The position numbers and the translations under genes are program-made. A DNA stretch of 63,902 bases, filler included, from Lenisia limosa (lineage: Eukaryota > Protista > Breviatea): the NCBI GenBank assembly GCA_001655205.1. It is 6 parts of 6 records of this genome, joined end to end, with 100 filler letters (N's around TTAATTAATTAA, not from the genome) between each part and the next. Parts side by side here need not be neighbours in the genome. Positions count along the whole stretch, not along the records: positions 36,270 to 56,111 come from LPNZ01009517.1; 5 more parts are not named here. One strand, 5' to 3'. Of this stretch, positions 1 through 63,902 are shown piece by piece. Positions within the stretch are counted from its first letter, which is position 1. Each line of letters opens with the position of its first letter. The notes beneath the pieces were generated by a model. It was not told where the DNA came from, made no database searches, and worked only from the letters and a program-made list of their open reading frames with translations.

Positions 1-643
1 GCTGAAGAAAGGGATCCGAAAGAGGTCAAAAAATAGACCCCACGTTATGTGTCATATGCTGAATGGGGAAGGTTTGACACCTATTCCAAGACCTCTACAG
101 CTTCTATCTCAATATACTATATCATAATACCTAACCTAATATCATGATTGTGTATTAGAATGTAGTTAATAAAAAAGGACGGAAAAAACTGATAAAACTG
201 CTCTGTATAAGAGTAGTAGAAGCATTTGTAAATGGGGGAGAAACGCATAAATTCTTTTGTTTCCAAAAACGAACAAAGGGAATCCGGGACTCGGTCCATT
301 GTGATTTGTCCCTTCCCTCCCATCATCATCATTGTCATTCTAACCTTTGAAGAGCGAGTTGAAGTCAACCATCTGGAAGCTGTTCGAGTGTTTCTGTCTG
401 TTTGTTCTCTTCCTTTCCTCCTTTCACTAGAATTCAGTAGACACTCAGTCAGTAAATCAATAGAGCAGTAAGAGGCCCTGTAGAGGCAAGAATTGGTTGT
501 AAAAGGGAAGGATATAAAGGGTAGGAAAACACGGATTGTTTACCTGGTCGCTTGGGGTCGTTTCCTCCTCTTTTGCTTGCTAAACTATTGTTTATTTGTT
601 ATTTCTGAAGTGGTGAAGTAGTTTTTACAAGGCCAGTATCGAG

Positions 644-3600
644 ATGAGTGATTCCTCTAAGGGCTACACCCTTCCTTGGGTCGAAAAATACCGCCCTGTT
701 GATATGAATGATATTATCGGCAATGAAGAGACCGTTCAAAGACTCAGAGTAATCGCAACCCAGGGTAATATGCCAAACCTAGTGATCTCGGTGAGGGAGA
801 GTGTTTCCTTGGGCTACTGTCGCTTCATTGAAGTTAATCATGTGTTTCTTCTTTGTTCGTTTGCTCCTATCTTTCTTCAAACTCTTCCTTACTGCTTCTC
901 TTCCATTACAATCTGATATGGACAACACACTCTGGTTCTCAGTTTGCTACTTATTGATGAATGAAAGGACCGGTTAATATTCATATTGATGGTCATAAAA
1001 AGGTGCTTTGTACTTTCTTTCAGTGGAAGTTGATGGGACCATTATTACCACGCTTTTTTTTAATGATGTTTTGTTTGTGGTCTTTTGTTCTTCTATTATT
1101 TGATGGTGTGAACGGTTTTATGATATGATATTGTCTTTTTAAAGCCCTCTCCTATTGTGATACCCTCTACATATATCATCTTGTCTTATTGATAGTATTG
1201 CTCGTTTACTTCCCATTTCCACATGTCTTATTAGGACTCCTCAGTATATATTATATTCTGTTTATGGTACCCCTACGTTTATTTGCCCTATAGTATTACT
1301 CCATTTACACTTATTACATATTCTTTGTTAATATCCCATTTGCACAAGTTGTCTTATTGACGGTTCAAGGGGCCTCCCGGAATCGGTAAAACAACCTCGG
1401 TGCATTGTGTTGCACGCACAATGCTTGGAAACGCCTACAAAGACGCCGTGCTTGAGCTGAACGCCTCCGATGACAGGTGTGTGTGGCCGGGAGGGATTTG
1501 GTGCTTTTTACCGTTTTACCATTCCTTTTCGGGAGGGTAGAGGGGGTATGTCATGAAATATGGCACGATTTATAATTTATAATGAAATATAATGAGAAAA
1601 GTAATGAGAATGTACACTGACCACGATAAGTCCTGACACAGATATTGAGAGCTTTATCATGAGTCATCGTCTCAGGACTTCGCAATCAGCGTTTTTTTGT
1701 GTATTTTTTATGAATAAGATTGTCAAAGGCTTCTTCATCTTATCTTGTCTCATGTTCATCTTATCTTATCTTCATGTTCAAGTAGCAGTTCATTTCAATT
1801 ATAATTGAATCTCTGACATTCTTCGAGCCCTTCATTTCCCCTCGCCTCATGACCCCTAGGGCAATTGGAGTGGTTCGAAACAAGATCAAGTCTTTTGCGC
1901 AGAAGAAGGTGACCCTCCCTGCAGGTCATCATAAGATCATCATTTTGGACGAAGCTGACTCGTGGGCTGGGTTGGATCGTCTCACATAGTATAGTCTCCA
2001 TACATTTTGCATATTTTGATCTACATACATGTATATCTAATATATAATATTTAGGGATTCCCTACTGTCACATCAAGACGGAATTTCTCGATAAATCCTC
2101 GATAAATATCTATATTTGACCGGTCTTTTTCGGACAATAGGGAAGTCCTTAATTATTAGATAATAGCATGTCACTTTTTATCTCGATACATTTCATATCG
2201 ATATTACAACACCTCTTTTGAACCGAAAATAATATATGATAGTATTTTTTTATTGTTTGTTGATTCTTTGAGCTTGGATTTCCTCTTTTATACGTTGTTT
2301 AATATTGCCACCAACAAACTCTTATTATTGTGATAGTTTGGACGGCTTCGACCAGATATTATTACCTTGTTTTATTTCTCATTTCTACATCAATTGCCCC
2401 CCCCCCCGGGCTGCCCACTAGGCCGTCTTCCAACTTTCCNNNNNNNNNNNNNNNNNNNNNNNNNNNNNNNNNNNNNNNNNNNNNNNNNNNNNNNNNNNNN
2501 NNNNNNNNNNNNNNNNACCCTCTAATCTGACTGATAGAATGACTCAAAGTGCACAACAAGCCCTCAGAAGAACAATGGAAATTTTCAGTTCAACCACGCG
2601 TTTTGCCTTAGCTTGCAATACCTCTGTAGGTTACTGGATCCCCCCCATATATTATACAATATTACGCTCCCCCTTCCGACCATTTCCGCCCAGAGAGGCC
2701 AGACCGGGGCAAAGAACTGGGGAGCGAGGGGGTGTGTCACATCCCAGTTTTCATTTTCATGTTAATATGCAATGGGATGCGGTGCTGCAGGAGCGAGTTT
2801 GTTTTCGTTGTTTTAAATCCTCGTGTGTTGCTAGCTACCAGAGTTTTTTTTTGGGATTACTTTTCTTTTGTTTCATTTTTACCACCCTAAAGTAAATTTT
2901 GGGCTTTTTTTTTATTTATTTAAAAGTGAATTTTCCAATTTTAATTAACCAACCCCCCAGTCCAAGATTATTGAGCCGATCCAATCACGATGCGCTATTC
3001 TGCGTTTTGCCCGTCTGGATGATGCCGAAATCCTCTTGAGACTGCAGGATATTATTAAGGCTGAGAACGTGTGTGGGGGTGGTGGTAGACAGACAAATAT
3101 CATGTACTTAGTATATGTATGCAGTTTATCATATGATAAATACATAGTAGTATATAGATTTACCCCCCNNNNNNNNNNNNNNNNNNNNNNNNNNNNNNNN
3201 NNNNNNNNNNNNNNNNNNNNNNNNNNNNNNNNNNNNNNNNNNNNNNNNNNNNNNNNNNNNNNNNNNNNNNNNNNNNNNNNNNNNNNNNNNNNNNNNNNNN
3301 NNNNNNNNNNNNNNNNNNNNNNNNNNNNNNNNNNNNNNNNNNNNNNNNNNNNNNNNNNNNNNNNNNNNNNNNNNNNNNNNNNNNNNNNTTTGTCAATTTT
3401 ACCCCCCCCCCCCTTGCAGGTCACGCACGATACCAAGGGGCTTGCAGCTATCCTCTTCACTGCTAATGGTGATATGCGTCAAGGTTTTTGGGAATGTTAT
3501 GTACCACGAGGGCTTCCCTACATTTCAAAAAAGACCGATAGAATATGGATATTTATCGAGTATTTATTGAGTTTTTATCGAGTCTTTATCGAGTAATTAT

Positions 3601-5238
3601 TGAATAGGTATCCAGAAAGTTTTTTTTTTTTTTTTTTTTTTTNNNNNNNNNNNNNNNNNNNNNNNNNNNNNNNNNNNNNNNNNNNNNNNNNNNNNNNNNN
3701 NNNNNNNNNNNNNNNNNNNNNNCCCGTTTGTTTCATAAATTTCCCAATTTCACCCCTCAGCCATCAACAACTTACAAGCAACCTTTACGGGCTTCGGCCA
3801 CGTCTCTGCTGAGAACGTCTACAAAGTGTGCGACCAACCACATCCCAATATCATCTCGTGAGCTAGGCCTTATCCGACCCTTTGGTTCTAAATTTCGTGT
3901 GTATTTCTCTAATAATACCTGTTATGAGTAGCCCACAAACCGTAATTGTTAAAGACGATGCTGTACAATTTTGGGGCATTTTGAATTTTAAATCTGTAAT
4001 ATTGAAAATTAACAGTAATTTCCTGAAACAATACTAGTATAAGGTGCCCAACAATATGGTATAAGAAGTACCAAAACTATGGCAGAATTAGTACCAACTA
4101 TGGCAGAATAAGTACCAGAATAAGTACCAACTATGGCATAAGAAGCACTCAACACTAACATAAATAAACTACGAAACGCCAAACAGTAAGATATAAGATA
4201 TAGGAAGTACAAAACAATAAAGATAACAAGCACCAATCTGTGACCTTTGTAGTGATGCTGTGAAGGCCATGCTCAGCAACGACGTCGATACCGCTCATAT
4301 GCGCGTCAAGCAGCTTTGGGACCTTGGTGTGGGGGGTGGTGTGTGAAGGGGAAAACTTGGGGTGTGGGTATGTAATGGGGAGATACGACTTAGTATACAT
4401 TTCTGCTGTGGCCAGCTTCATTCAGAATTGTATTTTCATTANNNNNNNNNNNNNNNNNNNNNNNNNNNNNNNNNNNNNNNNNNNNNNNNNNNNNNNNNNN
4501 NNNNNNNNNNNNNNNNNNNNNNNNNNNNNNNNNNNNNNNNNNNNNNNNNNNNNNNNNNNNTTTTATTATTTCGCCATGTTTCTTATTTTCATAAATTTAT
4601 GCTTTAGGGTATTCATCAGAAGACATTTTGAAGACCTTATTCCGCGTTATAAAGTCCTATGATATGGCCGAGGGAGCCAAACTGAAGATGTTGCGACAAA
4701 ATGCCGAGACCCATTTGAGGTGAGTTGGGACTCTGTTTTTGAAGCGTTTGAGGTTTGGTTATGTTCAATATGCGTTGTGCATATATTCAAGTTTTACATT
4801 TGTTATCATATAAGATTGAGAGAGGTATGCTATCATTGACGATTACATTTCTATTTCCGTTTTTTCAGAGCAAGTAAATGCAAAAAATTGATATACAATC
4901 TGCGGAAACACGAAATTACATAGGGATACCAATAAATACCGGTAATCACTCAAATAATACCAAGTCTCGTATTTGAATGGCACTCGTCAACTCGCGACGG
5001 GACTTGTTTCCGTACTATTAGCGGGATCCCAACGATCTTTCACTCAAAAGTTGTACATCATATCTTGGGCTTCCCTACAGTCCCAAAAAAAGACCGAATC
5101 TCTCAATTTATTCCTTCCAGGGTGGTGCAGGGGCAGACAACCTTCCTGCAACTCTCGGGTCTCGTCGCAAGGTTGTGCATGGCTGCTAATCCCGCGGCTT
5201 ACCCGGAGTTCCACCTGGGCTATAGTTTTAAGAGATAG
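644..5238 (+). CDS. RFC2: Replication factor C small subunit (human RFC2 / yeast Rfc4), 10 exons, complete
   Basis: Spliced GT-AG exons give [27 protein letters not shown]|[10 protein letters not shown] (Walker A)..LELNASDDR|..[10 protein letters not shown]|[22 protein letters not shown]|[16 protein letters not shown]..|..[19 protein letters not shown]..|GYSSEDI..|..[17 protein letters not shown] at 644, TAG at 5236-5238. Confidence 0.95.
4066..4145 (+). repeat. Minisatellite in an RFC intron
   Basis: Repeated agtaccaactatggcagaata-like units. Confidence 0.6.
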
Positions 5239-5849
5239 GCTTGTGTGAGTGTGTTATGGTGATGGCAATGTATGATTTGTACAGTAGAAGTCTTTTGGGG
5301 GATGTGACGTTACAAATGGACTGAACTTTGGGGTGTGGAGTTTCATTTTTGGTTCAAATATATAATATGTATAATGTATATAATACATATCTATACTATA
5401 TAGATATATGTCATATATATATCGCAATGAGAAATAAAAATAATAATGTATCTGGCCGAAGCTGTCCACACCATCACGCTTATTAGAGATATTGGATTAT
5501 AATATCATATAAATTCACCCAATCATTGCCCCAAAAATATAGGTATTTGTTTTTTGATGTAGTACTGCATCTAGAGGATATTTTCAAAATTCAGTCCTTT
5601 TCTTGGAATGATGTGAGGCTCCGATTTAGTTAGTCTCAGATTCCAAACTTGAAAACCTGAGTTTCCTAATGTACAACCTGCTACAATCCAAAATGCTCAA
5701 GAGCAAAGAAATTTTTGAAAAACATGAACTGACATATTGAAGTTTTGGCGGACATTGTTTGTGAGCTTTGAAATACCATTGAATATAATTTGCCACTTTT
5801 GAGTCGATTATTATTATATCAATTACTCTCGCCTGGTTACAACAAGATT

Positions 5850-5985
5850 CACTACGGCACGTCGACTTGGAATTCTTGTACAAAACATGGGTATTCCCAT
5901 CTTTTACATGGGAATCCCATGGAATTGATGGAAATTTAAAGAAATCTATTGGAACCAATTAATCCCAAGTCCATGCGCCGTAGTG
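5850..5985. mobile_element. CACTA (EnSpm/CMC)-like MITE
   Basis: Termini CACTACGGCAC...GCGCCGTAGTG, flanked by TT/TT. Related 3' ends (gccgtagtg after gggat(t/c)ccc-rich interiors) occur at 9504, 9541 and 11499. Confidence 0.7.
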
Positions 5986-6583
5986 TTATTTCCATTGTTG
6001 AATACTTCTAAAAAATAACACGAAACTTGGAATATACTACAACTAGAATAACCCGAACGATTGGGTGTAAAAATTGACGCTAGTGCAAGGAGGAATAGTA
6101 TATCAGATATTTATCAATTCGCAAGAATAGAGTAGATGATATGCATTTACCTCCTAGATTGACACCTGACCCGAGATAATATAACAGGACGCATTCTACA
6201 TCCTGTTGTTTATCGCTTCGAACCATCTTCGAGCAGTGTCTCATACACTCATTCTCACATAGTTTTATATTGGAATGTTCCAGAAGGATCATCACAACTT
6301 ACCAAAAACGGAAATATGGCTCCAATCGGTATTCCTATTCACCTTTTTCATCGCTTTTAGCCTTTTTGTCTTTAGTATTAGATTACTATTTATATTGTGA
6401 GAATTAGATTTAGGTTCCTGAATAGGAAAGTAGTATGGTGGGCAACTCTCCGCTCCCCAAAAAACCTGACACCTCACTCAGTGGGTAGTGATTGTATGGA
6501 AACTCTTGTTGTGATATTGCATCTGAGGAAATACCCAAGGATGCTCATGTAATGGGATCTTGCTGTGTATATTGACAACGTAG

Positions 6584-6672
6584 TGGAGCTTCACTTTCGG
6601 TTCAGAAACACCTGTAAAATATCGATATTTATCGAAAATTCACTCTTTTTTGGAATTGAAAGTGAAGTTCTA
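6584..6672. mobile_element. hAT-like MITE family A copy
   Basis: tggagcttcac..gtgaagttcta, with 8-bp flanks caacgtag/caaaatag. Confidence 0.7.
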
Positions 6673-8588
6673 CAAAATAGTGTAAGTTTAGTGCTTTTTT
6701 CGAAATTACACTCGAAAAACACTCAACTAGAACACTTTCATAATGGTATGAAGTTCACATTTTTAGTGCCTCAGCGAGGTGTAAGCTCTGAAGATGACCT
6801 AGTTTATTCCCCAGTGTGTGTTGGTTAAGCGAGGTTATGACCAAATTAACCATTTTGTTGAATCTCACATTTACATCTTCACAAATCATGTTTCATTCCA
6901 GCTTAGTTCACCATTGTTTCAACGATCTGCGAGAGAATCAACAGGTAGTCCTATGATTCACTCACCAGTATTTCAATATCAAAGTAGTTTATCTTTTAGA
7001 TTCCCAGGTCAGGTCTAGACAACCCGTGCAACGTCATGCAAACCACAGGACTTTTCATCACGATGCAAAAATGGTTTGTCAGATTCTACCATCGATTATT
7101 TGAGAATATGATAATCTCAATTGAGGAGGGCTTGTGCATATCTTTTTGGAATTTGATGATGTGATGGCTTCGACCATATAGTACTCCTTTTCCTTTGTAT
7201 TTTTAATACTCATGTTATCACACAAATACTAAAATGGTTAATAAAAGTTAATATGGCCAATAATCTTTGTAAATGACCATTATAGGCTTCGTTTTTGTAC
7301 ACGCCATCAGAAACTGGTTGGTTTTACTTACGGCTTCTCTTCGTTTTATTAAAAGACTGAATTTCATGACAAAACTATCGATATTTTGCCGGTTTTTTCG
7401 AACTGAAGTGAAGCTCTAGTTTTTGAACAGAAACAACATAATATTTACTATTATTTCATAATTTTAGATTCTTCAGATTCCTCCGTTGCTGAAACCCATG
7501 AGAGATGTCATAAGAACCCTGTAAGCTGCCATTACTACATTTTCAGACCATTTGATTTTTGTACTCTAATTATTATTATATAATATTTGGTATTGTCATG
7601 TTAAACAATACAAGCTCAACCATTACGACCGCAGAACGCTGAGGCACTATCCTTCCCTTGGTCTCCTCGAAATTGGCTGCTGGAGTCTGTCACTGAGTCT
7701 TATAGGAGTATATCAGATATCTGTGGGTTCCTTTCTCCAATTCGACAACAGATAAAACACGCAAGAACTATACATGTAGTTAACAATGAGAAGTGGACTT
7801 TATCTAAAATCAAATAGTTACAATACGTTATAGACGCTTTTGTTATTATTTTCTCTCACAATTACAGTTCACGCTTCTGTTCATTTGCCTATTCAGGTCA
7901 GTTACTCAGTGAAATGTATACAAGATATAAGGTAAAATACTCTTCGGACACAGATGTTTGTAACAATTTGCATAGTTTCAGATGCTTGGGCAATTTGAAC
8001 AAAATTTATATATATGCCGTAATCTGTTGGTTGGAATAATATGGCCCAATTTACAGAATCACAGATGCTTGGAACAATTTGTGCAGGAGGAGCGACTGTA
8101 GCTGATGCCTCAATAGAAACACTGAGGACTTATACGGCTGTGAAAGTAGGCAGTCTTTTGGACCCAGTGTAATAATAGACAATGTTGCATTGAAGGTGAA
8201 AAATAAATATAATATATGAATATTTCTAACATCTCTAAATTAAGTTACAAAATTAGCTTTTTGAACAGTAATAATTTTTAGGTCAATAAAATCTTACAAG
8301 AGGACAAAATTACCAAATTGAAGGTACTGCAAGGCGTCTAATTGGAACTCTATCACATATTGGGGCTTTAAAATTTACTCTTAATTTAACTATATTAATA
8401 TTGAGTTGAGGGAAGGGGGGATGGCAACTTTGAGGAAAAGCTGGATCAAATGGTAACTTAATAGACGAGAAATACAACAAGTTATCAAGCCGAAGCCGTC
8501 NNNNNNNNNNNNNNNNNNNNNNNNNNNNNNNNNNNNNNNNNNNNNNNNNNNNNNNNNNNNNNNNNNNNNACGCTTCTCATCTTAGAGA

Positions 8589-11500
8589 TATTTGATTGAC
8601 TATATAGGAAAAGATGGATGCTGCTCTGACATACAAAGATTGGTGCGCAGCTGCTGAAAATCTAGATATAGCCACAGGTGACAGGAGGGCGCAATTTGAA
8701 AATGAAATAATTTTGAAGGAGACTAAGTGATAATACTGCAAAGTAGCTAATGCAGTATTTAAATGTACAAAATGGAATAAATTAAATTCAATATTCGACT
8801 TTAATTTATTCCATTTAGATTATTTCTCATTTTAGCAGATAATGAATGGTATTTTACTGTTTTTAGGTGCGATGGAATGGAGAAATGACCCTGAAGAGGC
8901 TTACGACTTCCATCATATCGAGTACATGGTCAAACGGATGGTAACGTTGAAAGGTTGGACATAATCAGCTATATCATTGCTTTGGAATTATTATCAGAAA
9001 TCAGTGTAATATAATTGTTTGAAAAATAATTGACAGAATTTGAAAACAAAGTCTCTGAAATGACGGTTCATCCCGAGTATATCAGGGTATCATTGAGACT
9101 TGTTGGTAAATTATCGGTCGAATGAATATCATTTCACAACTATGTCGAAAATGGTAGTTCATACGTGTGAACCAATTACCAAATACGTGATATGATGTTT
9201 TGGCTTACCAACTTGTAGAAAGGAGGCAGATGAAACACCTGATGTATTTCACGCGCTCAGGTTTGTTTTAGCAAATATTTAAGACTTGTCATTTCGATCC
9301 AGAAAATAACTGAAATTTTCGACAAATTATTGATATATATACTGATAGTTCAACGATCTTGTTCGTACTAGAGTGATGGTTAATAAATGATTGCTAAGAA
9401 GGGCTAGCATGTATGACTGAATATCAGCACTCTGAAAATGGGATGTGAAGAAATTTATGGGATTGCCAAACTATCTGGGGATCCCACGTCAGTGCGCCGT
9501 AGTGTGTACAACATGGGGATCCCAATTCCTGTGACGTAGTGTTGACCAGTCCTCAGAAGTTCGTCGTGATATCGGGGGAATCTTGCAGTCGTTCCTTCAT
9601 GAACAAGCTTTTAACGGAACAAAGAAGCTGATTCACAATTACACTGATGAGGTAAAAGGGGCATGGTGAAAGTGTCATGGATAAAAGTGTAATAACATAT
9701 AGTATGTAACTGTCTGAAAAAATCCTGTTCTGTTATAATCGCAAATTTTGAAGTGAGACATTATTCAATATTGATTGAAATGAGACCTATGAAGAAATTA
9801 ACTTGAGCATAAATGTAGTATGAATTATATTACAAGTTTTACAGGTGGTAGACTCGCTGTTTGAGATTTTGCACTGTCCAGAGTATGAAATGAGCGCAAT
9901 GACAAAGTTCAAGTTCTTCTATGAGCTCAGGTTTGACCTGTTTCTCTTATCATTTTTTGGGTCAACTATGCACGTGTACGATCATATCACTTTTCGAGTC
10001 TTTTTTACGAGTGTGAACTGTCATTGTCCACTCTTCTTGTTGGTTTTAATAGTGAAGATATTATGACTTGTTGGTATTAATTGAGAAGGCATTATGAATA
10101 TCTTAGCATATTGTCACTAATTATAATTTTTAATGTCAGAAATGGCTCTTGAATTGTATTATTTATTTGTATATTAATCGAATAAAGCAAATAGAAATCT
10201 AGGGTGTATTTCTTATTTTCTCAGGCAAATCCATTTTATTTCCTTTCCTCATCTCAGAAAATTCTTCGGCCTAATAATTTTATATATATTTCCCTTCTCT
10301 CATACTATTTCAGACAATGTTACGGACGTACAGCCCTCCTGCTGAGTGGCGGGGCAAGTTTTGGTGGGAGTTGGGTGCATGTTTCTTAGGTATATCGAAA
10401 ATTAGCTCAACAGCAATAGGGGTTTATCACGATAAGGTTTAGCAGAATTGGGGTTTATGACAATGTAATTTGACAAGTATAGGGGTGTATCACATTGGAG
10501 TAGTCAAGGCTCTCTTCGATTGTGATATGCTTCCTCGGATTATTTGCGGTTCCAGCGTAGGTTTACGTATAGTAAATATACTATGATATCTTACTATTTC
10601 ATATCATATATAATATATTTTATGAGTCAAAAGACATGGATCAATTATTACATTTAATCCAGTAGGTTGGAAGTATTATGGCGTCAGTGGTAGCTACTCG
10701 GACTATGTCGGAATTGGCAGTAGTACTGACAAGAACAAAGTTGGATCTTGTAAGTATATATGTACATGTGCATATAGATATGTCAAATCCAATATCTCTT
10801 CAAAGTGTGATGGTGTGGATGGCTTCGGCCAGATACAACCTTGATTGTTGTTTCTTATTGCTATATGATAGACTATATTCTATAGGGCTACAGAATAATG
10901 CGTACACCTCCTAGGTTGGCTAGAAAATAACTGTTTTTACCAGGACGCTTTGGATAGCTTCTCCCTTGTTGTGTTGCATTATTGCATACTCTGAAATTGT
11001 GCAATAAGGCCAACTAGTTTAAATTGCTTTCACTAACCGCAATTCCCCCTCCCCCAAAGCGANNNNNNNNNNNNNNNNNNNNNNNNNNNNNNNNNNNNNN
11101 NNNNNNNNNNNNNNNNNNNNNNNNNNNNNNNNNNNNNNNNNNNNNNNNNNNNNNNNNNNNNNNNNNNNNNNNNNNNNNNNNNNNNNNNNNNNNNNNNNNN
11201 TATTAAATTCATTTCTTATCAGTTGTTTGCCAGAAGAGTTGATTTTGTGCGTATTTTTGTTTCATAAATTTTAAAAATTTACCCACACCCCCATTAGGAT
11301 TGAGATTGAGGGCTTTGGAGAGGAATTTTCAGTGTGGCACTGTTTTCTTTCTTGGATAAATGATGGTAGGGGGGAAGGCGGGCTCTGCGCATCGGCTTGG
11401 GATTCCTTTGTTTGGAAACCCTATAAATGTATTATTTCCATAAAATTACATGGGATTCTTATGTAAAATACACAAATCCCAAGTGGGTGGGCCGTAGTGG

Positions 11501-14298
11501 AAGAAGAGGATAAGAAGTGGGATAATTAATACCTCCAATATGATCCAAAATTGTCAAGTTTCCTCTAAATATAATCCATATGCAAATACAATATGAACAT
11601 GAATTTCAGGATACGTCTCATATGATCTTTGAAATGACCTTAAAATCACCTTCAAGATACCTCTTTTCTTGGGACCCATTAATTACATCACCTTTATGTG
11701 AGTATCCATGTATTTTATAGACATCCGAATAAATTTTTGGGATTCTCAAATAGTAGGGCTTCATTTTTGAAAATGACCGGTAAATTATCGGTAGTTTTTA
11801 AGGATTTATCGAGAAATTCTGTCTTTTGAACCGAAATGAAGCCTTAAATATAACCCAAAAATGACAATTTTCAGGATACCTCTACGATCACGAAGCGTTG
11901 ATAGTGAGCGCTAAGAAGCTTGTCGGTAACTGGACATTTGCTGAAGCCTACCATAGGACTGGTGGGGAGGAAGTAACATAAGATTGCTGGAGTGGAGTTT
12001 ACCATGATTGGGGGGGGGGGGTTTCACTAGNNNNNNNNNNNNNNNNNNNNNNNNNNNNNNNNNNNNNNNNNNNNNNNNNNNNNNNACCAGTTAATTTCCA
12101 ATTTCTTGTAAAACTTATATTTACTCCCAGGTTTCCTGCAATAACCCCAATTTGACATCAGGTGCAGTCTAATTCCGACAGGCAGAATTCTGAACATTTC
12201 TGTGTGCACCGATCATAGAATGGAAATTCCTCGTCTTCTCAACTACCTCACATCCCCGCACGTTGTATGTTTCATGTCTTACTCACCTACATCGAACACT
12301 CTTATGTACTATGTTTTACGTTTACCCCCTGTGTGCTATTTTAACTACACCACATCCCCGCATGGGTATGTTTAACTGAATCAATCATACACCAACTTGG
12401 TACAGTGATATGGTACCTCAAATAAACTCGCTTGAGAATTGACCAACAAGTCTCAATGATACTCTGATACACTCGGGATGAACCTACGTGTTTTCCATTT
12501 CGACTTGAAAGTCGGCAATAGGAATCTCAAATAAATACATAAGGATACCATAACCTCATAGCAAATCGGTCAAGACTTATCCTGGTCACTGTAGATGATT
12601 TATTTTTTCATCTGATGGGGGGGGGGCAACTAGGACTTTACTGCGGTCCAAAAAAGATTGAAATTCTCGATAAATCCTCGATAAATATCGTATTTTACTG
12701 GTCTTTTTCGGACCATAGGAAGCCCTAATGACAACATTCAACGTCATTTAATTAAAATTAGGGCCCTTGTATATACAGCTATACTAGTAATATATAGTAT
12801 GCATAGCTATATCATTATAAAGTGTATAGGATATGGGTAATCGTTTCAGCTCATTTGGAGTGCCGTTGTAGCGTCTGCCTCCTTTCCTGGTCTTTATCCC
12901 CCGGCTGATATTCTCTGTCGCGACGAGTTCGAAAATGAAGTTCCATACATTTCGCCAGGTATTTAGATGATGAGATTCTGTAGCAAAGACGACAAACTCT
13001 GTTTCATCCCTGCATATTATCCCTGCGTTTTATTGCAGTTTATGATGAAATTAGAGTTTTGCATTTTTGATGAAATCTTGTAAATTTTGAAAATAATTAT
13101 TTCAGGTTCCAGAACCAAATGGAGTGATGGGACAATTGAAAGTGATCTTCCAATGAACAAACTGAGGGAAATTTTTAATGTGAATCACTTTGTTTGAGGG
13201 GAATCTCAACTTTTTCATAAAAATATCCGCGCAGTAGTGTATATAGCAATGAGAAATACAAAAAGTTACGCTTATATAGTGTAATTCACCCATCATTTGC
13301 TTGACAACTCTGTCCAGCATGGAAACTTCTCATACTATCTGCAAAATTCTTGGTTTGAACTCGAATTAACATATTATATCACGCTTTTGAAGAAAAAAGA
13401 AGGTTAAACAGGATTTTTAATTAATTTCATTGTGTTTTCCAAGACGTTGAATTTCTAACATAATTTTGTGAAAAGTCATGGTGTTTAACATTTCTTGATC
13501 GACAAGATTGTCTCCCAAGTGAACCCCCACATTATTCCATTTATCTACCCGAAGCCTTCTCATAACCGAGTAAGATTGAATGTAAAAAAGGGAGATTTGT
13601 TGGACTTTTTTCATTTCAGTAATAATTAAATTGCAAAAATATTGAAGCGTGACATATTGTAAATCAAACTCAATTTCAACACTTTAATTTCAAATAATTA
13701 TTTTCTTTTCATGAAGGCTTAATTTGTTTGTCCTTATTAAAGAAAGCTATTGTAATTTGTATTTATCAGAGAACATTGAAGGGGAAAATAACGCAGGCAT
13801 GCTGTTCCGAGTGGAGGCATTTGATGCTACAGGTAGGAGGATTAGTGGGGACTCTATTGGGGGAATGAAAAGGGGGGACTAGTTGGGGAAATACATGAAG
13901 GTTGAATAGACCGCATAGTGATGATGTATATAATGAATAAGGGTTGGGGGTTAGTTTGCGGGGGTAGGGATGGAAATAGGTCGAATAAGGGGACGTTTGT
14001 GGATTAGAGTGGAAAAGGTCGATTGAAAAAAGGATTGAGGAGGAAATAATGGATTATGAATTTGATAAGGTGGGAAGCTCTGGAAATTAAAGGGGTGCTT
14101 GGTAACAAGTAACATTTTTATAAATTGATCTCATCTGTATTCTATGAATGAGTTGAATTTAAGACACAGTCATTTTCAATTCAACCATATAGCGACAGAT
14201 TGATATTATTAAGTTGTAGTGCTCCGCTCTGGACTGGTTTGGCCTCGGTTATTACCTCAGTAAACCCATGGACGCTGTACTTACACAGAAATATGAAG
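8589..14298 (+). CDS. Patatin-domain triacylglycerol lipase, SDP1/TGL3-4 family; many exons, 3' end cut by contig end, start not resolved
   Basis: Exons read [25 protein letters not shown]|[22 protein letters not shown] (GxSxG nucleophile motif), [10 protein letters not shown]|[59 protein letters not shown]|IVSQVNPH and LTQKYEG. Candidate upstream exons lie near 8066-8145 and 8290-8324. Confidence 0.88.
12455..12525 (+). repeat. Dispersed repeat (gatactctgatacactcgggatgaacc family)
   Basis: A near-identical segment is at about 21838, with reverse-complement copies at about 9060 and 56525. Confidence 0.65.
12631..12727. mobile_element. hAT-like MITE family A copy
   Basis: taggactttac..ggaagcccta, with 8-bp flanks ggggcaac/atgacaac. 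Confidence 0.65.
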
Positions 14299-14444
14299 GT
14301 TTGTATATAGAGTGAGCTTGACAAATTGGCTTAGTGGCCCCCAAACTGAGGATTTTGACTTGGCCAACATCATGGTGAGGTCATTGCTTACCATTGTATA
14401 TGCCTGTTCCGGTAAACCCTAGAAGACCTTAGATAAAAATCTAG

Positions 14445-14544
14445 NNNNNNNNNNNNNNNNNNNNNNNNNNNNNNNNNNNNNNNNNNNNTTAATTAATTAA
14501 NNNNNNNNNNNNNNNNNNNNNNNNNNNNNNNNNNNNNNNNNNNN
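14445..14544. other. Artificial contig linker
   Basis: N44-TTAATTAATTAA-N44, with stops in all six frames. Confidence 0.97.
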
Positions 14545-15121
14545 GCTCAGCACAGCCTCTTGACGACCTTCCCGACCAGGACTTACTGAGGGAGCACTAT
14601 CGACAGAATAATCCGATTTCACCATCTCTAAGGTGGGTGATACTTAAAATGAAATACGAATAGGGGGAGTGGGGTGATGGTTGAGTGTTAGCTTTGAGTT
14701 TCTCCGATAATTAGTTCAAAATGTACTTATTAAACATTTTGTGATTTCACTCATACTAGAAGGAACATCTCCACTGTGAATGCCGTGTCTCTATCCCCGC
14801 GATCCCCAAACTGGTATCGTCAGCAGAAAAATTAGCAGAGCGGTCACTTTTTGCGTTTGTTTGTTTGCTTCTTTTGTTTTGTTTGGCTTTAGTTATACAT
14901 TTGATCATGGTTTTTTTGAGTGGGTTTGCATGGTTCATCAGAGTACTATTTAAAAACAGTTTGTTAAAGACTAGAAACATATGTTCGTACTCAGACTCTG
15001 ATGTAATTTCCTCATGTTTCAGTTCTGGTCACGGGGCAAGTATCACCTCAGCCAGGCATGCCTCTCAAGAACCCTGATCATGCCGGTCGGTTTTGTTAAT
15101 TGCGGGGTTTCACCCCTCAGT

Positions 15122-18100
15122 CTAGAGACCAGAGAATTTCATTTCAGTTGACTCAACTGTTTGTCGTTGCCGAAGCAGCTTGAACCCACCTGGACCAAGC
15201 GATATAATAACTAGGGCTCCGTGCAATTAATTGCCGAATTTGAAGTGCGACATTGTTATGGGAACTTTAGACACTTTAATTTCATTTTTTGTCAATTAAT
15301 GCACGAAGCTCTAATAATAATCACAGTCGGAACACCACAAACTACCACCAACCAGAGCAAGAGAACAAAGACAGTAAAAGGTAACTTGGATGAGCATTCA
15401 TTAACTTCAACCAGAAAAACCACTTTTACCAAAAGAACAAGGTAAAACTTGCTCAGAATATCGACACATGTCTATCGAAGTAATATATATCATATATATA
15501 TATATATATATCGATATTGAAATAGTACAAAATAATAACTAATAAAGACATCTGCAATTACTCTGTGAGCACGGCTGCCATTTTGAACCCGGGATACAGG
15601 GCTAAAATCGGTTTTGAGGTGGTCATCACTAGATAGACCTGAATGGTGAGTGATAGATCTTGGGTGCAAGAATCTAGTCGTCAGCATTATCACGGATATT
15701 TTTAGAACCGAAAGAGGTGCTCGGGGCTGTACTTAAGTTAAAATATGGCATAACACGCCCTTCAATGGCTTTCCCCTACCCACCGAGGTGGAAGTGTGGC
15801 TAGCCCTACACACACCATCAGGATCAGTACTGATTCCAAACACCCTGGTGGCACTGCATTCTGTGTGGGTGGAGTAAAAAAGAAAATTGTTAAAAGAAGA
15901 ACTTACGAAACAAAAAAAAGCTCCAATGGGACATTCAAGAATTCACTATCAACATAAACACAACCCACCTCCATGAAAGAGGAAATTTGAGTGAATTCCC
16001 GCAACAACTTTGTCCACCTTTTTCCCGGTGTCACAGCCGGCGTTGACTCTGGCCTGCGAATAATAAGAAAAGGGAACTCTAGATATGAGGTAAATTATTT
16101 TCACGCTTCAGAAATATCAGGATATTCATCTCAATTTGAATAATATGAGATAAGAATTAAAACTTGAAAACCCGTGAAAATTCTTCAAAAGGGAAGGTTA
16201 CTCATCCTCCTACAGTGATGTCAACCTGGAATGTGAGATCACTACAGTTGTCGTTTTATGTGTTTTTAATAGACAGAGTACAAAAATATAGAAGTGGACA
16301 GAATATTTTCATGAATGGTGCTCCAAAGTCACAGTCACCCTTATGTTTATGTTTATTGCGAAATCCCCTCAAACTGGCACACTGCTTTTCCCAGTAATTC
16401 CAGGAATAAGACTTGAGCCTGAGCCTGAGCACATCCATAAGTCACCAGATGCTGGAGCGGTGAACTTTGTCAGGTTTACAATCTTGGGATTTATGCATTA
16501 ATTATTTAAACAAATAGCCAAATATCATCCAAGCATACTGGTTGTGAAGATGCAACCCCCATAGGAATTGCAGTGCACAGAGGCGGTCACACCTTGAAGT
16601 TTCGAGTGGGCCTAATTGTCAAAATATTCAAATACATCGTATAATTTACGAAAGTTTGTCATATGAAATGATGTTTATTTGTTTATTCAGATAGTATTCT
16701 ATTTACACAACAATCATGTAAACTAATAAAACTCCAACCCACGTAAGATCGTGCAATATTATTGAATATGATATGGTATGATATCATTCGAAATTTGGAC
16801 CAGTGTGAAATGTAACTATTGACACTTATTGTGAAGAATGCGAAAATTGCTTATCTAAGCATATTACATTGGGGGTATTGTCTTCAGATTCCAGCTGGGT
16901 TTCTCCTACCTCGGTAAAAAAGGCCGAAGTAGTTGCCAAACAACCGTGCTCCTTTCTACTGGTGTCTATGGTTCGGGTGTAGGTTTTACCATTATCTGTG
17001 CTTGCATTAGAACATAAAGCTCGTGTTTTATTGACAACGGTCCATATACATAATACATAACGACAATATATACTCTGAATTCCAAAATATGAGGATGGAT
17101 GCAGTAGAAGCAACATTTACATACCAAATACAAGCACTGAATAGTAACCAGACAGATAGCGACTGACAATTGTTCCTGTCTAAATATTATATAAGAACGA
17201 ATTTTGATGAAAACCAAGGCTATGAATACGATATTAGAGTTCATAAATAAGGTGTTCATATAATATACTAATACATGTATATAGATATATTACACATAGT
17301 ATATGGAAAACAACACAAACCCCCAATACCTCTCCAGAAACAGACAGATCCACAAGTTGGCCAGTCAAATTCTCAACAGTGTCTGTCCGAAGTCCCTTTG
17401 CGGAATTGATCCCAGCAGCGTAGAATGTTCCGTCATCTGTGTTTTGAAAACTTGTATTTTGAACGTATTTCATCCAAGTATGAAAAAAGGGGAATAGGAA
17501 AAGTCCTGGCTGATATCCAACTCTCTTAGTTACCATATGTGCACAAAGAAGCAAAGACATTTACTTCACTTTGGAATGACTGTGGAAAGCAAACCAAGTT
17601 CGACCACCGTGTTGAAATAATGCCCTTCAATGGCAATTGCGGTTCTTCCGGCTGGTAATTGGGCCTAAATCATAAGCTACGAATTAAGAGTAAAGGTAAA
17701 AATAACACTATCATCCATACACCACACACTGAACAAAAATTCCTATGTTCAGAGGGAAATAAGCCTTACACACCATATCTTCAACACTATGTATTGAGGT
17801 GAACCGTAGAAAAAAACCATTGGAATGTAGGTAATAACTCGAGGGAAAATAATCAAGCAATCATAAAGAAGAAAAGAAAAAAAAAGAATACTTAATAGAG
17901 AAGCTTCACAATGCTTGACGGTGATACTATAACAGTTACTTACTGAAACACAAGATTATAAGATTAGTGCTTCACTTCTGCCTGATAATATGACTGAAAG
18001 ACAAATATATGATTGTTACCCGTGTTGTTCCAAATGAAACCTTAATACACTTGTTAAATTTTTAAAACAGATGACGTTACCGAAACCTTGTGTACGTTAA

Positions 18101-21100
18101 CAACACCCACCTCTCCTGGAACTCCACTCTCTCCAGCAAGATAAGTTCTCATCAGCTGCAGATTCGCGTCGTACCCCCAAGTAAATACCTTCTGTGATGC
18201 TAAAATGTTATACTATATTAGATTATTGTTAATATGTACTCGCCCAATCATTTTTCCAATTCGAAATAGTAATACTGTATTATGCGCTGATGTACTATTT
18301 CCACATCCAGCATACCATTAGTAAAAATTCTACAACAATTATGATAATCAAGGGGTAACAGCTCAAACTTGAAAATAACATCTTTCATACCAGTCAGAAT
18401 AATGCCATGATAAGAGCCGGTTTTGAAATCAGAGATAACCTCTCCCAGAAGAGCGAAATCTTGAACAAGATGGGGGGTAGACGTGTATGCCGTATTGTCG
18501 CTATTGTGCTAGGAATGTTAAATTTCAATGGAAAAGGACAGATTACACATTCGTAATAAAAGCCAAAAAATATTACGTATAGGATTGGATTCAACAAAAT
18601 ATGGGTAAATAAGCCAACAAAATACAAATAAGGATTCGAAGGGTTTTCAAGAAACCAGCCCTTTCGATTCCTAAGATTAATCCCAAGGTCACAGCACACA
18701 GATAGTTTCAACTCGGGCTTGAGAAAGGGGCTTCTTGAAAAAACCTCAATCATACCAATATCATTCTGTTGAGTATTGTATTGCAAATATACTGTTTGTA
18801 TATCATATGCATACCATATTGTATACTATGTCTGTATTATCCCGACACAATACATCTACATTTATACTAACGATTCCTTTCCATTTTGGGGATGTGGAAA
18901 ATCCTTGCAATTTACTGTAGATGATACCCCATACCTGTTTGGCGTTGTTGATGCCGACACATTTCACCTTATTGTCTAAATGGTCATTGAACAACATTCC
19001 TTCAAATAACTCTCTCAAATGTACTGAGTTTTTTTGTCGATATTATAGCATTTTGGGTTGACCAAATGTAAATAAGAAATAATATGTATAGCAATAGAGT
19101 CATGCACATCATATGCATTTTACATGAACATTTCCTGATAACTCCTTGATAACGATCAGTATTTTTAGAACATAAGGAAGTCTTATAATTGGCAAACCAA
19201 GAGTAGCAACACAAAGACCGTAAACCATTGTTGACGCAAGAGTGACCTAAAATGATTACAACAATGACTCCATTTAAGCCCAGGTCAAAGGAAGGTCTTT
19301 CATTCTAGAAAAACACCTCCTCAGTAACAAATAAGTAAATGAAAAAAAAAACATTGATTATCTTTCGACTACTACTAAGATATGTTTTTAAAGATCCCAC
19401 CTTGATTCTATTCACTCCCCAATACCTTATCTTCCCAACCATCAGTAGCAGTAAGCTGGAATGTTGATGGATACCTCACTTCCGTCGAAGATCCCTATAC
19501 GATTAAATCACTGGACTTTTGGCATACGTTAACGAAAGAATCAATACGTACACCGTCTAAGTGTTACTTCTGTGTGTTTCAAAAAGGATTAATGCAGGAA
19601 ATTGTTGACAACACTATCTCATATCAGGATGATTCTCTTCCGATCTGAAGTTAATCCTGCCTGATCTTGCAATACATCAAAATTTTTCTATGATAAATCA
19701 ATACTAATTTTGTTAATGTCGATTTAAAAATAAATGTATTTGATAAAAGCTAGAAAAAGCCTGCGCAGTCCATTTTGTTCTTCTTAGACAGTCCCGTAAG
19801 AGAAGATGCGAGTTGCAATGTTGTTATACAATCATATCCCAAAAAGAATAAAGGGTCGAGATTCTCAATGATTTCACAAAAGAGAAGCTCAAGTATCATA
19901 CCGTGCCAGTCGTTTGATAGTAGTCGTTGGAGCCGCATGTAAATAATGGTCCCACTAAAACGCAGGTAAAGGTTACTACACCAAGTCAAAATGGCATTCA
20001 ATAAAAAATCCCATTTAGCGGTTAGATAACCTGCATCCACCAGACTGACGAGAGTTGGTAATACCGTATTTTTTTCAAGGTAAAGTCGTTTGTAATTAGG
20101 ATATGACTGAAATCATTATTAACGTACATGTGTCATTTTGAGTATTGAGAGATGTTTAAGTTCACACCCCAAAAAAGTAGACTTAAAACACAATGAAAAT
20201 AACATATTATTTATTAATACCCCCCCCCCCTACTGTCAATGCAAATGGGATCTCCAACAAACGACTTAGTTTCCATGCATGTCTACATGGTCAAATATAC
20301 CACAAAAACGACTGATTCTGTATCACAAGCGTATAAGCATGAACACATTGTTATTTGTGATGATACTATTGATCGATTAGATATAATACACCAGCTCAAC
20401 TATCTGCGTAAAGTGTATGAAAATAGGGTATCACATGCTGCTTGACCCATTAATATATTCCCACAAATTTGCTATTTAACAACTTCAACTACAAATTCAT
20501 TGGTAACCAACCTGTCGAACATTTATCAAATCTACTTGTAACACCACCAGTCATTGCCCTTCAAACAAGCCTTAGCACGAATATCATTTTTTCACATAGC
20601 ACATGTATTTGGGGTCGAAAGTGAACTCATAATCCTGCCTGGTGTTACACCCCTCATAATCCTACCTGGTGCTGTGGAGTCGCGCTTCCGGGGCAGGTAA
20701 ATGAACAAACAGTACCATAATCGTAACTCGCGCCTTATATGTTATTAATGTTTGCAAAATATAGCATATTCAAAATAGCACACGGAATTAATATCACACA
20801 CAAAAAAAATACTCAATAATTATTGACAATTTATCGAAAAATTCAGCAAGATTTTCATAGCGAAGTGAAACCCCAATAATATGCCAATGACAAACCTGTC
20901 GTGCAGTTAGACGTCTCAGTAGTTGCAACAAAATTGGACTGACACTGAACTAAAGCATCAGAACGGTCCTCAAACACAAGATTGAGTTCACTTTATAAGA
21001 AAAAAAATTGTATTTAGAAGAAGAAAAAACGTTGAATCGAATCACCCAAGCCAATATGGGGCTGACTGTCTAAAATGAACAATCTTATCTGGAATAATAA

Positions 21101-22614
21101 CCACCCTTGACTGTTTGATGATTATGCCAAGAACTACGATAATTACCTGGTACGCAAGATGGCGCAGACGCCCATCCCGATTCAAACGAACAGTCCACAC
21201 CGGATTTGGCGGTGTACAGCATTTCGTATCCCACGGGGCAGGAACCCTGGGGCTATCAACAAAAAACCTTATGACACACTTCAAAAAAACTCTGTTGGTT
21301 TGACAAACACACGAACGGGAGGGAAAAGTGTATAAAATAAGAGGAATATGAGTCATCAGATTTCTGAAGCTGAATTCCCGAAAATCTTCGACACCATGAA
21401 GATGTAGTTCTGACTATTAGACCCCCCTCCCCCCCTCACCTCGACGGTAAAGTCGGCCTGGCTTCCCGTGGATGTGCGTTTGACGTTGGACAGCGAAACT
21501 GTCACCCCAGCTGGGACATCCGGACCAACCATGCAACGCACCACTGGGAAGTAAAAAAACATAGAACAAAATGAGACAGATACATACTTAATAATATATC
21601 TTATCATATATCACATGTTATTTTAAATCTGGAGTATTTATTGTGCGATAAAGCTGAGTCTTTCATCGCTACATAATAAAGTTTTCAATGAATACGTGTT
21701 CCTCTGTGGATCAATAGTCATAACCGGCATACTCCATATATAATCATATCACTTTTTGGATCATTTTCACACGTGTGAACTATTATTTTCCACACTGATC
21801 TGATACCTCCTTTCCAATCGTATAAAAAGTCTCAAAGATACTCTGATACACTCGGGATGAACCCTTGTGTTATCTTCGTCCATCATTTCGATTTGAAAGT
21901 CGGCCATATGATCATATCACTCACTAGTAGATAAGGGTTAACATAAAACCCCCAACTTCCATAAGTAGCCGCATGATAGGCTTCCGTGGGGGTATCCAAT
22001 TGGAACTGTACACCTCCAGTAGATCCGACTCTAAAAAAGTGAACTTCATATGTAGGAGACATAAGAGAAAACCCAAGGAATCAAATCTCCTCCTAGGAGC
22101 TTACTATGACAATACCTTCCTATTTTTATTTGTCAACATAATCTCGGAGTATATACATTTACTTTACTCCAAGACATAACCCAACCTCCCGTTCCTCTTG
22201 ATTCACTTCCATGAATCTAAGAACAACTCACAACTCACAACATTACAAAGGATTGGGAGGGGAAGAAAGACCTAGCTTACTTAGCTGGAAGACATGCTCC
22301 TAGATACGCAAAAAAGCTTATATAAAGGACTAGGAACCATAGCTGCTGCCAGAAGTGAGGCATAGCTGTTCACTTCGGCAATTCGTCAGCAACAAATCGG
22401 ATATAGCTTAGCGTTATTGATATAATATCAGTAATGAACACTATTTTTTACCACAAACTCCAAGATTACAAACAACAGTTCTGTCTGTCTGGTCGGAACA
22501 AAAGAAAAGTTTCTGGTTTTCTTTTTTTCTTTTTTTTGCACATCCCCACCCAGTCCCCCACCCTCCCCCGAAACACAGGAAATCGGAAACAAACACCACC
22601 AAAGTGATCCCCAT
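15122..22614 (-). CDS. Putative secreted protein, Sushi/CCP-like Cys modules followed by RCC1-like repeats (paralog 1); 3' end approximate
   Basis: Hydrophobic start MGITLVVFVSDFLCFG (ATG 22614). Exons GSTGGVQFQLDTPTEAYHAATYG, GSCPVGYEMLYTAKSGVDCSFESGWASAPSCVP, YDYGTVCSFTCPG, DNKVKCVGINNAKQ, DFALLGEVISDFKTGSYHGIILT, QKVFTWGYDANLQLMRT and GTFYAAGINS, each bounded by AG/GT. Exon-by-exon similar to the gene at 28839. Confidence 0.6.
15212..15313. mobile_element. hAT-like MITE family B copy
   Basis: tagggctccgtgcaattaattg..caattaatgcacgaagctcta, with TSD ataataac/ataataat. Relatives lie near 13625, 32122 and 56335. Confidence 0.8.
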
Positions 22615-22774
22615 AAACTTTCTTTTCAAATTCGATCCCTCAAAAACAGAATAAATAACTGCACAAAATAATATATATTAATAACTTGAAATCACACATA
22701 AAACATGATAAAACATGATAAATGGACTGAGTACGACTTGATCTTCACTGAAAGAGGCAGAGGTAGGCACTATC

Positions 22775-25700
22775 TCAATGTATTCCAGAACTTTCAATGG
22801 AGAATGTTGCGGAAGAGTTGATACCCTAATGTCATGAGAGAGAAAATATAGGGGGGAAATACAGGTGGTGGGGAAGTATGACAAAAATGTATATAATTAG
22901 AACTTTTTCTGCTTAGGTGAAATAGCTTCAAACAATTAGAGGTGCCTCATGATATAATACACGCTATGTTGGGCATGTACGGTATGCCAACGGCAAATAT
23001 GAATGTATGTAATATAATGTACTTATCATATGCATAATATTTTGCATTCGCCCTAGGGCTTCGCTTCGGCTCAAAAAAACTAGGTAAAATATCGGTAGTT
23101 TTCAAGGATTTATCAAGAAATTCAGACCACTCTGACCCACCTTTCCCTTCAATATTGTGGCAACTCTCTTATCTCCTGCGAAAATGAGAAGGATAGAAAA
23201 GGGGACTATTAGAAAAAAGTACAGAATATGCTGTATTGGGGAAACTATGCAGTCATCGTCAATAACAAAGATTGATAGTCAGTAAATATTATATGATATT
23301 GGGAAAAATGAATCAAAACTAGGGTGACTCCCTCTATAGAAAATGGGGCTCATCTAAAAAGGGGGTGGTAGCGGCTGTAGTTAAAAAAAAAATGGTAAAA
23401 GTGGTATTTTTATGAACAAAATTAAAAAATAAAAGACTAATTTTAGTATATACAGACGTTTAAAGAGCCACCCCAATTACAGACAAGCCGGAAAATGACC
23501 ATCGTTGGGTTTTCCAAGAACAGCCATTCAAAGTAAATATATAATTAACACAATAGCTCGCACGATACACATGTATTTACCGTCCCACCTTCGGATTTCT
23601 CGAGAAGTATTCGCGTAGACGCAAAAGAGGCCCATACATCACCCATTCCTGGCTTTTTGCCACTAACTGAATTGGTTGTCTNNNNNNNNNNNNNNNNNNN
23701 NNNNNNNNNNNNNNNNNNNNNNNNNNNNNNNNNNNNNNNNNNNNNNNNNNNNNNNNNNNNNNNNNNNNNNNNNNNNNNNNNNNNNNNNNNNNNNNNNNNN
23801 NNNNNNNNNNNNNNNNNNNNNNNNNNNNNNNNNATTAGCCCCAAATTGTCCGTGTTTATAAGGATAATGATGACTTTTATAAAAAAAACTCACAAGTGAA
23901 GGCAACCCTTGGTGTTATCAGTGCATACCAAAACAAGCGTGTCGTATTTTGACGCGAGGGTCATGAGGGCGATTCCGACTTGGCTTGTTAAGCTGTAGCC
24001 TAAATGGTTATCTACACACTATTTAGCCAAATTATATACCAGTATATCAACGGAATTTCATTGAAAAAAAATTTGCACCTCATCCTCCAAATCGATAAAT
24101 CTTGAGAAGTTTTGATTAACGTAAATAAAAGGTTGTAAAATGATAAAGCTCTTTAACTAACATGGAGATATCCATGATAATTTTGTGATTTGGAATCTGG
24201 GGATTTCTGAGAACAAGCTTACCCAGTTTGGTTCCTAATTGAGATCTAAGAAGTGGGCAGACACTGTCAACAACAATGACACTAGGCGTCCAAGGTCGAA
24301 ACTGTATATAAGTAAGTTTTTAAGGATTAGATTATTTGTTCAAATTAGATTTACTTTCCAATGATTGAGAAAACAAAATCCCTATCAGGCTCAAAAAAAG
24401 TTTCAACAATACGCCCAATATTTCAAAATCCTACGCCCAACTCCCTCCACTCAGCACAATAAAAACAAGTAAATCAACAGCGCCCACTCCGGAAGATTCC
24501 GCGAAATACGCATTAGCCATGTTCTCGAGGGTGTCAAGAAGATCCTGGGGAGACTGCGGATGAACTGCGTGGAGCTAAGGGAGGTGGTAATGGATTGAAT
24601 GATTGTGCGAAAATAAGATAGGTTTGTCCATTCCAGACTTTTACAAATACTCAATTTACTATTGAATGCTCAAAAACACTGGAAATTATTATGTTATTCT
24701 GCTGAACAACTGCCAATTAACTATCATGTCAATTGAAAAGTTGCGCAACATTCATAATAAGTGATTAAAAGTATATGATATATTTATGTCTGTAATATGT
24801 CCGACTTTGGAGGCGAAATAATAAACCACTAGCACCAAGAGTTACTGGTTAATATTGAAGAGTTCATAACAGTTCTCAAAAAGCAGTAGCATTTAGTTTC
24901 AAAAACATGTAACATTATACCCCTTTCCAACTCCAACATTATTCAACGACTTGATGTTGACTATTTCCTGAACGAGTAAACTGGGATCGATTCGGAAAAT
25001 CGGAGGAAGTAAGATGGTTTGAAAAAAAAATACACTATCATCCCCCCCCACCTCGCCAGTTTTCAACTTAATGAGCTCATTAAGCCGCGGCACGGGAAAT
25101 GGCGATGATGACACCCAAAAAACATGCTTGTTCTTCATCATTGCTATCGCTGCAATCTNNNNNNNNNNNNNNNNNNNNNNNNNNNNNNNNNNNNNNNNNN
25201 NNNNNNNNNNNNNNNNNNNNNNNNNNNNNNNNNNNNNNNNNNNNNNNNNNNNNNNNNNNNNNNNNNNNNNNNNNNNNNNNNNNNNNNNNNNNNNNNNNNN
25301 NNNNNNNNNNNNNNNNNNNNNNNNNNNNNNNNNACATTCTCCTTAAATCGCAACAACTCCCTGGCTACCTCAAGGCAAATTTGGGTTTTGCCAGTCGAGG
25401 CACTTCCACACTGATGGTCAGGGGAGTAACATACAGAAAAGATGACTGAAGCAATACTGGTGTATAGGGCTTCACTACGGTTTAAAAAAGACTGAATTTC
25501 TCGATAAATCTCGAATACTATCGATATTTTACCGGTATTTTTCGATCCAAAGTGATGTGTACGAATAAGAAAAACAAAGTTATAAACAGAGATAATGTCA
25601 CTTACATTCGAAGAAAAAAGAAATCCCTTTTGGAGTGTCTCTATGTTGCCTGAGACCTGCATACATGATCGCCCTCCCCCTCCCACAAATTCAACAAGGT

Positions 25701-26588
25701 TACCGCTCTGGAGAGACGCACCAAAGAGCTCTTCTAATCTAGCAACATAAGCCAATCTAGTACTGAACTAAAAACAACATAAGTCAGGCTTGGATAATGT
25801 AAGCGTGTAAGCGTAATCTCTTTATGCTACAATTCTGAAGAGGAAATACTTGAATTTAACATAATGCGTGAAGTCACTAAACCCACTGATTTTGTCCAAT
25901 TACAATGCCTATTTCACAAGAGAAGCGCACCCACTTACGGTGCAGAGCTCATTGGGACGCTGATTCCTCTACTGAGCCGCGACTTCAAGATAAGGTAGGA
26001 GTTAACGGCCCGAGGTTCTATGGCTTGTCGAATATGTCTATGAAGATTTTCACAGATCTACAGTGGTCAAGATAAGTCTATTCTTCTTTCAGCGCCATTT
26101 CCCCAAATAACAACGAACTTTCCTGGGACATAATAACTATTCACCAAATCATAGTACACAACCTTCTTCAAAGGCCCATTAGAAAATGACGAAATAGTGC
26201 TATGATAGCATGTCATTAAGCAAGGAGCTCTAACCCATGTCCTCAAGAGCCACGGTCACTCAATAAATTATTATATAATGAACCATTAGTGGATATTGAA
26301 GTGGAGGAACAAAAATTATGGTAAAGACGATGTGAGTGATATGATATGTTCAAAGGATACTGAAAGGCGGGGAACTTCAGGGGCTTACATGAAGAGCGGC
26401 TTTCGTCTCTTTAGATATCCAAAGTGGTGTTCTATCAAGCGTATGACGGGGGCTGCGGATGGAAGTGTTGGCTGTGAGGTGACGAGCAACCTCGATCTCT
26501 TCCAAAGTCAACAGAGGGAGAACCCCCTTCCACCCAAACCCCGCAACATCATCGTGATTGGTGTTAGGATTCCAATTAAGGTTGGCAT
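22775..26588 (-). CDS. RAD51D: RAD51 paralog D (start approximate)
   Basis: Exons RLEELFGASLQSGNLVEF|CGSASTGKTQICLE (Walker A), AIAMMKNKHVFW, LHAVHPQSPQDLLDTLE, VIVVDSVCPLLR (Walker B), KPGMGDVWASFASTRILLEK (RAD51D-like KPALGRSW...TRILL), KRVATILK and GINSSATFSIESSGIH* (stop 22775-22777). Confidence 0.8.
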
Positions 26589-28170
26589 TTGCCTCGGCTC
26601 GCCTTCCCCGCCTCGAAAGCCGAATCTCATCTCCATCAACCATTTGATTTGAAACTTTCACAATTGACTGCTATCATCACATCATCATTGTCATTTTTTC
26701 ATAATTCGTTATATTAGAATCAGTAGGTTTGTGGGTTAGCGCGGAAATTGAAAATTGTTATTGCTAAATTCAAATTCAATTCACGTTTCTGTCATTGTGC
26801 CATCTCAAATTATGCATGCACAGACGTTAAAAGCCTTCAAATATTCAGTTGATCATTGAAAGGATAATGAAATACATTGATTGATACACTACATTGATTG
26901 AGACAAATCACATAAGACAAAAGGACAATTCTCACTTTAGCACCCAAAACCGGTTGTACACTACTTAAATATACTCGTTCATCGCACCTGAACTGGTTAA
27001 AATTTCTAGAAGATATGCCTTTTCAAAGAATGAATATCGATTCAAAATCAAAACAATGTGAAGATAGTCCGAAAAAAGCCATCTCTCAATAAACCTTCGA
27101 CAATATCGATATTTGAAATCGAAGTAAAACCTGAAAATAACGTGATAGTCTTTTGCTTACATGGCGAGTGGGTGTTTTAACAGGGCTATTTGCTTCGGGT
27201 ACTGGTACTCCCACTAAAATTAGGTGAATCTATGAAAGTCTATGTGAATATTCTGGAAAGTGGTGCTACTGGTGACATTAGATGCCCTTGATATTCCTGC
27301 TCTCATTCATAAAGGTAAGAAGTTGGGCTTTACTTCGGTTCAAAAAAAGACTGAATTTCTCGATAAATCCTCGAAATTTCGAACCGAAGTGAAGCCCAAT
27401 ATAAGAAGTAAACTCAATGTTTGGATTTACAAAGGAAAAAAAAAACTGAAAAGGAAGCATTTCGAAAAAGGATTGGATACAAAAAAAGAGGTTCATTGCC
27501 GCTTTAACCCTTTAATTGGCACCTTAAAGCTAACAAGACTGGTGGCTCAGTGGTTCTACCCCAAGGACCACTCTGCTTTNNNNNNNNNNNNNNNNNNNNN
27601 NNNNNNNNNNNNNNNNNNNNNNNNNNNNNNNNNNNNNNNNNNNNNNNNNNNNNNNNNNNNNNNNNNNNNAAGAGCATACCTATTATTTGCTTCACTTCGG
27701 TTTAAAAAAGACCGGTAAAACATAGACAGTTTCGAGGATATATCGAGAAATTCGGTCTTTTTCGAACCGAAGTGAAGCCCTGCAATACACCCCCCGAAGA
27801 AGATAGTCCCCAAACAACACAGTAATTTCGGCTGAGCTAAATATGAGGCTCACTTGTTTTTGAACTCGTAGATGACCCCTCTATTTTTCTTTTTTTTAAC
27901 TACTGGTTCAAAAAAAAAAGTGGACCTCATATTTGGTTGAGCCGTAATTTCAGCAAGTGAATATAAATCTACAGAATGTACGGGTCCTATCCCGGTCACT
28001 GCATGTACTTACTATATTAGAGCCAATGCTTCCCTCAAACAATTTAGTGGCTTTGGCAAGGGCTTCGATGTCAGCGATTGCACATCCACAGCGGTTAGCC
28101 CAACAACGGTCGTGGGGAGTTTGAGCATTGTGTTTGGATTAATAAATATAAAAATAGCAAAGCAAATTTA

Positions 28171-28248
28171 TTTGAGCCGCACTTTAAAATTACGGTTGAA
28201 GAGATTACAATTTGAGCCGCACTTTAAAATTACGGTTGAGAGATTACA
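28171..28248 (+). repeat. Tandem duplication of about 40 bp
   Basis: ttgagccgcactttaaaattacggttga(a)gagattaca occurs twice. Confidence 0.8.
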
Positions 28249-28838
28249 GCTAGTCAGAAATGCAGGAAATAATGGAAATAATCAATTTAATATGAAATTT
28301 TATCTTCGAAAAAAATTCCGAAATCTATTTCGACAGCTCCCCCCAGCTCCCCCTCGAATTGTTTTATTTTTTTTTCACACCCGTTTTCAGTCCCCGTTAT
28401 AAACTTTAGGAATATATAAAGCAAATCAAAAGAAGTAACAAGAGTCATACACATTCCACAACAGAGGGAAGGAGGTTTCCCCATCTGAACATCTAAGCAA
28501 TCCGGTAAGAGAAGGGGGGAAGCGAGTCTACGGCGTGTTTACCTTATTATTAGAGTCAATACATGTTTTTAATATATTATTTGCATGAAGAACACCGGAG
28601 GATTCCCTCTGTGTTGNNNNNNNNNNNNNNNNNNNNNNNNNNNNNNNNNNNNNNNNNNNNNNNNNNNNNNNNNNNGTAATACCGCCTCTCTCTTCCTCTT
28701 CCTGCCCCTCTTCCAAGAACATTAATATAATGACTATTAAATAAAATATCATCGGATATTTACCACTAGTTCTTGATACATGACATTCACACACAACATT
28801 ATTTATATCAACCCATTCCATTTACAGAAGACCCAGGT

Positions 28839-31800
28839 ATGGGCGTTATTCTTCAAGCCTATGTACTACTTGCAGGGTTTTTAAGCCTTGTATATGCCCA
28901 AAATATGTTGGTTGGGGCTTGTTGGGGTGAGCAGATCTACAGTATTATCTCGTAGTTCTGGAATCTGGAAGTTTCATTAGATTCAATTACCAGGCGTTTG
29001 ATCTTTTGGCTTGTGATTTATATTTATACACCAATGTTCTTCAGCTTGAATTTCCTTATCTTACACTACAACCCTAGGATAAACCCACAAGGCAAGTCGC
29101 AATTTAACCTGGAGGAAGCTACTGAGGCTTTCCACGCGGCTAGTTTTGGAGGTAATTGGTTCTTATTCTTTTTTTTGCTTCTATTACTTATTATTATTAT
29201 TATTATCATTTGTTTTTAAACAATTTAACTTGATTTGGGCTTTTTTTTGTTTCATAAATGTTCCAATTTTACTCTCCACCNNNNNNNNNNNNNNNNNNNN
29301 NNNNNNNNNNNNNNNNNNNNNNNNNNNNNNNNNNNNNNNNNNTGGAAGTAGAGTTTTCTGGCCTCCGCCTGACAGCTACAGGATCAAGTGCAAATGTTTC
29401 CGTATTCGTATGAGGCGAATTTGGAAGGGATATACTGGGGTGACTACCTTTTAATATGAACCTCTTTAGTTTCCAGGAATGAAAAACAAAAACAATGTAC
29501 GGTGAGAGACCTCTGCCCTCCCAGCCTTCCCAATATTGAATAATATGAATATCCTCATTTTTCTCAAGGCTTTTTTGAGAAACTGTTATATCTAACCTTC
29601 ATGATATTTGGAAGGGCTGTCTCTTTGTAAAGCAGTCACCCCTTCCATAAATTAGTGCATGTGTTTTTATTTTCACACTTTATTTTTTATTGTAAAGGGA
29701 TCCTGTCCTGAAGGAATGGAGCTCAATTATGAAACTAAGAGAATTTCTTGCACTTTTGCAAACGGCTGGGATAACGCCCCAGCCTGTGTTCCCCGTTAGT
29801 GGGGTGGAGTGTGTTTTGCTGTTTCTTTTGTGTTTTTCCTTAGTTTGTTTTGTGAGCTGCATTTGACGGATTAGTTCAATGCCCACTGGATGGGACTTTT
29901 AGCATCAAGCTTCAGACGGCAAACTGCACTACAGGTTGGTTTTGATTTGTTGTGAACATTTGATACTTTTGGACCGCAACACTGGAGCACTATCTGGTTT
30001 AGAGTAACGATGAAATACGGTCTGAAAAAGACCGGTAAACGATAGTTATCGAGGATTTATCGAGAGATTCGGTATTTTTTGGGACCATAGGGAAGCTTTA
30101 GTTATAAATATTCACATTATCAGCTTTGTAATAGAATGCAGTTTCTTTAAAAAACCAAACGCTTTTCGTGTTGGTTCAGGAGTACACATGATATAAAATT
30201 GAGTAATTTTAAAGAAATAACTGACCTAAGTTGACCATATCATCAACTTACCATGTTGCTTTACATTTTAGGAAATTATGATTATGGAACAGTTTGTGAG
30301 TTTACCTGTGACGGAGACCCGTCTCCGAGGTATTCTGTGAGCTGGAGAATGGCATTATGAAGATGAGGGTGTTCTAACTTTCCAAAAAGGACCGTTAACC
30401 ATCGATATCAAGGATTTTTCAGGGGGGGGGGAGGCATCAGTGTTTTTTGGAATCTTTTGAAGCCTTTATCATTATAGTATAGAATATGGTCTCGTTATAT
30501 TATAATTAACCCAATCACTTGCCTAATAACTCCGTACTTTATGACTTATTGTTTCTGACCCTTAATCCAGGCCTGTCAGGCGGATAAGACTTTCAACAGT
30601 GACAGCTTCTGTGGAAACTGTAAAGGGGTAGACATTGTCTCAAAAATTTACTTTACGAATTTAGGCAATTCTTCTGAATTGCTTTCGGGTTGTCTCAATA
30701 AGGAAAAGTCAAGATTTTTGCTTTATTTCGCATCTCTACATATTATTTCGATAGCTCATCTGTGATTGGGTTGTGGTAACCGGAAAAAGAGAAGTCTCGT
30801 TTTTTTAATGACAATATTTCAATATGACTTTGGAATAAAGAAGCATTAAAGGAGAATTAGGGATCCGTACCATTGAAATGTATTATCGATACAGTTGGGC
30901 AGTACTGCTTGGAGTAGAAAAGTTGTATCAGACCATCACAGTCCTAATCTCTTGTTCAAAATTAGATATTTCTTCACCTTTCAGCTGGCTCCATAGTAGT
31001 TTGTGGAAGTGGCTCGTCGTACAACCTTGGACGGGTATGCAGTAGGGCTTTACTTTATTATATATAAATTCATCGAGTGAAACGGCTGGTCTAACAGCCT
31101 CATTGCTATCCATATTAGAATCCTATCTTTTCTGATTATCAATTATGGTTGCATTTTTTGTAATCTCAGTCTTTTGTTCATGATACACCTTTATTCATAC
31201 TTTACTATATGATTTTGCTAATGTGATTCACATACATACATCAAAGGCACATCAAGAAATGAGATTTTTTGGACCATAGGGAAGCGATACTTGTAGTAAA
31301 TCACTTAGGGGACAACAGAGAACGTGTACTATCCGTCCGTTGCCACATTGACTACTGCAATGGGATGGAGTGACGAAACTGTTCAAATCCAGAGTGCAGT
31401 AAACTTGTTGTGTGGTCGCGATCTGAGTGGGAGGGGGGGGGATACAACTTGGGCTTCACTTCGGTTTGAAAAATACCAGCAAAATATCGATAGTTTTTGA
31501 GGATTTATCGAGAAATCCCGTCTTTTTTTGAACCGAAGTGAAGCCCTAAATACAATACTTTGTGGCAAGCTGTTGTGGGAGGAGGGGGGCAATACAACAC
31601 TTTGATTCCCTTCCTCCTCTCCTCCCTCCTCCCTAGAGAAGAGGCGAGGGAGAGGGGGGAAGCTGTTGCTCATTTTTCTCAATTCGCCTATCCTTCTTCA
31701 TTTACTATTTTAGCGGATAAAATTACCTGTGTTGGCCGTAATACTGACAAGCAAGTCACAGACTCAGCTACTACCCCCATCGAAACGCCTACACTGACGT

Positions 31801-32505
31801 ATGGTGGAGGTCATTCTTGCGTATGAAAAATTTTCGTGTATATCACCACATCACTTTGTGGAAAATGAAAAGTCATATTTGCATTGACAGTGGTTTACAC
31901 ACAAGGATGAAGAACCAACAGGGGCTATTTTTTACTTCTTAGTGCTGATTTTGGAGTTATCGGCGAGATTATCAAAGACTTCAGAACAGGCGGCTACTAT
32001 GGAGCTGTGTTGACTGGTGGGTTGGGGCTATTATGGAATTATGAAGAGTGGTACTGCACACGACTTGAATAATAATAGCAATGTGTTAATCATGTTACCC
32101 AAAGTCGCCTTACATTATTAATAGGGCTCCATGCTATTAATTGAGTAATGTCAAAATTTAAAGTGGGATACATTGCAATGAGAACCCTATTTCTGACACG
32201 TTAATTTCACATTTTGTCAATGAATTTCCTCAAAATATTAATAGCACGGTGTCGTAATTATTACTATCGTTTTTTGAACCATATCTCCCAAGTTTTATAA
32301 TAATACAGTTTGTTATTCTCAAAGCTGAGAATATGTTGATTGAATCAGGTGTTAGGCCAAATACACATTCCTTTTAGAAGGGATATTGTTGATAGTATAT
32401 TAAAGTAATAATATCTTGCTTTCAGAATCGGGCAAGGTTTACACCTGGGGTACCAACCAGTATAACCAGCTACTGAGGACCACAGCATCGGGCTCCGTTT
32501 TACAG
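28839..32505 (+). CDS. Putative secreted protein, Sushi/CCP-like modules plus RCC1-like repeats (paralog 2), 3' truncated by contig end
   Basis: Signal-peptide-like MGVILQAYVLLAGFLSLVYAQ. Exons NPQGKSQFNLEEATEAFHAASFG, GSCPEGMELNYETKRISCTFANGWDNAPACVP, QCPLDGTFSIKLQTANCTT, NYDYGTVCEFTCDG, DKITCVGRNTDKQ, DFGVIGEIIKDFRTGGYYGAVLT and SGKVYTWGTNQYNQLLRT. Confidence 0.65.
31449..31548. mobile_element. hAT-like MITE family A, representative 100-bp copy (about 25 full or partial copies seen by eye)
   Basis: TIR T(A/T)GGGCTTCACTTCGGTT...AACCGAAGTGAAGCCCTA, with flanks gatacaac/aatacaat. Other copies are at about 2050, 3510, 5068, 6584, 7329, 11756, 12631, 23054, 25466, 27324, 27690, 30015, 35190, 56455, 56820, 57060, 58035, 58240, 58315, 60480 and 62676. 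Confidence 0.8.
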
Positions 32506-33023
32506 GTATGGAGGAGGTGAGCAGAGTAATCATTCCAGATGCCACCTTATTTTTTATTTCTCATTGCTACATATAGTATTCATAAATCATACCTGGCAAT
32601 TTGGCAATAGGTTGTTGGAGTGTTGGTAAGTATTTATTTTGAGATCCATTTTTTCATATTTTGAATGTAGCTATATATATGTTTTTGTTTTGAGGTAAGC
32701 ATTAGGAGCCTGAGTTTAGCAATATTGATAAAAGACGATGATAATTCCCATCTACAATTAATAGTCCGACCAAAGGGAAATTGTTTGGAGGTGAAAGAAA
32801 TTGTGTGTCTGAGAAGGTGGCGGATTTACAACAGATAGGGGAGATGCGGTATGAAGAATTACCCACTCAAGCGTATATTGCATATTGCGCGATAGTGGTT
32901 TCTTTTTTAGTCTCTCTTTTCTTTCCTTACCATTTTCAAGACTATCAAGGAGTTTTAATGTAGAATTTCCAGCTGTTTTCTTTCCCCATTTTTAATTGTC
33001 ATGAAATAATATATGTGATGGGT

Positions 33024-33063
33024 CAAAATGCGGATCAGTGGACAAAATGCGGATCAGTGGACA
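33024..33063 (+). repeat. 20-bp tandem repeat at a contig end
   Basis: caaaatgcggatcagtggac occurs twice and runs into the linker. Confidence 0.7.
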
Positions 33064-33163
33064 NNNNNNNNNNNNNNNNNNNNNNNNNNNNNNNNNNNNN
33101 NNNNNNNTTAATTAATTAANNNNNNNNNNNNNNNNNNNNNNNNNNNNNNNNNNNNNNNNNNNN
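33064..33163. other. Artificial contig linker
   Basis: N44-TTAATTAATTAA-N44. Confidence 0.97.
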
Positions 33164-33280
33164 AAACCGCCATCCGCAGCCTCTCTGCAGCCCTCTGCCC
33201 ACTCCCATCCTCCCATCCATTGCCCTCAGCCTCAGCTCAGCCTTTTCTCTTTCTTTTGCATCACAGTAGTAACATAGAAA

Positions 33281-36108
33281 ATGATTGTAGCTGTCCGCGA
33301 GAAGCTCTACCTTGGAGACAGCGATGCAGCAAGTGACGAAGAAAACCTACTTAAAATGGGAATTACTGACATCTGCACTATCGCGGAGATGAAGCCTGAA
33401 TTTCCTGATACCTTCCATTACCTTGTCATACCCGTCCTTGATGTTCCTGAAGCGGATTTGATTTCTTACTTTGACGAGGCTCTGACATTCATCAGCAATG
33501 GACTCAATAGTGGAGCGGTTCTCATCCACTGGTATGTTGGCATATCAATTATGGTTTTATAGAGGTTTGAAATTTCCTAAGTTCGCTAAACATAAGGCAA
33601 ACTTGGATAAAATATGAACAAATTCAAAGTGTTTTCTCTAGAGTTGATTTTTTTTAGTGTTGCTGGAGTGTCGCGTTCCGTTGCTGTGCTCATGGCTCAT
33701 TTGATGAAGACTGAGGTCGGTGTTCGATTTACGTTGTTAATCTTTAGACGTTGACAACATATGACTGTCTGGATGCTGTGAAAGCCATCCACCCGGCTGC
33801 AGGTCCTAATTCAGGTTTGCGTCAAAGAACACAATAGCCACGTTGATAAGTCATGTCCCTGGTTATCTTGGCTCATGAAATAGGCTTTATGGAGCAGCTT
33901 GAACTGTTCGAGATGATGGCCTTCGAAATAGAATACAGTCACCCCCTTTACCTTTCTTACAGAGTGCAGGCAATGGCAAATGCTTTCCTTTGTTTGTTGG
34001 GGTGTTTAATGCTTTTTACGTATCATACATATGTACTATCCAATGATTTATCTATTGCATTCATATCTTTGCCTAATTTTCAAAAGTGTGAGCTGTCTTT
34101 TTTTGCAGAAAACTGTGTACACAGAGTTGTCAAGCAAATGATTGGATGAATTAATCGTATAATATTTGTTAAAGGTGATAATCTCCACACTCGTTAATTT
34201 GGAATCTATAACAAAAAAAAAATTGTTGAACACACTTCTACATTTCAAACTGTTTTTGTTGGGTGCGGACAATTGAGTGCTGATTTTGTTAAGAAAATAC
34301 GTTTTTTTTCTTGACAGTATTCCGTAACGCTAGATAATTTCAATTGGTACATCTTTCAAAAATATTGTCAACTTCGTTCACTCATGTACATTGCAGCAAC
34401 TGGAAAAGTTGGCCATTTACGAAGAGGGCCTAAAAAGGGCGAACTGGAGAAGGCAAAGGCAATTGTTGGAGGGTTTACGCTATTTTTGGCATAATTTACG
34501 GTTACATGATGCAATGTTATTGCGGTACTGCTTTTTGGTGGGATTCCAAAGAGTTGTAAGGCTATTGAATTAGCAAAACACCGTCTTACCCTTTTATATC
34601 AAAAGGATAACATGGCCGGCTTCAGCCAAAGGCAACTGTTTATCTTTTATCTTAGTGTCGTTTCAACCAAGTCTGACAAATGATGTGACCTTTCAGGCCA
34701 CTTGCTACGAGTGTCGCCAGCCTCTTTTCACAGATCTAAACGTTCTCCAGCACGAAGTTGGAAAGGGTCAAGAGGCATTCAGATGGAAAAAGAGAGACTG
34801 TCATGTTTGGGGGAACTCAAGTTGTAAATATTGGGTTATGATATCTAACGTGTATTTAGCCATTTCAACGAAAGATATATCATACTATATAGTAATATAT
34901 GTACTATATAGTATACAGTATATATGTATATATACTATGTGTGTGTGTGTGGAATAATAAACAAAACACTGAAATTGTACCAGTTGCTATGGACCACATT
35001 TTACATTGTAGGGAGGAGGTTGTAACAGTTACTTCATTGAGCCACTAAGATGGATGGCTGGAATCCAAAACAATCAAGGTGAGTAAAAAGTAGTTCTATT
35101 TCAGTTTAAATTTTTAATCATTCATAGGGCACAAGACAGGTTTAGGAGGGCATAATTGGGTAGTTAATTGTACAGGGGTATGTATGTAACACGGTCCGAA
35201 AAAGACCGGTAAAATATCGATATTTATCGAGGATTTATCGGGAATTCAGTTTATTTGGGGACCCTAGGGAAGCCCTAATCATATCATATGTGTCTTGTAG
35301 ATATCTTGGGGAGGCAGAGTTGTACGGCAAATGATTGGGTGAACTCTTGTTTACGTGATATTGTGAATAGTTTTGGCCAGATACTATTTTTTTTTAATGA
35401 TTTCTACATATTTCAGAGAATTTTAAATAGTGTACAACCTCAAGTCGAATTTTACTCCCAGGCAAAATGCTGTGTCCTAACTGCAGTTGTCGTCTTGGAA
35501 CATTCACTTGGTACGCCCTGAAAATAATGGGTACTGAATGATACTGTTTATGATCCTGAATTAATATTATACGATAATTAAAATATCTTTTCAGCATTAT
35601 TGTATGGATGGCTTCGGTCAAATGCTCTTTTTTTATTTCTCATTTCTACATATGATGCGGGTTCTAGCTTTTATTGTTTTTCTTGTGTGTTGTCTTACAA
35701 TAGTATATGATCTGAACATATATCTGTATGGCTAATTTGTGGGCTCCGTGCAATTAATTGGAAAATGAATTTCAAAATTTGAAGTCGGACATATTGTAAC
35801 GAGAACCCTATTCCAGACAATTAATTTCCTCAAAGAATTAATTGCATGGAGCCCACTAATTTGATAGATAAAACTGAAGTTGGGCTGTTTTCACATGTGT
35901 CTTTTGATTTACAGTTAAGGTCTGGTGCTCAGTGTTCTTGTGGACAGTGGATTACGCCTGCTTTTCAGGTGACTAAAACAAAGGTATGGGATATTTTGGC
36001 TCTTTCTCAAAAATTTGATATGCAACATATATTACCTTGGGCATTTGGACACACCACTATATCCTCTTGTTCATATTTCAGGTTGACTACATGGACAGTT
36101 TGGAATAA
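33281..36108 (+). CDS. DUSP12: Dual-specificity phosphatase with C-terminal zinc-binding domain (DUSP12/Yvh1), complete
   Basis: KLYLGD..GITDICTIA..LIHC|VAGVSRS (intact catalytic loop)..GPNS|GFMEQLELF, then zinc-domain exons CYECRQPLF..HEVGKGQEAFRWKK, CNSYFIEPLRWM, GKMLCPNCSCRLGTFTW, SGAQCSCGQWITPAFQVTKTK|VDYMDSLE*. Confidence 0.92.
35740..35855. mobile_element. hAT-like MITE family B (116 bp) in a DUSP12 intron
   Basis: TIR TGGGCTCC(G/A)TGCAATTAATT with a perfect 8-bp target-site duplication CTAATTTG (35732-39 and 35856-63). Confidence 0.88.
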
Positions 36109-36169
36109 AGCGTCTTCTTTTTCCTTTTGATACACACAGAACAGAGAGTGTGAATTAGTCATTGTGTTG

Positions 36170-36269
36170 NNNNNNNNNNNNNNNNNNNNNNNNNNNNNNN
36201 NNNNNNNNNNNNNTTAATTAATTAANNNNNNNNNNNNNNNNNNNNNNNNNNNNNNNNNNNNNNNNNNNN
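36170..36269. other. Artificial contig linker
   Basis: N44-TTAATTAATTAA-N44. Confidence 0.97.
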
Positions 36270-37241
36270 ACATTTCTTGGTAGCTCTCTACTCCCCACTA
36301 ACCATCATTTTATTCTTTCCCTCTCTCCCTTTCTCTCTCTCTCTCTCAACAGCGGCGACAGGCTTCTTCTTGTCCACAGCTTCAGCTCTCGTGGTTAGGG
36401 GTGCCATTGTATTTTTTTATAAAAATAGTTGAGAATGGCTGTTCTCGTTTTTACATTTTCCACAATAAACAGCAGATTATTATTATTTACATCCAATATA
36501 ATAATTATATAGTCCCCATTCACATAGTGTCTCATTTGCTGTGCTCTTTTCTTTTCAAGTATTCCTCTTTATGCCAATAGCTAAAGAACATTTATTTGAT
36601 TGCGTCCTTCCAATATTCATTTATATTCAAAGAAAACTGGACCCCAAAACCCTTATAAGGGTCGAATCTGATTTTTAAAATCACGTAAGTAGGCTTGAGA
36701 TAAATCCTAACATTTTGACTCAAGTTATCAAATTCTCGTTTGATTGGGTCAAATACTTTTTGCAATAACAAGAATTATTCATTTACTCTTGTAAAAGTAG
36801 CAAAAAGATATGGTCACCGCCACAATCTATCGGCTGCTAGTAGAAGCTTCCCAATTATGAGTTTGAGCANNNNNNNNNNNNNNNNNNNNNNNNNNNNNNN
36901 NNNNNNNNNNNNNNNNNNNNNNNNNNNNNNNNNNNNAAGCTTGTAATTGCCACTGAGGCTAACTGTACCCATTTTTAGAATTTTCATGTCAGGACTGTTT
37001 ATAATACAAATATCATATGATATAATAAAACTACACTGTGGAATTTTTCTGAAGGGTCTTTTTTATAACAAGTTTTCAATATTTATTATTTTGCAGGGGA
37101 AAAAAAAAAAAAAAAAGAGCGCTCACAATAAAACATTATTACAGTCTCTCTTCATATTCCCATTTTTCATTCACCTTCTAAGAATGCCTTCTCTTTTTAT
37201 TTTCCTTCAATGTCAAAAGGTGATGCTTTTTTTTTATCCAG

Positions 37242-42257
<5,016 letters not shown>

Positions 42258-43917
42258 GTTCGCCAGTGTGGAAATGGAAAATAATATATCGTATTCGTAA
42301 TGCTTGTTTCATAGTGTGCATTAATTTTTGACCTTTCAACACTTTTCATATGATCAATTCCTCCTATAAAAAGAAGGTAATAGTCAGTATTTTGAAGTAT
42401 TTTGAAAGCATTTTGATCCAACATGATTATTATTATCTGAGGAGCTTGGGTTTAGCGAAACACACATAGTAGTAAGAGAAGTACGGCTCCGCAGGAGATT
42501 ATGGTAATTTGTTTTTTGGTATCCTGATGTATAAATCCCTGGATTATATTTTAAAGGTGGTTCAGTCCTTTTTTGATTTTGTGAAAAATATATTAAATGT
42601 GGTAATTAAAGCCACTACTCGGAAAATCATCTCAGAAGGAGGTTTATTACAGCCAACTTCTTGTAAGCGAGACAAAATGGGCTGAGCTTGCTGTTTAGGG
42701 AGAGGTTGCCGAATTGATGCTACGTAGTTTCTCTGACATTATAGTTGTCCCAAGAGTACTATGCACACCGGGCGTCTTCAAGAATGTCGTTGTACAAAGG
42801 CCAAAATTTGGAGCAAGCCCATCCTCAGCGCTGTAGCTTTTAGTGTCTTGTTAGGACTAATTTGATTTTATTCCTTTGTTATCTAGTAAAACTGCACAAT
42901 AGTGCAGGTGTATCAGGGGGGGGGGGGGGGNNNNNNNNNNNNNNNNNNNNNNNNNNNNNNNNNNNNNNNNNNNNNNNNNNNNNNNNNNNNNNNNNNNNNN
43001 NNNNNNNNNNNNNNNNNNNNNNNNNNCCAGAGCTTGCCGTCTCAATAATAGTTAATATCAACCAATAAGGAGGGAAAGAACTCTGGAGGGGCAAGAGTTG
43101 AACATCTCAGTAGAGAGACAAAAACTCAAGCACTCCTCGATAATGTGACAAATGCAGATAAAATCCAATTTAAAGCCAGAGAATTCTTAACTGGGTGAAT
43201 GAGAGTAAATTCAGGAACATCAACCAGGAAATCGCCAAAATCAGTATCCCAATAGTCTTGTTCAATATTAAAGACATCAACAGATTCCCAAGCACCTCAA
43301 TTTTACTCTAAAGCATGGTGGGGGTTTTATCATGGTATGGTATGGAGAATTATTGTTCCCCTGGTTGAATTAAAGGGGAGCTGTGTTTTTTTTTTCTCGT
43401 TTTTTTTGTTGTTTCCTTCTGTTTTTTTTATTTTTATTTATTATTATTTTATTATTAGTATTTTATTTTTTTTGGTCGTTGTTCCATCCTCAAAGGCCAA
43501 AAAGACCCCTTTGAGCCCCCGCGTAAATCGAACCAGCTTCAGAGCCCCAAAAAATCGTTGAATAGACAGTCCATCCACCTGGCAGCTGCGCCTGAACTCC
43601 AACAAACATCATCGACGTCCTCCCAGAATTTGTTTATTATTACGCTTATGGCTTTTTCTTTCGTTACCCAAAAAGACTGAAAACTATGCATGAATCATGT
43701 ATTTGTCATGTGTAATCACTTCAGCCCGGCCCCCCACACCACGCACACACACACATTACCATCTACCCCCAGCAATCATGCATTTATATCGCGCCACCGT
43801 CAACCGTTAGCAATTGTACTCCTCTACATTACACATATTCCCATCCACCATTTTCCCTTCCTCGCCAATCAGTGTTATTCCACCCCCTTTAAAAAACCTT
43901 AAATTCTTATGTGTGCA

Positions 43918-44020
43918 CAGAGTTGTAAGGCAAATGATTGGGTGAATTATAATTTCTGGTATCTCTTATAAGCGTGATGGTGTGAACGGCTTCGGCCGGA
44001 TACAACCTTGTTTTATTACT
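43918..44020 (+). repeat. Unclassified dispersed repeat (family R2), representative copy
   Basis: cagagttgt..ggcaaatgattgggtgaatt..gatggtgtg(a/g)acggcttcggcc..atacaaccttg. Copies or fragments are at about 2330, 5425(-), 7152, 10805, 13245(-), 30500(-), 34120, 35318, 35600 and 58125(-). Confidence 0.7.
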
Positions 44021-45448
44021 ATCTAGGAATAAATGACAACTATCCAAAAAAGTTTACCTTGTAGAAAGTGCTATTCATTTTTCTTTCAAAATCCACCATC
44101 ACATTACCAAAGCAAAAGGGAATCTGTAACCAATTACTTTGTGGGGTGCCCCATCATCATTCTTTCCCACTTACCTCCATCAAACACATTTTTTTTCAAT
44201 TTGACCTCCCCCCCCCCCCTGAATAAAGCAGGCCCATCATACCNNNNNNNNNNNNNNNNNNNNNNNNNNNNNNNNNNNNNNNNNNNNNTCACATCATACC
44301 CTCTACTCGACAATCTCCACCCCAAACTACTTCCATCACATTTCTCTCTTTCTAAACCCACATAATATACTCCTACCCGTCATATAGATTCATAAGCATG
44401 CCCTTTTGTCTTGAATGATGGTGTGTTACCCGACTATATCCTTACCCCAGTTCTTTATCGAATGTCCTTNNNNNNNNNNNNNNNNNNNNNNNNNNNNNNN
44501 NNNNNNNNNNNNNNNNNNNNNNNNNNNNNNNNNNNNNNNNNNNNNNNNNNNNNNNNNNNNNNNNNNNNNNNNNNNNNNNNNNNNNNNNNNNNNNNNNNNN
44601 NNNNNNNNNNNNNNNNNNNNNNNNNNNNNNNNNNNNNNNNNNNNNNNNNNNNNNNNNNNNNNNNNNNNNNNNNNNNNNNNNNNNNNNNNNNCTTTTTTTT
44701 TTTACTAAAAAACAAACTTGTGCAAGACAAACCCAAAAAGTTCGATGCACATCTCGCTTTAAGACACTCCACTTCCGTGTTTCAGCCCCTCCCATGTTTG
44801 TTGGTTATTTCACTGTTTTGGACAAGATAATTTCATTAAAACAAAGCAAACTTGACATCATACTTCCTTCTTTCAGCATCTTTGTTTACCCCACCCTCTC
44901 TATCATTCCAAAAATATCAAACTGCTCAGACGTTACCTAAAGGATTGAATGATGGTTTGGGAGAGAAAAAATATAGTATTTTGGAATGAAAATCTGGAGA
45001 GGATCAATCAGCCAAGTCCACAGATGCACAATTGGGTTCAATCTGGTGGCTGGGCAGGCCAGTCCATATTTTCGAAGTTTTGGCTATTGGGTACTTTAGG
45101 GTAATCATTTTCTAAGTTGGAGGCTATTGCCCGTGCAATAAATGGTGTCCTGACAAGTGAAGACTTTTTTTATTATTATTATTATTTTTGAAGGGGCTGT
45201 CGCAAACACAGAAATGGGTGTCACAGACACGGAAGAAACCCGGAAGGGGCTGCCAACACTATTGAATTATGCAAGTATTATACCATAAAGCAAGTTTTTT
45301 TTTTTTTTTTTGNNNNNNNNNNNNNNNNNNNNNNNNNNNNNNNNNNNNNNNNNNNNNNNNNNNNNNNNNNNNNNNAGAACGATCATGCATAAAAATTCAC
45401 CATTAATAATAAAACAATCCCTTTTTTTTTATTGTTGTTATTTTTTAG

Positions 45449-45912
45449 GTTGAATTAAATACCAACAATTCGGTAGAAAATTATTCTAACCTCAGAGATA
45501 TTCATTTATTCGCTCTAAGGCAAATCACAAGAGTGTGTTTTCTTCAATTAATCAGAATAAACCTTTTTTGATGCCTGAAAGTGAATCTTTATTGCAATTA
45601 AAAAGTTTTGAAGACCAGGTGGCTGGAATTACTGATACTATTATGTATTATTCTCCAAATAATGCAACATCTATCGGTTCAAGAATTTCTTTTTACTTAA
45701 CCTCTCAATTACATCATTCAAGGTTTTGTTCCCTGAAAAAAAAGATGAAAAAACAGGATGCTGCTTTAGATCACACTTTTATTGACTCTTCAAAATCTGT
45801 TGCAAGTGGTCGTAATCCCTTTATATTTTACTCACATGAGGTACTTCTTTATTGTAATTTGATTAATTCAATTTGTTCACCGTTTAACTATTTACACCTT
45901 TTCAGTATTTAA
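45449..45912 (+). CDS. Cluster of short exons separated by tiny introns (downstream SWR1 exons or an unknown gene)
   Basis: The frame VELNTNNS..RQITR|NKPFLMPESESLLQLKSFEDQ is joined by removing a 23-nt GT-AG intron (45533-45555). No homology was recognised. Confidence 0.35.
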
Positions 45913-47361
45913 TTCTGTTGAGAGAGCCTTGCAATCTTATAATACTTTTTACAAACATAATTACACCTAATTCGATAATATAGGGTCTGTACTGAGTGCT
46001 CTGAGGGGAATGGGGGGGGGGNNNNNNNNNNNNNNNNNNNNNNNNNNNNNNNNNNNNNNNNNNNNNNNNNNNNNNNNNNNNNNNNNNNNNNNNNNNNNNN
46101 NNNNNNNNNNNNNNNNNNNNNNNNNNNNNNNNNNNNNNNNNNNNNNNNNNNNNNNNNNATGATCACAACAATTGAAGGAGCATAATTTTGTAAGTGATCA
46201 CTTTGTAGAATACGACAAATTCACAGTTGTTTCCTCCGATAAGTATCTTTTAAAAATTTCGATTACATTGTGGGAATTATTAAATTGATATATCCGCGAC
46301 AAACCTTTTCATGATTCAGAATTTTTCACAACTTGACTTAGTCCCGAACAGAACCCCAAAAATCTGTTAACTGTTCCACGTACAATCTCACTTTATGAGA
46401 GTTCTATGATTAACGTTCTATACAGTGCCAATAACTACACAAAGAAACGTTGTCATCTGCCGAGAACATGTTGTAAAGAGACTAAATTATCAGTTCATCA
46501 CTCCTCAAATAATGTGCAATTATAAAAGTCACCCCTCCCCAATCAAACTATCCAATGAGTTGGCCTGTGTGATGCATTGAGTTAATAACAATGATCATTT
46601 CATCAAAATTCCTACTGGTATTCAGATATCATCAATACCAAACCACTACGTCTTCTTCGACAGTGTCTTCCTAAAAAAGAGTTTGAGTGATGACAAGTAT
46701 GTTTTTTCGACACCAAAAACAGGAACCTGCATTCTTTCCATACACTTTCGTTGAGAAATTCGCCGTCCTGTGCAAGGATTACCTATCTTTGTCAAGGTTT
46801 TGTGTTTGAAACGTTCAGCTAATGCCGAAAATAAGGCTTATTGTAACCGTAGAGGTTATGCACCTGGAAATTGGATCAATAGTGTATTGTTGTATGGTAA
46901 ATGTTGTGATTTCATGGCATTTTTTAGTCTGATTTTACTGTTTTATCACAAACGGTGTCCGTGTAATATGTTTCTTCAACCAAGCTCGTATTAAGATGGT
47001 CAAAAGTAAACGGGACGCATTCCTTTCCGGAAACGTATAAGTTGAAATGGGATATTTCTTTGGGACACATTTTCTGGAGGTATACTGAGTAAACTGTAAG
47101 TTGGGCCATCTGGTTCGGAAAACCTTCTAAATAGTTTATAGAGAGGTTGGGTAACAAACTTAAACTAGAAAGTCAAAGGACGATTTTCGTTTTAAACAAC
47201 GTTTAACTTATAAATAAACCCAATCTCAGGCGCAACTTGCCACAGGAACTGTTTGGTGTGAATGTGGCTCAAAAACCTATCTATGCCCTCAGTAGTCTTC
47301 CTATTGCGGCAAGATTTTCCTTCTACTTTACTAACCTCCAAACAGGGTTTCACAGTACATA

Positions 47362-48720
47362 CAGTGCCCGAAATAATCATTGGCAAACAGATTTTTAACT
47401 AATTTTCCGCAGCTTTGACCATTTTCGATCAAAAAGTAACCATTTTGTACAAAAAAAGTTTGAAAATAAGGGTTTTCGACAATAAATAGGGTGACCTTTC
47501 GTAAAAGTACAAATTCATGTTTTTTTGGTCAAATTTTCGCGAATTCTAACTGCACTTTTTGGTTAACAATTTTTTTCAGAAACAACTTCACGAACATCCA
47601 TATCATTTTTGAGTTAAAAGTTTATTTTATAGATATTTGTCATTATTTCACATTTTCACCTAAATATGAGGAAATATTCCTCCATAAGTCACCACACTGT
47701 TAAGGGAGAAATCTGGGGTTTGTGCCGCGCTGGCTTGCATCCTGCCCAAATTTGGAGAAATATAAGAAATACCGACCACGAAGTTTCACAGCGAAATGTT
47801 TATCGTTGGGTTGGCCAATTTAGAAGTGATAACACTATGTTATGCTCGAAGCCCTCAGGGCGTCGGCCCTCTACAACTAAAGAGCAAGATGATCGAATTG
47901 TAGAGAAGGTCACCGTTGAGCCTCTTAAGCCTGTCACCCAGCACCAGAAGGAACTTGAAGCCGAAGGAATTATTGTCTCTGAGAATATTATGCGTGAACG
48001 TCTCAAGAAGGCTGGCTATTATTGCTACAAAGCCCGTAAGAAGCCTTGGATCTTCCAAAAGAACCGTGCAATGGGCTCGCGAAAGAGTGAACTGGACCAG
48101 TGCCCAATGGAACAGAGTCATGAGGTCCGATAAATCCAAGTTTTAACTGTTTAAGCCTGATGCCAATTCCCGTGTGTGGAGGAAGAAGGGTACCTGGGAC
48201 CCAAGGCACATCATTCCGACTGTTAAGCATGGAGAAGGCCGTGTGCTTGTCTGGGGTGCTATTAGCAAAGGAGGCGTTGGCAAGTTATACCAGATTAAGG
48301 GTATCATGAATAAGGAGGTCTACCTTCGTAAAATTCTCCATCGCCAAGTCAAGCCGTCGTTTGAGGTAGGCAACCCTGATACTTGATATTGTAGATTATG
48401 TTCTGGGTTGTCATTTTCATGTCACAAATACTTCAACTTGTCTTAAAACTACTGCTATTGATTGTATTTGATACAAAATTGGATTAAAACTACCTTCCTA
48501 GTACTAAGTGACTTCCTCCAAAAATTGGGATGATTTTCAGATGTGTACCTCATATTCAACTAAAGCATGCTATCTTCCAGCAAGACAACGACTCCAAGCA
48601 CACAGCTAAGGTAAGAATAATGTTGATTATGCTTGAAAATGTTCTAGGCGTTTTTGCATAACTCCTTTAGGTGTGTAAGAAGTACTTTGATGAGGTTTCC
48701 CTTGACGAAATCATCGCGAG
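47362..48720 (+). mobile_element. Tc1-family transposon, frameshifted, apparently intron-containing, 3' truncated
   Basis: Begins TA|CAGTG at 47360-66. Has an HTH region (VSQRNVYRWV..SGRRPSTTKEQDDRI..RERLKKAGY..ARKKP), a frameshift near 48060, then WARERVNWT..SDKSKF..PTVKHGEGRVLVWGAIS..IKGIMN and FQQDNDSKHTAK|VCKKYF across a GT-AG intron at 48611-48670. No right TIR was found. Confidence 0.88.
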
Positions 48721-49538
48721 GTATAAAAGAACTTAGTTTAGATGAATATTAGTACTTCTATAGTGTGTATGAGTCCAAGTCTCACCTAGCATACACCTGC
48801 TACAACCATTGTATCTACATATTTGTGAATGTGTGTGTATTTGTCAATAAAAACCGCAATCAGAATGAAAATAAACCCAGTCTCGCGACGCAATGTTGGC
48901 ATTTCTCAACAAGCCACTGAACAAAACAGACACTTCAATTGATGAACGGAGCTTATCGCACCGCATACTGAAATCGGCGAAGGTGACGGCCTCAGTTGCG
49001 GCCGGTATGTGCATGGAATCATATTTTGGCACAGAGAAGTGGTTTTTCTTTTGTTTTATTTCCTGATATTTTTTGAGTTCATATTTATTCGGGGAGGAAA
49101 TTCCGACGCTGTTGTCCCTCAAACCAGAACGATTGCTACCACTACTGATGACGGTTGGCGTTTATTACCAAATCGCGGTGGGTGAGAAACACAAAAAAGA
49201 AATATTAGTATTTGTTAGATGTTGTGTTATTCTTAGAACCAAAATACTCGACCTCGCGGTTTGTTTTTTTATTGTGTGTATTTGCTCGCGTTCCTAAACA
49301 CATTGCTACCCTTGACTGGTTTAAAGCTGTTGATTGCTCCTCCATGAAACCTTTTATTAATTTCTCTCCAAGCTATTTCTGGAGTCCCCAAAAATTTCAT
49401 CAGTTGCGTTACTAGCCTCAGAGAAAATGCCACCGGGCAAGTCAAAACAGCCTATTGTCTATTTAATACGCCATCTTCCTAGACCTCCTAGTTAGACTAC
49501 TCAATTCTTACCAAGGACACAAATCTAACACAAAACCG

Positions 49539-49736
49539 TTGAAAATCAAGGAACTCAGAAATCTCCAATTTGTAAGGAAAATCCCCGGAGAAACAGAATA
49601 CGCCATGGTCGCCTATGCTGATGATACCACCCTCATCTCAGGGTCTAAAGAAGGACTAATTACAAAATTTGAAATCACTCTCAAATTTGCAGACTTTCAC
49701 AATATTGGCCCAAATCTATGTCTTGTACCCAGCTAA
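49539..49736 (+). mobile_element. Non-LTR retrotransposon reverse transcriptase fragment
   Basis: AMVAYADDTTLISGSKEGL matches the LINE RT YADD motif. The fragment is short and isolated. Confidence 0.7.
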
Positions 49737-50539
49737 AAATAAACAGTCTCCGGTCTTTCTTGCTCAAAGAAGGTCCAACTAACAAATTACAAGACTTAGC
49801 AGAATCCTAAATAGTCATTTAAGAGTGTTTTAGCAAAGGAAACTATTGGATATATGATGATATGCGGTCGTTATAAATTCTGGTTTTTTCACTAATTCTA
49901 GTTTTTTCTCTTTTATGTTTTGAATAAGAGTATTTTTTGTATTATCAAGTATATTTCCTAAGAATCCCTATTGATCAACAATAGGCTTCAAAAGGTATTC
50001 AAAGTTTGAAATTTGGGCTTCTTATTTAGAGCTCTACAGTATATATTCCAAATATTTTACTTTGACTAGAATTTAAAACCGACATTTGAAATGAAGAAGA
50101 CCTTCGAAAATAAAGGGTAATCAAAGTCAAGATAATTTTACTTCTAATTTGCCGAAATAAACACAACATATATCATATCATATACCTATTTTAGTCTTGT
50201 TTTTCTCAAAAAGGGTGAATATTATAAAAAAAGAGAAAAAAAGCAGATTTGCTTGAGAAAACCAAAATTACCAAAAAAAACCAAAATTTTGAACGGCATA
50301 TAATATAAAATATCGGTTTTGGCATATCGTGTCGGTATTGGTTTTTGACCTATCACAGGGCTTTATAGCTTGCTTTTGACTGCAGAAATAGAAAAATCCA
50401 GAAAAATAAGAAATAAATTTTTCCAAAAAGTTCAGATCACAGTTCAGTTCATTTCCCTTTTCACCATTTTTTTTTTTACTCAACACCCCCCTTAATTTTG
50501 GAATTATGCCCTTTATTTTTTTTTTTCTATTCTTAAAGA

Positions 50540-50740
50540 TAAAGCTTCCCTATAACCTTTCGTATCATCCGTTTGAAAAGAAGTGCAATTCCTGGCTCTA
50601 GATTAAGAGGGCGGCAGACAGGGAAAGCTCTTTTGGAATGAGCAAGTTCCACCTTCCATCGTCCATCCAGAATTTTTTTAGCTCCAGAGACAGTTGAGTT
50701 GGTTCATTAGTTTCAGTATTTCATAATGTGTATTTCAGTC
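50540..50740 (-). mobile_element. Possible LINE APE-endonuclease remnant
   Basis: Frameshifted ETNEPTQLSLELKNSGW.. / PGIALLFK resembles the APE QET...GxAIL motifs. The flanks (49400-52800) are degenerate and coding-like. Confidence 0.35.
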
Positions 50741-53452
50741 TGGCTTTCTTTCTTTGCTCTAGATAGATTGTCTAATTTGTCGAATTTTGACTGGATTTTG
50801 AGTGGTTTTCTTCGCTGAGCTAACGAGACCTTTCCTAAGTGGAGGCCACGAGTTTAGCGGAACGATGTGAAGCAAACGAGTCGCCGTAGCAACGGAAAGG
50901 TCGAGTTAGCGGAGCCGAAGAAGACCAATCGGGCAAGTGTAAGTGGGAATTCGCTTGGAAATAAATGAATTCGCTAGGAAAACTATGTTGCTGTATTTAT
51001 CGAATATTGGAGCGTATTTAGTCTAACAAGTTTTGTTTTGGGGATGATCTTGTTTTTTCTCAAACAAAAGAAGATCTGTTGATCTCTGGAGCTGACTGGA
51101 TTGGATGGAGATCATTTTGAGATCAAATTCTCTGTTAGATATTTCTGTCAAGTATAGTGCTGTATTGTATAAGCATACATACTCTAGAAGTAACTCCTGG
51201 CTTCTTTGGAAGCTGCCACCTATCTAGAACTGAGTTTTTGTTCACCAAGTTATTCTATTTCACCTTAACTTTCATCAAGTTATCGTAGTATTAAAGAAAA
51301 TGGACGAGTTTGGTCCGGGTCTCTACGCGACTAAATTTTTTCGGCAGTTTTCGTAGAGACTCGGTGTGTTTCGGGAAAAATTTATTACAGTGACGTGAAC
51401 TTTGAGCTGAAAAANNNNNNNNNNNNNNNNNNNNNNNNNNNNNNNNNNNNNNNNNNNNNNNNNNNNNNNNNNNNNNNNNNNNNNNNNNNNNNNNNNNNNN
51501 NNNNNNNNNNNNNNNNNNNNNNNNNNNNNNNTGGGGAATACACTCTGTTGAGGCTTTTTGTGGGTTTTATTCACAATCTCTCGCTTCTCGATTGACCTGT
51601 CGGGGTTTTCCACCGCCACCTAGACCGGGAAGAAAACACCCTTTACATAAAAAAAATGCACCAATCACCCACAGTTTCCACCCGGAATGGTTTTTAGCGT
51701 CGTCAGTGATTTTGGTGGGCGCATACAATATTGGAACTGGCACAAGACAAATTATGGCAACCAAGCCTTCTATCTTGCAAAGACTTGGTCTGTTCTAAAG
51801 GTTCATGCAAGAAACCCAGGCAGCAGTATGTTGACATTTAGTCGAACGAGTAGGAAACTGGTTTATTGGCGATGTGTTCTTCGAAAACGGATCCGTTCTT
51901 AAACCGAGATTGGAATGATAAATTATGACGTGTCACAGTTCCTGCTCCGACTACCTTTCGCTATCCTTATGTTTGCTATATTTTATCAAAAGAGCAGTTA
52001 GAATAAATTTTTAGGGCAGTTAGTCTAGAGTCTGCCCTCAAAAGTTTAGCTTTTGGAGTTAAAAGGAGATTAGCTGCCTGTCTGAATCGTTAGCGTATAA
52101 ATATGAAGTTCAAAGCAATTTCAAAGCTTTGAAACGCCACAACTTGCCAAGATCAGAGCAGCAGATCTTGCTTTTAATAAATGTTGAGTTTGGATTTTGA
52201 AGGATTTATTTCTCTTTTAATGCAATGTCCCTCAAGTTTAATCCAATTTACTCAAATACCAGATTAAAACTAGTTTTGTCTGTAAAGCATTAAAGAGTTA
52301 CTATGCTTCCGCTTGCCTTCTTTTGAAGTCCCTCTCTTCCTTCTTCCCACGTCTACTGAATATATTTCACTAGGGGCAATTTTATTCTGCTTCAGGAACC
52401 TGCTATTTCGCTACCTCTCCTATCTCGGTTAAAACGCTTGCAGCACAATGACTGTATTTCTAAATTTTTAAAGAGGTAAAAAATGAAACAATTGGGTGAG
52501 TCTATTTAGTACACTTTTTGATGTAACCTTCAGAAATGTGGACCCCTAAGGCTCACCTTCCAATGAAATCACCATCTTTCCGGTCACCACTACCCGTCTC
52601 CGGACTCGCAAATCGTAAGCTCTTGGGTGTATCATTAATGTTTCTCCTTCATCTATACAGACGATGTTCGGTTTGAAGGATTTCATGTTTCCTGAATCTT
52701 CCAACTGCTGGCATTTCTCGGTCTCTGTGTTTTTGTATCGATTTGTTCTTTGTTTGAAAAGTCAAAAAGAAAAGGTGTGTGGAGTAGGCGGAGGGAAGCT
52801 GGGAAGCCAGGAAGAGGCGCTTGGGGCGGTAAAAAGGGTTGGCAATGTGCGTGGGTGCATAATAGGTCTTGATTACAAAATAATAATGTTCGTTACAGCA
52901 AAGTTATTGGTGAAAAGTATAATAACAAAGACAAATTAATCTTTAACGTTTTGAAAAGAAAAGAAAAATTCTTTAAATTCGAGGGGAAAAAATTAAGTAG
53001 AACGGGATGCGAACCCAGTCCTGAGCTGGAATGCTCACGATCGATCAATCAACTTGAGATGAACTTATCGATCATGCGATTAATTTGAGCGCCTCGTCTT
53101 CGGTTTTCTTTTAGGAAAATCCAAAAAAGCACCTTTTTCTTTGGCCCGAAGTCCGGACTGGATGTAGGAATAGTCTGACTGCGTTGACGGTTTCTACAAT
53201 ATCTATACAATAATACTATTTGAGGACCCGCATACCAAGGGAGTGGCTTATTACCAGTTAGGTGAAGGAATCTTTTTACTACTTTTATAATAGTTAAATA
53301 AAATTTGTCATTATGACAAAAATAACATATTTCAGTCTAATTATTGAATTGTGTAACATCAATAGTCAGCCAGCGCAAGTTTGTGACTTTGTTTCTGTAC
53401 CGGTAGCATATCATATATTGTAACATACTACTTGACAACTACAAAGCTCCAA

Positions 53453-55114
53453 CTAACTCAAGATCACTTCAAGGTTGACCCCTCTTCTTATTTCACCCCA
53501 GCCAATAAGCCTAAAAAAATAAAAATATAAACAAACAGTTATCCTCACCTCCAATGAGATGCAACTCTTCTTGATAGTGCAATTTTCTCTCCCTCGAGAG
53601 TACAGACTGGTTGTTTCAAGCCAATTTTAGCAAGATCTTCCTTGACAGCCAACACAGTGCCTCCGGAACAAGTCGAACCAATATTCACCATTAAATTCTC
53701 ATTCTTTGCCAATTTTTCAACCTTTTAAAAAAGTTCCAACAAACTTTGCTCTGTTTTCCACTGTCAGCTCTCACTCCCAAAAGTCGCCTTAAGAGGAAAA
53801 AGTTGATTTCAATCTAAAAACTATAAAACTAGCAAATGTTCCAAACTTCAGTAAATATGTCTGGGAGGTGACCTGGTTTTCCAAGTACTTGCCCAACTAA
53901 TTTATCAGCTCTGCAAAGACTTGGATCAATCATGGTTCCAACCCCAATCAGCCCTCCAGGAACTGCAAATTGCAAATCATTGGAGTCTGCAAAAAGAGAA
54001 ACAATTCTCGTTCTAATAGGTTTACAAAGAAGATGCCCTTCGACATTTCTTGACACAACTCCAGGCCTAATCTCTATCTCATCATTCTGTGACAGTACCC
54101 CCAAATAATAAAAATAAAAAGATACTTGCAAAATAGACCCCCCAGCTATTCCACCACAAAGTTTTTCAACATCACAACCAGGTTTGTTTACATCAAAAGA
54201 ACGGATGATAATCATTCTTGGAATCATATTAATCTGAAAGAAAAACTGAAGTGAAATCCCTTGCAGGAAAAGGAACCTTGGTTACAATTTGTTCACATAA
54301 AGAATCAATGTTGTACTTATGCTGCGCCGATATTGGTATTATAGAAGAACCCTCCGCAATTGTTCCTGAATGATCCCCAAAATATTACCTTCAATAAAAC
54401 GAATAATTTGTTGATACTGTTCAGCAGCTTGAGGTTCTTTTAATAAATCAACCAAAAATGAAAAAAAAATAAACACTTTATTTTGAAGAATAATAATATT
54501 TTTTAATCTCATAATTTCAATTGCAGCAAGATGCTCAGACGTCTGAGGTTGTGGACAAGGTTCATTTCCAGCAATAATTAAGAGAGCTGCATCCATTACT
54601 GCAGCCCCATTGAGCATTGTCGCCATAAGAATATCATGACCGGGACAATCTACAAAAGAAATGTGTCTTTTAATTTAAGATGAAAAAAACTTCATCAAGG
54701 TTGAAGGCGCGCCACATGAATGACAACATTCATCAATTGGAGCAGATGAGGATCCAGAATGATAGCATCCAGGAGGAAAGCATTTGCTACTTGTGCACAT
54801 ATAAAAAGATCTGATCAACCTTAAAAATTTTGGCATTTGCATAACCTAGTTTGATTGTAATATTTCTTACAATTTCACTCTTAAATCTAACAGTCTACAT
54901 GGTGAGAGATTAGGTCACTAACATGAACTCCTGAAACCGCTTTGACAACAGTTGATTTTCCATGAGCAACATGACCAATGGTTCCTGTTCAATAAAGTAC
55001 TAAAAAACAAACCTATATTTATTGTTGCTTGTCGACTGAATGGTAAAACAGTAAAAACTAAACAAACGAAATTACTGAATGACTGTCAGCGCGAAGAGTT
55101 TTAAAATTAATCAT
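53453..55114 (-). CDS. EIF2S3: Translation initiation factor eIF2 subunit gamma, 13 exons, complete (446 aa if all 12 introns are removed)
   Basis: [16 protein letters not shown]|RQATINIG|[11 protein letters not shown]..|[16 protein letters not shown]|C..|[22 protein letters not shown]|VD..|..PARDFTS|[20 protein letters not shown]|GVL..|..|..SRRVASHWR|LIGWGEI..ILS*. Intron lengths are 32, 28, 28, 22, 24, 24, 23, 22, 24, 33, 23 and 38 nt (321 total). 1662-321 = 1341 nt = 447 codons. Confidence 0.96.
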
Positions 55115-55712
55115 TTTGGCAGGAGTGCACGAAGTTGACCGATAAGGAGCAATGGAGCCTGCTGGCCTGCAATGAAGTAAATATGCAACCTAAAACTGTA
55201 TCAAGCTTGAACGTACCAGTGTACCTGTCTGGTGCTCTGGCTGTGCTCTGGTGCGAGTAAGCAAGAGTCTTGCAAGAGTCAAGGTGCAATGTACAAGTTG
55301 TGTAGTTGTACAGCAATGTACACCAAAATGTACAGGTTGCAGGTTGGCGGTTGGGCAGGTTAGCAGCTGGTTGGCAGAAAGAACTTGGTGAAGGACGAGG
55401 TAAAGGAACTGAGTAAGGAAAAGAAAATCAGGAGAAAAACAATCCTGGGGTTGTGTATAAAGTTAAGCCTAGGGATAACGAAAGCCAAACCTGGATATTT
55501 TTATTGGATATTATCACGGAGTACAATAGACGCGCAACATCAGTTAATGGAAGATAGTCAGTTGAGTTAAAGCATTTGAGCTAACTATGTTGCTCCGATA
55601 ACAGTGCCAACTCCCTCTTGAGTGTGAATCTATCGACTTAGTCATGGTAGGTTAATAGTCAAAAGATTATATGTGTAAATAAGACAGGTTACCAATAAAT
55701 TCACCCTTTACA

Positions 55713-56111
55713 ATCAGAGATGCAGAGTGGTGACATATTTGAGGAAACCACTGATCTCGTTGTGTTGCCCTTCCCCTTCGCTCTTCTTCCTTTCAACATC
55801 TATATATTAATATGCCTTACCAAATTTAAGTTAACTTTTATATGCTCCCGCGCCAAAACCCCGTCATTATTGGGATATCCCGTCATTATTGAATTTAGGG
55901 AGAAATACGCTTGAAATGATTTTTCTTTTTATGACATGTATTTTTACACTCATTTTTGAGCAATTAAGGTAAAACAAAGTCTCCAGTAAACCCAAAAGAG
56001 AGAGAACAGAAAATATATTTCATAAAATCAACACTACTTTTTCTTTCGGGGCTGCTTCTCCTTCAGCTTTTCAATCACATTAGTTGTTGGAACAAGGATA
56101 CCCCCTTGGTT
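55713..56111 (-). CDS. 3' fragment of an unidentified compact gene with tiny introns
   Basis: Coding-like GGILVPTTNVIEKLKEKQPRK near the contig end, and a last exon DVERKKSEGEGQHNEISGFLKYVTTLHL* after a 21-nt gtaaggcatattaatatatag intron. Confidence 0.3.
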
Positions 56112-56211
56112 NNNNNNNNNNNNNNNNNNNNNNNNNNNNNNNNNNNNNNNNNNNNTTAATTAATTAANNNNNNNNNNNNNNNNNNNNNNNNNNNNNNNNN
56201 NNNNNNNNNNN
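56112..56211. other. Artificial contig linker
   Basis: N44-TTAATTAATTAA-N44. Confidence 0.97.
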
Positions 56212-56245
56212 TTGGATAGTATTCACTTCACCCCTTCTAGCTCAC

Positions 56246-58853
56246 CTTCTTCGCTGTCATTCTCATCAGGAATCAAGAGACTGGTGACCTCGAGGTGAAG
56301 CCCCCTGGAAGGTCAGTTTTTATTAGGGAACCATGCAATTTTGAAAATTTGACGAGGGACTTATTGTAACCAGAACCCGTGTTCAGACACTTTAATTTCA
56401 AATTGTGTGAATTATTTTACTCAAAAAATTAATTATTTATTTCATATCATTTTTGATAAATCCTCGATAAATATCGAGGATTTACCGGTCTTTGTAGTCT
56501 AAATGATGAACAAAGATAACAGGAGGGTTTATCCCGAGTGTATCAGATTATCATTGAGACTTGTCGGTCAATTATCATACGAGTGGATATGAGCTATCAT
56601 ATCATTGCGTGGAAAATGACAGTTCACACGTGTGAAAATGATCCGAGAAACGTTTTTTATGGGACCGAAGAGAAGCCTCGTCCGAAACTTCCCAAAACAA
56701 AGCCCCCACCAACTTGTTGTAGATACTCCGAATATTGTCCAAAACTGGCTGCAGCCGAACCTTGGAGAGCTTCTGGTCTGAAGAGTGTGAGAGAAAAGTA
56801 CAGCGCCACTTCCAGTTCAATAATACCGATAAAATATCGATATTTATCGAGGGTTTATCGGGAATTCAATCTTTTTTTGGAATCGAAGTATTAGGTCAGT
56901 TCTTTATTTTGATCCTATTTTGCAAACAAATTAAAAAGCAAATTGCGAAATTATCTTTTAGGGCCTACAGGATAAAACAGTCCAAGACATAAGAATTATA
57001 AAAATGGTTAAAAATAACACAGGCTATATGAGGAAAATTGTATGACAATTTTGGTTGTGCGTAAAAGACTGAGTTTCTCGATAACTCCTCGAAAACTATC
57101 GATATTTTCCCGAACCCAAGTGAAGCCTTGGTTAAAAAACAAAGAAAACAATCACCTTAATCCCATTTCCTGCTTTATATGCTATATACTCCAAACCAAC
57201 CGCCCCTAGCACTCACAGAAAGAGTTAGTGAAGGCCTTGAGGTCGATGTTGACAGCGTCGATATGGGGGAACACTGCGTTGAGCACCTCGTCGCTGATAT
57301 AGCCGTTAGAGACGTAGACGCCCTTGATGTTGTGCTGGTTGGGGGGGGGGGNNNNNNNNNNNNNNNNNNNNNNNNNNNNNNNNNNNNNNNNNNNNNNNNN
57401 NNNNNNNNNNNNNNNNNNNNNNTCAGAATCAACTCCGTTGGCTAACAAGGGTCAAAATAGACTCGACACAATTATAGTATATCATTGTACACACAGCTTT
57501 CTGCGTGCCTCCCATATCCTCCCGTAATACTTCCCTGGATACCTTCTTTGCGATTCTCATAACATCGTAGGCATACTCGGAGAAGATCGTTGGCTCATTG
57601 TACTGCAAAGATTAGAGTAAATTATTCCGTGAGTATGGGTCTTGGAGTTACGGGGTAATATATTCTATGATTGCGGCTCTTGGAGTTACGCAATATTAGG
57701 GTTCCGTGAGTGTGAACTTAGAGTTACGTGACAGTATTGAGATTAAGTTGGATTTAAAGAGTGGTTAAGTCTTAGAGGTAGATCAAGGTATAAGATTGTG
57801 TACACAATATGTACGGTGACCGGGTAAGTATTGACTGATTTGCTATTAATTCCCATGTATATTTGGCCAAGATTTATCTCGGTCACTGTTTAAGGTGAAT
57901 GTAAAGAAGTACTCAATTAGAGGAGACTCCACCAGTTAAAAACGCAACCCCCCCCCTTCACACCGTAAAGGCAATGGCTCTGATTCCTCTCTTCAAACAA
58001 ATGTTGACAAGATCCTGTGAATCGTAAAGTATGGTAGGGCTTTACCTCGGTTCGAAAAAAGACTGAATGTCTCGATAAATCCTGGAAAATATCGATATTT
58101 TCCCGAACCGAAGTGAAGCCTTAGTAGTATCTGGCTGAAGCCGTCCACATCATCACGCTTAGAGAGATAGAAAAGACATGCCTGTCGACTTATCATATTT
58201 TCTCTATTCAAAGTAAGGCGGTTCCAAACGACTGACAAAATATATTGAGGTTTTATCGAGAAATTCAGTCTTTTTTGGAACCGAAAGCGAAGCCCTAAAT
58301 CAAAGAGGCGGCATTAGGGATTCACTTCGATTCGAAAAAGACCAGTGAAATATCGACAATTTTCGAAGATTTATCGAAAAATTCTGTCTATTTTCGAATC
58401 AATGCTGATAGTACTAGAGCTTCACGTTAGCTTTCAAACGCCATAGAAATAGAATTTTTTTATTATTATACTCATACCTGGGGAGGTAAAACGTGTCCAT
58501 ATTCTTCGATCTCAGTTGCGGCAACTTCAGGGGTTCCTTCAATCTCGCACCTGGGGGAGGTGGGGTAAAATTGGAAAATTTATGAAACAAAAAAGCCGAA
58601 AAAATCAATTAGAAAACCACTCATTTCGTTACGCTCTGGTCAGCTTTTATTATAATTGATTTATTATTGCTATCTCTTGTCAGTTGGTTTGGAGAAAAAT
58701 ATCAGTATGTTGTAATGTGTTGCAAATATGATGGTGTGTTACATTCCCTGCCCTCTTTCCATCTTATTGCCACACCCCCATACCTCGATTTGATATCTTT
58801 TGTCACCTGTGCGATTTCCCAGTTCTGGCAGTGCTGGCACGAGAATGAGCATC
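56246..58853 (-). CDS. AmmeMemoRadiSam-type radical SAM enzyme (PFL-activating-enzyme superfamily), intron-containing, truncated at both ends by contig edges
   Basis: GT-AG exons GCSFSCQHCQNWEIAQ (CxxxCxxC, 58807-58853), YGHVLPPQ, AIAFT|YNEPTIFSEYAYDVMRIAKK|HNIKGVYVSNGYIS..HIDAVNIDLKAFTNSF|YQKLSKVRLQPVLDNIRSI|GLHLEVTSLLIPDENDSEE. Confidence 0.85.
58035..58123. mobile_element. hAT-like MITE family A copy in a radical SAM gene intron
   Basis: tagggctttacctcggttcgaaaaaagac..cgaaccgaagtgaagcctta. Confidence 0.7.
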
Positions 58854-58997
58854 CTGAAACAGGCCGGGATTAGGGTTGATTTCTCTTAAAAGGGGATATT
58901 ATTTGAAGGGAAAAGATATTATAACATGGGAGTACAAGTAGCAAAATAAAAGAATCTGCCCCTCTCACCTATAGTTCCGACACTCATGATGGGGGAC

Positions 58998-59097
58998 NNN
59001 NNNNNNNNNNNNNNNNNNNNNNNNNNNNNNNNNNNNNNNNNTTAATTAATTAANNNNNNNNNNNNNNNNNNNNNNNNNNNNNNNNNNNNNNNNNNNN
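58998..59097. other. Artificial contig linker
   Basis: N44-TTAATTAATTAA-N44. Confidence 0.97.
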
Positions 59098-59306
59098 TTA
59101 TATGTCCCCTTTCTTTGTTGCTGGCAGTGGCTGATGAGGGTATTATTTTATAGAGGCAAGAATGAACTTTGTCAGCCAACTTACTAAATATTTTGCAACT
59201 CCACAAAGATCACAAACAATAAGACAGAACAAATGCACAAACAAAATAATCCCCGCCCATGAGAACTAGCGTGTTGTCTTACAAATAAGAGCACCAATAC
59301 AAAGCC

Positions 59307-62300
59307 TACACTCTCGGGTATGGCAAGCGTGGTGTTCTGAACAGACTGAGATCGTTTGAAGGTCCGGGCTCTGGCGGTGTCTGGCTGCTTGGGCTCCTCC
59401 TCGACAAAAGACTCTGGGGGGGGGGGGNNNNNNNNNNNNNNNNNNNNNNNNNNNNNNNNNNNNNNNNNNNNNNNNNNNNNNNNNNNNNNNNNNNNNNNNN
59501 NNNNNNNNNNNNNNNNNNNNNNNNNNNNNNNNNNNNNNNNNNNNNNNNNNNNNNNNNNNNNNNNNNNNNCACGAGGGTTGCGAGTGATAACATAAAAAAG
59601 GGGAACACTGGCCCCCCAGTTATGTCAATGCCAAAAAAACATGTAGAAATTTACTTTTATGGTACCAAGAGTATATTTACTGTACTATGTCCATAAATAT
59701 ATATACTATGTAAATACACTATGTATGGACATGTGTATTATTGCTCTGAATAAGAATGTGTATCCATGGTCCAGGAAAAAAGGAACACAGCTCACGGTTC
59801 TGGTCATTTAATGAGAACATGGGGGTGCTTTGGTTTAGTGGCGTGGACAGGCTTGGCTAAAATGGAAAGTGAAAAAGAAAATGTCTACTAAAAAACAAAA
59901 TAAAAAAAAANNNNNNNNNNNNNNNNNNNNNNNNNNNNNNNNNNNNNNNNNNNNNNNNNNNNNNNNNNNNNNNNNNNNNNNNNNNACAACATTTGTATTT
60001 CATTTTAGTCTGTAATAACTACAGACCCCCCCAACCATATTGCCAGCCTCTTCTTCCTCCTCCTCCTCCTCCTGCATATCCTCATTGAGGGATCGCATGT
60101 TCCGCTTCTTCTTTGAAAGCCCCCAACGCGAGGCCGGCTGCAATGGCGGGGAGTGATAAGGGGAAAGGCATAAGAGAAGGAGTTGACAATATACAACAAA
60201 AAAACAACAAACGACAATTAAAGAGCATTTTCAACAAGAAGACCGCCTACCGGCGCTTGTTGGGGAACTGGAGGTGCTTGTTGCTCCTATACAGATTACA
60301 TTAAATGATTCCTTACCCATCCCTCCAAGAAGCACTATTTCTTACCCCCCACCTTTAGCAGTCGTTTCACCTCAGCAGCACGGTCCTGTCTTCGGACATT
60401 TCGCTTCGAGAGGCCCCTGGCAATTAGTTTTGATAAGGGTATACTATGATTTAGTTAAAATATTGATGGTTTTCCAAGATTAATTGAAAAATTCAGAATT
60501 TTTCGAACCGAAGTGAAGCTCAAAGACTAAAATATATTAATACATCAACATTTCCACTATTGCTAACTAAAATATTACAGTAAATATTAAAAATCAAGCT
60601 ATTGACCGACCCCCCCACGTTAGGGAACTGGCGGNNNNNNNNNNNNNNNNNNNNNNNNNNNNNNNNNNNNNNNNNNNNNNNNNNNNNNNNNNNNNNNNNN
60701 NNNNNNNNNNNNNNNNNNNNNNNNNNNNNNNNNNNNNNNNNNNNNNNNNNNNNNNNNNNNNNNNNNNNNNNNNNNNNNNNNNNNNNAGCATACCTTGGAG
60801 TTTTCCAACTCGACCACTTCATTCGCTCTCATAGCCCCGAGTTCTCTGATACACTCGAAGATGGCCATGTCAGCTTCGCGAGAGGCTTGGCGTAGCCGTC
60901 CTATGACGTGTTAATGGAGAACAAAAAAAAAAAAGAAAAGAAAAGAAAAAATAACAAGGGAACAAACATGAATAGTTGGAGAATCAATACGAAGGGGGAA
61001 TATGGCCGAACAAAAACCCATATCAAGGCTTGGAAGAATGCAGAGCAGAAGACTAGGGTTGTGTTTTCAATTTATAAGGAAGCACTTTTTTAAGGCCCCT
61101 TTAATATGATTAATAGTCTTAAATGCTCAGAATCGCAACATACCATTTTTGTAGAGAGACCCGACAAGTAGGCTCCTGGCGGTGGCAGTGTGAGTGGGGG
61201 AACCGGAGCTAGACGCGTGGTTGACTGCCTAATATGGTAAGAAGTTACTTACTATGGCAAGTAAAGTAAACGTTGACCTTTTATTTTGCCTTCTTTACCC
61301 CCACGATCTTTTTATCACTTCCATAACGCCAAAGTGAACAGAAAAACAACACCAAATCAATCCAACAAGGAAGTTGCCAGAAACCCACCTTTTTGGCCCA
61401 ACTCGCAGCGGAGTGAAGGTCGGCTTTGAAGAGGAACATACGCGAGAACCCAATACAGACCCTCATAAGGCCTACACTGTCCTCTCTGTGCACCCACTCG
61501 TTCTGGGGGGTTAGGGGGTTTATCACATGGTGAAAAGGACGTGTTGAAAGAGCAAGAGTTAAAAAAAAAGGAAAATAATAATAAAAAAAAAGTCAAAATA
61601 GGAATTCAGCGCAACCCAGCTCTCTACGTACCATGAGGTCCAAACAAGACGCAATTGTATCGGAGTCAGGCTTTTCAATGATGGAGAGCACACAATCTAC
61701 ACCAAGATAATCAAGTAGTTTAGATTCATTTTTTTGTACCCCTAACCCCCANNNNNNNNNNNNNNNNNNNNNNNNNNNNNNNNNNNNNNNNNNNNNNNNN
61801 NNNNNNNNNNNNNNNNNNNNNNNNNNNNNNNNNNNNNNNNNNNNNNNNNNNNNNNNNNNNNNNNNNNNNNNNNNNNNNNNNNNNNNNNNNNNNNNNNNNN
61901 NNNNNNNNNNNNNNNNNNNNNNNNNNNNNNNNNNNNNNNNNNNNNNNNNATTTGAGGCCAAAATGCGCAGGTCAGGCTGGAGGTATGAGGAAAAGTTGAG
62001 TGGTGAGTGGGAATAAGTCTAAAGAAGATAGGACAATGTGCTGCATTCTATGTCTATTGTGTCTCTATGTATTCTGTTGGTATCCCTACGATTGAATACA
62101 TTTAATACCCCCCCCCCACGTTGGCATCGGCAGGGTCATGAGTGAGCTGTTTGATATGAGTCAGAGCTGAGAGGTATAGCGCCGCCNNNNNNNNNNNNNN
62201 NNNNNNNNNNNNNNNNNNNNNNNNNNNNNNNNNNNNNNNNNNNNNNNNNNNNNNNNNNNNNNNNNNNNNNNNNNNNNNNNNNNNNNNNNNNNNNNNNNNN

Positions 62301-63902
62301 NNNNNNNNNNNNNNNNNNNNNNNNNNNNNNNNNNNNNNNNNNNNNNNNNNNNNNNNNNNNNNNNNNNNNNNNNNNNNNNNNNNNNNNNNNNNNNNNNNNN
62401 TAGTTGCACAAAGGTATTGGTCACAAACCGAAAAGCTGAAACTCCAGACTCCATCCCCTAACACAAAAAAAGACACACCTGAGTTATACTAATTAATAAG
62501 GACATATCAAACAATATAACAAGTACCCCACCCTTAGACGAGTATGACACGGCTTTGAGAACGAGGGGTCGTTGCTCCTCATTGGCGTCTGAAATGTCAA
62601 AACCATCACAACATTATCATTTCACATCATATTATATTATATCGTATTATACAATCGCATCATATCGTATCATATTTAGGGTTTCTTTCCGTCCGAAAAA
62701 GACCATATCTAGCACATCATACAGAGACCCCTTCTCAAAACACATCAAAAGCATCTCCTTCCCCGTACTTTTGATGGCGAGACCAAAATGCCTGGATAGA
62801 AGAGCGAAGTAGGCAGGGGGGACTGGGTTTTCCTGCGGAGTTATAAAACAAAAAAGCCCAAATGGGGGGAATAATGGAGTAATATTGGAGTGACAAGTTT
62901 TTTTTGTTTGCAAATAATAGAAGGTTGTGCTCCCCTCCCTACTACAATATAATATCACCACCTCCCCACCTTCGTCTCAATTACGTCGGCAGTTTTGATG
63001 TGGAATTCCCTCTGGAGCATCGGCGGCATGAGGTTGTAGCACACCTGAAAAAATGAGCCCATCAAAGACAGAGGGCGTTGAATGTGCCATTATCATCAAA
63101 CTTATTCGATTGTTTGTGCAAATATGATACAACAACATGACATTCCCATCGGACCTCTTGGATGATGTCGCTTTTGAAGTAGTAGAATCCCTTGCGCTGA
63201 AAATGTCATTCCAGGCCATTCCGATTTATTAAAACATTTGTAGCAGGTGAGAGGTGAGAAAATAGCGAGTTTGCACCATCAAATTTAAGCTCCTGCTAAT
63301 CCCAAATACAAGTAAAGCCCAAGTATGCTACATCCTTCCCCCTTACTGTATCAAATAATAAAAAATTAGATAAAATAATAATTATATAAAAAAAGGTAAA
63401 TAGAAAGAGTAAAACAGCCCCCCCCCCCCACGTNNNNNNNNNNNNNNNNNNNNNNNNNNNNNNNNNNNNNNNNNNNNNNNNNNNNNNNNNNNNNNNNNNN
63501 NNNNNNNNNNNNNNNNNNNNNNNNNNNGAGTGGCAGCAGAGCTTGGCCCTCCCGCACCGGGAAGATTTCTGCCAATAACCCGACAGAAAACTCCTTGCCT
63601 GGGGGGGAGGTAAGATTGGACAATTTTGGAAACAAAATAAATCCCAAATCAACTCTGTTGGGTTCACACACTGCTTTTTGAAGAATGACATTTAAGGAAG
63701 GATAAGAGGGAACAAAAGTAAAAGTGGGAAAGAAGAGAGGGAAAAGAGATAAGAAGGGAAGGTAAAAGAACACAATTGTTAACATAATAGAACAACATCT
63801 CACCGATAACGGACGCGACTTTGAGTGTGAGCTGCAGAGTGGGCTTGAGTTGGTCGATTCGGGTCATGACAAGGCCAACTACCGCCTCGGGCAGATCCAT
63901 TG
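59307..63902 (-). CDS. C-terminal part of a soluble adenylate cyclase (ADCY10)-like / STAND-type ATPase protein; cyclase domain not in window
   Basis: DLPEAVVGLVMTRIDQLKPTLQLTLKVASVIG|KEFSVGLLAEIFP, YFKSDIIQE|VCYNLMPPMLQREFHIKTA match the post-ATPase signature of sAC-like proteins. Further exons run down to about 59307. Confidence 0.55.

What the first reader, a model, noticed from the sequence alone, without database searches (positions are those of the whole stretch)
54102..54819. Four tiny GT-TG introns in the essential eIF2-gamma gene: a non-AG 3' splice-site class
Seen in sequence (minus strand): 54798-54819 gttgatcagatctttttatatg (22 nt), 54453-54476 gtgtttatttttttttcatttttg (24 nt), 54225-54246 gtttttctttcagattaatatg (22 nt) and 54102-54125 gtatctttttatttttattatttg (24 nt). 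All start with GT, are T-rich like the eight neighbouring GT-AG introns, and end in (A/T)TG. Removing them restores the conserved eIF2-gamma motifs with no indel: AKIFK|[16 protein letters not shown]|VDLL, RDFTS|IPRM and SILQ|GVL. The first is decisive, because every nearby AG gives a stop (aag|atc..tag, aag|tag, aag|caa..tga), so the gene cannot be translated without a TG acceptor. The full model gives exactly 447 codons. Established knowledge: spliceosomal introns almost always end in AG, and GT-TG introns are normally rare exceptions. Inference: 4 of 12 in one housekeeping gene implies a spliceosome that routinely accepts TG, not scattered errors.
Basis: partly seen in the sequence, partly recalled or inferred. 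Interest (0 to 1): 0.93.

Follow-up and report, generated by a model that had tools for sequence, protein, structure and literature searches.

The report
Four real GT-TG mini-introns in eIF2-gamma
An essential translation-factor gene of a protist labelled Lenisia limosa has twelve introns of only 22-38 bases, and an independently assembled transcript shows that all twelve are cut out exactly, including four that end in TG instead of the near-universal AG.

Summary
On the minus strand, 55114-53453 encodes eIF2-gamma in 13 exons. There are 12 introns of 22-38 nt: eight GT-AG and four GT-TG (54819-54798, 54476-54453, 54246-54225, 54125-54102).

Removing all twelve gives 446 codons plus a TAG stop. 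That protein is identical, 446 of 446 residues, to a TransDecoder ORF from a de novo Trinity transcript held in EukProt under Lenisia limosa (Breviatea). So the four TG-ending segments are absent from mature mRNA, at exactly the predicted junctions.

The DNA of 53400-55200 is identical in three assemblies: the window, an ENA SPAdes contig and a Logan contig. Intron 54246-54225 can only be read as GT..TG. The other three have slid alternatives, but none of these ends in AG.

My first guess of a dicyemid was wrong; a single-gene eIF2-gamma tree places the protein outside animals and fungi.

Not shown: lariat or U2 dependence, splicing efficiency, and how common TG acceptors are genome-wide. The other three introns I could read on this contig all end in AG.

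TG acceptors have precedents. They are rare alternative sites in human genes, and occur in a few small AT-rich introns and introner elements of Micromonas. I found no report of constitutive use at a third of one essential gene's introns, nor of ultra-short introns in a breviate.

The parts
53453..55114 (-). eIF2-gamma (EIF2S3/GCD11-type) gene, from the ATG at 55114 to the TAG at 53455-53453. It has 13 exons and encodes 446 aa.
   Evidence: Model built. PDB eIF2-gamma chains match the exon at 53847-54101 at 1e-34. The model aligns without indels at the junctions to full-length homologues. It is identical to transcript-derived P0388.
55036..55067 (-). Intron 1: 32 nt, GT-AG, phase 2.
   Evidence: absent from P0388
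54985..55012 (-). Intron 2: 28 nt, GT-AG, phase 1.
54895..54922 (-). Intron 3: 28 nt, GT-AG, phase 0.
54798..54819 (-). Intron 4: 22 nt, GT-TG, phase 0, at junction AKIFK|CTSSKC. The only slid alternative is GG..AT. No AG acceptor keeps the frame.
   Evidence: the junction is present in P0388
54667..54690 (-). Intron 5: 24 nt, GT-AG, phase 2.
54453..54476 (-). Intron 6: 24 nt, GT-TG, phase 0, 75% T, at junction LQNK|VDLL. Keeping it would split the NKxD (G4) GTP-binding motif. Slid alternatives are TG..GG and GT..GT.
   Evidence: the junction is present in P0388
54366..54388 (-). Intron 7: 23 nt, GT-AG, phase 1.
54225..54246 (-). Intron 8: 22 nt, GT-TG, phase 0, at junction RDFTS|IPRM. The boundaries are unambiguous, with no slid alternative. 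An internal CAG would give a 13-nt GT-AG intron plus an INM insert. That form is not seen in the transcript products.
   Evidence: the junction is present in P0388
54102..54125 (-). Intron 9: 24 nt, GT-TG, phase 0, 71% T, at junction SILQ|GVL. The slid alternative is TA..GG.
   Evidence: the junction is present in P0388
53814..53846 (-). Intron 10: 33 nt, GT-AG, phase 0.
53722..53744 (-). Intron 11: 23 nt, GT-AG, phase 0.
53511..53548 (-). Intron 12: 38 nt, GT-AG, phase 2.

Best explanation
The four segments are genuine, constitutively removed introns with GT at the 5' end and TG at the 3' end. They sit among eight GT-AG introns of the same ultra-short, T-rich kind in the single detectable eIF2-gamma gene of a non-opisthokont protist that EukProt labels Lenisia limosa (Breviatea).

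Shown: the segments are in the DNA, and they are absent from the mRNA at exactly these junctions.

Inferred: the same U2-type spliceosome that removes the neighbouring GT-AG introns also removes these. A 22-24 nt intron has no room for a pyrimidine tract plus AG read-out. I therefore propose that the 3' site is set mainly by its distance from the 5' site or branch point and by the terminal G. That G pairs with the first intron G at exon ligation (established knowledge from C*/P-complex structures). Under this reading the -2 position tolerates U as well as A.
For: The gene model with all 12 introns removed gives 446 aa. It is identical to P0388, EukProt EP01086_Lenisia_limosa_P016171/2, named TRINITY_DN57_c0_g1_i1.p1, ORF type complete. 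'DN' marks a de novo assembly, which has no splice-motif bias.

Isoform P0272 is identical over residues 1-438, so it also lacks all four segments.

A polyA RNA run holds 0.54 of the sampled genomic 31-mers. I computed an expected 0.587 if all 12 introns are spliced and 0.717 if the four TG introns are retained.

The DNA of 53400-55200 is identical in the window, in ENA contig NODE_383 and in a Logan contig of run X1 with depth 37.6.

Intron 54246-54225 has no alternative boundary. Keeping 54476-54453 would split the NKxD motif.

The four TG introns share the GT start and T-richness of their neighbours: 50-75% T against 31% in exons.

Only one genomic ORF cluster for this part of the gene was found in 5.8 billion proteins.
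Against: I obtained no junction-spanning reads. Read laying placed no RNA contig, and its own output says this result can be false. The transcript evidence is therefore at protein level, through one public Trinity assembly.

The RNA run and the Trinity assembly may derive from the same study, and the three DNA assemblies probably share reads.

Lariat formation, U2 dependence and splicing efficiency are untested.

The organism label rests on EukProt. The source was a metatranscriptomic enrichment culture.

The three other introns read on this contig end in AG, so TG use could be particular to this gene.
Confidence: 0.85

Rival explanations
1. Assembly or base-calling error: the true 3' ends are AG and the T at -2 is wrong in the assembly.
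For: All the assemblies may derive from the same read set, and I could not inspect raw DNA reads (laid contigs only).
Against: Three assemblies made with different software agree base for base over 1801 nt. It would take four independent A-to-T errors, each at the -2 position of an intron. Contig coverage is about 36x.
Confidence: 0.02
2. This locus is a silent paralogue or pseudogene. The matching transcript comes from another copy with canonical introns or none.
For: Protein-level identity cannot say which locus was transcribed. The contig is rich in transposons and carries a fragmentary SRCAP-like gene.
Against: Excising exactly these 12 segments gives 446/446 identity with no frameshift or stop. 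The search with the 132-aa ORF found a single genomic cluster on one contig and nothing else above 67% identity. The RNA run shares 54% of the locus's exact 31-mers, close to the 59% expected for its fully spliced mRNA.
Confidence: 0.04
3. The TG-ended segments are removed by something other than the major spliceosome. Candidates are the U12-type spliceosome, a protein endonuclease-ligase pathway, or DNA-level excision as for ciliate IESs.
For: The non-AG 3' end breaks the U2-type rule. U12-type 3' sites are known to be set by distance and to vary. Intron 54125-54102 begins GTATCTTT, a 7/8 match to the U12 5' consensus RTATCCTT as I recall it.
Against: The other three lack any U12-like 5' site, and none has a TCCTTAAC-like branch box. 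There are no TA-TA boundaries as in Paramecium IESs, and the segments are present in DNA contigs at full depth. They are interleaved with, and compositionally like, eight GT-AG introns in the same transcript.
Confidence: 0.06
4. The introns are real, but the TG acceptors are a peculiarity of this gene (for example recent AG-to-TG mutations that are tolerated). They are not a genome-wide class.
For: All four TG cases are in one gene. The three other introns on the contig are GT-AG. A possibly conspecific contig, L003, shows only conventional 95-250 nt GT..YAG introns.
Against: Four independent sites in one essential, highly conserved gene are hard to explain unless the machinery handles TG efficiently. 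P(4 or more of 12) is about 5e-6 at a 1% rate.
Confidence: 0.3

Closest known systems
TG alternative 3' splice sites in human U2-type introns (Szafranski et al. 2007, PMC2374985)
   Same: GT...TG introns handled by the major spliceosome, with the last base G kept.
   Different: In human they were verified in only 36 genes and act as alternative sites. Here they are the sites used in every transcript product seen, in 4 of 12 introns of one essential gene, and the introns are only 22-24 nt long.
Small AT-rich 'BOC1' introns and IE-B/IE-D introner elements of Micromonas (Verhelst et al. 2013, PMC3879977)
   Same: Short, low-GC introns without a discernible branch motif, some with TG (or CG) acceptors validated by ESTs. 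One introner class has GT-TG ends. They coexist with conventional introns in the same genome.
   Different: In Micromonas only 34 BOC1 introns have such acceptors, and the host is a green alga. Here the lineage is labelled Breviatea, the share in the one gene sampled is a third, and the sequences do not look like repeats.
Ultra-short-intron lineages: Paramecium and Nyctotherus (about 25 nt, PMC5014332), Stentor (15-16 nt), myxobolid myxozoans and Dicyema (medians 22-27 nt, PMC13644364, PMC6543705)
   Same: Intron size of 22-38 nt, reduced splice-site motifs, and no real pyrimidine tract.
   Different: Those reports describe GT...AG ends; the logos in PMC13644364 keep AG. I found no mention of a breviate among ultra-short-intron lineages.
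U12-type (minor) introns with variable 3' dinucleotides
   Same: The 3' site need not be AG and is thought to be set by distance from the branch site (my own knowledge).
   Different: The defining 5' site and branch-site boxes are absent from these four introns.

Membership tests
U2-type (major) spliceosomal intron | 5' terminal GT (or GC) | tested here: met
   All 12 introns start with GT.
U2-type (major) spliceosomal intron | 3' terminal AG | tested here: not met
   Four introns end in TG. No slid alternative ends in AG, and intron 54246-54225 is unambiguous.
U2-type (major) spliceosomal intron | Precise removal from mature mRNA | tested here: met
   The de novo transcript product P0388 equals the genomic model minus all 12 introns, 446/446.
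U2-type (major) spliceosomal intron | Branch-point A and pyrimidine-rich 3' part | tested here: inconclusive
   The TG introns are 50-75% T, and the sequences printed show A residues 3-9 nt before the 3' end. No shared branch motif is visible in 12 introns.
U2-type (major) spliceosomal intron | Lariat intermediate; dependence on U2/U5/U6 | not testable with these tools
   Needs lariat sequencing or biochemistry. No snRNA gene was found in the 57 kb of loci scanned.
U12-type (minor) intron | 5' site RTATCCTT and branch box TCCTTAAC about 10-15 nt from the 3' end | tested here: not met
   Only intron 54125-54102 has a near match, GTATCTTT. None has the branch box. The consensus is from my own knowledge.
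Human-type TG alternative acceptor | TG used as a minor alternative to a nearby in-frame AG acceptor | tested here: not met
   For 54819-54798 no AG keeps the frame. For 54246-54225 the internal CAG form (+INM) is not among the transcript products. Both isoforms use TG.
Ciliate-type IES (DNA elimination) | TA-flanked segment missing from somatic DNA | tested here: not met
   The boundaries are not TA repeats. The segments are present in DNA contigs at depth 37.6, against contig coverage 36.3.
eIF2-gamma (EIF2S3 / GCD11) | GTPase domain with G motifs and zinc knuckle, plus domains II and III, colinear with known eIF2-gamma | tested here: met
   PDB eIF2-gamma chains match at 1e-34. The exon ORFs carry the Pfam hits GTP_EFTU, GTP_EFTU_D2 and eIF2_C. 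Identity to full-length homologues is 70-72%. The alignment has no indels at the junctions.

The most novel reading that the evidence does not exclude
The organism labelled Lenisia limosa, and perhaps Breviatea generally, has a sizeable population of ultra-short introns (about 19-38 nt). In these the 3' splice site is defined by a distance ruler plus a terminal G rather than by AG. GT-TG introns would then make up on the order of 10-50% of the shortest class genome-wide, alongside conventional long GT-YAG introns. This would imply a lineage-specific relaxation of 3' splice-site read-out, for example in U2AF35, Prp8, Slu7 or Prp18. It would also mean that current GT-AG-only annotations of this genome are systematically broken.
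Probability: 0.45. Interest if true: 0.8.

Novelty: new variant of a known kind. Interest (0 to 1): 0.66.

Why it matters
The AG at the 3' end of spliceosomal introns is one of the most invariant signals in eukaryotic gene expression. This is a natural system in which an essential gene relies on TG acceptors at four of its twelve introns, each only 22-24 nt long. It offers a direct handle on two questions: how the second catalytic step picks its site when there is no room for U2AF-type AG and pyrimidine-tract recognition, and how far the -2 position can drift.

There is also a practical consequence. Gene finders and spliced aligners restricted to GT-AG, GC-AG and AT-AC would mis-annotate such genes, because the two 22-nt introns cause frameshifts. 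Proteomes of this lineage predicted from the genome alone would be systematically damaged.

It would also add a deep-branching obazoan to the short list of lineages with introns under 30 nt.

Tried and rejected
- **RNA contigs.** Read laying on runs X2 (RNA) and X1 placed no RNA contig, so it gave no junction evidence. That was the only call allowed.
- **Dicyemid or myxozoan origin.** I first suspected one from the intron sizes, 36% GC and N gaps. I rejected this because the transcript product is filed under Lenisia limosa and the single-gene eIF2-gamma tree puts it outside Metazoa, Holozoa and Fungi.
- **Finding the transcript product.** The first alignment, a vertebrate homologue plus all exon pieces, was mis-aligned by MAFFT and discarded. 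A divergent full-length row plus four clean exon pieces worked.
- **Close relatives of the genomic exon ORF.** The search found only the window's own ORF, so no orthologous locus was available for comparison.
- **More genomic contigs of the organism.** A search with the Tc1-like transposase gave two contigs. One holds only transposon remains. The other, L003, carries an FG-GAP/integrin-alpha-like gene with conventional 95-250 nt GT-YAG introns. It is linked to the window's contig only by a 75%-identical transposase.
- **Walking along L003's contig.** This failed because most called genes there contain in-frame stops and cannot be passed by reference.
- **Naive ORF-joining scan for more tiny introns.** Considered and dropped, because I estimated the false positives would swamp the signal.
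- **Other mechanisms.** U12-type, IES-type and translational-bypass readings were considered and rejected; see the rivals and the membership test.
- **Rfam.** No RNA gene was found in 57 kb.
- **Literature.** Nothing on breviate introns turned up. The original Lenisia paper is not held in the library.

Full report
**What is there.** Reading 53300-55400 on the minus strand and building the model by script gives an eIF2-gamma gene. It runs from the ATG at 55114 to the TAG at 53455-53453, with 13 exons and 12 introns of 22-38 nt. Eight introns are GT-AG. The spliced frame is 446 codons plus a stop.

The 85-aa exon at 53847-54101 matches solved eIF2-gamma chains of human, rabbit and yeast at about 1e-34. 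The full model aligns to full-length homologues with no indel at any of the four TG junctions. The two 24-nt segments are stop-free multiples of three, so sequence alone would allow 8-residue read-through inserts. One of these would split the NKxD GTP-binding motif. Only the two 22-nt segments are forced out by the frame.

**Boundary ambiguity.**
- Intron 54246-54225 has no slid alternative, so it is GT..TG without doubt.
- Intron 54819-54798 could also be written GG..AT.
- Intron 54476-54453 could also be written TG..GG or GT..GT.
- Intron 54125-54102 could also be written TA..GG.

None of these alternatives ends in AG. Since all twelve introns can be written with a 5' GT, GT-TG is the economical reading. 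The TG introns are 50-75% T and 12-27% GC, against 31% T and 39% GC in the exons. They tend to be the shortest (22-24 nt against 23-38 nt), and all are phase 0. With n=12 these trends are not significant (p = 0.07-0.13).

**Are they removed from the RNA?** My single read-laying run placed no contig of the polyA RNA run, and the tool itself warns that this can be a false negative. I therefore looked for transcript-derived proteins.

A search with the 132-aa genomic ORF found only the window's own ORF and nothing else above 67% identity. I then aligned four clean exon translations to a divergent full-length homologue (A3) and searched with that profile. A local BLAST of my model against all returned proteins gave P0272, 100% identical over residues 1-438. 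Its cluster contains P0388, 446 aa. The source is EukProt EP01086_Lenisia_limosa_P016171/2, named TRINITY_DN57_c0_g1_i1.p1, 'ORF type:complete'. P0388 is identical to my model over its whole length.

A Trinity 'DN' contig is a de novo assembly of RNA reads and knows nothing of splice motifs. So the mature mRNA lacks all twelve segments, the four TG-ended ones included, at the predicted junctions.

A weaker, independent-looking line agrees. The RNA run holds 0.54 of the locus's sampled 31-mers. I computed an expected 0.587 for fully spliced mRNA and 0.717 if the four TG introns were retained.

**Is the DNA right?** The 1801 bases 53400-55200 are identical in three assemblies:
- the window, which is a scaffolded assembly with N runs;
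- ENA SPAdes contig NODE_383, 26,551 bp, coverage 36;
- a Logan contig of run X1, depth 37.6.

The assemblies probably share reads. Even so, four A-to-T errors, each at the -2 position of an intron, are not credible.

**Which organism?** Intron size, 36% GC and assembly gaps first suggested Dicyema. That was wrong.
- The transcript product is filed under Lenisia limosa, a breviate.
- The runs date from 2016 and include a polyA 'metatranscriptomic' library.
- A single-gene eIF2-gamma tree puts the protein outside Metazoa, Holozoa and Fungi, among amoebozoans and unlabelled sequences. This is low-resolution evidence, and consistent with a non-opisthokont amorphean.
- The label itself comes from EukProt, and I could not verify it independently.

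**How general is it?** The rest of the 26.5-kb contig is mostly transposon remains. The only other cellular gene is a SRCAP/Swr1-like helicase-C fragment on the plus strand. By motif alignment it has three introns, all ending in AG:
- a 19-nt GT-AG intron at window 37755-37773;
- a GT-AG intron of about 4.1 kb, full of repeats;
- a 25-nt GT-AG intron.

So tiny and very long introns coexist on one contig, and TG ends occur in 4 of the 15 introns I could read. The exact 95% interval is 8-55% for 4/15 and 10-65% for 4/12. P(4 or more of 12) is about 5e-6 at a 1% rate.

A second contig (L003, NODE_79, GC 42%, coverage 30) was reached through a 75%-identical Tc1-like transposase. It carries an FG-GAP/integrin-alpha-like gene whose introns are conventional: 95-250 nt, GT...YAG, with pyrimidine tracts. 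Whether that contig belongs to the same organism is not proven.

**Mechanism.**
- Shown: the segments are present in the DNA and absent from the mRNA, with exact junctions, a GT start, a TG end and T-rich interiors.
- Inferred: they are removed by the major spliceosome together with their GT-AG neighbours.
- From established structural work on the exon-ligation spliceosome (my own knowledge): the last intron G pairs with the first intron G, and the -2 A contacts the 5' site U and the branch adenosine.
- Proposed: a 22-24 nt intron leaves a fixed, very short path from branch to 3' end. The site could then be chosen by distance and by the retained terminal G, with U tolerated at -2.

Nothing here tests that. 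No snRNA or splicing-factor gene was within reach; Rfam found nothing in 57 kb.

**Comparison with what is known.**
- TG acceptors are documented as rare alternative sites in 36 human genes (PMC2374985).
- In Micromonas, 34 small AT-rich 'BOC1' introns have TG or CG acceptors, and one introner class has GT-TG ends (PMC3879977).
- Ultra-short introns are known in some ciliates, a nucleomorph, dicyemids and myxobolids, all described with AG ends (PMC13644364, PMC6543705, PMC5014332).
- In the literature I could search, nothing reports tiny introns or TG acceptors in breviates. The original Lenisia paper is not held.

I therefore rate this a new variant of a known kind. It is real and transcript-confirmed, with an unusually high local frequency in an essential gene. 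Its genome-wide extent is still open.

Noticed in passing
window 37520-37911 (+), continuing at L005:12008-12200 (+): A SRCAP/Swr1-like helicase-C fragment on the same contig. It has a 19-nt GT-AG intron (window 37755-37773), a GT-AG intron of about 4.1 kb full of repeats, and a 25-nt GT-AG intron. No SNF2 N-lobe was found in the 7 kb upstream, so it may be a gene fragment or have further long introns.
   Followed up: partly
L003:2300-9500 (-): An FG-GAP/integrin-alpha-like gene on ENA contig NODE_79 (GC 42%, coverage 30). It has conventional 95-250 nt GT...YAG introns with pyrimidine tracts. If this is the same organism, two very different intron populations coexist. The link is only a 75%-identical Tc1-like transposase.
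   Followed up: partly
window 53476-53478 (-), last exon: Transcript isoform P0272 (444 aa) diverges from the genome-colinear form right after codon 438 (ggg), where the genome reads GT. It ends in DRKTHV. That fits an alternative donor, but I could not find the acceptor exon anywhere on the contig.
   Followed up: partly
window 39129-39533 (+), 47633-48700 (+), 49467-49733 (+); L004:8225-8944 (-): The contig is dense in transposon remains: Tc1/mariner-like transposase pieces, a reverse-transcriptase-like YADD segment, and on a sister contig a pogo/DDE_1-like ORF. A 98%-identical transposase copy lies on NODE_1865.
   Followed up: partly
window 36870-36936 and six other N runs between 42931 and 51531: At 36870-36936 the ENA contig NODE_383 carries real sequence of a different length in place of the Ns, and locus L005, which covers part of that contig, contains no N at all. 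The window therefore comes from a different, scaffolded assembly of the same genome. The other six N runs were not compared directly.
   Followed up: partly
L003 and L004, called genes: Most genes called on these ENA contigs contain several in-frame stop codons when translated with table 11. This looks like a property of the gene caller on eukaryotic DNA, not evidence of a variant code. The eIF2-gamma ORF ends at a normal TAG.
   Followed up: no
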